A stretch of 64,000 nucleotides of DNA, taken from assembly GCA_036172245.1 (NCBI GenBank), contig JAYWIR010000032.1, positions 372,001-436,000 of the forward strand, read 5' to 3'. The position numbers and the translations under genes were made by a program. The stretch comes from Raillietiella orientalis. Lineage: Eukaryota. Positions 1 through 64,000 of this stretch are shown here, piece after piece. Position 1 is the first letter of the stretch. Every line of letters starts with the position of its first letter. The notes below the pieces were generated by a model. That model was given only the letters and a program-made list of their open reading frames with translations. It was not told the DNA's origin and searched no databases.

Positions 1-329
1 CTCTATCTGTTCCTATTAATGACTTCGTAGTGGATCCGAGAGTCCCAAGACGTTCTCAAGATGACAGCTGCCCTTTGGGTCGCTTTCTGAAGTCTTTTCA
101 GCAGTCTTTCTCGGTTTCTCCAGCAGAGGTAGGAAAGGCGTGCAGGTCATAGAATGCAGACTCTCCAAAGAAGAGTGTTACCACCTGGTTGCTCGGGGGC
201 ATTTTTTCCCCCTCTCTTCCAAAAGAAGGAAAAATAGACGGACAGGAGTCGGTGGGACTTTGCGTTTCACCAAGTCCGACCATCCGTAGGGGTGCTTCGA
301 CAAGGTACACAACATCGCGAAGGGGTTAG

Positions 330-1140
330 TGGATAAGAAAACAAATGAAAGGGAAGAGAAATGAAAAAAAAAAGCAGTGTGGTTAAATCGGAGGGAGAGA
401 GGGGAGAGATCGCATCCTGCGATGTGTGGTCCTCAGCATTTTCCGCAACTCGCCTCGATCCGCAGTAACCGGATGACTCCCCTGTCGTGCCGTTCTCCCT
501 CGGCGTCGTTCCTGGAAGCGAAGATCACGAGCAGGCAGAGCTGCACTGCGGAGACGTCAGCTGGCTACGGGGCACAAAGAGGTTCCTCAAGATGTTTGTC
601 GGGCTGTCCGCTGGGGAAGGGAGGGGCTCAGAGGAACCTTTGCACAATTGCCGGGAGGCAACGCAACTCACTGGCAGGTGGGAGAAGGTGTGCCTTTCTC
701 CTTGCACCTGGTGCAGTTGCACTGACGCTCCCCCTCGTCCAGTGGCGGCAACGCCCGCTGCGTGGGAGCGCGCCCGACATAGCGTATGCAGCGCAGACTG
801 CTGCTGCCACCTTCAGGTGGCAGCAGCAGTCGAGTTCGTAGCGAGCACTGGGAGTATCTCCAACTCTTCCGGTGAGACTTCGAAGAGTTTACCGTAACGG
901 ACAGGTTCTCCAGGAGGGGGTTGCTTTTGTTGCGCCATCAATGAGCTGACGCTCATTCCAGTCGCCCAGAGGTTTCCTGGTCCCCACGGTCTCTTAGGAA
1001 ACCTCCCACTTCGCTGGTAGGCAGGTATCGTGGATCTCCAAAGCGGACATCACTGGGACGAAGGGATTGGCTGACGGGGAAGCAAGCCTCAACAGCTCCC
1101 TACCCACCGCCTCCGGCGTTTTGTCGAAATTGCCTGCACT
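330..1140 (-). mobile_element. Degenerate L1/Tx1-like non-LTR retrotransposon, ORF2 C-terminal fragment
   Basis: Collinear nucleotide similarity to 27740-28330 (shared ggaaacctcccacttcg.cggtaggcaggt, ctacccaccgcctcc, ccaactcttc). The shared peptide TCLPAKWEVS lies upstream of a zf-RVT-like Cys/His motif in the family. Frameshifted. Confidence 0.55.
796..831. repeat. Perfect inverted repeat, 17-bp arms with 2-nt spacer
   Basis: gactgctgctgccacct-tc-aggtggcagcagcagtc read directly from the sequence. Confidence 0.95.
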
Positions 1141-1689
1141 TTTGAATTCCACCTGTGGGATCCAAAAAAGAGCTCTCAAGGATCCTCAGCGACGAAACTG
1201 CAGAGAAACAAGAGGCAACTTGTCCAGGACGAGATCCATCCGTGGCTTCAATCTTTAGAATGGAAGTCCTGATGCATCCCTGCCTGCCGGAGAAAATAGA
1301 ACAGGTTACTTGCCCTCCTGTCTTTCGGGCATCAAAACAGCCGTTTCCTTGGCAAAGTTCCGGTCTGACCCTTCCATTAGGGATTTTCAAGTCTCCACCT
1401 CGCTCCGGAGGTGGAAGCAGGAGCCACTGAACCGCGGATCCTTTGGTTCTTTGGAGAGTCTCGGGGCTGAGGTGGCGCCACCGTTTCGATCGGCTGCAAG
1501 CGTAAGCCAGTAGCACGTGACCTTTGAGTGGTTGTTGGCAGTCGCGAGCCTCGAGCCAAGAGTGCAAGGGTCAGTCGATCACGATCTCTGTCGAACGCTG
1601 TCCAGAGAAAGGCACGCTCTTGGAGTTCTGAGAGTAGTAGAATTGCTGAAAAGACTTACAGGTCTTCGTCGTCGTTTCCCCTTTTGCAA

Positions 1690-2460
1690 GCGAATGAAAG
1701 AAAGGCCGAACACCGACAAGAAAAAACCTTCGAGGCTTTGAATAGGAAACCAAGGGTTCTGCACAGTCATCCATTCATCATTGCTTCTTTGGTGCATCTT
1801 TCAATCGTCTCGGCTTAGGGCTGAGTGTTCAACTTTAAGGTCATCGGGTTTACAAGCTCCTTCCCGCGTACTCAATCGGATTTCCTATTGCTCTGAGCTT
1901 ATCCTCCTCTTGTTGACGGACTCTTTCCAAGAAACGGATTTCCTTTCTACAAGGTGCTTTGGTGAATTAATCTTCTTCCCAGAAGCAACAAAAGGATGAT
2001 GTCGTATTGCCTTCTTCATCTTTCTCCGATGCTCGCAAGTCAGCGGTGTTTTATTTAAATGGATAAAAGCATTTTAATCTTTGTTCTTCTTCAGTTCATG
2101 ATTCAGAATTGGTGCCTCCCTTTAGTAGCTATGGAACCTCCGAAGAAACACCACCACAGTTATTCGTGTCAATCCCTTTCATCAGGAAGCGTTCCACCAC
2201 CACCGCCTTTGCCGTTCGTCCACTTTCCATTGCTGGTACCTCACCTTCTGACGAGAACTGCTGTGACGGAAAATGCGAGGCTCATCCTTGTTAGCCCGGA
2301 ATGTGCCTTGGAACCGTTTCTTTTGTGTTTACCGGACCTAACCTAACCTTCTTGCATCTTTCCCGGCGTCTCGAGTTTCCATACATCTTCGAGGGGTCAT
2401 ATTGACTGGTGGCAACACTGACCTGCTCTGCTTTTAGAAGGGCTCTCGAGTCTCTACGTC
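1690..2460 (-). pseudogene. Ionotropic receptor/iGluR-like pseudogene fragment (S2 and last TM)
   Basis: Minus-strand peptides CRKKSVSWKESVNKRRI (resembles S2 K.SP...N..I) and PIQSLEGFFLSVFGLSF (resembles the pre-M4 L.L..L.G.F..L..GL pattern). Contains stops and frameshifts. Confidence 0.45.
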
Positions 2461-5049
2461 CACATTGTAAGCCTGAAGAGAAACGGATTTCCGCTCTTTT
2501 TGGTGGCAGTTTCGTCTTCTACAGTATGGTCTCCATGGGTTCTCGCGGTGTGCTTTGCACCGGAAGCTCTCTTGATCTTCTCGGAGCTTCGCCATCGCTG
2601 CTTCGCCATCGAGTGATTTCCCCCAGTTGCGCCAACGTCCTTCGCGACCGGACTTCCAGTTCCGTTTTGCCTCTCTCATCTATCTGCTGCCACGATTCCA
2701 TCCACCATCCTCTGTTCAGCCGTTGAAGGATGTGGTGGCAACAAGCTGCTCATTGGCAACGAGCGCAGTTTCTGGCGGGTCACACCCGCGCGCGCCTCTG
2801 GAAAACTCGCATCAAGATCGATCATCTTGCGCTTTCGAGATAGGCAGAGGAGGCACTCAAATCATATGCGACGGAATGGATTGGTGAGTGACGCCTGCTC
2901 AAAGGGCAGGCTGATCCACTGAACCGCCTCCATGAAGGTTCTTCTGGGTCTCAGCTACCGATCGGCGCGGCAAGCAAGCATAAGAAATTTCTCAGGTGCA
3001 TCCTCCGGAAGCGAAAAGGGTACCTCGATGACGCCAAATGTGCTACGAATTCTTCACAGTAGATTGGATCTGGCGGAGACGGCGGCAGCTGTTGCGGTGC
3101 TGGTGCGGCCAAGAACTAAAATAGAGCTGGTATCCCGGATTTTTGGTACCGATCCTGGATACCGATCGGGCGTTTCGCTCGTCTCGTCTCGAGGAAGGCG
3201 ACGCATGACCAGCCACTTCGCCTTCGATTCCAGAAGGAATTCACGATGTCGTTCGAGGAGATACTTGCTGAAGGATCATAACGTCAGGTGCCTTTCTTCC
3301 TTCTTAGATTTATAGGACATTATTCTGCGACTAAAGCTAATGAGGGTTTATCTTTCTGAGGGTCTTCCGGTTCGTTAAAGTTTGATGGACTCTGGCTGTT
3401 TTCACTGCCTGCTCCAGCATCTCCACAGAATGCGCTTTCAATTAATGGAGGAGGAATTAAAAATACGCAACTCGTTCCTTGTGAAAAATGCGGATTCATT
3501 ACAAGACGTGGGGATTAATTTCCGGTGATGAGGATAGGTTGGGTTGCAAGCACACCTATCCATCAAGTATGCTGAGTCTCCCAGCATGCATTTCGCCCAA
3601 ATGGACCTTCTTGTTGACATCGGCCGGAGCAGAGGGAAGCACACGCGGTACGTGTGCATAGCGGCGACAGAAGGTGTTTGTCACTTATGCTTTCGGGGTT
3701 CCTTCTTTGTCCACAGTGCCGTTATTTCTGCGAAAGATGGCCAAACATTACCGTCGCAGTTCGCGCGGTTCACCTGGCAACCGCTGCCAGGACGCGGATG
3801 GCAGCTACTTTCAGTACGCAGTGGAAGCAGATTATATTCTGAGGGAGAAGGAATCACGGTTTCCTGTATGAGGTATTGAGAACGGCTTTTGTTGCTATGT
3901 GATAAATGGGTCTCTTGGAAGACCGGGAAAAGTCTGCTGTGCGGCCCTCTACCCCATCAACTCTGCAGATGGGAATCCGTAAGCGCTAGTAACCGTGATT
4001 ACTTTTCAGTAGGCTGATGAAAGTCTTTGCCTTTTCCGTGTAGAAGTGCTATCCGAACCGAAAAACACGCAGAGCATCATGCAGCACAGGTAAGTAAGCA
4101 GAATTTAATACCCGGACCTTCCCTTGCCCTTCATTTGGTGACCCCCGTTCCTTGGTTGGGTTCTCAGCCGTTCTCTGCTGGGACCTCGACCAAGAAGATT
4201 CTACCCAAGTAAAGTTCTGTGTCCCTACATTTCCGTTCCCCAATTCCCTATCCATCTGGGAATCAATAATTCCGCGAGAGGCGCGCTTTTGTAGGTATGC
4301 ACGCATCTTCTCTCGGTCATAAACTGCCTGCGGAGTTGCTTGGTGCGCTGCTCCTGCAAAACGGTATCTCTGCACGACAACTCGAATGCCTTCGGGTACC
4401 CAGGGCATCACACAGCTGTCATTCCGAGTCCGCTCACATATGACCGCTCATCCCTCGATTCGGAAAAGCAGCTTTTCCCGATTCGGAAAAGTTTCCATTG
4501 GGCATCTCCGTGAAACTTCCCTCTCAAGAGGTTCGGCCTGTGACTAGACGGCGGTGCTGACTTTTCCGTCGGTCCACTACAAAGGATCGTAAAACACTTG
4601 CCAGCGAGCTCTGTGTGGCAGCGCTGGACCACAAACCGGCTTTTTAACTTTTCCGTGGTCATCACTTGCACAATCTCCAGCGTGGAAGCGGGCCCGGTCG
4701 GCCGGGTGGCAGCTGCCTTATTGCTCACGAGAGGTCACATGCTGACGGCAGGCTTTCGATGAGATTGCACCTCTGGAGCAATTTCGCTGGAAGAGACCGT
4801 TGATCTCGATTCACGACGGCTTATCAAAGCTGGCGATCTCGCATCGCGCCCCTCGCCGGAGTCTGTGACACTGCAGCGCCGCAAAGAGCCGCGCTTTTTT
4901 CACGAGTCCGCGACGCGCCTTGTCGGTCGGCTACCGCGAGCGCCCGGCGACCTCAGCGCCGGGACACGCGCACCTCCGAAACTTTCGTTAGGTTGCGGTT
5001 GGGGCGTTCGGCCGCCCACGAGAGTTTTTTCTTTTTTTTTTTCCTCCCG

Positions 5050-5780
5050 GTCCGCAGGCCGAGCTGACTCGCCCATGCCGCGCCCAGCAGCAGGCTCCCT
5101 TCCGAGACCTCGACCGGGAGACGAGCAGGCAGCGGCAGCTTCCCGATGCCTGCCTCACGGGTTCCCCTTCAGTCGGAGCTCCCGAGAGAGGGATCGCGGG
5201 ACGCCTTCTGAGCTTTCTCCCGCCCGCGGCAATAACTTCCACTTTCGCGAATTGCGTGCATGACCAGGAGCAGCGGCGCTCAGGGAACGGATGTCACTTT
5301 CCCTTCCGCGTAGACCTCCCCGTCTCCGGCGCGGATGCCGAAAGGGAAGTTCGGCCGCGCGACCCGAGAGAGTAAGAATTCCCGATTCCTCCTTCAACAT
5401 TGGTGCAGACAGAAAGATGGACGGATGCCATCGCAAAGCATTCTCTTCGCTCAGGAATCCGCATTATCATTCAGAAATTTCCCGAACATTCGTTCTATTT
5501 TATAAACCCGAGCAATGGATTTCTTTTCTTCTTCCTTTCCCGACGAGCTGCGGGAGGGTACTGCCGAATTCTGGCGTGCGAGATGCGCGCATCTCCTTCG
5601 TTCGGATCCGGCAGCTGCTGCTAAGAAGAAAAAGCAAACCCTGGTCCCACTTTCCCGACCTGGTCGAGTCCAGTCGCTCATCCCGAGACATCAGAGGCAC
5701 GCTGAAGAAGCGGAGTGCCAAAAAGACTGCAAGAAAATTCCGCAAGCGGCAGGATAGAAACTCTTGGAAAAGACACCATG
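5050..5780 (+). repeat. GC-rich interspersed repeat (family G), copy 1
   Basis: 5085-5395 aligns by eye to 9825-10075 (cccttccgagacctcgaccggga, gagagagggatcgc, gaaagggaagt.cggccgcgcgacc). 5665-5742 aligns inverted to 8268-8347. Confidence 0.8.
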
Positions 5781-6574
5781 TACGTTCTCCTAAAAAGCGC
5801 CGTGGTCATCAGAGAAAATGTGCGTTTGGTTCGCGGATGTCTGCTGCGGCACCTGCAATCTGTTTCACAGCATCCTCTTCCAGATAATGCCTTTTTCACA
5901 CCTGCGGCCTTCCCGCCAAGTTCTTTCGGCTCGGGAGGCGCTCATCGTGCTCAAAACAGGTAACCCTCGCGTTCACGGGTTTCAAGGATTGCGAAATGGA
6001 CTTTTAAAAATCCTGCAGCCTCGAGGATTTTTATTTTTTTTTTTAATTTCTACGGAGCATTTCCTGGGATACCTTTCTTCAGCTGCGGAAATAAGCAGAG
6101 TTCTGCATTCTGTAGAGCCTTCTTCCTATCGGGGGGAAACTTGCATACCATTAGCTTGCTCGAGAGGTCCATGCGTTGATTCCCTGGGAGAAGATGCAAG
6201 AGACGGGTACACTGAAGCGCTGACCATGAGAAGGGCGAGGGGGGAGGGGAAAGGAACTGAATCCTGCTTGCAGCCTCCCAGTTGCATTCGGGATGAGCTT
6301 ATTATCCGAGAAATCGGTTTGCTTTAGCCGCTGAATTTCCTCACCGACCTCTGCCGGCTGCTAGGCGATGAAACATGGAATTTTGGTGGCACCGGGAACT
6401 ACTTCAGAGATGTGCGCTCGGTGAGAGATGAGCAGCGGCCACTGAGCCTGGTTTGAAGGAAAACACTTCGAATCTTTCATTCAGGGATGAAGGGGAGAAA
6501 CATGACCCGAGAAGTCCTGCAGGATCTTGGAATTCTGAAGGAGCACTTGGTGACGATGAAGCACCGGATGATGG

Positions 6575-6780
6575 CTTAATGCATCTGGTACTCCAGAGAC
6601 ATCTATGCAGTCCACCGTCACACGAAGGACCGACAAACAGATGCATTAGGAGAATAGCAGCGATCAGCTCTCGCGAAACGGAGAACAGGAAGCTGAGGAA
6701 GAGACATACTGAAGGGCGACGAGCGCCCCAGATGAACAGAACAGAAATTTCGGAAGAATGTCAAGATCCCCCCCCCCCTC
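6575..6780 (+). mobile_element. Utopia/NeSL-like element, 3' end remnant (ORF end plus 3' UTR)
   Basis: Strong similarity to 38188-38378 (gacatctatgcag, gaatagcagcgatcagctctcgcgaaacggag, gccccagatgaacaga). Encodes CIWYSRDIYAVH. Confidence 0.75.
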
Positions 6781-7319
6781 ATCCTGTAGCCTGTTATACA
6801 ACTGACAATCAAAGTGATGAAACTAAGCTGCCTGGCATAAAAGATTCACTGAATGGGTCCACGGGGATGACGCTTCAGTTACCGAGTAAAAAAAATACCA
6901 AGTTTTTCCCACATTGAGAACAGAAACGATAGAGGAATTTTTGGCCTCAGTAAATGGTGGGCACAGTCTCCGAAATGGTCATCCCGAAGGCAACCAGAAT
7001 GGCATACAGGAGTCAGTGAAATGCCGCTCCGCCTCTATGAAACCCCTGTCAACCGCTTCTCCGTGAAACTGGAAAACTGATTTCGTTCCTCCGTATCTTC
7101 CGCAGGGGTCTGCCTTCAGAATCCTGAGCGAGCGCATCTCCTTCACTTCATAGAGGAGGAGACTTAGGAATCGTGGCACGCGACTTCCGTTTAGGGATCG
7201 GTACCGCGGTCATCCTTCTCACGTCGGCGAGCAGCCCCTCTCGAGCTTCTCGAAACGGAAGCTGCAGCCGAACTGTACCCGTTTTTCCTGAAAGATCCGC
7301 GATGGTCATCCGTCAAGAA

Positions 7320-7890
7320 GAAACCCTTCGGGACAGTGGACGATCAGATCGTAGGAAAGGGAACAGTGTCCCGATGTCAAGAGAAGGAGAATCCAAGCAG
7401 GATGCCAGAAGATCCACTCCGTTGCTATCAATTTTGCAAACTTTGCTTGCAGACTTGCTCTTAGCTGGACGGATGCGTTCGAGAAGTATTCCGGAAGCTG
7501 GCATTGGACATGTACGTGGTTCATCAAAACACGACCGTGTACACGGCTCCTTATGCCCGGCATTTTCATACCCACCCAACCACCATCGAATCCACTGCTT
7601 TTCAACGAATGAAATTTATTTTCCTTTCTAAAAGGCAGGAATCAACGCACTGCTGCTACTGGTTGTGGGACTGTTTAGGGCAGCGTTCCCCGAACTTTTC
7701 CTATGACGGAACACGTCGCAAATCCTGGAATGTTAACGGGATACCTTCGTTGTTTTGTAGGAAGGAAGATATTTTCACGATAAGGCGAGAAGGCTCTCTA
7801 GTTTAGAAGGAGGAGGGCTGCCGGAAGCGGAACGGAGCACGTCTGAACCTCTGCCGCACGATCTGATCGTCCACTGTCCCGAAGGGTTTC
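7320..7890. repeat. 33-bp perfect inverted repeat pair (7320-7352 / 7858-7890)
   Basis: gaaacccttcgggacagtggacgatcagatcgt and its exact reverse complement, 505 bp apart. Confidence 0.95.
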
Positions 7891-8420
7891 ACGGAACACT
7901 TGTTGACTTTGGGAAATCGCTGGTTTAGGGACAGGCCGCTTGTTGAAGGAGATTCCAGGAGGAAACTTCTGGGATCGCAGGGTTGCTTGTAACGGTAGTC
8001 GGAGCGCGTTCCCCTAAACCTTTCAAAACTGGAGCGCCGGCTGTCGAGCACAAACCGTCTCTCTCGGCATCTTGATGTCCTTTCCACGGCGAGTCTGCCG
8101 TGCACCCCTTTGCACCCCCTCCTCAGGCTGTTTGCATGAAACCTGGATTGCAGGTTCTGCCATTCAGAGCACTCCTTCCTCGCAACGGAAAGGAAGAAGG
8201 AAAAATTTGTTCGGTTGCCTTCCTTTCGGTGTCTTTCCCCAGGGCGAAGGTTCCTGCGCTACTATTCACGGAATTTTTCTTGCAGCCTTTTTGGCACTCC
8301 GCTTCTTCAGCGTGCTCCGATGTATCGGGAGGAGCGACTGGACTCGATCAGATTGGGAAACGTGGGGCCGGGAAATTCGAGCGAACGAGGTGCGTGCGCA
8401 TCATCTCGCACGTCTGCGCC
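7850..8420 (-). repeat. GC-rich repeat family G, inverted copy
   Basis: Reverse-complement matches to 5575-5778 and 7320-7352. Confidence 0.75.
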
Positions 8421-9779
8421 CTCCCCACCAGTTCGGCGGGATGAAGGTCTCCCTCCCTCGCGCCATAGGTGCAAGTACCGAACCGCCTATGGGCAACGCG
8501 TCGGTGGCTCGGGAAAGCTCGCACCCCAACTCTGTTGTTTACCTATTCCCTCGAGCTTTGCCGCGGCGCCGTCGAGCGCCGACTGTCTGTCACGACTTTT
8601 CATTTTTAACACTTGCGAGGGGTGTCGTCGAGCGACGGCTGCAGAAAGCAAAAATCCCGAGATCCGAATTCCTGGTCCTCATCCCAGAATGCCACGAGAC
8701 CAGAAGCTCCCACTTAGCGATAAGTAGGGCAAAGTCGAGCTTGCTGCACGGACGAGTTGGAGACAAGCGAAAAAAATGCCCTCGAGCGTGCTTGAATAAT
8801 TGCCGCATACCCAGGACGAAGTTGCGGAAGGTGTCGGTGCAGTGAGGTAAAGGTTGGCGGCACTGCGGTATGAGAAACCTCGGCGGGGGGCGCAGCCGGG
8901 AACAGCACGAGCCGACGATGGCGCGGCACAGAGGAATGGAGTCGCGCGTTCGCGGGCGCAAAGCGGGACGAGTGATCTGGCAAAACCCGGCCGTCTGTGG
9001 CTGATCCGCCGGCAGATCCACATCGAGGAGAGTCAGGGAGTCGGTCGCTGCGACTCTTTTTTGTTGCAGATCCCTTCCTCTGCCCGAATCTTTCACGTTC
9101 CGGGGATTCCGCTCTGCGCTCCTCGCCGCTGAGGTCCCGCGCCGTGCATCAAGCAGACACGGCGGTTGTTGCGGCTCCTTAGAAGAAGAAAAAAAAGAGT
9201 CCGATTTTCAAGAGGCGAAAATTGCAAACTTCCGCATCAAAGGAACCAACCTAAGAGACCTGGGTCCCGGCTTATGGATGAAAACGTCATTGAAATTCAA
9301 TCTCGAGCAGTCAGTTCGGGGGAGGATGCAGAGATGCAATTAAGAGACTTTATCCAGTCCATTAATCGTGCGTATCGTTGCCAGCTGTATCGATTGAAGT
9401 GCGGGGATCCGTGCCTCCCATCCCTGCGTGCTCAGAAGGAATGAAACAGCATCCAAATATGCTGAGCAGTCACAGGTCGGAGGACCGACTCTGCTGCTGC
9501 TGCTGCTGCTGTTAGTCCAAGAGACCCCGCCGGCCTCGTCGGTCAGGAACTGCAAGATGCGAAGGAAATCGATCGGTCTACCGCGCTTTCGAATAACAGC
9601 CCGGAGCGAAGGACTGGAGGCGGCTTGCAGTAGCAGTGCCTGACCCTTATTTTTTCGACACCAGAAAACCAGGATCACTCGGATTTGGTTTGTCCCTGAA
9701 CGCGAAGGTCCAGGTATAGAGAGAGAGAGAGCGCTCTCGAAAGAGCCAGGGGGGACTCTGTCCACGCAGAGCTTCCTTT

Positions 9780-10080
9780 CCCGCCCGGTCCACGGATCGC
9801 CCTTGCCGCGTCTTCGTCTCCCAGACAACAGCAGATTCCCTTCCGAGACCTCGACCGGGATACCCGCAGGCAGCAGCACTGGTTTCCCTTCGTTCGAAGC
9901 GCCCGAGAGAGGGATCGCAGGACTCCTTGTGTCTTTCTCCTGCCAGCAGCAACCCCCGCTGCTCGCGCGCATGGCCAGGAGCAGCGACGCTCCCGCGCGG
10001 GCGCCCGAAAGGGAAGTGCGGCCGCGCGACCCCCCGAAACAGAAAAAGAATTCCCCGCGCTTCCTCCTTCCAGACGCGGG
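9780..10080 (+). repeat. GC-rich repeat family G, direct copy
   Basis: Direct similarity to 5050-5395 with indels. Confidence 0.8.
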
Positions 10081-11235
10081 ACTCCCGCTAATCGCCGACC
10101 CTCTCCGCGTCACGTGGCAGGCAGATTGCCTGCATCCCGTCTGGAAGTAGCCAGCGGATGACATTTGAGCGCCAGGGGGAAAACCGATAGGAGCTCTCGG
10201 AATCTTTCCCGAGCGGCGGCGCGGGCCCGCGCGAGACGCTTCCCGGCGACGTCTGCGCGGGGGACGCCGCTCGACTCGGCCATCCAGCCGTGGATCGTGA
10301 CGCAAAGCACCGGGCGAGCGGAAAGAGCGCGTCTAGTGCTCTGCTTTTTGTCTGCTCCGGTCGGACCGCCGGGACTTGGGAAGGCGCACTCGAGCGGCGG
10401 CGAGAATGCCATCCGGGAGCGTTGCTCAGATCAGGGATGGGGGAGGTGGAAAGGGCGCACGCGCGAGCCGAGCGCCGTTCCTCCCCTCCCCCCCCCCGCT
10501 ACATCGCGGCGGTTCCCTGCGGGGGAAGACGGGAAAGGGGAGGACGAGGTTGAGTTATATTCGACCCTGTAAAGTCCCCGTGTAATCCCTGCTCCAGAGC
10601 ACCGTCGTGTTTTCCCTAGTAGCAGGCGCAGTTTCTCCCGAAACAATGCGCAGATGAATGGATTTATGGCCATTCACGGGAACGGCGGGGATGTCGTAAA
10701 TCTGCATTTAGAAAGCCGACGTTTCCTGGTGCCTCCCATCCGAAAGGTAATGCGATTGACACAGGGAACCAAGGAGCCATTTACAGCGTTCCTTCCCATT
10801 CCCTGGAAAAGGACTTTCAGGAGTCGAAATAAACTGACGGATCAGATCTCCTCCGGCTTCGAAAGGCGGATCTCCCTCGAGGTCCCGGAAACCCGCCGTT
10901 CTTTCCTCCCGCGCCTTGTTCGGGAGGAGATCAAGCAGCGGTCGCGCCGAACCGCAGCCTCGCAGGAATTCAACCCTGGAAGCGCAGCTCCCACGATCGG
11001 GATGATTATTTTGTGTGCGCGCGCGTGTGTCGAATGGGATAGCGAGAAGAGAGATCCTCACTGCTTTCCGCGACCTAATCCAGGATATCGGAGCGAAGAG
11101 ACTCTCGGGTTTGCAGCAGATCTCAAAGACAGCCGAGGCGAGGCGCCGCTTGGTGGCTCATCTCCCGGCTACCCACCTTCCTCTGGGAATCGCGAGAAAC
11201 TGCCTTTCTTGCCGAAAGCAAAGGGGTCTGCTAGA

Positions 11236-11956
11236 GGCCAGGTGGCTGAGGTCTCCGCGAGTGGCCCTGTGGGTCGCGGGTTCGAATCCCGCCTGGGGAA
11301 GGATTGACTCCTAAAAATGGATGGTGCGTAGTAGGTTCGAGCCTCCTCCCGCAAGATGACGCCACTTGGCCGATAGCTCCGGGTGCGACACTGGTGGAAG
11401 CCGGATGCCCCCGATGAATGACCGAGATTTGGAAGTTGATCCTCCGGGGTTCTTCAAGAAATCAAGGAGCCCCTTCGGGGTTCCCTTCCTGTTGTGAAAT
11501 TGGGACATTCCCCCACAGGAGGGGCGAGGGGACCCTTCAACTCGTACCGTGGAACTCCATCTCGTACTCTGCTTCCTTCGGGGAGGAGCCCTTCTGAGGA
11601 AATTTGGAAGCGTCCACTTGGGGTTCGCTCCAGAGGAGGAGGAAACAGGGAGCAGGTCCTTTCCTGGGGTCCCTCCGGAGAAGAAATGAGGATCCGCCTC
11701 CTCCGAGAGGTCCCTCCGGAGAGAATACGGAAGAGGTTCCCTTCTTAGACAACTAGGACGAAGGTTCCCTTCGGGGCACCCTCAACTAAGCGTAAGACGG
11801 ACGGACCCCTTCCTCCTGAGCCTTCCTGGATTCATAGAGTGGTCCATTCCCGGGTCACCTTAATTGAAGTGTTAAACAGTGTTAAACAGTGTTAAAGAGG
11901 TTCGTGTGCCTCTAGGCGAATGGTTCTTGGGTACGTAGCGAACCAAAAAAAAAAAA
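11236..11956 (+). mobile_element. tRNA-derived SINE, near full-length copy A
   Basis: A-box-like TGGCTGAGG, B box GGTTCGAATCC (11279-11289), second GGTTCGAG near 11334, body shared with four other copies, ends acc(A)12. Confidence 0.85.
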
Positions 11957-12479
11957 CAAGAAGATAAGGATGAAAAGACATGTGCTCAGGAGCCGAGACA
12001 CCGCCCCCGGACATCTCGCTGCGCGCCTGCTTCAGGAAGCAGCAGAAGAATAAAAAGTGAGCGTTTCCAACTTCCAGAAGAGAAAGCTTGGAGGAAGCTT
12101 GAATTTTCAGGAAGACGGCACGAAGCAGCACGTGGTTTCCCAGCCCTTCCTCTCCCTCCTTTCCTCCTCCTTCCCTGTTCTCCCTCCACCTTCCTCTTCC
12201 TCCTTCCCTCTTCCTTTTCCTTTCGTGGGTCGCCCTTAGACGAATTCCCTGGACATCCCTCTCGCGATGTTCGAAACTCCGATGTTCGCGGCGAGCGAAA
12301 GAGCGTCGCCCGCCGGAGCTCGAGGATGGGTGTGCAAACACGTGCGCGAAACCGCACGGTGCAGAAGTCGTGAAAGCAAAAGGGGATCCATCCATCACTC
12401 GCAAGGACAGTAATGTGGCAGCAATGAAGAAAGGCATTGGGTTACACCAAGAACTGATGACCTCATAAAACGGAGGAAA

Positions 12480-12690
12480 TTCCTGTGACCATCATTCGTT
12501 ATCCGCTGGATTACTCTGAGGCAGTGATTATTGAACGAATGCGACACCAAGTAGGAAGAGGATCTGTCCTGAAAGCAAGAGGGACTCCTTTTGTTTCTAG
12601 ACTTTCCCCCGAAAAAGACAAGCCTGTGGGCCGTGGAGACATCAAAAAGTGCAGGGCGCGGATGAAAGAACACCGAAAGTCTTGAGGGCT
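12480..12690 (+). pseudogene. IR/iGluR-like S2 fragment
   Basis: VLKARGTPFVSRLSPEKDKPVGRGDIKK resembles the S2 pattern KGSP....F...I..L.E.GI..K. Short and isolated. Confidence 0.3.
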
Positions 12691-13149
12691 TCAGCACGGA
12701 AACTTGAAGCTTCTTGAAGAATCGGAGATTCAAGCTGACGTTTCCTCTGAAGAGCACCTGGCATCGGAGGTCGTCAGCTGGTGGTGGTGCTTTGTGCGAG
12801 AAACTGCCCATCACTCCAAAAATGCTCACCGTGGCGAAAAGTCAGGGGAGGAAGGGGATTTCCATCTGTAGGCATCCTTCAGGCATCTGCCACGGATTCT
12901 CTTCGAAGAAAGGAGGAGCAAATTTTCATTCCGAAACGGGAGAGCGTATTTGTTTTTGAAGATCCTGACGTTTTCTCGATGAGATATCAGAGTCGCGAGA
13001 TGAGGCGAACTCCCAACTGCCTGATGTGGACTGGAAAAAGTCCCCAGGAGAAAGGAAGGACAGCTCGTGAACTGGAGCAGAGATTCCACCGTGGCAGCCG
13101 GACATGGCGGAGGACACTGGCGCCATGAAGAACGATCCAGCAATCCCCT

Positions 13150-13660
13150 ACTCATCCCTCCTCCATGGCATGGACCTTTTGTGAGAAAGCCGCTTCGTGT
13201 TGTCAGAAAGCCAAACGGAGGCAGCAAGGCATTCGTGGATGAAAGTTTCGCTCTCGCAGCAAGAGGAGCCACTGCCGAAAGCGGGCAGCCCGCGAACGGC
13301 AGCGGACAAGAGGAATTCAGCACGCAGACCACAACTCCCCAGGCACAGCGCGAAGTCGTCGCAGAGCCTCCTTGCGACACGAAGATGCATTGCATGTGCA
13401 CCCCCATCGCCTTGCATGTGGTCGAACGCGTGGCTGACAGGAAGTCTTTCCTCGACTTGATCCTCAGCAATGAAGAAAAGCATTGGACGTGCCACCTTTC
13501 GAACCAATGCAGAGAAGAGGCGAGAGAACTTGTGGCCTTCTCTGGACTGGCAGCAACTTGACCCGCAGCACTGTTGGGCCCACTGATGGTCCCCACGATC
13601 CCACGCCACGAGGACGGCATGGAGCGCACCTTTAAGATTCCTCCACACGGATGGCACTTC
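13150..13660 (-). mobile_element. Possible N-terminal zinc-finger region of a Utopia/NeSL-like ORF
   Basis: Minus-strand KCHPCGG and TTCKAMGVHMQC look like degenerate C2H2 fingers. Lies immediately downstream of the 3' end of the element at 13690-14600, in the same orientation. Confidence 0.3.
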
Positions 13661-13689
13661 CTCGTCTATGCGGTAACCGTTTCGAAAAT

Positions 13690-14600
13690 GTATCCGCGTT
13701 TTCTTTACATCAATGTATTTATTCGTGGATGAGCAATTTTTGTTTATTGAATTATTCAGTATTATTCAGTGTTACAGTAGCCCTACATTCTCGCTGGCTC
13801 TGCCTGCTCTTCCTGCGTTTTCGTCATGCTGCTTAGTTTACTATGGATAGGCCGTTGGGTTGCCCTGCTCTCATGATGTGCCCGATGGGGTCGCTTGCAT
13901 TGTGGGATGGATGACCCAGTCTGTGCGTCCAGTAGATATCTCTGCTTGCCCTTATGCAGCAGGATGCGGCCAGTTTCCTTATTTTGAGATTTTCTTTGAC
14001 TCCAAGTAATCGTAGCATAGAATTATTTTGGGGATACCATGATCCTAGTGCCCCCACGATGAAGACCTGCATGATAGCTGTTCTGCCGATCTGGTTTTTC
14101 ACGTGGATCAGATTTTCGTGCTTTTCTTCTGACGTGCTTCAGTGAACGCGTTTTCCTAACCTTCAAATGGGCAAGTAACATCCACTACTATCCACTTGCC
14201 GCATCTTCCGAACATGAGATCCGGCTTTAGCGGGGAGTCCACTCCGGGTACCATTTGGTCCGCTGATATGAGCTTGCATCCTCCTACTTTCGTGGCCGCT
14301 GCTTGCAGTCTTAGCTCGATTGCATTATGTCTTGCGATGTACATCGCGAAATGCATCACGCAATGGTTTAGTATGTGTGGTAATGTTTCGTGCCGACAGT
14401 TGCATCTTCGGCATAGGCGATCGACGGCAATCTTCTTGCTGCTCCTCTAATTGGTAGAACATTGAACCTTGAGGCATAGATGAGGCGATAATCCTAGAAT
14501 CTAGTGTGGTCACCTGAAGTTAGGAAACCCCTGGACACCACAGCCAAGTGGGACGACTGGCCATAAGCGGCTCACAGAGCCTACTTGTTGTTGTTGAACT
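13690..14600 (-). mobile_element. Utopia/NeSL-like non-LTR retrotransposon, 3' fragment (CCHC knuckle, RLE, 3' UTR)
   Basis: FLTSGDH..., RFNVLP, CRRCNCRHETLPHILNHC, RHNAI, KPDL...VVDVTCPFE, FIVGALGSW, CIRASRDIYWTH. AATAAA signals in the 3' UTR. Frameshifted. Confidence 0.9.
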
Positions 14601-14659
14601 GCTCTGTTAGGTCGCGCAGAAGAGTGGATCACCATCGACCCGACGTGGAGACGAAAGCA

Positions 14660-15480
14660 GGCACTGGTGCGGAAGCATCAGATCAAGATCGTGCCTAGAA
14701 GCAAGGACCTCTGGGAGCAGAAATCCATCCTGATTATCCCTTGGTTTCTCCTCGTCCCTGATGACGCAAGGAGCTGGATACAGAGGCCGGGAGTTACCTT
14801 AAAGAAAATAGAGCAGTGTAGACGCGGTGGCTACTACCACCACACCCACATGCTCAGATATATTGAGATGGTGAGGAGAAAGTTCACCCACAGGACGTGC
14901 GAAATGTGAAAAAAACACAACTACTCGTGGTCCCAGATGAAGAAGAAAAAACTTTAGCTGAATACCTGAAGACGAACGAGACACCAGTGCCCTCCAGGAA
15001 GCTGCCAGTCGCTACAAGAGTGACACTGTCAACCTGTTGGCGACTAGATGGACTCTCTGGAGGAGTGACCTACCGCTGGACACCCAGAATAACCTAATGT
15101 TTTACCACAATGGAATCCTAAGTAGGTCCAGGATGAAACACTTCAAGGGCAAACGATCAAACGATGATTGGCAGGGCATGTGATGACGTGGACACGAGGC
15201 TTCACGTCTTGACCTGTCCAGCGATAAATCAAGAAGGGAAAACCTGAAAAGGTTGATAAGGCTGCCGAACTCGAAGATGGAAGTCCTGGCCGGGATGTTC
15301 CAGGGAAACGGAAACATCCCCCGCTACAACCCGATGGTAAGGACGGCCATCTCCCTGTTCATCATTGCCATCCTCCTACGACGGTGAAAGATGAAGACAG
15401 CCAGCATAGGCGTATCTCCCTTGGAAATCGTGAAAGGGATTATGCAAAAGGAGATTGGAATCCGGAACTGTGGACGGGTG
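14660..15480 (-). pseudogene. IR-like pseudogene fragment
   Basis: NPFHDFQGR followed by LAVF in a shifted frame (resembles the start of the IR ligand-binding domain), then WRALV, hydrophobic stretches and RSLLLGTILI. Many disablements. Confidence 0.35.
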
Positions 15481-16849
15481 CAGGCCTGGACGTACCGCTA
15501 CATCCTGAAAAGGATTGAGGCTGTCCCCCAGGCACACACATTCCCAACGCCCAGTCCCCCGTAATACAGACCCAAGTGTAATGAGGTGAAAATCATAGTG
15601 AAGAACAGTAAATCTGTGCCAATCTTCGAAGGAATGCGTTTTTGTCGTGCGAATGAGGAAAATAAATCTACTCACCCCTTTGGGGATCGGGAAAATCGAT
15701 GTATTTATTCCACGTAATGTCCTCACTTGCATTGCCATAAACAAACTTGGTCACTTTCCATCCGATGTGACTGAAGAGCAGCATCGACGCTGCTAGATGA
15801 AAAAGATTAGCCTTAAAGGATTCCCGATTCCTCATCTCGCTTCATGATTTCTTCATCCAAATCGTCCCAGCAGGACTCGGAAGAAAACGATTCCCAGATC
15901 GAATTTGCTCGATGCTTTAAATGTGGCTCTCAAAACACCTTGGAACTGTGCCGCTCGAAAGTAGTTCTGTGATTGTATTTGCTCGGCATCGTAGGGAAAC
16001 TCCCGGTTAGGGTCCTTCCGGTCTGGTAGTTCCCTTCATTTGGCTCACTTTGGCGCTACAGTTAATCAAGTTCCCGCCAAATTATGCGTTCTGCGATCCT
16101 CATTAAAGTACAAAGGCGAGATGGTACAATGTACAAAGTGATGGGACGCAAATGCTGGACACTGGCTCTTGTATTTGTGATGTTTCTCAAGCGCCCTGCT
16201 CTGAAGCCGCTGGGAGCCACTGTTTTTTCATCATTCATGAGTTCCGGAATATGCTGATCACGTGAATCCTCTTTCGTGAAATCAAACGTTCAAACCTTTC
16301 AAAAATTCGGCTTAACGATATCCTGGAAAAGAATGAAATGCCGAAGTCGATAAAGTTTCATCTCTCCTGATTGAAACCCTATTAAAATGAAAAGTCTATT
16401 TATTTACAGGTAAAGTAAACAAAAATGAGGTTGATCATTTCAAATCTAGCTTTCATCTTTCACTTATGAAACCTCAAGAGTTCAATCTCTAGAATTGTCT
16501 TCTTGAGGAGCATTTCAGAGGATGCCAACATTGCGCCACTTCATCGGATTCCGGTTTCATCCCCCGAAATGCCGAAGAGTCCCGCTTTCCCCTGTGGACT
16601 CCGGTTGTTGATATCAAAGTGTCGAAGCCAGTGGCATGCGCGCAAGAAGATGTGAAACCTAAGAGCGCTTTCAGCGGATACCCAGCAGCCAACTTTCCGA
16701 GGATGCGAACCCCATGGAAAGATGCAGTCAACTCTCCACCTTTCAAGGATTTCATGCCACTACAGTCAGAACCACGATTTGTATTGAAAAAAATTAAAAA
16801 AAAGAAAAGAAGAGCAGTAGAACTTGCCAGCAATTGCCAGTTCGTGCTG

Positions 16850-17260
16850 TAAACAGCACCCAAAACCCCCATTCCTATCATCACGATCCACCATTGGAGA
16901 TCAAAATAACAGCAATATAGAACATCACTTGGCTCGCCTAATATATCCTTAGCTGTCATCAACACAGATGTCAGCATCAACCACCAAAACATCAATACTT
17001 TCGATTCAAAATGAACTTCACGCCCCATCACTAGAGAGACCTCCTTCGAAGAAAGTTTTCCGCAGTTCCAGTCCCAGAATAAGAATCATCCTTCTAATGC
17101 AAAAATAAAACAAGCCAGCGTACACCTCTGAGGCAGCAAAACTACCCATTCTCGTTAGACCACCTTGGCACACATTATCTCATGTGTGTCAGAGTTGTCT
17201 TACGTGGAACCATGTTGTGTCAACCTCGTCAGACCATGTGAATTCCATATCCATCTCTTG
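16850..17260 (-). pseudogene. IR-like transmembrane fragment
   Basis: SKVLMFWWLMLTSVLMTA resembles the IR/iGluR M3 pattern R.L...WW....IL.TAY, followed by a second hydrophobic segment. Confidence 0.35.
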
Positions 17261-17839
17261 ACGGCGTTTTCCCTGCAGTCCGACGACCGGTGAGTATGTC
17301 ACTCTTTTCATTTATACCGAAAGGGCAGCTCGTGCGAACACTCTCACTCGTGCAGCGGAAGTGTTCGCTGGATCGCTGCACCTTTGACTCGTTCCATTTT
17401 CCAGATCTGTCCTGTGTGTGAGTTGCATTCTGTGTCTTCTTCGGGACTCTGCTGTTTACACGGCAGGTGGAACGGCAGGTTCTCTTTCAGCAGCTCCGTT
17501 GCAACGTCTCTGGTCGTTGCAAACTCAGCAGCAGTTCGTCTCCCCCCCTTATCAGAATACTGCTGATGGGAAAGACGGCGGTCGTCCTTGCCATTGGGTC
17601 GTTTCAGAAAACGACGTAGTGGCATCTAAATAAATTGTCGCAGACGCCATTTCACCCACTGCATATAACAAATTCTCCAGATAAACTGAGAGGACGCAAA
17701 TGATTGAACAAGCGTTGGACTACGAGCTGAAGATCCCAAGTCTTTTAATCATGACACCTCTCAAATTCATCAACCATCTTCCCAGATGACCTTTGGCCTT
17801 TCTTTCTTCTTGGATTTATTTAAGATTATCAAGTAAGAT

Positions 17840-18100
17840 GACATGGAAAAATCTCCAGCATCTGCCCCCCTACAAATCTCTTCCCAACAACCAGTTCGGA
17901 GGAAGGTTCATTCTTGCGGGACAAGATGACTACTTGAAAAGCCCAAAATATGCAATTTGGGGCTTTCCCAAGCCTTCAGATGGATAAGTACTCTTATGTC
18001 CACCTGCTTGTTTTTCTTTCTTTCTCCTTCACGAAAGTGGATCACGCTCTTCAGCCGACTCGTTGCATCTGGTCTGCAGTAGCTGGAACCTGGAGTCCTG
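17840..18100 (+). pseudogene. IR-like S2 fragment
   Basis: In-frame YAIWGFPKPSDG*VLLCPPACFSFFLLHESG resembles GF.K.SP......I..L.ESG. Confidence 0.35.
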
Positions 18101-18649
18101 CTCATGTTGTAGGTTTATTGTCGACAATAAACGAGGGAATAGATGCATCCTGCGTCTTGCCAGTAATCTTAAGAGTAAAGTCACGAGGAGTGTGGAACCG
18201 AAAGACTCAGGGGAAGCGCAATAGATCTCTCAGCACGCTTTGAAATTTCGACTCTCAACTGAAGATGCCGAGATGCCAAGCGTCAGTCAGAAAAAAGAGA
18301 AGCGATTTCTAAAAATGTTAACTTAAATTTCGAGATCATGTAAGGGTTGACTGGACCGGAAGCAAAGTATTCGAGGTTGGTATGAGAGGATACCTACTTC
18401 TTCGCCACTTGAAAATTGGCTTGAAAAGAAAACACGCGTTTCGGGAGAAAAAGGGAAAAACCATGGAGAAAAAAAAGCGCTGACGTCAACTCGAGAATCC
18501 TAAAGGATGAACCTCAAATCTCGAGAGCAGAACTGGATATCTAGAAGTTTCGTATTCGTGCTCGGAAGAGGAGATGGTTCGCCGTTGCGACGTAGGCAAG
18601 ACGGGCAGCGTTGCAAGCCTTGCAGGTCCCAAAAGACCAAGTCTAGCCT

Positions 18650-18795
18650 GTTGTGGGCAGCTCGACCTCGTACTTCAGAAGAATGAGGATCGGCTCGTCG
18701 TTCTCGATGTCTGCCGCCCTTACGAATTCATCACAGCAGCGCTCGAGGAAGCACGGCGAAGGAAGGTGTCCTGCAAGAAGAGTCTAGTCCTTTGA
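18650..18795 (+). mobile_element. RLE endonuclease core fragment (Utopia/NeSL-like)
   Basis: LDLVLQKNEDRLVVLDVCRPYEFITAALEEARRRK fits the PD..D.PF/YE..A...AR..K pattern. Confidence 0.65.
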
Positions 18796-20789
18796 GGTTC
18801 CCGCGAGGTTGACGGATCTCCGTGAAACCACGCCCTCATGGTCATCCCGACGATGACCCGCACAGCGAAGAGGATGAAGAGAAGCTAGGAGAGAACTCTA
18901 GGAAGCTCCAAGCATCCCATAAATGAGGCCCTTCCTCCTGCTTACAGCGTAGCGCGACCCACCTAGAAGTGGAGCCACGTCTGTACTCAATCACGACTGA
19001 TGGGAAAAAACGCATCAGGGTGTACTGTCCCATGGACTCTACGGGACCAAGTTCACCTACCTCCAGGAGCCGTTTGCTCATCCAGCTGGCGAATGGGAAA
19101 TCCCAGTCTCCACGGAACATAAGAAGATGATTAAGAGGTTTCTGACTGTCATCGGACGAAAATTTGCCGACTCCCTGGAAAAAATGATGAAACAATCTAT
19201 TTCCATAGCGGCTTCCCCTGAACAGATTAATTGAGGGGATCACATCACTTTCCTGCTGAATTGCCGCCGGGGCTAATTGACGAGAATCAATACCACGCAA
19301 CCGATACTTTGAGTCTCCATCAAAATGACGTATTCACGGAACGAGCGTCAGGAAGAGTAGAGCAGTCGGACAACCCATGGTGAACGCGTTGACCGAGCTG
19401 GGACTGACTTCTCGTGAAACCGCGGTCCACCCATTCGTTCGAGCAGCAAAAAAAGAAGAAACAAAACAAAACAAGACGGGCCGCAAGCTCAGATGCAGGG
19501 ACAAGGAACGGGCAGATCTAAAGGACGCCGATTTTGTATTGAAAGGCCGGAAACAAAGACCAGAAGCAGCTGCGCCCTCGGAGGTCAGACTCCTGTTGAA
19601 AAGCCCGCTCCCGGTCGCACATCGCAAGCCTATGGTTGTCCGAGGGCTTCGAGCGCCGCGACGCGCAGGGAACGTCCCAGAGCGAAATTTCTGCTATCTG
19701 GAAGACCGGGAAAGGGCACGGGAGGCGTGGCTCAGGCAGCAACTCTTGCGGAAGAATTCCCAGGAACCTCACAGGACTAAAGGGGCTGCGCTGCGGAAAG
19801 AAGCAGCAAAGCAAAACAAAACGCACTGCGAACGGAGTTCCAAATTCAAGCAGGATGAAACGAGCAAAGGTTTCCCGAAGGATAGGAACCAGCTCGTCTT
19901 CTAAAATGAGTCCCCAGTAAATGCCGAGTTCTGGAGCACTTCCCGACGTTGACAACAGGTTCTCGTTTTTCTCAGCCCGAACGCAGTAGAGGTTCCGTAA
20001 TGTCTCGCAGGGAAAGGTGATTAGAAGCATCTCTTCGATTTCCGGCTGGTGAATGACGGTGATTTTCTGGGAAAATGGCGCGGTAACTTGTTTGCGCTGC
20101 AGCGAGATGAAACGGCTGCGAGATCTCAGAGTAAATTTTGGGGGAGAGAACTTGCAAGATGAGAGATGATGGGCTCTTCAGGCCGCTTCGAGCTGGTTTT
20201 CGCCTCGCAGAGGTACATCTGGCAGCAGAGCCACCGTACGCGGAGGCACGAGTCCTCCACCTCGAACCTGGCTTCACGGTGAATGCCTGGAGTGGACCTT
20301 GTAGAATATGCGGACACCGTCCAGCGCAGGAAGAGACGTCGAAGGAAGCTTTCGAAACAGACGGAGTCAGAGGAGTTCCAGTCAGAGGAGAAGCAAGACG
20401 AACTGGGAGAGGATGTGCGTCTGCTTTTCGTAATTTCCGGTGGGTCGGTTCCGAAATGTGACCGAAGATTGCTCACTTTCCTTTGGCCAAAAAAAAATTA
20501 AAAAAAAATCAGCGACGCCACCCTCACAGACAGCTAAACCTCAGCAGGTAAAGCAGACGAAAAGGGAATCTACGAGAGGATTAAAGCACTCTTCTAGTCG
20601 GCGAGGACACGGAAGAACAGAAACTGGTCAGCAGCACAAGATTTTCCTGATGTGTTCTGTGGACACGTTCCAAGGCGGGAAACTCACAGTGTCAGGCACA
20701 CTCCAGGGAGCTGATCTGGGTACTATCAAGGAAGTTCTGCATGACACACTCGCTCCTCACGCGAGAGACCTCCACAAGAACAAGTGTCC

Positions 20790-21030
20790 ATCATACGCTC
20801 ACAAGATGCGTGTTTTGGGATGCGGTACTGTGCTCCATCCGGAAAGGCTGCGTCCAGTCTCACTGCAAGGGGGTTTGAGGACCTGGCAACACGAGACTAA
20901 CAAATCACCGGAGGCTTCTCGCCTCAGGAAGGAAGGGATCCTGGAAAAAGGAAGCAGGATCCTTCCCGGCTTCCTTTTTCGAGTCATCCGTTATGGCTCT
21001 TGAGGAAGCACGGCGAAGAAAGGATCGCAT
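20790..21030 (+). mobile_element. RLE fragment related to 18650-18795
   Basis: Shares gaggaagcacggcgaag (ALEEARRRK) with 18745-18762. Confidence 0.45.
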
Positions 21031-21989
21031 GAACTCGCGTCCTCTGGGCTCGAGTGGGCTTCTGCTCCATCCATATTTTGGAATCGAAAAAGTTCCACGA
21101 AGTCCCGTTGGAGCTCGAGATCTCCCGAATAAGGGCAGGTTGGATGGGACGCACAATGGTGTGTGCTCCGGCACGCGGCAACGTCGAGAGGCGTTGTCTG
21201 GGTCACCAGCTAAGATGAAGCAACTGATCGAAAAGCTACGCCATCGACAGCAGACGCCTTCGCAAAATGCAGACCCCTCCGCATTTGGATGACGCAACGT
21301 CGTTCTCGAGTAGCACGAACTTGGAGCGGCTGCGGTGTACTGAAAGCTGTGTCAGCACAAAGATCGCGTCCGCTGGTAGAGAGCGCACGGCGAAAATGGA
21401 GGGAGAGCAGCTCAGAGCTATGTAGCGTACACCTGACGACGTATGCCACTTTTACCAACCCGAGCTAACTCTGCACCTGGCAGGTGCGGCAGAACCCTAT
21501 CACGCTCAGGAACTTGGGACCATTGGCCTTTGGGAGCCAACAGTCAAGACTCGAAGAGAATAACAGCAGCAAGGAGATTGGGAGTCTGTGCTCCCAAACG
21601 GATGAAGTTCACTGTTTCTTCTTGGCAAGCACCGTTGCCTTCTTTTTTTACGATGCGAAGAATATCTTCGTCGGACCGAACCTTCAAGATGGACGTTGGC
21701 CCATAGCGGGGTCGTCAGGTGCTCCGGAAATTCAGTCAGCAAGAACGAAGTCCTTACGGTTCACCCGGAACCCTGCACTGGTGCATGGTTTCACTAGTGA
21801 TCATCTTGTGCCCCAAGAAATGTTACGCAGACATCACTTGCTCCAAGAACTAGAAAATAAATTCGGTATCTATTGTGAACAATAACTTAGTATTAACAGC
21901 AGTCAATGGTGCGAATTCCCTCAAGAAAACTGGCGTTCAGTCAGCTGTAAATCCTATTTTTTGAAAGTTTCGAATAGGTTGGGCAAGAA

Positions 21990-22530
21990 ATCGACTCTCA
22001 CAGAAGGCCTTAGGATAGCATTTCATACTTTAGATATCCTTCTATACACTCCTCTTGGCACAGCTCCTCTTGTATACCTCCTGAGGCACGGTTTGGAGAG
22101 GAAGTTGTACCAGCACGGCTTGGAAACCTTCCAGTAAAGACTCTGCAGCAGATTCGTGTACGTTTATCTGACCTGTTCTCTAGCCCAATCCCAAGAGACC
22201 ACGGCCGTCAATTTTGCCAACATCCTATCCATCCGCTAAGGATTGTTTCTATGGCACCTCTGTGGAAGGCGTCACCACCGTTTCTTGTGTCCTCATCCTT
22301 CTAGTATCCCCCCGTGAGAACTTCTAATCGGCTCTTTCTAAAAACATTCCATGATGGGATATAACGACAGAACTCACGAACCCAACCCCGGAAGCAAGGT
22401 GGTCTTTCGTCACGACGGGGTTTCCTTCCTTCGCTCCTTCTGGCTTTTCATTGGCCACTGCCTCAGGGTCTCAGCAGAGGATGGTGGAATTTAGAGCTTC
22501 CTAGGTAATTAGTGGACGTTTACCGGTCAA
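21990..22530 (+). pseudogene. IR/iGluR-like pseudogene fragment (S1, M1, pore)
   Basis: Remnants in the expected order: AD...LTCS...TTAVNF, PLWKASPPF, FLRSFWLFIGHCL, SFLGN*WTF. Confidence 0.5.
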
Positions 22531-22589
22531 TGCTGAGGATTTTCTTTTCTGGACATGAGCGACTGAAAGGGACGCGTTTGTGTTTGTGC

Positions 22590-22800
22590 ACCGTACAGCC
22601 GCATGCCCTTTCGCAGTGATCTCAGTGACATTGGTGTACAATCCATCTCGTTTGAGGATATAAATAGGCTCCCGCGACTAGATTCCTGCAGGATCTGGGA
22701 GAACGTACTTCTCCAACATTCATTTCTAGGACTTTTGGATGACAGTTTTGCTGCATGGTGATCTCGTCTCCACGGACTGGGAAACTTGGAGGGTGTTTTT
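22590..22800 (+). pseudogene. Leucine-rich-repeat gene remnant
   Basis: VQSISFEDINRLPRLDSCRIWENVL...LHGLGNLE shows LRR periodicity, with an internal stop. Confidence 0.3.
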
Positions 22801-23370
22801 TTTTGTTTTTTTTTTTCTCCGAGCTAGCAGAAGATGCCACACGATCCAAAACTGGATTGGAAATCCCTGCCAAACACCACTTGGCTCTTCGCTGAAACTC
22901 CGGCGTGGGGCTCATTTTTAGTTTCCTGCTGCCTTCTCTCTTGCTGAGTCGATCCATGTCCCCGTGTCGGTTCACAGGACTACAGGTGATCTGAACGTGA
23001 CGGCGTCTCCGAAACGAAAGGTCCCTGGTCACGTTCAACCGCAGTCCCCACTCGCTACCGTCGACGACTCCTTCCTTGTCCCTGCCCCCTATCGGAAACG
23101 AAGACTCCACCGGCAAGGGATATGCGGATGATTTTCCGGGGTCGCGACCGATCCTCCGAGGAAGGAAAAGGGAAATTTTCCATCAACTGAAATGCTGTAG
23201 GAAACCACCATCCACTGAGATTCCAAGTCGTTTCTCCACTTCACTTCCGGATCGTCTTCCTTGTTTCCGTGGAGAAAAGTCTGTCGTTTCTTTCGTCTGC
23301 GCTCAGTGCAGCTCGCTGTAGCTAGGCTGCTCGGGAGAAGAAAAAACAAGGAACTTCAAGATTTTCAAAA

Positions 23371-24017
23371 TTTGTTTGGGTTCCTTAAGTGCTGAAGAAT
23401 CGTTCACTTCCTTACTAGGGACTCGCAAAGCTCTTTGACGCTATCCGCGCCACCCTGAGGTGCGTGCAAACTCTTCAAGTTAGGTGGAGACCCCGTGGGG
23501 ACAGCCGTATGAATCCAGGAAAGCCCGGTGGAAAGAGTCCGTTCCTCTCCCGCCTCCGAGGGGAACACCGGAGGGAATTTCTTTCTCATTCTCTCCGCAG
23601 CAAGGGAGTCGTTCCTTATTTCCTTCTCCGAAGAAAACTCGGAATGGACGCTGCTAAATTTTCCCTTAAGGGTCGCCCCCCAAGGAGCGTGCTTCTTCGC
23701 ATCCGAAAGGAACGACTGTCAATCCACCAGCTTCAGGATACGAGATGGACGGCCCCCCTCTCACAACCAGAGGAGAACCCAGAAGGATTCTTGATTCCTG
23801 GAAGGACCCGGGAGGATTAAAGTCCAAATCCCGGTCACTCATCTGGAGGCATCCGGCTTCCATCAATGTCGCACCCGGAACTATCGCCCAACCAGCGTCA
23901 TCTCGTGGGAGGAACTCGAACCTATGACGCACCCATTTCTTGGCGTCGAGCCTTCCCCGGGCGGGATTCGAACCCGCGACGCTCGGTGTCACGCACGAAA
24001 GCCTCAGCCACACACCC
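23371..24017 (-). mobile_element. tRNA-derived SINE copy B
   Basis: Reverse complement ggtgtgtggctgagg...cgcgggttcgaatcccgcccggggaagg...ggtgcgtcataggttcgagttcctccc, collinear with copy A. Confidence 0.85.
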
Positions 24018-24229
24018 GCCAGCGCGGGCCTTGAAATGCCTGTCGATCTCGGAAATAATGTAGCTGCCCCCGGGGACAAAAACCATCAACCTAAAAAAAA
24101 AAAAAAAAAGATGGACTATCAGAGAAACAGAAGCAGCATATCTTTGCAGACCGCTGCGAAAGTGGACGTCTCGCTTCAGAGTCTTGCGAGCCCCTTCGTC
24201 TCGAAGCGCGTCTTCTAAGATCCCTCCAT

Positions 24230-24420
24230 TTTCCCGAGGTCCGACAAAACGCGGGATGAATTTGTCCGTGCACACAACTTGCATGCAAGAACAACGATCG
24301 CACAGGCAGACACAACGTATCCAGCCGGTACACGTCAGTGCTTTCCCAACGCCACACTCCACCTGCAGTGTTTTTTCCGCCCCGTCTTTGAGGCTTCCAC
24401 TTGGGATTTCCAGAGACGTG
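24230..24420 (-). pseudogene. IAP-type C3HC4 RING remnant
   Basis: KHCRWSVALGKH*RVPAGYVVSACAIVVLACKLCAR resembles the IAP RING C..C......V..PCGH.V.C..C....CP.CR. Several ligands are lost. Confidence 0.35.
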
Positions 24421-25439
24421 CCGATTGCCGATCTCCTTTGAGATGAATCCACACGTCCACGGACTGCATGCCTCGTCCTGACAAGGATGGTGGTGGTACA
24501 GCGCAGCATTGCTTCGACGCTACGCGCACGCAGATGGGAGCCGTCTTGGTGCCACTCTTCCTCCCAAAGTTCTCTTCCTTCAAGGCGAACGTCATCAGGA
24601 CTTGGTCCAGGGATGGAGTCGGAGTGCTCCCACGCCTCCGTAAACGGCTCCTTGTGTCCTCGCTGCGGAATTTGTGGTCGATCGGCCTGTGGCTCTCTGT
24701 TAAGTACAGGAGTCCGAATTCTTCAGACTTCAGAATATGCCTTGCTTCCTCGGGAATCTTTGACCCACGCGATGTTCTGTGTGGTCTCTCACGGCGAAGA
24801 TGATGTCTTCGGTGTGTCACATGCCGATGTCTGTTTGAGTGCACTTTCATCTTCTCTTCGGCGCCGACGAACAGCTGGGCACCCAATCATCGCTCGAGTT
24901 CCAGTCGGATCCTGAGACCCATTTCGTGGGTTGCCTGCAGGCTCACGATGTGGCCACCCTCGAAAGACCCAGATTGCCCGCATTCCGACAGGGGATGGAT
25001 GGATTTGTAAGGACACAACTCACGTAGGGAAGCAACAGTGGCACGACACGACTGCCACGTCTGCATCTGTTCCTCAACACCATTGCGACCGCACTAAGCA
25101 TCACCTTTCGTTCTACTTTTTCCTCTCTTCATTGTTTGGATTAATAGGGTTCAGTGGGCATTCCACTCAACTGCTCAATCCTTTCTAAGATGTAATGATA
25201 TGCAGCAGTTGCTGATGCCCATCTTTCTCTGGATGATTGCTCACATGAGCAATCATTTCTGAATGCTCAATTATTTCCCGATATGATCCTCTGAGTAATT
25301 GTTTTGTTGTCCATGGTAGGCGTTGCTTTCCTTGTGCTTCTCGTATTTTCCCTTCGCATCACAATGACTGTGATGGATGGGGCCACTGACAGTTGCACCA
25401 TGGGAATGTATCGGGAATGCTGCCGTTTCCATCAAACAG

Positions 25440-26127
25440 CCCATTCCCGGATCTGATTGAAAGACTTGGTGTCCCCGCTCTAGGAGGCCGCCTTGGGCAT
25501 CCTGACCAATCACAGGATCGGACTGCAGGTGCAGTTCCGAATTTTGACCCTTTGTGGGAAGTCGTGGACTTGTCACTGGTGTGCTCCGGCACGCCACATC
25601 CTCCGGAAATGCTCTGGAAGAGCTGGACTTCCTTCGCTGCTGCCGCGCAGCCAACATGCGAGGACTGGATTTGGCTATCCCCTGAGGCATCCATCCTCGC
25701 TTCTGGTAGCTCACTCATGGATCTCCTGCCGCCCCCCAAACAGGAGTGCCTGGAAGCAGGAGACACTGGAGTCTCGGGTTGTCACTTTGGGAGTGCGCCC
25801 AGAGGAACTGCGTCCGCTGCGGAAACTCCCATGAAAGCTGCTAGGAAATATCCTGCTGGACTGGACGCACTGGTCTCATGGCCGTCTCACCCCCAGCACC
25901 GTCTTTCCTGAGGGCAAACGATGATAGCAGCCAACCGGCGGGGTGGGAGTTCTCCTGAACCACTGCAGGAGTAAAGAAACCCCTCGACGGCTGCAAGACG
26001 AGCGGTCTAGCGGACACCCCCACTCCTCGTTTCCAGGCAAAGGGGCTCCCTCGGTGGAGCGACCTGCTCTGTGTGTCCCCCAAAGATTCCAACGCGACTC
26101 TAAGGGGATCCGCCCCAAGGAGAAGTC
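25440..26127 (+). mobile_element. L1/Tx1-like ORF2 fragment (post-RT region)
   Basis: VPALGGRLGHPD resembles the thumb motif P...GGLG.PD. 25908-26040 is an inverted homolog of 48290-48425. Confidence 0.55.
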
Positions 26128-26912
26128 CATTTTTTGTTGAGTTAGTTGGTGGTACATATATCTGATCACTGCCGATGGCTCTTCCTGATCTTCCTGTTTT
26201 TCCTATGCTATTCCTTATCCGTTGCTCGGTCGCTGCTCGGATTGACTGGAGAGCTATTCTGTCTCAGCACGTACTCCACGAAGTCGCTCACCTCGTCCGG
26301 CAGGCGCTCCAACCTGTGCGTCCAGTCAATAGTATCTCTGCTGGACCTTATGCAGGAGGATATGGCCAGTTTCTTTATCTTGCTTGCATTGCTTTTGTAG
26401 GTTCCCAACGTTCTCAGCACGGCGTCCTTCTTGCGATTCCAGAATCCCATTGTAGCCACGATGAAGACGTGCACGACGGCTGTTCTGACTGCCTGGTTTA
26501 TCTTGCGGATTCGATTTTCGTACTTTTCTTATTCTTGACGTGCTTTTGTAGACGCATCTTCCCCGTTTGCAAACGGACAAGTAGAGTCCACAATGATCCA
26601 TTTTCCATACTTTTCGAGTACCGGATCAGGCCTTAGCGGGGAGTTCACTCCAGGGATCTGTTGATCCGCAGATATCAGCTTGCATCCTTACCGTTGTAGC
26701 GACTGCTTGCAATCTCAGCACAATTGCATGATGCCTAGCGATGTATTTGGGAAAGTGCCTCACACGATGGTTCAGTATGTGTGGTAGTGGTCCATCTCGA
26801 GTGTTACATCTGCGGCATAAGTGATCGGCCCCACGTGGTAGGACGTTCAGTCTTGCGGCATGGGTAAAGCGCTAATCTGAAGATGGTCACCTGAAGTTAG
26901 GAAGTGGCTGGA
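26128..26912 (-). mobile_element. Utopia/NeSL-like 3' fragment
   Basis: HFLTSGDH, ARLNVLP, CRRCN...PHILNH, RHHAI, RPDPV...IIVDSTCPF, FIVATMGFW, CIRSSRD. Close homolog of 13690-14600. Ends in an A-rich tail. Confidence 0.9.
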
Positions 26913-26919
26913 GTAGAAG

Positions 26920-27620
26920 CGGCGGGGGTAGATGGGGAGTAGTAGCGCGCTCGATGAGTCGTACCTGCGTTGGGCCGAGCCATTCCTGGCCGCGTTCGCC
27001 CAGAGCGAGGTGACCGAGCGGAATGCCAGAGTGTCCCGGCCCCTGCTCGCGGTCCTTTCCCTGAGTATGCGTGAACGCGGAGGTGTTCGTTGGAAACGGG
27101 ATATTCTGCTGTTTCCTTACCGGGGATTCCAGTGCTATCAGCGCAGGCACCCGCTTTCAGGGAATCAAAGGAGAGAGAGACCTGCCCCTACCTCTTAGTG
27201 CAGTGCATCACCCTCCGTGGCTTGTGGGAACGTTCTTCCGCGCCCGTTCCTCACCCCGTGGACGATCCCAGAGACTCTTTAAGGCCCCTCTTCGTGCGGG
27301 ACGCCATCACGCCCGCAGCTGCGATCGCAGCGCTGTGCTGCGTGCGCGGTGTCGTCACGGCGAAGTGCGATCCCGAGAGAGGCCGGAGCGAGGGGGGGCT
27401 GCCCTGCACGCCATCCGCTTCCTGCGAATAGCTTCAAGGTGACCCCACCTCGAAACGAAGGAGGGGCTCGTCGGTATCCTTTAACGGATGAAGAGGCCTC
27501 ACCCACCACCTGACCCCTTTCCTTCCCCCCCAACTAATCTTTTTTTGTTGTTAGTTTTTATATTGTTTGTTATAGTTAGTTTCTTTTTTTTCTAGTTTTG
27601 TTTCATTCCCCTTCCCCTTC
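26920..27620 (+). mobile_element. L1/Tx1-like ORF2 C-terminus and pyrimidine-rich 3' UTR
   Basis: RWKRDILLF matches RWKRDVLLF at ~48190-48215 (inverted). YLLVQCITLRGLW resembles the zf-RVT pattern HLLLDC..L..LW. Confidence 0.6.
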
Positions 27621-27739
27621 GTGGGCGTGATGGACTTTGCTGACCTCCCCCTTCTTTTAGTGTAATAATTGGGATCGGTGGGTCTTTTACCTCCATTGAT
27701 TCCTGCAAGAGGATTAAACGCCCCGACGCACCGGGGTGT

Positions 27740-28380
27740 GAAATCACAGCGCCTGTCTTCAGTCCGCCTCCGTTCAAGAAGCGTCTCAGCAAGTCCAAAT
27801 TGCTGTCCTGCGGTTGTTGGAGCGCCAAAGCGAATCCCCGCCACATGTCCTCCAGGGCAGTGCAGTCCAATAGGAGGTGCGGGAGCGCTTGCATCGCCCC
27901 GCGCCTGGAACAGTTCGGGAAGGCGCTTCCTCTCGTTCAGTGATGCCGGCGCATTGCACGGGAGACCCCAGTGCAGTACCAGCAGCGCGGATTGCTGCCA
28001 CTTGAGAGGAAGCAGCTCTCCGTCTATAAACACGGGGGGCATTTCCAACTCTTCAGGCCCAACTAATGTTCCAGTCCTTTGAAGACGGTTCTTGCTGTTG
28101 CTGCGTCAGCCAGCTCACGCGGTGTCCAACCACCGATAGGCTTCCTGCGGGCCGAGATCTCGCAGGAAACCTCCCACTTCGCCGGTAGGCAGGTGCCATG
28201 TACCTCGACAGCGGAGGACACCGTTGCGGCAAAGGGGATGGCTGCTGAGTAGACCAACATGGTCAGCTCACTACCCACCGCCTCCAGTGTTCTTCCGCTG
28301 TTCTTCTGAAACTCTCGGCAGCGGGTAACTTCCGGTGGGGCGCGGGTGAGTTGGGCACACGTCCTCACTTTCTCCTGCCG
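27740..28380 (-). mobile_element. L1/Tx1-like ORF2 C-terminal fragment
   Basis: LKWQQSALLVLHWGLPC...PHLLLDCTALEDMW. Homolog of 330-1140. Confidence 0.6.
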
Positions 28381-28596
28381 CCAGACCGGAGTATTTGCAG
28401 GGAAGCAGCGAGTCCACGGGTTTGTCACTGTTCTCACCAGAGCAGCGACACACCGGAAAGGGAAGCTGCAGGATGGGAGCCGGCGGTGGTGGCACGAAAA
28501 CAGGGTTGCGAGTCCTTCGCTACCGACCGCCAGCCGGGAGAGCAAAATCAATAATCTGTTTAGTAGCAGTTTTGCTAATGGAGATTTTATATGATC

Positions 28597-28692
28597 AACC
28601 CGAGGTTTTAAAGCAATAAACCTATCATACGAAGGTAGTTTGGGAAAGTCGGACTTATTTCGCAACTTTAAGTAACATATGTAAAATGACTT
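28597..28692 (-). mobile_element. Bacterial IS982-family transposase fragment, endosymbiont-like
   Basis: Hand-translated KSFYICYLKLRNKSDFPKLPSYDRFIALKPRV matches my recollection of the IS982 N-terminal motif FK.FY..YL....EFP.LPSY.RF..LKPRV in Wolbachia/Rickettsiales. Lies in an AT-rich island at ~28544-28745. Confidence 0.7.
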
Positions 28693-29059
28693 ATCAACAA
28701 CACGTGTTTGCTCATTACATAATTGTAAATGATTCAGGTTACAAAGGCGCACCAATGGGTGGCCCAGTTCTGTGCCACGAAGGCCAGTCTTCGAAGGTTC
28801 AACTAAACTTCCATGTGCTCCAACGTCAGGAGTCCAAGTCCGCCGTCGCGACAAGGAGCACACAAGTCTTTTAACAGGACTCGGGACCTCCCATTGCCTC
28901 AGAGGGTTTTTCGAAGGAGGTCTTTCATCCGTTTTACCACACCGGGGGAGCGGGGCACACGAAAAGCAGAGGTCGGAGGACGGGGGCCACAAAAGTGTTC
29001 CAAATGAGGGGCGCTGTGATCGCAATGAGATCCGCGCCATGGTCACAGTCCGGGGTGAC

Positions 29060-29425
29060 AGTCCATGAGTTGGATAAGCTTTCGCATAGAAAATAGGTCA
29101 CGAGCATGGCAGCCGCCTTGATGAGGAGATGGCTGCAAGGCTGTCTCATCTACCAGGAAAGGTCAGCGAGATAGCCACCATACACAGACGCTTCTAGAAA
29201 GGAATGAACCCTGTCCCTGTCCTACGATCCTGTCTTTTTTCTTATTTATTTATTGTACCCTCTTCTTGATCCCTACTTCGTTAGAAGCCGGTCTGCGTGC
29301 TGGTGCTCATCCCCAATGAACTTCGCTTCGAGGAGGAGAGGGCGGAGCATCTCTTGTATTCGATGAACGCTGCTGTTCTGGCTTCTGCTTTACTTTTTAA
29401 ATAAAGGTCCCAGCGTGACCAGGTC
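29060..29425 (+). mobile_element. L1/Tx1-like 3' end with terminal AATAAA and hairpin
   Basis: agcatggcagccgccttgatgagg and tagaagccggtctgcgtgctggtg are inverted homologs of 47660-47880 and 51350-51570. aataaaggtcccagcgtgaccagg at 29400-29423. Confidence 0.65.
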
Positions 29426-30059
29426 AAAATCAAACAATCCCATCAGGTTTTTCTTCCTTGTAGTGCTTTGTGGACCAGTCATGGCCTTCAGCGCTGTGCA
29501 GCGTTGGGCAGGTGAGCACGTGGAGCTGGGTTTCCTTGCCCCCCCCCACATGCCAAGGAGAGCCCGTCTCAAATGTTTCCTTTCCAGTGCTTAGTTCTGG
29601 ATCCACCCAGGATGCCTCTGTGGTAAGAGTGGGTCCGGTGGTTGGTCTCTCCTCCAGGCTGTGTTCGAACGCTTGCAGGATTCGCGTTCCGGATCACGTA
29701 ACGACTGGCAGTTGTGGCGAAGAGTCGTCGTGATTTTTGGAAAATGGGTTGCTGGAAATCCTTCTTTGCTGCTCCGGACCACGAACTGGCGTTCCGATTC
29801 ATGCGGATTTCCCGTGTCCTGCGCATAAATTTGCCTTCGACTAGTAAGACCTGAAGCAGATTAAGCCCTCGTCTCCATTTCTGAGCCTTTCTCCTTCGTT
29901 TGCTTCCCCTACCTTTCGTCCACCAACACCGAAATCGCTCGCCGATGATGATGTAAAAAAAGACTGGTGCGTCGATTCTTCATGTAGAGACGAAACTCTC
30001 AGGTTGCTCAGGCCAGACGTCGCTTCGATCTTCGTTGGACGCTGGAAGGAAAATCTGTA

Positions 30060-30140
30060 AGATTTTCGAATGCAGCATGCAAGTTCGACTCGCCCTTGGA
30101 TTTCAATGCAGCAGAGACATCCATTGGACGCAACTGCTAG
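30060..30140 (+). mobile_element. Tiny Utopia/NeSL-like C-terminal remnant
   Basis: CSRDIHWTQ matches the SRDIYWTH motif of the larger copies. Confidence 0.4.
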
Positions 30141-30639
30141 GGCGTTTTGCCGAATTCCCGGAAGGTCATCGACCTTTAGCCTCACGCGACTCCGGGGCTC
30201 AAGCTAGCAGCCCCTATAGGGGTGGCGAAAATCCCTGGGTGGGGAAGGAGGGCTCTCACAGGGAGACTCAACCCATCCAACAAAGATCCCTCGCGTCGGC
30301 AAGGACCATCGGACCTTGTACCCTCTTGCACCCTTCGCAGGCCAGCCCTTTGCCAACAACGGGAGACGTGCGAAGAGACATCCCTCGTATTTGCTTATGT
30401 AATCCCAAAGCTTTTCGGCACTCGTCAATATGCCGGAAGACATGATCCTCATCATTGTTTGGAACAAGAGAAGATTCAGGCCAGATTAACTGGCACGGAA
30501 ATGTAAGCGATGGAGGTAAGTAGGGTATTTAGAAGAGTCTCCTCCTATCAGTTTCACGAGTGCTAATAGTGAGAACAGCAGAAATGCAGCCGCAGCCACG
30601 CTTTTTTCCGCTCTTCTTCTGCAAGTAAGCAAACCCATG

Positions 30640-30960
30640 AGAGACATCACTTCGTGGTGGGATCATGCTGATCATCTCAATAGGCAGGGAAAGGGGAAAA
30701 AAAGCGTTTCCTAAATGTGGCGCTTTTCAAGTTGTCTTTCCGTGGATGGGTTTTCCTTTTCTCGAACGCAAGGAAACGGACACACAGCTCTAACTTAGAT
30801 GGGCAGCCATGGTCCCATCCCAAGTGCCTCAAAGATAAAAAAAAACTAGTGAGTTGATGCGATCTTATCTGGTGAACCTGAGGCGACGATGAACTACGGT
30901 CTCGGATTTTCAGTGTGGTAGAGAATGGGTGCTTAAATAGGACTTCCGTCAAAGTGGGTG
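30640..30960 (-). pseudogene. IR/iGluR-like S1 fragment
   Basis: GTWDGTMAAHL resembles G.WNGMIG.L, followed by FFPLSLPIEMISMIPP. Confidence 0.35.
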
Positions 30961-31221
30961 CACAGACTCTGCGACAACTGAGCTGCAAAAGGCGCACGCT
31001 CAACTGGTGTGCTTGAAATGGTCATTTATTTTTCAGAAAACTGCCCCACAATTTGAAAGATGGAAAGTAATACCTAAGTTCACTCGGAAGATGAGGGACA
31101 AAGGTTCTCTATTCTATCTCTCATCTGGAGAGCGTATTCCTATTATGGAAATCTGTTTGGGTTCTTTTCTGTCTTCGCTTTTTTTTTTCCTCCAAGATTT
31201 TTTTTTTTCAGGTTTTTCAGG

Positions 31222-31720
31222 TTTTTTTTTTTTTGGTACGCGAAGTACCTCAAGAGCCGGTCGCGTGCCTCGCGGCTCACGTGGCTCTTTAACACTGTTC
31301 CACGCCACCTGCGGAGGGTGCGTGTTATTCTTCAAGATAAGGGGCACCCCGGAAGGGAGGTGGTCCTCTCCATTTCATCTTCTCCGAAGGGAACCCGCAA
31401 GGGAACCGCCCCTGTTCACTCCTCTGAAGAGAACCCCGAAGGGACGCTTCCGAAATTCAGAAGGGCGCTGCAGCTTCCCGCAGGGAAATCGTTCTCGCTT
31501 GCTTTCTTGCACTCTGTGAAGAGGCGACGACTCGGAGGGTTTCCCCCGCAACAGGGGGGGGTCCGCTCCTTTAAACAACTGGAGAGGTGCGTGTGAAGGC
31601 TCCTGCCATATCTTGAAACCGGAGGGGTCCTCCGTTGTGGGGGGTCCGCTCTCCGTTGTACTCCCGGAGGGGGAACTCCTCACTCCTTGATTCCTGGAAG
31701 GACCCAAAGGTCGACTCCCA
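31222..31720 (-). mobile_element. tRNA-derived SINE copy C (5'-truncated)
   Basis: T-run+ggtac tail, aacagtgttaaagag and cttgattcctggaaggaccc shared with other copies. No tRNA head. Confidence 0.75.
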
Positions 31721-32089
31721 TTGTTCCGACCTTCATCGGGGGCCTCCAGCTTAACCCTTAGCTGTTTTCACGGCAGTAAAGGTTTCCTAGGAGATGAAGT
31801 CGCTCTACAAGACACGGACTGAAAATCTGCATGAGCTTCGACTTCATCCAAAGTCCTACAAGTGCAAAAGCAGTAGGATTTCGAACTGCTGTTGAAAGGA
31901 GGGTGATGCTGGAGATTTCGGCTTCACTTCCTGCTTGTCCACTGCGTCTCTCGCCGAGAGTATACGCATGGCAGCCGGAAAGAAATTCGTCCTGGGGAAA
32001 CTCGTCCCGTCACCAATTGAAGTGCAAAAAAAAAAAAATCAATGATCTCATGGATCCTGCACGTCGAAAACGGGGATGTACGAAGAGCG

Positions 32090-32560
32090 AGCTTCTTTGA
32101 AGCCAATTTTCATCTAGATGGAGCGAATGGATTTTCCAGCTTCATTATCAACTGGATTTTGGAAGGAGCAGATTGTGTTTGGCTCAATCAGGATTCCAAT
32201 AGCAGCTGTGCGATTTGGAACTCGATTTTGCCAATAGATTTGAATTTTGATGAAGCCCGACGCAGGGACCCTGCTTGATCTACTTATGGACACGAAGGAA
32301 GTGGAGAATCCTCTAAGATACCTGTCTCACTTAAGTATTAAGAGGGAGCAGATGAATTTAAGAGAAAATTCTTTCCCCTCTATTTAGTGACTTTCCGCCA
32401 TCAATTATGCAGAGCCCTCCACCTTGGCTGTCCCAAACTGGAGCATCAGATCATCCAGAGAAAAGAAGGAGTTTCCCTGAACATCTTCTCCCATTTTCTA
32501 CTCTTTCAGGCGCTGGATCTCTTTGAAATACCTGATTCAAAGTTCATGAATTCTGGATCA
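32090..32560 (-). pseudogene. Possible LRR gene remnant
   Basis: Fragments LNQVFQRDP, IEPNTICSFQN and GKSIRSI*MKIGF have LRR-like spacing. Confidence 0.25.
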
Positions 32561-35500
32561 TGATGCTTCGACTGACATCCGAACCGTGGTGTAAGAAAAT
32601 CGGCTTCGAAAATCAGCAGAGTGCTCGATCGGCGGAGCGAGCTGCAGAAACTTCTGGCAAACCGGAACTCGGATCAAACGAAAATGCCGTCGCGTCTCCA
32701 ACCGGGAGCAGATCAGGACGGAGATGGCAGGCGAATCCGTGGGTTTCCACGGATTCGGGCGGAAATCATCTGGGAGCAGACGGATGCGAGTCCAGACACA
32801 TCTCTGCGTACCGAGAGCGGAGAGCCGAGTCGGCTGCGGTGGCAAAAGCCAGCCGCATGCTGAGCAGATTACCGGAGGCGTCATCATCAGCGCCTTTCAG
32901 GAAGTCGAAAGCTGCTCTCGAAGGGCACGTGCGTTCTCGCGGCAGCACTCCGAAACCATTTGTCCCTCTCGTCAAGTCTTTTCGCTTCAGTCTGGCGACC
33001 CCTCGATTTTGGGTGAGTGAGGTGAATGGGTCCCCCGCTAATCGCACACAGGTTTTTTGACGGCTTGGGGCTAAGCGCTTCTGCGCCGTTCCTCGACAGC
33101 GTGCTCTTCGCAAAGCACTGCGTCTTTTGGATTTCCCGATCCGCCCCCACGACTCGAATCTTCCTCTGGAAGCTCACAACTGGGAGACTCGAAAGGCAGG
33201 AGCGGAATTTTTTCGTCATGCATTTTCGTCTTCTTCTCTTTTTGGCATTGGTTCTTTAAAAATTTATGGAGCTGCTACTACTGTGAAAATCCAAAATTTC
33301 AATCCTCTTGGCTCTTGGAATTTGCCCTGACAGCCTAAGAAGAAAAAGATTCCATCTTGAAGCAAGTTCCCAGTTTCTCATCGATTGAGATTCCATTAAA
33401 AATACCCCGGAAAGAAGACCAAAGGGTATTTTAAAAAGATTGCATCTTAGCCACTATAAATAAACGTGGGTTTTTTATTTCAGCAAACCGCAGATAAAAA
33501 GAGAAAGGGAAATTCTGCCGAACTTCAGTTCATTCCCATCTCCCCGGACGTATTACAGCCTCATCGATCGTAACACAGATCTCATCTCACAATATCAGCG
33601 TCTCCCCAACGTGCATGGGTTTCCGTTTTACGTACATTAAAGAAGCTGCATGAATCAGCGGAAAAATAGAATAAAGCAGCAGTATGATTGCGTCATGCTT
33701 GCGTGGTCAGCACGGATGACGTCATTCGACCATCCACTTAAATTCAAACATGGATCAAGTGGTTGAAGAACGGGACAGGTGAATTTTAACGTGGATCAAG
33801 TGGTTAAGAAAGCGGTTGGAATTGCTCTCACTCTGCTGGGAGAAAAATGTCATTTTGGATCGACTGCAGAATTCTATAGGATTTTCCCTCCACCCGCGAA
33901 CGGCGAGGTGCGTCTCACACAGAAGACTAGAGTGGATTTCCTTGTGAGGACCACGTGGCGAAATCGTGGAACGCTCGAGTCGAGCGATCTCAAGATGGCA
34001 ACTGGCTGTTTCTCGCGGAGGCTGTATCAGGACGGGAATTCCATTTTCAGATCGACTTGGAAGGGGCAGTTCATTGCAGGAAGCTTGGGAATTCTTCCAG
34101 GAATTCCATCGATTGCTACCTGCAGGTCAGCCGCGTTGGAAAGCTGACCGAAAATCTTACCTTTGAGAATGGAATCGGCGTCCGACTCGAGTATGCAGCA
34201 TCCCTGTGATTGACAGCTCGATCAGAAAGCAAATTTCAAGATGGCGGACACTCAGCAGCGAAGGGGCATGCTTGATTTGGGAAGGCACTCGCTCAAGCAT
34301 GGAGGAGAGCCTTCAGATTCTCCGGGAAAGGGGGGAAAAAAAAAAAATTAGGAGCATCGAAAAGGCTTGCGGAGTTCTTCCTGTAGAAATGCGCCTGAAG
34401 TGAATCTCTCCGATTCAGGGCGCGAGAAGTGCCTGGAACGTCGAACGAAAGGTTCGAAAATGAGCAAGGATGCACTCTCGAAGCTCCAAGCAGTGGTACG
34501 TAGGCGTGCACGTCACCAAGAGGTCTGGAGCCGTTGTGGAGCAACGAGCATTTCACGTGCTTTTGCGAGGAGTGTTAAGAAACGCATCCCCGAAATGCAG
34601 AAATGTAAAAGTGAAGTTTCAGTTGCGACGATTTCTTGAAATGAAATGGAGAAATGAGTTTCAAGAGTTCTAAGCCTACGAAAAAATCAGTGGGAGGGGA
34701 GGGGGAGATACACAAAAGATATCTTTTTCTCCGGATAAAATGCTCTTTTGATTAAAGGACGGAACTTTCATTTCGAAAAATTACTACTTGAAGACGGATA
34801 ACGTTGCCAACTTTGGAAGGTGTTTGTGTTCAAGAATTATGGCCACAGTGGATGTCGCCATCTCGGAGAGTGTTATTTTCATGTGCGCCTGCGCCTGCAT
34901 CCGCAACATGGGAATCCGCGTGAGCTGACATGAATTTCAAAACAAACTTTTGTGTCGACCCGCCAGCGTGGCCAAGCATTGCTGATTTCCTTGGAAACGG
35001 AAATGCAGGTTTTCCCTGCCTTTTCATTATGAGTGGGCAGAGCTTTCTCCTTCCTTGGTTGCCTCTGATGGATGTCTCGTGCCATGTTTTTTGAGCTCAT
35101 GAGTAATTTGCACTTGAAGAAATCTTCCATGACTCAACTCATTGATATACTATAAAAAAAAAAAAAAAAGTTCAATGCCAAGGGGCGTGGAATCAGCCAT
35201 TACCGGAAGATCATACTAATTTTCTCTCTGATATCTCCGAAGTGCTGTCTCAAATCATCAGAACGAGGTGACTTTGTCAGCTCTTCATGCTTCATTCAAG
35301 AGAATCATTCTTTAAGGGGGAGTTCATTCGTTCAGTGGCTCATGCTAAAAGGAAAATTATGGTGGAGCCGCAGCAGCCTCTTGCTGAAATTCCAAATGGC
35401 GAGGTTGCCTTTGGAAGCTCGCCTGGAAGACCTCGACAGGATACTTTTAGTCGTGTTGTCACCTAGGAGGTGGCTGCTGCCACGCTACCTTTCGGACCAA

Positions 35501-35904
35501 CTCTGATGGATGCAGCCAGGAAGGGCTGGGATTCCCTGGACAGGGAAGCAGAAAGGAGTCGGGATATTTTTTCTTGAGAGGAGAAATACGTGAGGTTTGG
35601 TGGCCACCGCTTCGTGCACGCGCCGCGGCTCAACGCCCTGACCGCCTCCGCTTACCAGGAATCAACGCCGCATGGGAGAAATCGGCTGCACACGTCCCGA
35701 GTCCTCAACCTGCACTGCTACTGAGGACGATGTTCAAAAAGCCACCCGGAAGAACTGGCTGGAAGCTGCCTGCAGACAGATCACATGCCCGGCGGCGATA
35801 CCCATGCCGCAGACCCGCTGCAAGAAGATGGATCACTTGCACCATTCTGAATGCTGTCCACCCCTCCGTTGTGGAGCTTCCGGACCGATGAAAATGGGAG
35901 CCCG

Positions 35905-35970
35905 AAACGAAGCCAACGCTTGTTGTTGCGGAAGCTGCAGCTTCCGCAACAACAAGCATTGGCTTCGTTT
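35905..35970. repeat. 66-bp spacer-less palindrome with one mismatch
   Basis: aaacgaagccaacgcttgttgttgcggaagctg|cagcttccgcaacaacaagcattggcttcgttt, centre 35937/35938. Confidence 0.95.
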
Positions 35971-37379
35971 GTCTCCGAAGCGAAACTTCTCTACTGGGAA
36001 GAGCGGAACTTTCTGTCCGGGAACTTGGAATTTCCGAGGCACGTCGCGAACACGCCGGGCTGCGCTTGTCGCCGCGGTCTCGTTCCCCGGAGCTCTTCTT
36101 CCTTCTTTCAATTCTTCGTGCGTTTTTGCAATCTTTTGTGCCGATAACTTTTCCCAAAGCCCTCAGCGGGAGGAACTTCGAACGTCTCCTCGAAGATGGG
36201 AGGAAGCGTCCTTGGGACATCATCATCCGCTCTCGAGTTTTCCGTTCGTGCCCCTTCGAAGCCGCTGCTGTCTTTGAACTCCGCACGCCTTGCCCCCTCC
36301 CCCCTCCTCGTTCACGTTCATCGCCTTCCCCACTCTTTTCCCGGCAGAACTCCTCTAAGCCGACAAGAGACCTCCTCCGCGCTGTTACTTCGCGACACAC
36401 ATCTTCAGGTAATCGCGAGCAGAGACGGAATTTGCACTCCGCAGCGGGCTCTCCTGAGAAGTCTGAGCGCGCTCAGTGCATTGAGCGCGGCGAGAAGCAG
36501 CGCAGGTAAATCCAAGACAGAAATCATGGTAAATTGGAACCGATAGAGTGGCCCTCGAGGAAATCACCAGAGTTTCGTGCTGGTCGAAAGCTCTTTCTTT
36601 GCAATCTTCACCGGGAAGAGAGAGAGAGAAACGTGAACTTTGACCTGCAACTGCAGAAAACCGAAAAAGTCAGCGATCAGCGAAGTGATTATGTGATTTC
36701 TGAGTTTCATGAGGGTTATGTCATCCACGAGTGTTTTTGCTTCCAGTCGTCATGAGGAAGAGCGTTGGCCTGAAGCAAATGACTGCTCCTCCGTCAGGTA
36801 CCCAAAGAGATTTTCGCAGAGTCCGGCAAAAGATGGTGCAATGAGCCAAAGAGATGCTCAGGGAATCCCATCTTGCACAGTTCGAGATGCAGTGGGAAAA
36901 AGCAGAAGGCGTTCGATGGAAAGCCTGGAGTGACGCAACGGCATTCCCAATGCGGGATCATGAGATCAAGAGAAACGGACGTTTCGCATGAGATCAAGAG
37001 AACGAAAGTCTCTCTCCGAAACCTGCTTTTGTTTCGCCACGGGGGACGGAGAGCCCACTTTGCTTCATCCCGAATGCCCTGGTCGTGGAGCCCACTCAAT
37101 GCGAAGAAACCCCCTCGTCTCCCGAGTTCTCTTTCACCATTCTATTCCCGATTCCCTTCTGCGTCGAGCCTCCAGGTCGTCCGGTGCGGAAGTTCACAGA
37201 GTTGTCTAAGAGACAGCTCCCCATGAGTTTCCTGGCGGATTCATCAGTGAAGGTCAAACATCGAAGAGTTCTTTGATGCATCACGAAGTGCTGGTAGGGG
37301 AATATCAAACTGTCGAACCCAACCGTCTCTCTCTGCAAGGGACCAACTCGGAGTCGGGGCGCCCGCCAGCAGAAACCAT

Positions 37380-38420
37380 AACGAATCGATGATTCAACGG
37401 ATGCCTAGTCGGACACTGCGTCGCGGCGGAGCACAGAGACGCACGTCTCATGGAGACCGCAGATGAGAGAGTGGTAGTGCGTCTATCTAAATTCGAAGAA
37501 CTGCCTCTAACGCTTTTGAGGGAACGCGCATGACGATCCCTAGTCCAGAAACACATCAGCCAAGGGAAAGCCATGCGCTGTGTGGGCATGCACCACGCCA
37601 CAAGCTTCTTCCTCACAAATGGTGATCACCTGAGATTTCAGGACTATGGATTCATCCACTCAGCCAGGCTAAACGTCCTCCCAGTCAGGGCTGGGCCCAG
37701 GATGAAACCAGAAGAACGTGCGTGTTGGCGCTGCCGGACGGAAGACGAAACGTTGCCTCACATATTGAACAGACGCAAGAGACACTTCCGTCTGTCCGTG
37801 CGCGACACGATGCGATGCAAGAGGTGATCACCAAGGCCGCAGTGAATGAAGAAAAGTGGACCCCAGTTTCCACTAACTAACCAGAGAGTTTCAGGAACGA
37901 ACTTCCTCTTAAGAACGGACTTTGGTATGAAAAAAGGAAACTGGTTCATAGTGCTGGACACCTGCCTCCCGTACAAGGGTGGAGGAGAGGCGTTCGGAGT
38001 AGTCAGGAAAAGAAAACAGGAAAAGCACAAGGAAGGCAGAGAGGTAGAGAGGGGAAGAAATGTAGGATGCATGCTTTCATCATTGGCTCTCTGGGAGTCT
38101 GGGACCCAGGTAACGAAAAAGTGCTGCAGGCTCTTGGAATTCCGAATAAGCACTTGGTGATAATGAGGCACAAAGTGGTGACTTCTTGCATCCGGTACGT
38201 CAGGGACATCTATGCAGCCCACGTCACACGGAAGACCGACAGCTAGACGCAGCAGAAGAATAGCAGCGATCAGCTCTCGCGAAACGGAGGACAAGAAGCT
38301 GTAGAAGCGACATGCTAAGGGCCGACAAGAGCCCCAGATGAACAGAGGAGGAACTCCAGAAGGATTTCAAAACCCCCACAGTAACATGTCATTTAATTGT
38401 AAATCAAAACAATAAAAAAA
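37380..38420 (+). mobile_element. Utopia/NeSL-like 3' fragment, second subfamily
   Basis: QGKAM...FLTNGDHLRFQDYGFIHSARLNVLP, CWRC...ETLPHILN, RHDAM, RTDF...IVLDTCLPY, FIIGSLGVWDPGN, CIRYVRDIYAAH. 3' UTR ends caataaaaaaa. Confidence 0.9.
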
Positions 38421-39539
38421 CAGCAAAAGGAAGGCCTTCCACGTTCCTAATTGCTGGCCACGCCACCCTACTACCCCGGTCTCGACATGACCTCTGTTCC
38501 GGATTTCCAAGGATCCGTTCAGAATCCACGGATCCTCTTTGCCAGGTGCGGCCAATTGGCTGCGTTTGGGGTCCCAGTCAAACATCAACGTGTCTTGTGG
38601 CTCGAACCAGCGGTCAACGAGCTCCTTGTTCGACCTACCCGTGAGCGTTGTGCGTTCCAGTGTTGCCACCACCAGATGAATTGTCGACAGGATTCTCTAC
38701 GGTTTCCGTCACATGGTGATCCGGGAGAGACAGACGCTCCATTCATACGGCGTCCTGCAGAGAGCATCGTTCATTTTGACTGGTCACTCAGAACGTGCTC
38801 CCAGCATGCATGTCCCTCCTGCTCTGCAAACATCATCATCCACTTCTTCTGTGCTGGGGACGCCCGCTTGTCTCAGGAGCTCCGTTGCCAACGTTCGCTA
38901 CGAAGCCGGTGGTTGCTCCATTTCCTTTGCCGCTCTTCTTCCAGAGACTGGACAAGAATCGTCGAGTGTGACAGCGCACTGCGGGATGCTCTCGCTGTTG
39001 GATGGCCGCAGGTCGCCCGTTTTTTCCTCGGTCTGTTCCTCTGATTTGGCTGACCCGATAGCGGCATCCCCTGGTGGCGATTAGACTTTCCTCCGCGATG
39101 AGCGACCGAGAGTGCGAGTCGACGACTCTACCAGCTCCATAGAGACGCCTTTGTCTACGAAACTCCCTTCAGGAGCTACTCTCACGGGCGGCAAGTTCAA
39201 GGAAGCGTGCGAAGAGTGTGCGAAGCGGCAAATCGCGAGATCTCAAAAGATTCCTCGCCTGCCGATCTAGGGATGCGAACTGCTGCGCAAGGATTCCTCG
39301 TCGCCTCTCTAGCGTCCTGGTGAACCTGTGGCGGAAGGTCCTGCCGTCTCCAAGAACTATGAGAACTGTTTATCTTTGCTTGGCACGAGTGCGTGCCTTT
39401 AGAGTTTCACCAGGAATGCTTTCTTCTCTCCTGCTAATCGCTAGGTGGTGTGATGAAAAATCCTACTTTCTTCCTTCTTTCATCATATGGCACTCCCGGC
39501 CATCTGATGACTGTAAAACATGTCCTCAAAAAGACGTTC

Positions 39540-40100
39540 ATTGTGACTACAGGAATGCCTTCCAGCAGCTGACTGTGAGCTGAAGTCTTTTTGATTTTGA
39601 TAGCCAAAATGTGTGCATAGGAGCCACAGAAAATTTACTCTTCCACTGAAGCCCTCCTTGTGAAAGTGAATTAAATCGATTAAAGCTGGAAGAACAGAGC
39701 CAAGCGCTTAGAGACGCTGCGTCCTCTTCAGTTCGCAAAAATGGGAAACAGAACTACATTACTTCTAGGAAGAATCTGAAAGAAAAAATGGGCGCCTCTC
39801 GTAATCAAGAACGGGGACGGAAACTTCCTTGGGTGCACTTTTCCAGAGCCGCTCGAGGTAAAAAGTGGACCGATGCCCACGGAGAAGCTAAATAGCCTTC
39901 GTGCATCCAAACCAGCGAGAGCACTTCTCAGGGTGGGTTCGCCGATGCTACGCCGAATTTCTTATGAAAGATCAGCGGGAAACGGAGCTAATTGGAGCTG
40001 ACTTCCAAGAGTTTGTAGCTGACCAGGTGGCTGCCATGGAGACGGATGTGAGGAACGGGGAATAATGGATAAAGATGGCGGACTGTCGCTGTGGCAGGCA
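39540..40100 (-). pseudogene. IR-like C-terminal fragment
   Basis: SSFNRFNSLSQGGLQWK resembles FN..I..L.Q.GL...W. FPIFA lies upstream and LQLT..LLEG downstream. Confidence 0.4.
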
Positions 40101-40357
40101 TGGCTGAGCTGCGCGGGTTTCCTTTAAGAGCTTTCACGCTGAGTCTGAAATTCGAGACGCGGAAGATCATGGAGTCTCCAGGGAGGCGATTCGTGGTTTG
40201 TAGGTTCCGTGTATCCGAAGGAGCTTGTGGATTCTGAGAAAAATGGAAATCCGCGACGCATAATCTATAAATTCCTAAATTGAATTAAATTCCTAATCAA
40301 TGAAGTGACGGAAATCCTTTTGGGTTCTCCCCGTCTTCCAGCTTTTCCCTTTCCGGC

Positions 40358-40842
40358 TTTTCTTTCTTTTGGTACGTCAAGTGCTCCAAGAAACCGTGTT
40401 TGCCTAGGGGCTCGAGAAGCTCTACGACAACTTTCCGCGCCACCTTTACCGAGGATGCGCGTCGACTCTTCAGTTTAGGAGGAGTACCTGGGGGGACCAC
40501 CTCATGAATCCAAGAAGTCTCGGAAGAAACGAGTCTTTCTGGAGGGAAGCCCGAAAGGGAATAGTGAAGCGCGCTTCTTACGCTCTGGAGAGGCAACCCC
40601 CGCGGAGGGTGTCAGCCAGCCCCATAGTACGCGATGGAGGTTCTCTTCCTGAGTAGAACTCCGAAGGGAACCGTATCCTCGATCCCTGGAAGGACCCCGG
40701 AGGGTCAACTTCCAAATCCTGGCCATGCAACGAGGGCACTTGGTTTCCACCAGGTCCTATTAGGCCGACCAGCGCCATTCTGCGAGTGGAATTCGAACCC
40801 TCGACGCTCCGTAACACACGCGGAGACCACAGCCATACGGCC
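40358..40842 (-). mobile_element. tRNA-derived SINE copy D (internal deletions)
   Basis: Reverse complement ggccgtatggctgtggtctccgcg...gagggttcgaattcc, shared body and tacc(A-rich) tail. Confidence 0.8.
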
Positions 40843-43299
40843 GGCATTGGAAACGCTAGTTAAAGATCCTCTCACGCTGCCGAGTCGCAAGCCGGCTGAT
40901 CCACCACTCCCGTGGCAAAGAGGGTGCCCCACTGTGGTATTGGGAGACTGGCAAGAACGGATGGGAGTTGTGTACTAGATCCGCGAGCGGCTCCGTGATC
41001 TGTCCGTGGTCTCCAGATTATCCGAGTCACAGACTCTGCTCGCCTCGAAGTCGGCGCATCTGATGAACGTTCGTTTGCGTGTCCGGTCCATGCTTGGAGG
41101 ATGCACTCGCGCTCCGCATGAAGGAGCACTAAGAATTCCGATGTCGAGTTCAGGCATCTCCGCTGAGAAAAGGGGGCCGAGAGTCGTCACGAATGGGTGA
41201 GCAGTATCTGGTGGAGAACGGAGTCAGCGTCGGATGCCCCTCTCCTTTGCCACCATCCCGGTCCCTCTCCTTTGGCGAGTTTTGATTCTCCGTTGATCCG
41301 AGATGCCATCTCAAGCCACCACGAAATGCGCTGGTCATTTTCGGATTGCTCGTCACAGATGCCATCAGTCGGGAATGGACGCGCGCGGATCTTCTCCTTC
41401 CCGGACCTCCTCCAGAATAAGAAAAAAACGAAAGAATATCAAAGAGAGTAGGAAGAACCGACCTTCCTTTCATTTCCTGGGCTCTTCGTAGGAAGGTTTA
41501 AACACGCCGGGATCTCCGGAAAGCAGCAGCTCCTGCAGAGCTGAACCAATGGCAGCGTCCCACGAATCTGCATTTTTCCGTCCTCCGATCTTTTTTTTCT
41601 ACGGGAACAAACGACCGAAAGCAGGAAATTATCTCCCGTCCAGTTGCACCGTGTGCAAATGCGAGAGTAAACTGGCGATCTCCCGACTGATTCTTGCAGC
41701 CATGAAATTGTAGCGCCACCCTTACGCGAGAAGACATCAGCATGCCGAAAGAGTTGGCGCAAACTTTTGAAAAAAGGGACCTTTATTTAGATAAGTTTAT
41801 CTTCTAATCCCGAGGAGGCACTCAATCAAGGGGGAAAAAAGCAGCCCTAAATTATAGGGCCTCTTTGGACCATGATTGTCAGTTTCTTTGTGTGCACAAA
41901 GCGTTACTTGGCCATTACAGAGTCCTGGTTTTGAACCCGGAAAGGAAAGAAAATTCCTCAAAGTGCTCTGCGTTGAGAAATACTCTTGTTCGACATTCGT
42001 CATGTCTGCCTCGGGGGGAGGGAGGCTGCAGATACGTGCAGACGCGTTCGGAGTTTCTTCACGTCCCGCGAGGAACATCGGGTGCCGTTTGATTCCCGAA
42101 TGCTACATAAAATTTGCTCATCCAAAACATCCCATCTTAGAAAAAGTCTCCTGAGTGGACCTTCCGAAATTCGCAATTAAATCTGATCTTCCAGGAATCA
42201 CGACTCACGATGCCGGATCTCTCAGCTTGTAGGAATTTCAAGAAAAACAAAACGACCGAGCCGAGCAGCCAGGGATGATTTGCTCACTCCGCACGCTGGA
42301 CCACAGCATGGAAATTTTCCGCATACCTCATGCGCTTACGAGATCTTCTTTTGCCAAGCATCTCGTGACTGATTGAAAGAAATCGCAATTGGCTTGCAGC
42401 GTCGAATTTTTTTTGTGATGGCCAAACTCCACGTTAGCCCCAACACCGCTTCTGTGGAGCCCGCAGACGGCGAATCCTTGCGTGTCGGGACTCTTTTTCT
42501 GGTGTCATCACCCGCATGGTTACAAGAACATCCGATTACAGAATGGGATGAAGAGCAAGGAATAGGCCGATGGAGAGTGGAAAGCCTTCCCAGAGAACCA
42601 ATCACCCCTTTGGTCGGCTGCCGCCTACAAGCGGAGTGAAAGTGAAAAAGGAAAGCGATTTTTTGGTGACTCAAGAAATGTTTCATTGCAAGAAAATACC
42701 AAGGGTAACCTCTCAGCTTACAAAACAGCCTAGGTCTTCCATCCTTCTGGAGGATTTGTTGAATCTCTGGAACCGAGTGTACTGCGTCTGAGGAAGGGAT
42801 GCTTTGCCTCTGTGTCATAACGTGAGGGAAAAAAAAGTTAGGGTGTTCCCTGAAAGCGCGTTGTGTCCAAAAATTTTGCAGGCACAGTGAAGCTTTTGCA
42901 CCCGTGTTCAGAAGTGTGCCGCAGGAGCAGCTCTGCCGAGGTAACTTGTGGGATTCCTACGCTTATTGCCGGAGAAGACGATTAAAGTATCTGCAGGAGG
43001 CAATGAACATCCACGAGGATCAAAAGAACCTTTTCCTGGGACCATACGAATGTCTCCTAGCAGTTGACCATGAACTGGAGTCTTTTTGCTTCTGATGACC
43101 AGACGTCTGTGTCTATCTTCACTAGCCGGATCCCCCCCCCCCCCTTTGGTCTTCGGCATCGCCAACGCGTCCGCAGCGCTGCCGAAGAATGTGATTCCTG
43201 ACCTCATCGACCTAATATTTTTTTTTCTTATTCTTCACCACCGTCGTTGGCACCATCCCGATGCCGTTAGCATCTGGAATCGGCGAAGGGAGACATTTC

Positions 43300-43765
43300 C
43301 AAGTGAGCCTTCATGATGACCGTGAATCCTTCCAGCAGCTGCCGAAGTGCGCGGTGACGAAGGCTTCTCGGAAGCAGTTCGCCATGGCAGGGAAATGGGG
43401 CATCTTTCATGCTGTCGGCTGCTGTTGCCAAGCACGTATCCTGGCACTTGCTCCACAGGAGAAACGTCGCTCCGGAAAGAAGGTACCACTGCCAGTTCAA
43501 GGGACCCGTTTCGTCCCTGGCTTGGGACAGAGCACCCGAATTCCCATCTGAGTTCATCTTGGATAAGGAAGACTCTCCCTTCCGACGAGAGAAGTAAGCA
43601 GCAAGGAGCTGAAATGACACGCTCCCCGGCACGTGGACCGGAGAGAGTGGTTTCGTTTCTGCGTAGGTCGATGCGTGTCCGGATCCACGCAGACGCGTGT
43701 GCCTTCCAGCCCTTTTCCAACATGCTGCTCTCCCACCTGGGGCTGGAGAATCCCTCCATATGCAA
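43300..43765 (-). mobile_element. Possible APE endonuclease remnant of an L1/Tx1-like ORF2
   Basis: WIRTRIDLRRNETTL (cf. D...LQETH), WEFGCSVPSQGRNGSLELAVV (cf. W...F.S.G...GVAIL) and VPGYVL appear in APE order. Confidence 0.35.
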
Positions 43766-44985
43766 CGGTGAGGGATGAGCGGGTAGTTATTTGCCCACGG
43801 TGCGTTCGGCTCGCCTCCTCGCTATGAGGACGACCAGCCGTATGTGCTACAAATCTCGGTTTCCTGGCAGTGAGCCACAGTTCGCGCCGCGAGGAGGACG
43901 TTCCGTCATCAAGCCGAGCATCTCGCCTTCACTTCGACGAGAGGAATCACTCTGGACTACCAAACCCCTCCTTCATCTCTCCCCCCCATCTCGGTAGATG
44001 TTGCCCTCCATCTCGTCCGAAGCTTGCCGAAGGGACGACTTCGTTCAAATCGAGAAGGGGGACCGACCCAGGCGAGGAAGACTTGCGGTTCTTCCGCCAT
44101 GTTCTTGAAGCATGCTGCTCGTGGAGGGATGACCTTGAAGTATTGAATGTAGATGGATGAATTAGAGCTACAAAGTACGTCCCCCCCTTCTCCCCCCCTC
44201 AAAAAAAAGTTAAAGACATGCAGATTGTCGAGAAGTAAATGCCAACCTCTTCCTCTATCGAAGAAGACACCATCCTTGCGAATTCTGGGTAGAGCCATCA
44301 TCTCTGCTCATTCCGATTGTCATTTTGCATTCGCTGGCGAGCGCCTTCCGTTGTGCAGACACGACCTGGCCTGGAAGAGCACCTCTCACCATGTTCGGCT
44401 CTGTGCAGAAGCTAAGGAGAGCCCAATCTCCAAGCTGAACACTCGTCAAGGGCCGATTAGCAAGGTCATCCCGAAAAAATTGGACCACTCCATTCCTGGA
44501 GCAGATTTGAAGAGCTCGTGCTCCCGGAGCGAAAGGGAAAGAGGTCATAGTGGACGTGTCGTGCTCTTCCAGCCGCTCGCCGGCGACTCGGAAAGCTGTA
44601 CCACAGGATGGATCCAGCATCAGGGACCAAAGACCGTACGACACCAGTGGTGGCGGGATCGCTGGGACACCGGGATGCGAGAGATGGAGGAGCATGCGGG
44701 AAAATGAAGATTCCCAGGAGGCGGGAACACATCAGCACAGGACTGGTGAGTTCAAACATCCCGAGACGTATACAGGGGCACCTCGGAACTCGTCGGTAAT
44801 TCGTTCGGGAACTTAAGACGAGTGCCGAACGAATTTTTCAGGATCCATGATTAACGCTTAAAATACACATAAAGCACACATAAAAAAAGGAACGATTCGG
44901 TAGCCACTCTATGGAAGTGTTCGGTACTGTTCGCGACTTATTACGAGACGAAAACGTTTTCACTTGTTTTATCATGAGAGTGTGG

Positions 44986-45014
44986 TTAGGTACGTTAGGT
45001 TAGGTTAGGTTAGG
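44986..45014 (+). repeat. Interstitial (TTAGG)n tract
   Basis: ttagg-tacg-(ttagg)4. TTAGG is the common arthropod telomeric unit. Confidence 0.85.
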
Positions 45015-47549
45015 TGGTACGCCGGAAGTAGAGCGGATATTTGCGGATTGGTCCTCTGCTTTGTTCCCGGAAGAGGTTGTGATCCTGGAATCCGGGGGGG
45101 TGAAGAACAGAACGTATCTCTTGGCGACAGGAGGAGCGCCCCAGCGGAGGCCAAGGCGGACTTGAAACACCATGAGTTCGCATGCCGGAAGCTTGGTCCG
45201 GACCATTGCCCACAACGAAGGAGAGAGGAGACAGACCAAAAAGTGCATAGCCTCCGACTACGTCGCGGGTCCAAAAAGAGCGCGGGTGCCGCCAGCGATG
45301 CGACTGCGGAAAGGAAGACGGGAGGTCTTATCCTTCTCGGCCTGGTGCGCTCAGGGGAGAGGCACCCCTGAGGAGCCAGATGGCACGTCTGCAGCATGGA
45401 ACCTGCTTTTGGTGAATGGAATGAACTCCCTCCGTCAGGCGACAGCTTCTCCAATCCCTCGCCGCATGGAGGACGAGATGGGCGGCGAGCAAGCCCGGCC
45501 GTGAAAGCGCATGCAAGGCTAGTCTTCTCGCCGTCGTCCTCTCTGATCGTCTCTTCTTGTCGCTCTTCAGTATGGATCATGAGCAGCAGAACACGAACTG
45601 AAAAAGATCCAGAGTAATCCAATTAAAGGAATGGCGCGACATGCCGGACGCGTGTAATTGAGAAAATGGGGAATGCGCCTCACCGCTTTCCCATTTGTTA
45701 ATGAGGAGTTGATAGGAATTCTTTCTGGGAAGGAAAGAAGGAAGGAAGGAATGGTCTGGTGCTTTCTGAGAGGGACCCGTAGAGTTGCTCTCCTCCTTCC
45801 TGGATTTCTTCCTTCGGATTCTGCCAACACGATCTGGCGCTTAGTAGTTTCATACCCTCGCGTCCCGCGAGGTGTCTTCTTTGCCTATTCGCAAGGTGGC
45901 ATCGTCCGGACAAGAGCTCTTTCGGGATCGTTGCCTTTTAGAAAGGGGGAGCCTGACGAAAGGGGAAAAACACGTGCTCCGGCTGCAAGGGCGCTCGCGT
46001 CCCGTCTCACGCGGAAGGCATCAGCGGCAAGAGCGGGTTCCCTCGGGGTGATCGACGGTGAGAGCGACGGACAGGACAGAGCTGGAGCAACCTTGGATCG
46101 TGCCTTGAGGAGAGCGCGCTACCGGAGGATCGCTTCCATCATTGCTCGGCGCTTGTGGCCACCCGAAGTCCTCGCCCCTCGGTCGGGGGTCGCAAATGCC
46201 TTAAGGGCGAAACGAAATCCTTTCGGGCAGCCCTGCGTCCCGTTGCGAAGGTGAGCGGATCCATGGGTGCACGGAGGCCGAGGAAGGATGGCTGCCAAAG
46301 CGAGGAAGCCGGGAAGCTTCCAGTCTTGCATTCAAGCAGCGTGCGCAGCGCAAAGCCGGTTTTCGCGCCACCGCATCGCCGGTGGCTCATCGTGCGCAGA
46401 GACAGGACATGGGCGAGGCTGCACCGGCTAAAAAACCGCCGGGAATTTCATTTTCCTCGGGTCTCCCCCAATCTCCCGGAATTCCGGGAACGGATGTTTC
46501 TGGCGTGCAGGATGAAATTCCTGAGAATCTTCGCATCGCGGCTCGAGGAGGAATCCGGCAGCAGGCGCACAACGCTTCCTCCCGCTCCGGAGAGTAATCA
46601 GCATCTCTCTTTCGAACAGTGGATGAAAGAGGGAAATCTCTTCCAGGGTCGAAGGGAACAGGACAGTCTCGAAGCAATGTTGGCCATCCACCCTCAGCCT
46701 CCATCCACCGATGGATCCGCGCGCCTTCGCAAAGGAGCGCAGAGCTGCCCAAACGAATTTCGCTTCGTTCTTGAGGCAGCTGTGACCCCCCACCAGGTGG
46801 CAAGGACTTCGGACAGCCCTTCCGCTTCCTCTTGTGACGGTTCATACGCAACTGCGGAGTACCTTTCGGGGGAACCGGTCGTCGTCAAGAACCACTTCAG
46901 GAGGATCGAATGCAGCTCTCCTGCCGTCGCCTGCGGAAACCGAAACGCTCACGCTCTCTGGAGTTCGCATCCTAACCGAGAAGGAACTCTGCTGTTCCGC
47001 AGGGAAGACTCGGTCTCGGGAGTTTCGTCGAAGACTTGCTGCTCTCTGTTCTGTCAGAAATTACCGAGGAGGAGTGCCATTCCGGGCCTGCCCTGCAGCA
47101 TTCCGACAGACAAGAATGTCTTTGCTGGGATTCCTTCCTCCGCCTTCGCAGCTTCCCCTTGCTTGACTCCGTCGTTGGAAACACGGGCATCATGCATGAA
47201 GGCTTTGAGGGAATATCTAGCCCATGGACTCGTCTCCTGCACACCCAAGAGGCGCGTCCGGCATGAGGAAGCAACTTTGCAACAAGCCCGACGTCGAAGC
47301 AAACCGTTCTGGCGCCAGAGCGGCCAGAGATCGTCAGACCCCATATTTGATGACGTGGTCGACATCAGAGGCACTCTCGATGGATCTTTGGCTTAGTCCA
47401 AAAGGAAATCGGTGCCCAGTTTGATGACCAGAAAGCTGTGCTCTCCGGTCATGGTACATTCGACTCCCAGAGTTTGGAGACAGAAGGCTCGCTTGACGGT
47501 ACAAATGAAAGTCAACGGTTCCCCGAGTTCCTTTGTCAGTCTGCGGCTT

Positions 47550-48450
47550 GTATCCGGAGACTCCGGGACGTTTATTTGAAAAAAATGGAAATAAACTGCA
47601 AGGAAGAGGGGAAGAAGAATTTCCCTCGAAAAACAAAGAAAGCCAAAAAGAGGGGGGGGGGGATTACCACCGGCACGCAGGCAGGCTTCCAAAAAGTAGG
47701 GAACGAAAGGAGGGAACAATAAATAAATAAAAAAAGACGGGAAGGTGGGGACAGAGGTCTTTGGTATGTAACATTCCTTCATTTTCAGAAGCGATTGTGG
47801 ATTGTGGGCTCCCTGGCAAATTCTGGCAGATGTGGCCGCATTGCTGCTGTTCTTATGAGGGCTTCTGCCATGCTGGTGGCTTTTCTTCGCCGCGAACTTG
47901 ATTCCAGCACATGGCAGGCTGTTACCATGGCGCGGATGCAACAGATCTTCCGATCACAGAGTCCTTCTTCAGTCCGCCTTCTGTGAAGAATCATCGCAAT
48001 AAGTCCTCAGCAGTGTCCTGTGGTCGACGGAATGCTGAAGAGGTCTTCGCTACAAGGTCTCGAGAGCACTGCAGTCCAACAAAAGGTGCAGGAGCGATTC
48101 CATTGCCCAGCACCTGGAATAGTTCGGGGAGGAGACTTCCCTGGAAACCAGGTGTCTGCTCTGGTTGCACTGGAGTCCCCAGTGCACAAACAGCAAAACA
48201 TCCCGTTTCCACCGGAGCTGGAACACGGAGGTGCCCACGCAATGGGGAAGGGCCGCTAGTTTGGGGGGGGACATTCCAAGTTCACACCACCGTTTGCCCG
48301 GAAACGAGGAGTGGAGACATTCACCAACTCCCTCATCTTGCAGCCGTCGAGGAGTTTTTCCACTCGACATTTTGCTGGAGAATTCCCATCCCGCCAGCTA
48401 GCTGCTGTCATTTCTTGCCCTGAGGGGAGGTCAGTCTTTGGAAACCTCAA
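47550..48450 (-). mobile_element. L1/Tx1-like 3' fragment with intact 3' terminus
   Basis: RWKRDVLLFVHWGLQC...ESLLHLLLDCSAL. 3' UTR collinear with 51228-51700. Terminus aataaacgtcccggagtctccgga. Confidence 0.7.
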
Positions 48451-48879
48451 ATTTTGAGGGTGAGTTTCCTTCTTGAGAGCATCGTGGTGCGAAGAACGCG
48501 ACGGTCGCTCGGATACAGGCCGCTTCCGAATGTGTTGTATCCGAGCAGCTCAGGAGTCACGAAACATGGACACGGAAAGTCCAGATCTCGGACTAGAAAC
48601 GATCGGCAGCTACCGGAGCAGTCACAGGCAGGTCAACTTAGCAGAGCCTGCACAGGGAACACGCGCGCAGCAACAGGAGACGACTAGGAAGAAGTTGGTT
48701 GTTACCCGATTCCTCTGGGGACTCGTTTGCTTGAGTTTTTCCGCCTTCTTAAAAAGGGGAAGCAAACAAGCAGGAGCCGCTACTCGGGCAACGGACCCTG
48801 GATCTGCCGGCTCACTGGTCAGCCATTCAGGAAATCCTGACGGCGTAGGAAGGAACGTTTCTGGCAGGGAAGGAACATG

Positions 48880-49170
48880 AAATGAATATAAATGTAAATT
48901 AAAAAATGAGGCAAATTTCAATACCATAAAGCAGCAAATACAGGGCTGCTGCCATGCTGTATAAGGTACCATGGTAACAGGAAGGTTGATTCATGCTATG
49001 TATGAGATGGATGAGTAGCTACGAGTGGCCAGATGGAGGTGGTGGATGGCGCTGCGATGGGAGGAAGAATTGCTCTAAGAATTGTAGAAATAAGGACGAT
49101 GGCACTAAAGAGATAATGGAAAGGGAGGCTGGTTTTGGTGACGCTAAAAGAATACCAGTTGATAATCATG
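48880..49170 (-). pseudogene. IR-like pre-M1/M1 fragment
   Basis: GILLASPKPASLSIISLVP (cf. ILV..P......L.PF), followed by hydrophobic AAALYLLLYG. Confidence 0.3.
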
Positions 49171-51227
49171 AAGAACCATTAATGATAGATAATACTCAAT
49201 GATGAAAGGGCAGCTTTGCCTATTTTTAGAATTACAATCAAATGAAGTGGGTGGAGATAAGTTTCGCCTTGAGAACCCTGCCAAAACCTTTTCGCGCGAA
49301 CTCTTCGGCAGTCCTCTCCATTGCTTCGCGAAGGTGCGGCCAGAGGCGCCACTTTTCCCATCATGTCGGGAACGAAGCGGGTGGCCCACCTGGTGGCGTC
49401 GACGGGTTCTCTGCGCTTCCGCCGTGTGGCGGCTGCCGCGCAGACGTAGCGAGGGATCGCCAGCCAACCGGCTGACGGCGCGGAGCAGCAGCTCAGCGAG
49501 GACGCCGGTGCTCGACCAGGTGCTCGAGAGCAGCACCCGGCTCCTGGTTCCAGAGAAAGGACGTGGTCGTTTCCGTTTTCCCCGCTTCTCCTGCGGAGCA
49601 TCCCGGCGTCCAGCTCCAGCGACGCTGGCTCGCAAGAGAAGAAGCCTCAGCCCAGCAGCAGAGCCTCTCCGAACGCCCTGGGAAGGGCTGCGATGCCATC
49701 CACGGGGCGCCCTCCCACGCGGTCCTGTCTGCGTGGGAGACGGCGAGGCGTGGCAGCATCTATCAAAACACACGCAGGAGCTCAGGTGTTTTGTCTGCGC
49801 TTGCGGGGTTGCAGACTCACTCCGAGGCCGAGCGAGGAAGAAAGGCCGCGAAACGTAGCTGCTGTCTGAGATAGACGCCGGAGGGTCCTGTCCGCGTGGT
49901 GAAGCACCACAGATCACCACAGTAGTCCACAGATAGGACCTCCGTGTTCAACCGTTCGGCCGAGTCTGACATTCTCAGAATTATTTTCTTTCCGAAATTG
50001 TTTTGCAGCGTGCAGTGTGCATCTTTTTTAAAAAAAAAAAATTTGATATAAATATGCATTATGTAATGTAAATATATTTAACCACTTGACCATGAAAGAA
50101 GCCCAAGGAATCACGGAAAGAATGAAAAGGGTACAAGCAGAGAACATGGCGGAAATCCCCTCTTCTCTGCTGCCTGCATCCCTTCTCCACCTCTTTACCC
50201 TTCTCCACCTCTCCACCCCTTCACCTTCACCTAGTTCTCTTTGCGACGGGAGGAGGGCTTCAGAGGAAGCTACGGCGCCCCCCGGGCATGCAGAACTCCC
50301 AGAACAATGGCGATAGCGGCAGTCAGACCATCGCCCTCAATGAACGAGCGAGGAGGCCGACCAGGAAGTTCGTGGCAAGCAGTCGCTACCGGGGATGGTG
50401 ATGACATCACTGACCCCCAGCGCGAAACACAAATTCATAATAACATCTCGAAGGGAGAACGGAGAAATGCTTTAATTCATGGATACCATAAACTAAAGAA
50501 CACAATTAGCCCCCAGCACACCTGGGTCGCAATCAATTGGCTCAGTACAGTTACGTCACATGGTATGAACTGGTGGCTGTTTTTTTTTCGTTGCTATCTT
50601 GAAAAGAACGATATTAAATATTTACTATAAATACTCAAAATTCATTAGAGAACAGTGAAACGCGGGGAAAAAAGTGTAATTACACCCTGAAACTCGTTTA
50701 CGAACGAAATCAGCAGCCGAATTTTACCGCTAGGTTTCTGAGATTCATCGAACTTGGCTAGACAGTTTAGCATGGAGGCCTCATCTGTGGACCTGCACTC
50801 TTCGTATTGATATTGATTTCCATTTCAATGGATGGGTGGGTGGCTTCCTTTGATACAGAGAAGAAAACGAGCGGGAATGCCCAATTCACCGTGCTATGAA
50901 TTGAAAACCAAGAGGTCCCCATTGGCGTGATCGTCTTGCAGTCGGCAGTCTTTGGGCTGCAAGAAATCCTGCTCGCTGTAGTTCCGCTGAAGATCCCTTT
51001 CATGGTGATCCCGTCCGCTCGGTCAGGAGGACAACCCGGAAGGCTTGCTCTCCTCCGCGCGAAGAAGTCTCAAAACGTTGGCTGAACGGCTTCAGCTGCA
51101 ATTCTAACGCGGATCACCAACATGAAGCCACTACAGTGAAGCATGATCTCGCCTCAAGAGATGAGATGAGGAAGAGACCCTCCTCATCTCACAGGCTCCG
51201 GGGAAAGGTCATCTCCTTCAGGTTGGT

Positions 51228-51850
51228 TTACCCGGTCACTCCGGGATGTTTGTTTGAAAATAAACAAACTAAAAATGAGGGGACAGTGTCCCCTGAGTAC
51301 AAGTACATGACAAACAACAGGCAGAAAAAGAAGTTTACTGGGAATGACCACCGGCACGCATGCTGGCTTCTAAGGGACTCAGGAGAGGGAAGAAGGGGAC
51401 AACAAAGAAAGTGAAAAAAGACGAGTGGGTAGGGACAGAGGTCTTTGGTTTATCTGCTTCTTGCTCCCTTCAGCTGGCACTGAATGCCGACGATCGTCCT
51501 GATCACTTCTTTTGGGAGATGAAGACACCTCGTAGCCGTCCTTATCGAGGCGGTTGCTATGCTAGTGGCCCCGCCCTTTGTTTCGAACGAGACTCCAACA
51601 TGTGACGGACTGTTGCTATGGAACGGATGCAACAGATCCTCGCGATCACAGTGCCTGCCGTCAGCCCGCCTTGAACGAAGTGACACAGCTAGTCCGCAGC
51701 TGGAGTTCTACGGATGGCGTGGCGCCGAGGCTGGTCTCCGCCACACGTCCTTCAGCGCATTGCAGCCCAACAACAGACAGTTCGGGAAGAGGAGGTGGTT
51801 CCCCCGGAAACCAGGTGCCTGCGCTGGCTGCATCGGAATCCCCCCAGGAC
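51228..51850 (-). mobile_element. L1/Tx1-like 3' fragment with intact 3' terminus
   Basis: Direct homolog of 47550-48180 (gggacagaggtctttggt, cggatgcaacagatc, ggaaaccaggtg). Terminal hairpin cccggtcactccggg at 51231-51245. Confidence 0.7.
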
Positions 51851-52199
51851 AAAAACAGGTCGTCCTACATCAACAAGGTGATCAAGGACAAGGATGACCT
51901 TATCCTTGTTCGCCCAGCGCGTTCTGCTGTAGAGGGTGCCTTAAGGCCGAAAGGGCCACTTCCACATGTGGCGAAGACGCTACCTAGAGTATTCGTTTCG
52001 ATAATTCGTTCAAAGGATGACCCCTGCAAAGTGGCTTCCGACCTTGAGGCTCGCGGAGTGTCGTGTGAAGTGAAACTCCCTCACACGAGGGTGAATAAAA
52101 GTTTCCTGAAAGAGCATTTTGTAGGGACTCTGATATCTCTTTCTTCCCGCTTTTCTGTCCAGGAAAATTCCTGCTGAGGAAGACCCTCGACTCCAAATG

Positions 52200-52550
52200 G
52201 AGCGATAACGTCACAGGCGGGACCAGCGTGTGGGGCGTTTCGAACCTACCAGAGTCGCGAGCGCTCGCGACCCGCTGCATCACGCACGTGGTGTCTGCGC
52301 GGCACGGTGCGTTATCTTCCGCCTGCATTCCCTGACTGCGCAGTGAACTTGCCGACGCGGCGCACGCTGTGTCTGCTGCATATCTGGTGGTCCAGGAGCT
52401 TTCTCCGGCTGGTGTGTAGGGAACACGCTCCGGCTGTGCCCTAACACTGGAGCACGCCATCCTATGTTCGATTCGGGTCTTCCCATTCCGTGCAAGGGGA
52501 TCTCGATTTTCTATTGCCAATGTCCGTGCCCCCTTCCTCTGAAGAAGCAA
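52200..52550 (-). mobile_element. Degenerate R2/NeSL-like pre-RLE fragment
   Basis: LQRKGA..., VRAQPERVP (cf. AR.N.LP), CSRH and RRHHV are spaced like the CCHC/RH region. Confidence 0.35.
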
Positions 52551-52557
52551 TGGATTT

Positions 52558-52660
52558 CTAACCCGGGCTCGCCGGGGCGTTTACCTATTAAAAAAATAAA
52601 AATAAATAATGCAAAAGTAGTAGGTCCAATGATCTGTCACTGTAGACAATGAGGAACCCT
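52558..52660 (-). mobile_element. Isolated 3' terminus of the Tx1-like family
   Basis: T-rich tract followed by taaacgccccggcgagcccgggt on the minus strand. Confidence 0.5.
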
Positions 52661-52759
52661 CCGAGGATGCGGTGTGCAGATCGGCGATGATGATCTCGAC
52701 GGCAGTGGGGAGAACGAAAGAAAAAATAAAACAGGAAGAAAATGCCTTTGGCGTCATGG

Positions 52760-55030
52760 AAAGGGATCGCGTGTCCTCCGCATCCTCTCCAAAAGCCTAG
52801 CAGCTTTCCACTGCATGTTCCTCAGGTGGGGTCAACTCGTTGCCCTCCGCAAAAAGCGTAGGGCGTAGTCGGTGTGGATCTCTCTTCCTCTGGCATCGCT
52901 CCACGCCACCACAATCCCTCATAGGCAGCAAAGATCTGCTGGGAATGCGGCCAGCAGCAATTCGTCGCGCGTGAAGAGGGACTTTCTTGCGTCCCTGGGC
53001 TTGCCACGTGGGGTGCAGAGGGTCGTCGCTGCGATACTTTCCCGCGACATTCGCAGGACAGCGCAGCTTTCACGAGCAGCTTTGGGAAGGGATCTTTACG
53101 GGGAATCCCAGCAGCTCATCCCAGAGCTTGCAGTAGGGCACCTGGGGTCGCAGCGTTTGCAGCTGGCCCATGGTCCAACCTCTAGCGTCCTCCACCTGGA
53201 GTTGAACTCACAGGAGACCATTCACCTTGCAGGTAGATCACTGACAATTTGCTCCCTCAAGGAGGGCGGTGCCGCAGCAAGGGAGGTTCTTTCGCACACT
53301 TGGCAGGATGCACGATGATCTCCCTTAGCGAGCAGCTGCTGCAAAAGGAGCGAAGCAGTCGCTGCCGTAACTCTGGACTCGGCTCGTCGGTCTTCGCCCA
53401 CGCGAAAGCGGTTTCCTGCGACCAGGCACCACCTTTCGCAGCCGCGGCAGGAGATCCAGTTGTTCTTCCTGGTCGGTGAGGCCACTCGCCGGAGCTGAAG
53501 TCCGCAGTGGAAGACATTGCGACTGCCAGAGGAGCGATGCCTGCCTCCCTTCCTCTGCTGCGTCGCTCCGAGCGCCGTGCACGATCCTTCGAAGGGGCAG
53601 CAAAGCCACCAGGATAGATCTTCCGGTGTTCCCCTTAAAGTACCATGCAACTCCCGGCGTCGGCTTGGCACGAGTTACCAGTCCGCATTCTCTCTTTTTC
53701 CACCAATGGCCGTGCCTCTCGGTTCGACTATCGGTGCCTGACTTTCGCTGCCCGCAGCGGTTCCTTTTGTAGGGCCTCGCCCCGCACCATGCATTTTTCT
53801 TCCGGGAAACGAATCCCAGCAGCCAACCGGCCGGCAGGCTCAGAGGTCTCTTTTTCACCAACGTAAAAGCCATTGTTTGCCGAACTTCTGGCTGAAGATG
53901 CGCCGGACCCGGGAGAGGCATTTTCCAGTTTCTCTCTCTACCAGCAGTGGAAAGTCCTATGGTCTTCATGCATTCTCTGCGAGCGCCGGATGCCGTCATC
54001 TCTCGTCTCTGAGCTTTGCTTCCTCTTGACCTCGAGTTCCCTCGACACCTCGCCGCTGCCTGCATCCCCCGCGCCAAGGGATCCTGCGACAGCGGCTCGC
54101 ACCAAAGTCGGGCTACAAAAAGAGCAGCAGGCTTGCCGAGTCAGTCGCCAGCACCAGTTTCCCTCTCTCTTCCTGGACGACTCTTCCATTGCCACAGAGT
54201 CGCTTTCGAAAGGTTCACCACCCTGCAAAATGGGGTCAGGTCGGGGCTCGAACCTCCCCAGTGTTCCGGTCTCATCCTTGTGGTTTTGTTGATCAGCTGA
54301 TCTTGACGTTCCTTGGAAGTCTCATGTACGGTGCTAGGTGGCATGTAGAGGAACTCTTGTCAAACTGCGCATCCTTTGCACACGTGGTCGATACCTCTCC
54401 CAAGGGAATGTGGCTCCTCCTAGGCTGGCTTAACCGGGTCGAGCAGTCAAATTCCTCGACAGATGGACGGCAAAGCTCCTGCAAGCTGACGGAGCACTCT
54501 GACGCTAGTGCATCCAGAATCTCGCCTCCTGGGCGGTTCGAAGGAAAAGTGACCGACGCAGAGAGACAGCTCTGTGTCTCTCCTCCCACGCCAGCACACT
54601 TCTTGCACTGGAGATCCCGGCGAATCAGAAATTCCTAGATTCCTCCTTCCCTCGGACTGCGTCAGACGCGGCTCGGAACAGCAACGATCCTGCAAACCGT
54701 GCGGTGCCATTTTGTGGGTAGAGGAGAGGCGGGAAAAAGCACTAGAGAGATAGGGAGGCGATCATCCTGGCGACGGTCGTGGTGTAGAGAGTCAACAAGT
54801 GGTCTCGCTCGACATCGCCTGCGACTGAGAAGACTCGAGAGGGCGGAGAGACCGCTTGACCCTTCTTCGAAGTCTCCCCTCACCAACGATGCATACTGTC
54901 ATGGAGGAGGCAAGCGGTTGCGACCGCAGCGACCGGCAACACCTGCACAAAGAGACACACTTCAACACGTCGCTGGGATTGTAAACCAGGACCAACCAGA
55001 CAGGACCTTCCCGAATGCTTCGGAGCACGG
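52760..55030 (-). mobile_element. Utopia/NeSL-like 5' half (zinc fingers, linker, start of RT), highly degenerate
   Basis: Remnants in order: LVLVYNPSDVLKC, MHEDHRTFHC, LCCPFEGSC, LLQQLL...QVCE, CCWPHSQQIFAAYEGLW, LTPPEEHAVE...AEDT. Confidence 0.4.
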
Positions 55031-56391
55031 TCCTCTAGTAGGTGTGAGAAGAATTCCGACCTCACCTGAACTTGGTCACAGCTCGAAGATACCTTCCTTT
55101 CGGTCACCCATTCATGCTTCCTCTGATTGGATTTGTTACCGCGGGGAGCTCATCTCACCCCTTCGTTTCCGTCCGCCGAACTCCGGGGAGCGAAACCTTC
55201 CCTTCCCGGTGGACCGTGGGCTCACTGCACCAATGTGCGAACGACCCATCCGAAAGGCGAAGAGCTGCTGGATCCCTTCTCTCGCGATCTGGGATCGCGG
55301 AACGCTGCCCGCAGGACTCAGATTAATGCAGAATCAGAGTCATCGAAGCGCCAGAAATCATCCCGGCAAATAGTACTTCCCGGATCATGGACGCCTGCCT
55401 GGAATTCTGAAGAAGCACGCGACGCGGGCGAGCGGCAGTGCGGAGATGTGCACGTTTTCTTAACAGGAGCGGTCCAATGCAACCCCACCTAGAGCTCAAA
55501 GGATGAGAGTAGAATAAATGCAGGAATCCTCATAAAGAACTTTCATGGGGCTTTTCTTTGGATTTTCTGTCACTCCGCGCGACTTTGAATCAGAACTTAG
55601 CTGACGCCATCTTTACCCTACTTCTCTTTTTTTTTTTCCTCCTCCCCCCTAGGTGCAAAAAAAAAGAAGTGCCTTTGGGTCCACGAACTTTGAGATAAAA
55701 ATCCGTCCATCAAGAGGAAACCAATTCCCATCGATATCGAGATGCCATCTGGCGTTTCGGGAAGAAAACTCGAGATATCTGCTGACATGACTCCAGCATC
55801 GTGTTTAGAAGATCCAGACACGATAACCTTCAATCCAACGGCGGGCAGCGGGCAGCCTGAGGGTCTTATGAAGACGCGCGCGTTGCGACAGCGAAGTCTC
55901 CCACAGCTGCGACCGAGTGTCCCGTCTGCAGATAGAGGGGGAGTCGCCCCATCATCGAAGCGCTCCTGGATCAAGAAGAGCAGCAAAAGCGATCAGAGGA
56001 TAGGCTCGAGAGATGACCGAATCTTTAGCGGGTCAACCTTATGTGCTCCAAAGTGACTTTTGGGGACAGTGAGTGTTTGTAATTACGTTGGCAATTACTG
56101 CATCAGTAGGTGCATCAGTAGGGAACTGGAGAAAGTATTATCAAATCAAAAAACAATGCACTCGAGGGAACCGTGTGCATGATCGTATATAGGCAGACTG
56201 GCTGATGCTGATAGAGATAGGAGCTACCCCTATAGATGTGAACATCTTCAAAAAAACACACACACACACATAGAGTCACATTGGTATAGAAGATTGAATT
56301 TATAATTACGATGGCCATTCATCCCATTTTTTTCCATCTCCAATGATGATTCGGCCACGAAGAGCGCCATGACAGAAAACATTGAAGTTTG

Positions 56392-57070
56392 TCACCCGGA
56401 TATGCCTGGGCATTTACTATTATAATTTTTTACAAAATTACATAATAAAGTCTATAGATAGTTTCTGTCGTGGTAGAACACTTGGTTCTACCACGCTTGA
56501 AGACTTGTCGTGACCCGGTGCTAAGACCGGCGAGGTCCTCTCCTGAGGCAAAGAGGAAGGGGAAATCCAAACAAAAAGAAACAAAAAGAAGGATAAGGAG
56601 GAGGGGAATGTTTTTGTTGGGGGGGGGAAGGGCAGGGAACGGATCACTGGACTCCTGGATCGGTCCTCTGCATCCTATCCAGGATGCTGACAAGTTCTGT
56701 TTTAATACTGCTTGGTAGGCGCCACCGTGCCGCAGTCTCCAAAAAGACCGTCGTCCAGTGGATGGCATCCCTGCTTCTTTGGCCTCTTCTCCTAGCGTTC
56801 CACCTCTCCACGATGCTGCTGCGCACGCAGCAGAGGACTGCTAAAGACGCGGCGAGGCATAGGCCGTCACGCAGAAAGAGGCATCGATAAATGACCTTAG
56901 GGTCGCCTACTGGAAGAAGGAGGATAGACGAAAGTCAATCCCAAAGTCCAACCAGGGAGACATACTCTGTTAGAAGATGCGGGAAGGTTTCCCTTTGGCC
57001 GCACTCTATGCAACGGGAATCCACATTCCCCAGTGTCCAGTGAGACAGGCGTGTTCTGCTGAGAAGTCCT
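56392..57070 (-). mobile_element. L1/Tx1-like 3' fragment, structured-UTR subfamily
   Basis: RCIECGQRETFPHLLTEYVSLVGLW zinc knuckle. The UTR is an inverted homolog of 60885-61146. Terminus taaatgcccaggcatatccgggtga. Confidence 0.7.
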
Positions 57071-57089
57071 CTTAGAGAACATTGAAGTA

Positions 57090-57430
57090 TATCGCCGTGT
57101 GGGCGGCCACCCTGCCTGTTGATGCCACCGGCTAGAAGGAACTCGCATGTGGCACGCTCAGGAAACACTTGCATTCTGATGAAGCTCCGGGATTCGAGAC
57201 TCTCTTCCACATTTTGCAAAGGAATCCCTACGGGAGCAGCGAAGACTTGCACGAGCACCTTGGAGAAGGTGCTGGATGTTCTAAAAATAGCTGGTAACGG
57301 TGTGAGCATTGCTAATAAGAATGACGTAAGCGTGAGAAGCCGGACAAAGTGGCGCGCTCCTTACTGTGTGGATGCTTGTGGATGCCATCCTAGAGCTCGT
57401 TGCTTCCAAATCATTGTCTACGCAGGTCTG
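57090..57430 (+). mobile_element. R2-like CCHC and RLE remnant
   Basis: GFETLFHILQ, LEKVLDVL..AG, EKPDKVA and CVDA across frames. Confidence 0.55.
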
Positions 57431-57999
57431 CGCAGGTATGTTTTCATTTTTTATGTGTCTTTTGCTTCTTTCGTATTTATTTCACTCCCCCCTTCCCCAT
57501 TTTTTTTAATAATTTTTTTTTATACCGTCTCGCTCTGCTGCCTGAGTTTCCTCCCAGCTCAACGGAGTCGGAGCAACACGAGCCCTCTCTTTTTTCCGCT
57601 TCTTCCAGTTCGATGCGGGGCCTCCCAGCAGCAGAGGTCACCGCGTCGGAATCTCATCCGTGTAAATGTCCTCCCGGGTCAGGTTCTGTCAGGGCCGGTT
57701 TCGTTGCCTGGTCGCGACCTCAGGACGACTGCCAGGCTTTCCATTCTCGGGGTGTGGCACACGCTTTTCTCTGAGCCCTCGCCGTACCACCCCGATGTCT
57801 TCGCAGGTGCCTCCGCATCCCCACCACCGCTCCGCGAGTGGGGAATTCCGCGAGTGCTTTAAGGTCTGCTTGTTCTTTTATGTTCTTTCAGCTTCCAGCC
57901 TCAGGATCGACGTCGGGGACGGAGGAAACGTTAACTGCTGTCCCGGTGGGCACCCGGGCTGCCCATCGAGGCACAAGCAGGGCCCTCGCAAAACAGGCC

Positions 58000-58320
58000 C
58001 GAAGGAGCTGGAGGGCAACACATTCGACAAACAGGTGCGGGAAGAGTTTCCCTTTCCCCGGACAGTTCCGATGATGCAGGCATGCCTCGCATGGCAGTCC
58101 TCGACTCCAGACCAGCAGCGTGCCTACTCCCGCCACTTCAAGAGGAGGCTCAAAGCTGTCCGTCGGTACGGCCAACGATTGTGACTCATCACGGAGGACG
58201 CCCAGATGCTCTGCCCAGTGGTGCAGGCCTATCGGTGGGACGCTTGCGCTCTGCAGCATCCGTCGGTCTACGTGCCGACCTCACCTCCCAAGAGGTTCCT
58301 TTTTTCCATCCATGCCGCAG
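58000..58320 (-). mobile_element. L1/Tx1-like C-terminal remnant
   Basis: ASVPPIGLH corresponds to ASAPAPPIGLH at ~27860-27895. Confidence 0.35.
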
Positions 58321-58353
58321 GCAGCTTCCCATCTTGACGATGTGCTACGCGTC

Positions 58354-58840
58354 GGCCGCTGTGCAGCTGCGTTTTCTGAGCGTGTCACGGAGAGTGGCGG
58401 GTTCGAATCCCACCCGAGGTGGAATCGATGCCAGAGAAATAGAGGGTGCGTCGTAGGTTTGATTTTCTCCCGCGAAAGGAGACAGATGACGCTGGCTGGC
58501 CTCGGATGGCTTTGGGTGCGGCACTGGCAGCGGATAAAACCGGATGCTCCCGATGAGTGACCCAGATTGGAAGTTCACCCGCCGGAGTCCTTCCAGGAAT
58601 CAAGTAGTAACGAGGTTCTCCTCCGGTTGTGAAAATGGAGTCGTCACCCGTCCGGGGGGGGAGGGGAACCTCCATCGAGTACCATGGAGCTGGTGGTGAC
58701 ACCTCTCCAGAGTTTGAAGAAGCGCTCTGCTACCTTAGAAGAGTGACCCTTCAGAGGAAATTGGAAAGCGCCCACTTGGAGCTCTCTCCAAAAGAGAAAA
58801 TCAGAAGCGGATCCTTTCCATGAGATCCCCCGAAAAGGGG
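58354..58840 (+). mobile_element. tRNA-derived SINE copy E (3'-truncated)
   Basis: gcgtgtcacgg...ggcgggttcgaatcccacc, ggtgcgtcgtaggtt, ccggatgctcccgatgagtgacccagattggaagtt and ccttccaggaatcaag shared with other copies. Confidence 0.8.
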
Positions 58841-60667
58841 TTTGCACTCTGCCCCAGGGACGCTGATGAAACACCTCTTCGTGTGTTCTGCACTGCCGCC
58901 AGCCGTGCCCCTGGCAGTTGTTTGCCATCTCCGCGGGGAGCGCCTCTTCTTCAAAAGTTCCCGGTGGCTGCCGGGGACGCTGCAAGAAGAGGCCAAAACG
59001 GAAGCGATGATGCCACCCACTGGCGAGTGGATCTTGGTGAGGATCGCCACGAAATGGCTTCACCTGGAAACCACCATCCGGAAGGAACTCGCCGGCATCC
59101 CGGAGAGGAAGATAAGGACGTTCACCGCGACGAGCAGCAATCCCTTCCCTATTCCGCTTTCTGGAGGATTCCCATCCTGTTCTTCCGTTCATTTGCTCCC
59201 TTCCGCTCTGTTGCAGATGCGCATCTCATTGGTCTGCCATCTCGGCAGCTTCCCTGCTCCTTGGGCGTGGGAGGCGCCGGGAGCCCCGTTGCTGGAACTT
59301 TCAGGTTTGCTGCCTCTGCAAGAGGCAACCAGGAGAGACGACCATTCAGTGGCTGGGACGTCGAGTGACCCAGAGGATGCCCCACGCCCTGCCCTCTGGC
59401 CCGCGACAAAGGGAACGGGGAGAGTGCCGGCTTCTGCAAGCGCTAGTAGCAGAGCGCCCCAGGATGCTGGGCCTGCGAAGGGCCATGAGGTGCCCCGAAA
59501 AGCGAAAGCAGAAGGAAAGAGCACCTGGGAGACGGGAATGACTTTCCGGGAGAAGAAGGGGAGATGGCGATGTGAGCCAACGCGCGGCGAGGTCGGTGCT
59601 TATGCCGCCGGGCGCGCGTTTGGAAGCGCCCGCCAGCAAGGATGATGACCTCGGCGGCAGCGCAAACCTGGAGGCGCTTCCCCGTTCGGGAGATCGGATG
59701 GTGCAAATCTGGCTAATCCCATGGACGTTCGTCCCGTTGTGATTCCATTCCCTTCCAGCTGATTTGGATCCTCTGAGGGGAGAAGCCGGGTCACGCATTG
59801 GTCTTGAAGCGAACGCGCTGCTATTCAAACCAGCTGATCCAACCAGCTGATGGCAGGGTGCGGAGGTTGCCGGTCTCTCCTCCTTCCCTTTCCCCTGGTA
59901 CGAACTCCGCCGCTCGCGCGGCGAGGAGGCAGTAGGCAGGGAACACACGCACCTTCCTGCAGGAGTACCGGAAGTGCGAGATGGCGCTGGCGTCGGGCGA
60001 ACGTACCAGGGCAGCGCGCCCTCTAGAGAAGGCGGAAGCACTGGTTTGCTTGAAGGAGCCCCCCGGAGGCGCTGCTAAACTCAAGATCTATCCGGATGAG
60101 CACCGCTCCAGAGAGCAGTCTGGTCTCTGGACGAAACTCTCCTCGCCGACGCCAGGGGTCCCAGATCCAGGCTCGAGAAGAGTCGAGAAGGCCCCCAGCC
60201 ATCGCCACCCCCCGGGAATTATTTTCCTTGCAGGCGTCCAGGACGCTTTCGGCAGGCTCGGTGCAAGGCAACCCCGGTCATCTCCCCGAGCTGTACCTGG
60301 AGACCTGCCGCGAGGATCGCAGCTGCCACCTGGGTGTGGGAGATGCCACGGGCACCGAGGACTCTAGCCCAGAGACTTCTGAAGACGTCCGCAACGACAG
60401 TCAGGCCATCTTCGTGCCTGCGCCCGTAACGTCGCGGCCTGACCACCGACTTCGCCTCCAAGCTGTTGCTGACGGTCTCCAGGCAGCACAAGCTGCTGCT
60501 CGCGCTATGCCCCCCCTTCCCCATCTACCTCGCCGAAGTGAGCGCATGCGTCTTCCTGTGCTTCAGCGAGGACCTTCAGAGATTCGGTGGAGGGCGTGCC
60601 CGGCAGCCCCCTACGGCAGTCCACCGAGCTTGCGAGAAGCGTTGAAAGGCTCCACTGGCACTTTGGT

Positions 60668-60880
60668 TTAACACTCCGTAACGGCGGGGAATTTATTATA
60701 AAAATAATAAATACTCAAGTGTACGGCCATCGGCCCTACAGCATCCGAAAATATTCGGAATCTGCCGAGTAACCAGCACGCAGGCCGATGAGATTCGCCT
60801 TGGCAGCAATGGGGGAGGGAGCAAGAATAAACAAAAATTAATAAAAATCAATAATGAATAAAAAAAAATCTAGGGGGCAC
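60668..60880 (-). mobile_element. Tx1-like 3' UTR and terminus
   Basis: accagcacgcaggc motif shared with ~47668 and ~51350. Minus-strand aataaattccccgccgttacggag. Confidence 0.5.
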
Positions 60881-60884
60881 AGGA

Positions 60885-61146
60885 AGGGATCTAAAGGGCC
60901 GATCCACGCTCAGTGTGATCCCTTCCCCTCCCTCCTCACCCCTAGACATTTCTTCCCTCCCCATGTTTCGCTTTTGTTTCTTTTGTTTACTTTATTCCCA
61001 CCCCCGCGCGTTGGTTGGACCTTACCGGTTTTTGCATCGGCAACCAGCAAGCTGTTGTGGTGTGGTGCGCCCTTGGGTTCGCCACAAGAAAATGAAATTG
61101 TATTTTTATTTTTTATAAATAAATGCCCCGGCATAACTGGGTGATA
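60885..61146 (+). mobile_element. Tx1-like 3' UTR and terminus
   Basis: Inverted homolog of 56392-56670. aataaatgccccggcataactgggtga. Confidence 0.7.
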
Positions 61147-64000
61147 AGCACGGGAAGGGATGACTGTTCGCTGGAGGGTACCCTCTGCATCCTTTCCAGG
61201 ATGCCGGCAAGTTCCTTCTGAGTGTGTCCCAGGTGGGGCCATCTAGCTGCCGTCCTCATGAAGCTCAGGGCGAAGCAGATGGCGTCCGTTTCGCGCCGTC
61301 CCCCTCTCGCGTAGCTTCAGGACGCCGCAATCCTACGTAAGCAGCAGCAAAGAGCTGCTAGAGAAGCGGCAGGAGAAAGAACACCTAGCAGGAAGAGTCG
61401 CTCCATTACGTTCCTGGGATTGTCCGCTGATGCATCAAGGACTGTTGTGTAACGCAACCACAGGGGCACTCTGGTGGTACGCGGCAGATGCTCGTGTAGG
61501 GTGGGTGCAGGTGATGGGGAGGGAGCTGCTCAATCAGGCCATCTGCTGTACCCAGGGTGCTGTGAATCCGTTTTGTCCTTCATTCCCCTGATGAGGTCAC
61601 GAAACAAGATGGGTCCAGTCCGGACAGTGATCTACCCTGCGCTTCCGGCTACGTCTCCGGAGCACTGGGAGCTTGTTATGATCATTCCACTCTGGGGATC
61701 ACCTGCTTCCTTCTCAGAGACCCTTACCAGTCCTGAGTTCGTCGCTCCTGTTAGGATCCCCTCATTCCGAAATTCTCACGAGGGCTGCTCTTCCAGTTGC
61801 TTGGTCTCCGATCGCCTGCTTCCTCACCGTGAGTTGGTTCTTCGTTTTCCATCCTCTGCCAGAGACTGTTCTTCGGGGCTGTTGATCCCAGCGTTTTCTG
61901 CATGAATGCCGCCGTATGTTGAGCGACACCTGAAGTGCTCGGCCTGTTGCCTGGAGATCTTTAGCTCCCACGAGCTTCTTGAGCTTCACTTTCTTCTGGT
62001 GGTCCCATGAAGAGGGCTCAAGTGTAGCTCTCTCAGCCACACTCCTTTCGGAGATTTTCTCTACTTCCGCTCTCCTGGCACTCCGGGAGCCTCCAGCGAG
62101 TTGTCGGGGAGACGGCGTTGAGCACGGTCACTCGCTCTTCGGGTGCAAGCGAGATCACGAGTCAGGAAAAACTATCGAAGAGCCTCCTCCTGCGATGGTG
62201 GCAAGAAAAATCTACGTGTCCCGAGAGCGAGAAAGTGTGCAGACAGTCCTTTGTTTCTTCCCGCTTTTACGGGAATTCTTCGCCCTCCCCACAGGATACT
62301 AGTGACCTTCTCCTGAAACCGTGTTCCGAGTTTCAGATTGCGCATTTGAATTCCCCTCCTTCTGGCGTTTGTTGGTGGCTCCTGCTTGATGACCGGCAGT
62401 TCCAACATGGGAAACCACATTCCGTCCCATCGGATGGGACGTTGGAGTGTAGGTTGAGCATCCCGAAACGGGTGTCCTCGAAAGGCGGGCGAGGCGAGCG
62501 TGGATGGCTGCCCTCGTTGGAAGTCAAGATAAAACGAGACCAGATGTAGCATCCGAAGACCAAATCAAGCTGGATGAAGGAGCATCGTCTGAATTCCGGA
62601 AGCTGGAATTTCCAAGTCCCCACGCGTCTCGAGATTTAGATGGTTTATGGAATCGAAACTCTTGCTTCAATCTCTTCTTCCCTCCCCCCTCCCTCCCCCC
62701 CTGCTCTGTGCAAATCCGATCACTCTCCATATGATGGAATCAGAATCGATTTCTCCTCCTCGGATGATGGCTGTTTGAAAGACACGATATCTCTGCCAGC
62801 AAGAAATCACCAAGCCCGTCGATAAGGAAAGAGTACAGGAAATAGGTCGGTATTTCCACGGGAACGTGAGAGGCTGGCAAGGGAAACGGAGGATGCAGAA
62901 CAAATCACAGAGGAGTCGCAGGAACAAGTCTCACCTCTGGAGGGAGGGGACAAAGGAAAAGATGGAGAGGAAGAGAAGATGCGTCATGGCTGAGCATCGG
63001 AAAAATTCCAAACGATTGTCTGTGATGCCAGCGCCAAAATCCCAGATCTGCAATTCAATCAGTTGGTCTTGAGCTCCACGGAATGGAGGTCGTGTGAGTT
63101 GTCGGATTGCAGGGGCAGTTTACGAGTGACCACACCTAAGCTTATCTCTCTCTCGAGATGTCCGTATCTCTGCGTGCAAGCAGACAGAAACAAATCGAGC
63201 AACTCTTTGAAAGGGATAATCTTTCAAGGTCGCCCGAATTCCTTTTTTTCTGGATCCTTTTTTTTTTTTTTCTTTCTCTTTTCCCCTCATCGAGGAAAAG
63301 GTTGTGGGCAAATGACTGGTTATTAAGCACAAACAGTTTCATCAAGAACTCCCTTCAGTTCCGGGTAAGTGCAGTTCTGAGCTTTTTCAGCTGTTCCACC
63401 CTCCGGTAATTATCGGTCTTCCAGGTTTTTACCCGCCGTGCCAGTTAAGAAAATAAAGAGATCGTGGCCACAAAAAAAAAAAAAAGCGCTCATTATGGAA
63501 GAGGGTAAGAGATCCAAGTGAAGGTCGCTCTCATTCATTCTCAGCGAAAGAGATTCTCCTTGATGGCGATATGTCTGGTGTCCAAGTGGCCTTCTCCTAC
63601 GACGGAATACCGCCACTTCCGGAATGCTCGAGACATCTGCAGGATGCGCGAGAGCGTAAATAGGCAATCCGTCTTGGTGATGAGATGCAGGAGTGCCACA
63701 ACTCACCAAAGCCGCCGATTGGGGACAGGAATCCCAGAAGAAAACAGGCAATCCACTAGGAGAGTAATGGCGGGGTGTCAATACAGCTCGCAGTCCTCTC
63801 CTATAGTCATCAATAAAGATCATTCCAGACTGCATTTGATCCGAAGAGCGCCATGATCTCCGCTTGAAATCTCCATCGGGAAGCATAAAATGAAGTCACT
63901 AACATCCCTTCCCTCCGATTCCCAGCAGGATAATTCTTCCTTGCATGTCGTGGGTGCCACGAGCTGGATGGATTCTTATCTGGCGAGATCACGTGACGCG

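Follow-up and report, generated by a model that had tools for sequence, protein, structure and literature searches.

Three unlinked Wolbachia gene scraps form an AT-rich island in repeat-bearing DNA of Raillietiella orientalis, a probable nuclear Wolbachia transfer

Introduction

Where does a short and abruptly AT-rich stretch in the midst of GC-richer DNA come from, and by what route did it arrive there? This question is raised by a locus near the middle of the 64 kb stretch of DNA analysed here (referred to in what follows as the window), in which an earlier note had described an abrupt AT-rich island of about 200 bp at 28544-28745. As set out below, we consider it very probable that this island is a nuclear Wolbachia transfer (nuwt), in which a break within a copy of a host repeat was sealed using shredded symbiont DNA as filler.

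Limits and composition of the AT-rich island

Tool-defined limits of 28546-28742 place the borders of the island no more than 3 nt from those given before. The 197 nt so enclosed have a GC content of 0.32, as compared with 0.60 and 0.54 in the adjoining 500 nt on the left and on the right, respectively, and with 0.526 in the window as a whole, and equally AT-rich 197-nt windows make up 0.09% of all such windows in the stretch.

Positions 28500-28800 were compared with five whole Wolbachia genomes, and positions 28530-28760 with 60 genomes of the genus. These searches revealed that the island is composed of three Wolbachia scraps from unlinked loci, which derive from carB, from an IS982 transposase gene and from a ChpT-like gene, and which we call pieces A, B and C. 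Matches to the island at E ≤ 0.001 were found in 26 of the 60 Wolbachia-genus genomes, with the pieces 86-94% identical to the references, and the best DNA E values per genome were 2.7e-26 for piece B, 6.1e-18 for piece A and 1.1e-15 for piece C. A negative control, 16223-16533, returned only chance matches of 19-23 nt, in four of the 60 Wolbachia genomes; low-complexity DNA aside, no other part of the window outside the island is equally AT-rich, the GC content of the control falling to a minimum of 0.315. When the island was compared with plasmids, blastn returned only chance matches of 20-40 nt (E ≥ 2), and tblastn returned weak IS982 matches (E ≥ 0.01), which agreed on the family without identifying close relatives.

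An IS982 transposase gene fragment of Wolbachia type

Piece B (28597-28693, minus strand) is a 97-nt part of an IS982 transposase gene of the Wolbachia type and covers codons 61-92 of the 290-aa transposase P0002, with no stop or frameshift. The minus strand of 28692-28597 translates without a stop into KSFYICYLKLRNKSDFPKLPSYDRFIALKPRV, and the peptide without disablements that the earlier note had read from these positions is the exact 32-residue translation, with 0 stops. The note had also assigned this peptide to the N-terminal part of IS982 transposases of the type found in Wolbachia or Rickettsiales, an assignment that database searches now confirm. In a search of 5.77 billion proteins, restricted to longer proteins, the best match was P0002, a Wolbachia IS982 family transposase (E 2.3e-8), and all nine of the matches at E ≤ 1 carry IS982-type DDE domains. 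BLASTP aligned the fragment to residues 50-92 of P0002 with 30 of 43 residues identical, and to P0003 with 27 of 32 residues identical (84% over 32 aa). At the DNA level, the homology consists of a single ungapped block of 97 nt, of which 83 are identical to the loci L016, L019 and L029-L032. A significant match to a bacterial IS982 gene, the outcome on which the note had staked its reading, was thus found both in protein (E 2.3e-8) and in DNA (about 3e-26 per genome). For the IS982 transposase, 18 loci were fetched from genomes that represent their species; 15 of these loci are titled Wolbachia, and the remaining three belong to a Midichloriaceae MAG, a Rickettsiales MAG and Prevotella.

How much of a transposase does this fragment represent? 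In NCBIfam, the sole match of the peptide was to NF033520 (transpos_IS982), at profile positions 20-53 of 243, with a score of 14.5 bits (E 0.02) that falls short of the family cut-off of 130 bits, whereas full-length P0002 scores 260 bits. The DDE domain (PF13612 or PF01609) is absent from piece B, with no Pfam family found in the frames tested; in P0002 this domain occupies residues 107-259, and piece B (residues 61-92) lies N-terminal to it. Piece B begins and ends within the transposase gene. Since the piece lacks the catalytic DDE domain as well as both IS ends, no transposition took place at this site. Piece B is a scrap derived from an insertion sequence and is not itself an insertion sequence.

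A related case was noted among the proteins examined. P0007, a 382-aa protein of the spider Trichonephila inaurata madagascariensis that is recorded as an NAD(P)-dependent oxidoreductase, contains the C-terminal two thirds of the same Wolbachia-type IS982 transposase, and looks like a gene model spanning a Wolbachia insert or contaminant.

Scraps of carB and of a ChpT-like gene

Piece A (28546-28599, minus strand) is an internal 54-nt scrap of Wolbachia carB, the gene for the large subunit of carbamoyl-phosphate synthase, and was recognised by its DNA match: 51 of its 54 nt are identical to the loci L021 and L033, and 50 of 54 to L035 and L025. The ORF at 219-3026 of L021 scores 1534 bits on the carB model NF003671. 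The sense strand of the piece is the minus strand of the window, on which it encodes VDHIKSPLAKLLLNRLLI, the Wolbachia counterpart being VDHIKSQLAKLLPNRLLI. Its similarity to Wolbachia breaks off abruptly at 28545/28546.

Piece C (28691-28742, minus strand) is 52 nt in length and consists of 27 nt of upstream DNA together with the first eight codons of a Wolbachia gene for a ChpT-like histidine phosphotransferase. It is identical to L036 at 48 of 52 nt and to L027 at 47 of 52, and its first eight codons read MSKHVLLI in the window as against MNKNVLLI in Wolbachia. The corresponding ORF of L027 (886-1530, minus strand, 214 aa) falls short of the cut-offs of the ChpT models NF046018 (49 bits) and NF046025 (47 bits), and exceeds that of the Pfam family HPTransfase (34.3 bits against 22.9).

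The identity of piece C bears on a reading of the plus strand, where HYIIVNDSGYKG lies within the stop-to-stop ORF 28620-28874. This peptide had been likened to motifs of insertion sequences, a likeness that does not hold up: HYIIVNDSGYKG is the antisense of piece C, that is, of the 5' end of the ChpT-like gene, and there is no NCBIfam transposase match in its frame. The sole NCBIfam match of that frame, to cspD (E 0.0064), was taken as chance. It had further been suggested that the island might have been patched together, in scrambled order, from parts of insertion sequences, with IS motifs on either strand. A scrambled patchwork it is, and piece B is indeed IS982; however, piece B is the only IS-derived part, piece A being carB and piece C the start of a ChpT-like gene, so that a patchwork made up entirely of insertion sequences is barely credible.

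Arrangement of the pieces and the joints between them

Pieces A and C are separated by 138-687 kb in complete Wolbachia genomes (at 368592 and 655083, respectively, in G015, at 1090081 and 951698 in G034, and at 273765 and 960515 in G044), and none of the 60 Wolbachia genomes has any two of the three pieces side by side. Moreover, carB and the ChpT-like gene are present in the reference genomes as intact ORFs at distant loci. These observations bear upon the idea that the mosaic already existed in the donor, as a decayed and rearranged region of Wolbachia pseudogenes that was moved in one piece of at least 197 nt. Wolbachia genomes do contain several IS982 matches each, including the truncated copies L013, L014 and L017, and the true donor genome lies outside the 60 that were searched. 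Nevertheless, a pre-existing mosaic of this kind is very unlikely given that no two pieces are adjacent in any of those 60 genomes, that carB and the ChpT-like gene are intact and far apart in the references, and that a 54-nt internal scrap of carB joined in this way is without parallel in the loci examined.

The internal joints can be placed to the nucleotide. In extended ungapped alignments, identity falls to background within 1-2 nt past each of the six ends of the pieces, at 28546 and 28599 (A), 28597 and 28693 (B), and 28691 and 28742 (C). Where the carB piece meets the IS982 piece, at 28597-28599, the two have the 3-nt microhomology AAC in common, and where the IS982 piece meets the ChpT-like piece, at 28691-28693, they have the 3-nt microhomology TTA in common, both as defined by the same alignments. 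When 200,000 joints were simulated at random between the Wolbachia loci that had been fetched, an overlap of at least 3 nt arose by chance with a frequency of 0.065 per joint, or about 0.004 for both, figures that are thin in that they concern two internal joints. At the borders of the island we found no direct repeat, target duplication, inverted repeat or IS end. Together with the position of piece B inside its gene, the lack of IS ends and of a target duplication excludes transposition of IS982 as the origin of the island, and the structure fits end joining. Features expected of filler DNA are likewise present: three non-adjacent donor fragments are joined head to tail, with microhomology at the internal joints and without a target duplication.

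All three pieces are oriented with their gene sense on the minus strand of the window, raising the possibility of an RNA-mediated route, in which a host reverse transcriptase would have copied Wolbachia transcripts while jumping between templates at short homologies, and the chimeric cDNA would then have been caught at a break. Short overlaps of 3 nt are typical of template jumps as well, and they are found here at both internal joints. However, three pieces share an orientation by chance one time in four, and the 27 nt of piece C that precede the start codon are not necessarily part of a transcript. Furthermore, there is no poly(A) or LINE 3' end beside the island and no target duplication, and comparison with the island-free copy of the flanks described below (X1 record 4, a diverged paralogue) suggests that nothing but the island was added. 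The presence of bacterial mRNA at a nuclear reverse transcriptase would be an additional assumption. On balance, we regard the RNA-mediated route as unlikely.

Host flanks and the surrounding window

The left host flank (28063-28545, GC 0.60) is non-coding and belongs to a diverged dispersed repeat, with 28092-28291 being 69% identical to 921-1120. The right host flank (28743-29314, GC 0.54) is also non-coding and carries diverged repeat copies, with 29030-29314 being 68% identical to 47937-47659. Copies of the flanks elsewhere in the window are 68-79% identical. No Pfam or NCBIfam family was found in the left flank besides the IS982 fragment. The flanks are thus non-coding, repeat-bearing and non-bacterial, and the claim that the island is embedded in repeat DNA is borne out.

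The same picture extends across the window, in which the island lies more than 28 kb from either end, within non-bacterial DNA. Across the 64 kb, the 124 stop-to-stop ORFs of at least 130 aa, many of which overlap one another on both strands, yielded no Pfam family at E ≤ 0.01, one sub-threshold match to DUF5559 (11989-12441, minus strand) aside, and no Rfam family was found within the window. On this evidence, the window consists of gene-free, moderately GC-rich DNA with only old dispersed repeats. When the whole window was compared with the five Wolbachia genomes, nothing comparable to the island was found beyond it, the additional matches being a decayed scrap of tkt and a low-complexity chance match.

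The first of these, at 22097-22250 on the minus strand, is a decayed Wolbachia-like scrap from the interior of the transketolase gene (tkt). Nine Wolbachia genomes match it with 69% identity over about 155-164 nt, and others with 76-79% over 72 nt; in protein, it has 49% identity to the tkt ORF of L037 (pairwise E 6e-11), although it is not recognised by Pfam. This scrap would seem to have been transferred earlier than the island. The second, a match of 50022-50079 to the genome G001 (E 0.0025), was rejected as a low-complexity A/T run; its source is the A/T-rich low-complexity stretch 49960-50168, which includes a T6A12T3 run. In addition, a host-like stretch of 27 nt at 22008-22034 has 93% matches in four contigs of a single Wolbachia-genus genome, G019, which may reflect contamination of that assembly with host repeats, or chance.

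Contigs of a public sequencing run

We compared positions 28200-29100 with the Logan contigs of one public run (X1). Record 6 differs from 28914-29064 at one of 151 positions, which indicates that the run derives from the same or a very close organism. Records 1-4 are diverged copies of the left flank. Record 4 matches 28514-28546, continues with about nine other letters and then matches 28746-28766 at 19 of 21 positions, so that the island is absent from it. With 2 of 33 and 2 of 21 positions different (about 92-94% identity) and 30 letters of continuation, this record represents a diverged paralogue and not an allele. This diverged paralogue joins the two flanks without the island, which suggests that the flanks belong together and that the island is an insertion.

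Record 5 differs from 28633-28693 at three of 61 positions (95% identical) and continues as IS982 past 28693. With this 95% identity it is closer to piece B than the 60 reference genomes are, none of which exceeds 86%. The X1 sample therefore contains a fuller copy of IS982, whether in a living Wolbachia or in a larger insert.

These data also bear on whether the island might be a chimera of the assembly or a contamination, with Wolbachia reads misjoined into a host contig. No X1 contig passes over 28546 or 28742, in a run that covers only 9% of the sampled words, at a depth of 2-3. In addition, the X1 copy of IS982 that is 95% identical to piece B may point to free Wolbachia, or to a larger insert, in a related sample. 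However, a contaminating read would be expected to be colinear with a Wolbachia genome, whereas the island is made up of three unlinked scraps of 52-97 nt that carry private substitutions. On either side, non-bacterial DNA extends for more than 28 kb, and 3-nt overlaps between pieces of 50 nt are not a product of mis-assembly. Taken together, these points make a chimeric or contaminated assembly very unlikely.

Coding status and divergence of the island

A stop-free frame of 344 codons (28063-29097, minus strand) runs through the island, in which the IS982 piece continues in frame into the carB piece (…ALKPRVDHIKSPLAKLLLNRLLI). We considered this frame as a candidate gene and rejected it: Pfam and NCBIfam recognised no family in it besides the IS982 scrap, and we judged it to be a by-product of the GC-rich flanks together with a chance in-frame joint. 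Pfam found no family either in the in-frame translations of the island or in the 344-aa open frame. The island encodes nothing functional and is a dead relic.

Positions at which the island differs from every reference number 3 of 54 in piece A (as against four references), 4 of 97 in piece B and 4 of 52 in piece C, or about 5% overall. As the donor strain itself is not among the 60 references, this divergence sets a maximum. Within pieces A and C, the private changes are for the most part non-synonymous, with Q>P and P>L affecting carB, and N>S and N>H affecting the ChpT-like gene. The pattern would fit neutral drift after transfer.

Proposed origin of the island

We return, then, to the reading of the island as a nuclear Wolbachia transfer. 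The DNA is of Wolbachia origin and, in the assembly alone, is continuous with non-bacterial DNA on both sides. Its pieces are not adjacent in Wolbachia, its borders are sharp, its internal joints are marked by 3-nt overlaps, a target duplication is lacking, and the flanks have a paralogous copy without the island. The earlier note had proposed a transfer from endosymbiont to host, possibly captured as filler during the repair of a break, and the structure fits that proposal, with three unlinked scraps, 3-nt joints and a paralogous copy of the flanks in which the island is absent.

A plausible course of events would run as follows. Intracellular Wolbachia DNA would have been broken into pieces of about 50-100 nt, and three unlinked ones (from carB, from IS982 and from the start of the ChpT-like gene) would have been joined at microhomologies of 3 nt. 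End joining, whether non-homologous (NHEJ) or microhomology-mediated, would then have sealed a double-strand break in a copy of the host repeat, using these pieces as filler, and the island would have become fixed in the germ line, after which it would have drifted by about 5%. The break and the fixation in the germ line are steps that we infer, as is the repair pathway, from structure only.

If this reading is correct, the lineage from which the window derives carried, or still carries, Wolbachia with IS982 elements. The island would also provide a case, resolved to the base at its internal joints, of how symbiont DNA can enter a host genome, namely in the form of tiny shards linked through overlaps of 3 nt, much as in complex organelle insertions. 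Leakage of DNA from symbiont to host is already well known, and the island is a small and unusually clean example of it.

A broader idea is that the island is one product of a regular process acting across the host genome, in which Wolbachia shards of about 50-100 nt are stitched at microhomologies into host repeats, perhaps after being copied from transcripts by the reverse transcriptases of LINEs, or are gathered in DNA resembling piRNA clusters. Copying from transcripts would explain why all three pieces lie in gene sense, and this common orientation is the sole feature of the island that may speak for such a process, which we hold to be improbable. Were it to operate, regular shard capture, templated by RNA or linked to small-RNA loci, would constitute a new route or role for symbiont-to-host transfer, and antisense transcripts of symbiont genes could arise in piRNA-cluster-like DNA.

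Comparison with known systems

Among known elements, piece B is most directly comparable to the IS982 elements of Wolbachia (NF033520; P0002-P0006), with which it shares 70-84% identity in protein and up to 86% in DNA across codons 61-92. It differs from them in representing 32 of 290 codons, and in having neither the DDE domain nor the inverted repeats and target duplication.

As a whole, the island, read as a nuclear Wolbachia transfer, resembles the nuwts of arthropods and nematodes, in that it is non-functional Wolbachia DNA within the nuclear DNA of a host. Such transfers have been documented in Brugia malayi (PMC3849323), as Wolbachia fossils in Dictyocaulus viviparus (PMC4046930) and in surveys of filarial NUWTs (bioRxiv 10.1101/2025.03.17.643741). 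The island differs from these nuwts in the very small size of its pieces (52-97 nt) and in the direct joining of all three through overlaps of 3 nt. The portions consulted of these three sources (PMC3849323, PMC4046930 and bioRxiv 10.1101/2025.03.17.643741) do not discuss microhomology at junctions or mosaics of pieces below 100 nt. Judging by titles and the openings of abstracts, we found no paper on the subject of Wolbachia shards joined at microhomologies.

The structure of the island finds a further counterpart in insertions of organelle DNA, and the repair of breaks by numts has reportedly been described for primates. Mosaic organelle insertions bearing signatures of end joining are reported for plants (PMC6215612), and the integration of numts is linked to non-homologous end joining in a review (PMC3798261). 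Like complex numts and nupts, the island consists of non-adjacent donor fragments that show short microhomologies, lack a target duplication and would have served as end-joined filler when a break was sealed. It differs from them in that the donor is a facultative bacterial endosymbiont and not an organelle, and in that the repair pathway proposed for the island is deduced from structure only.
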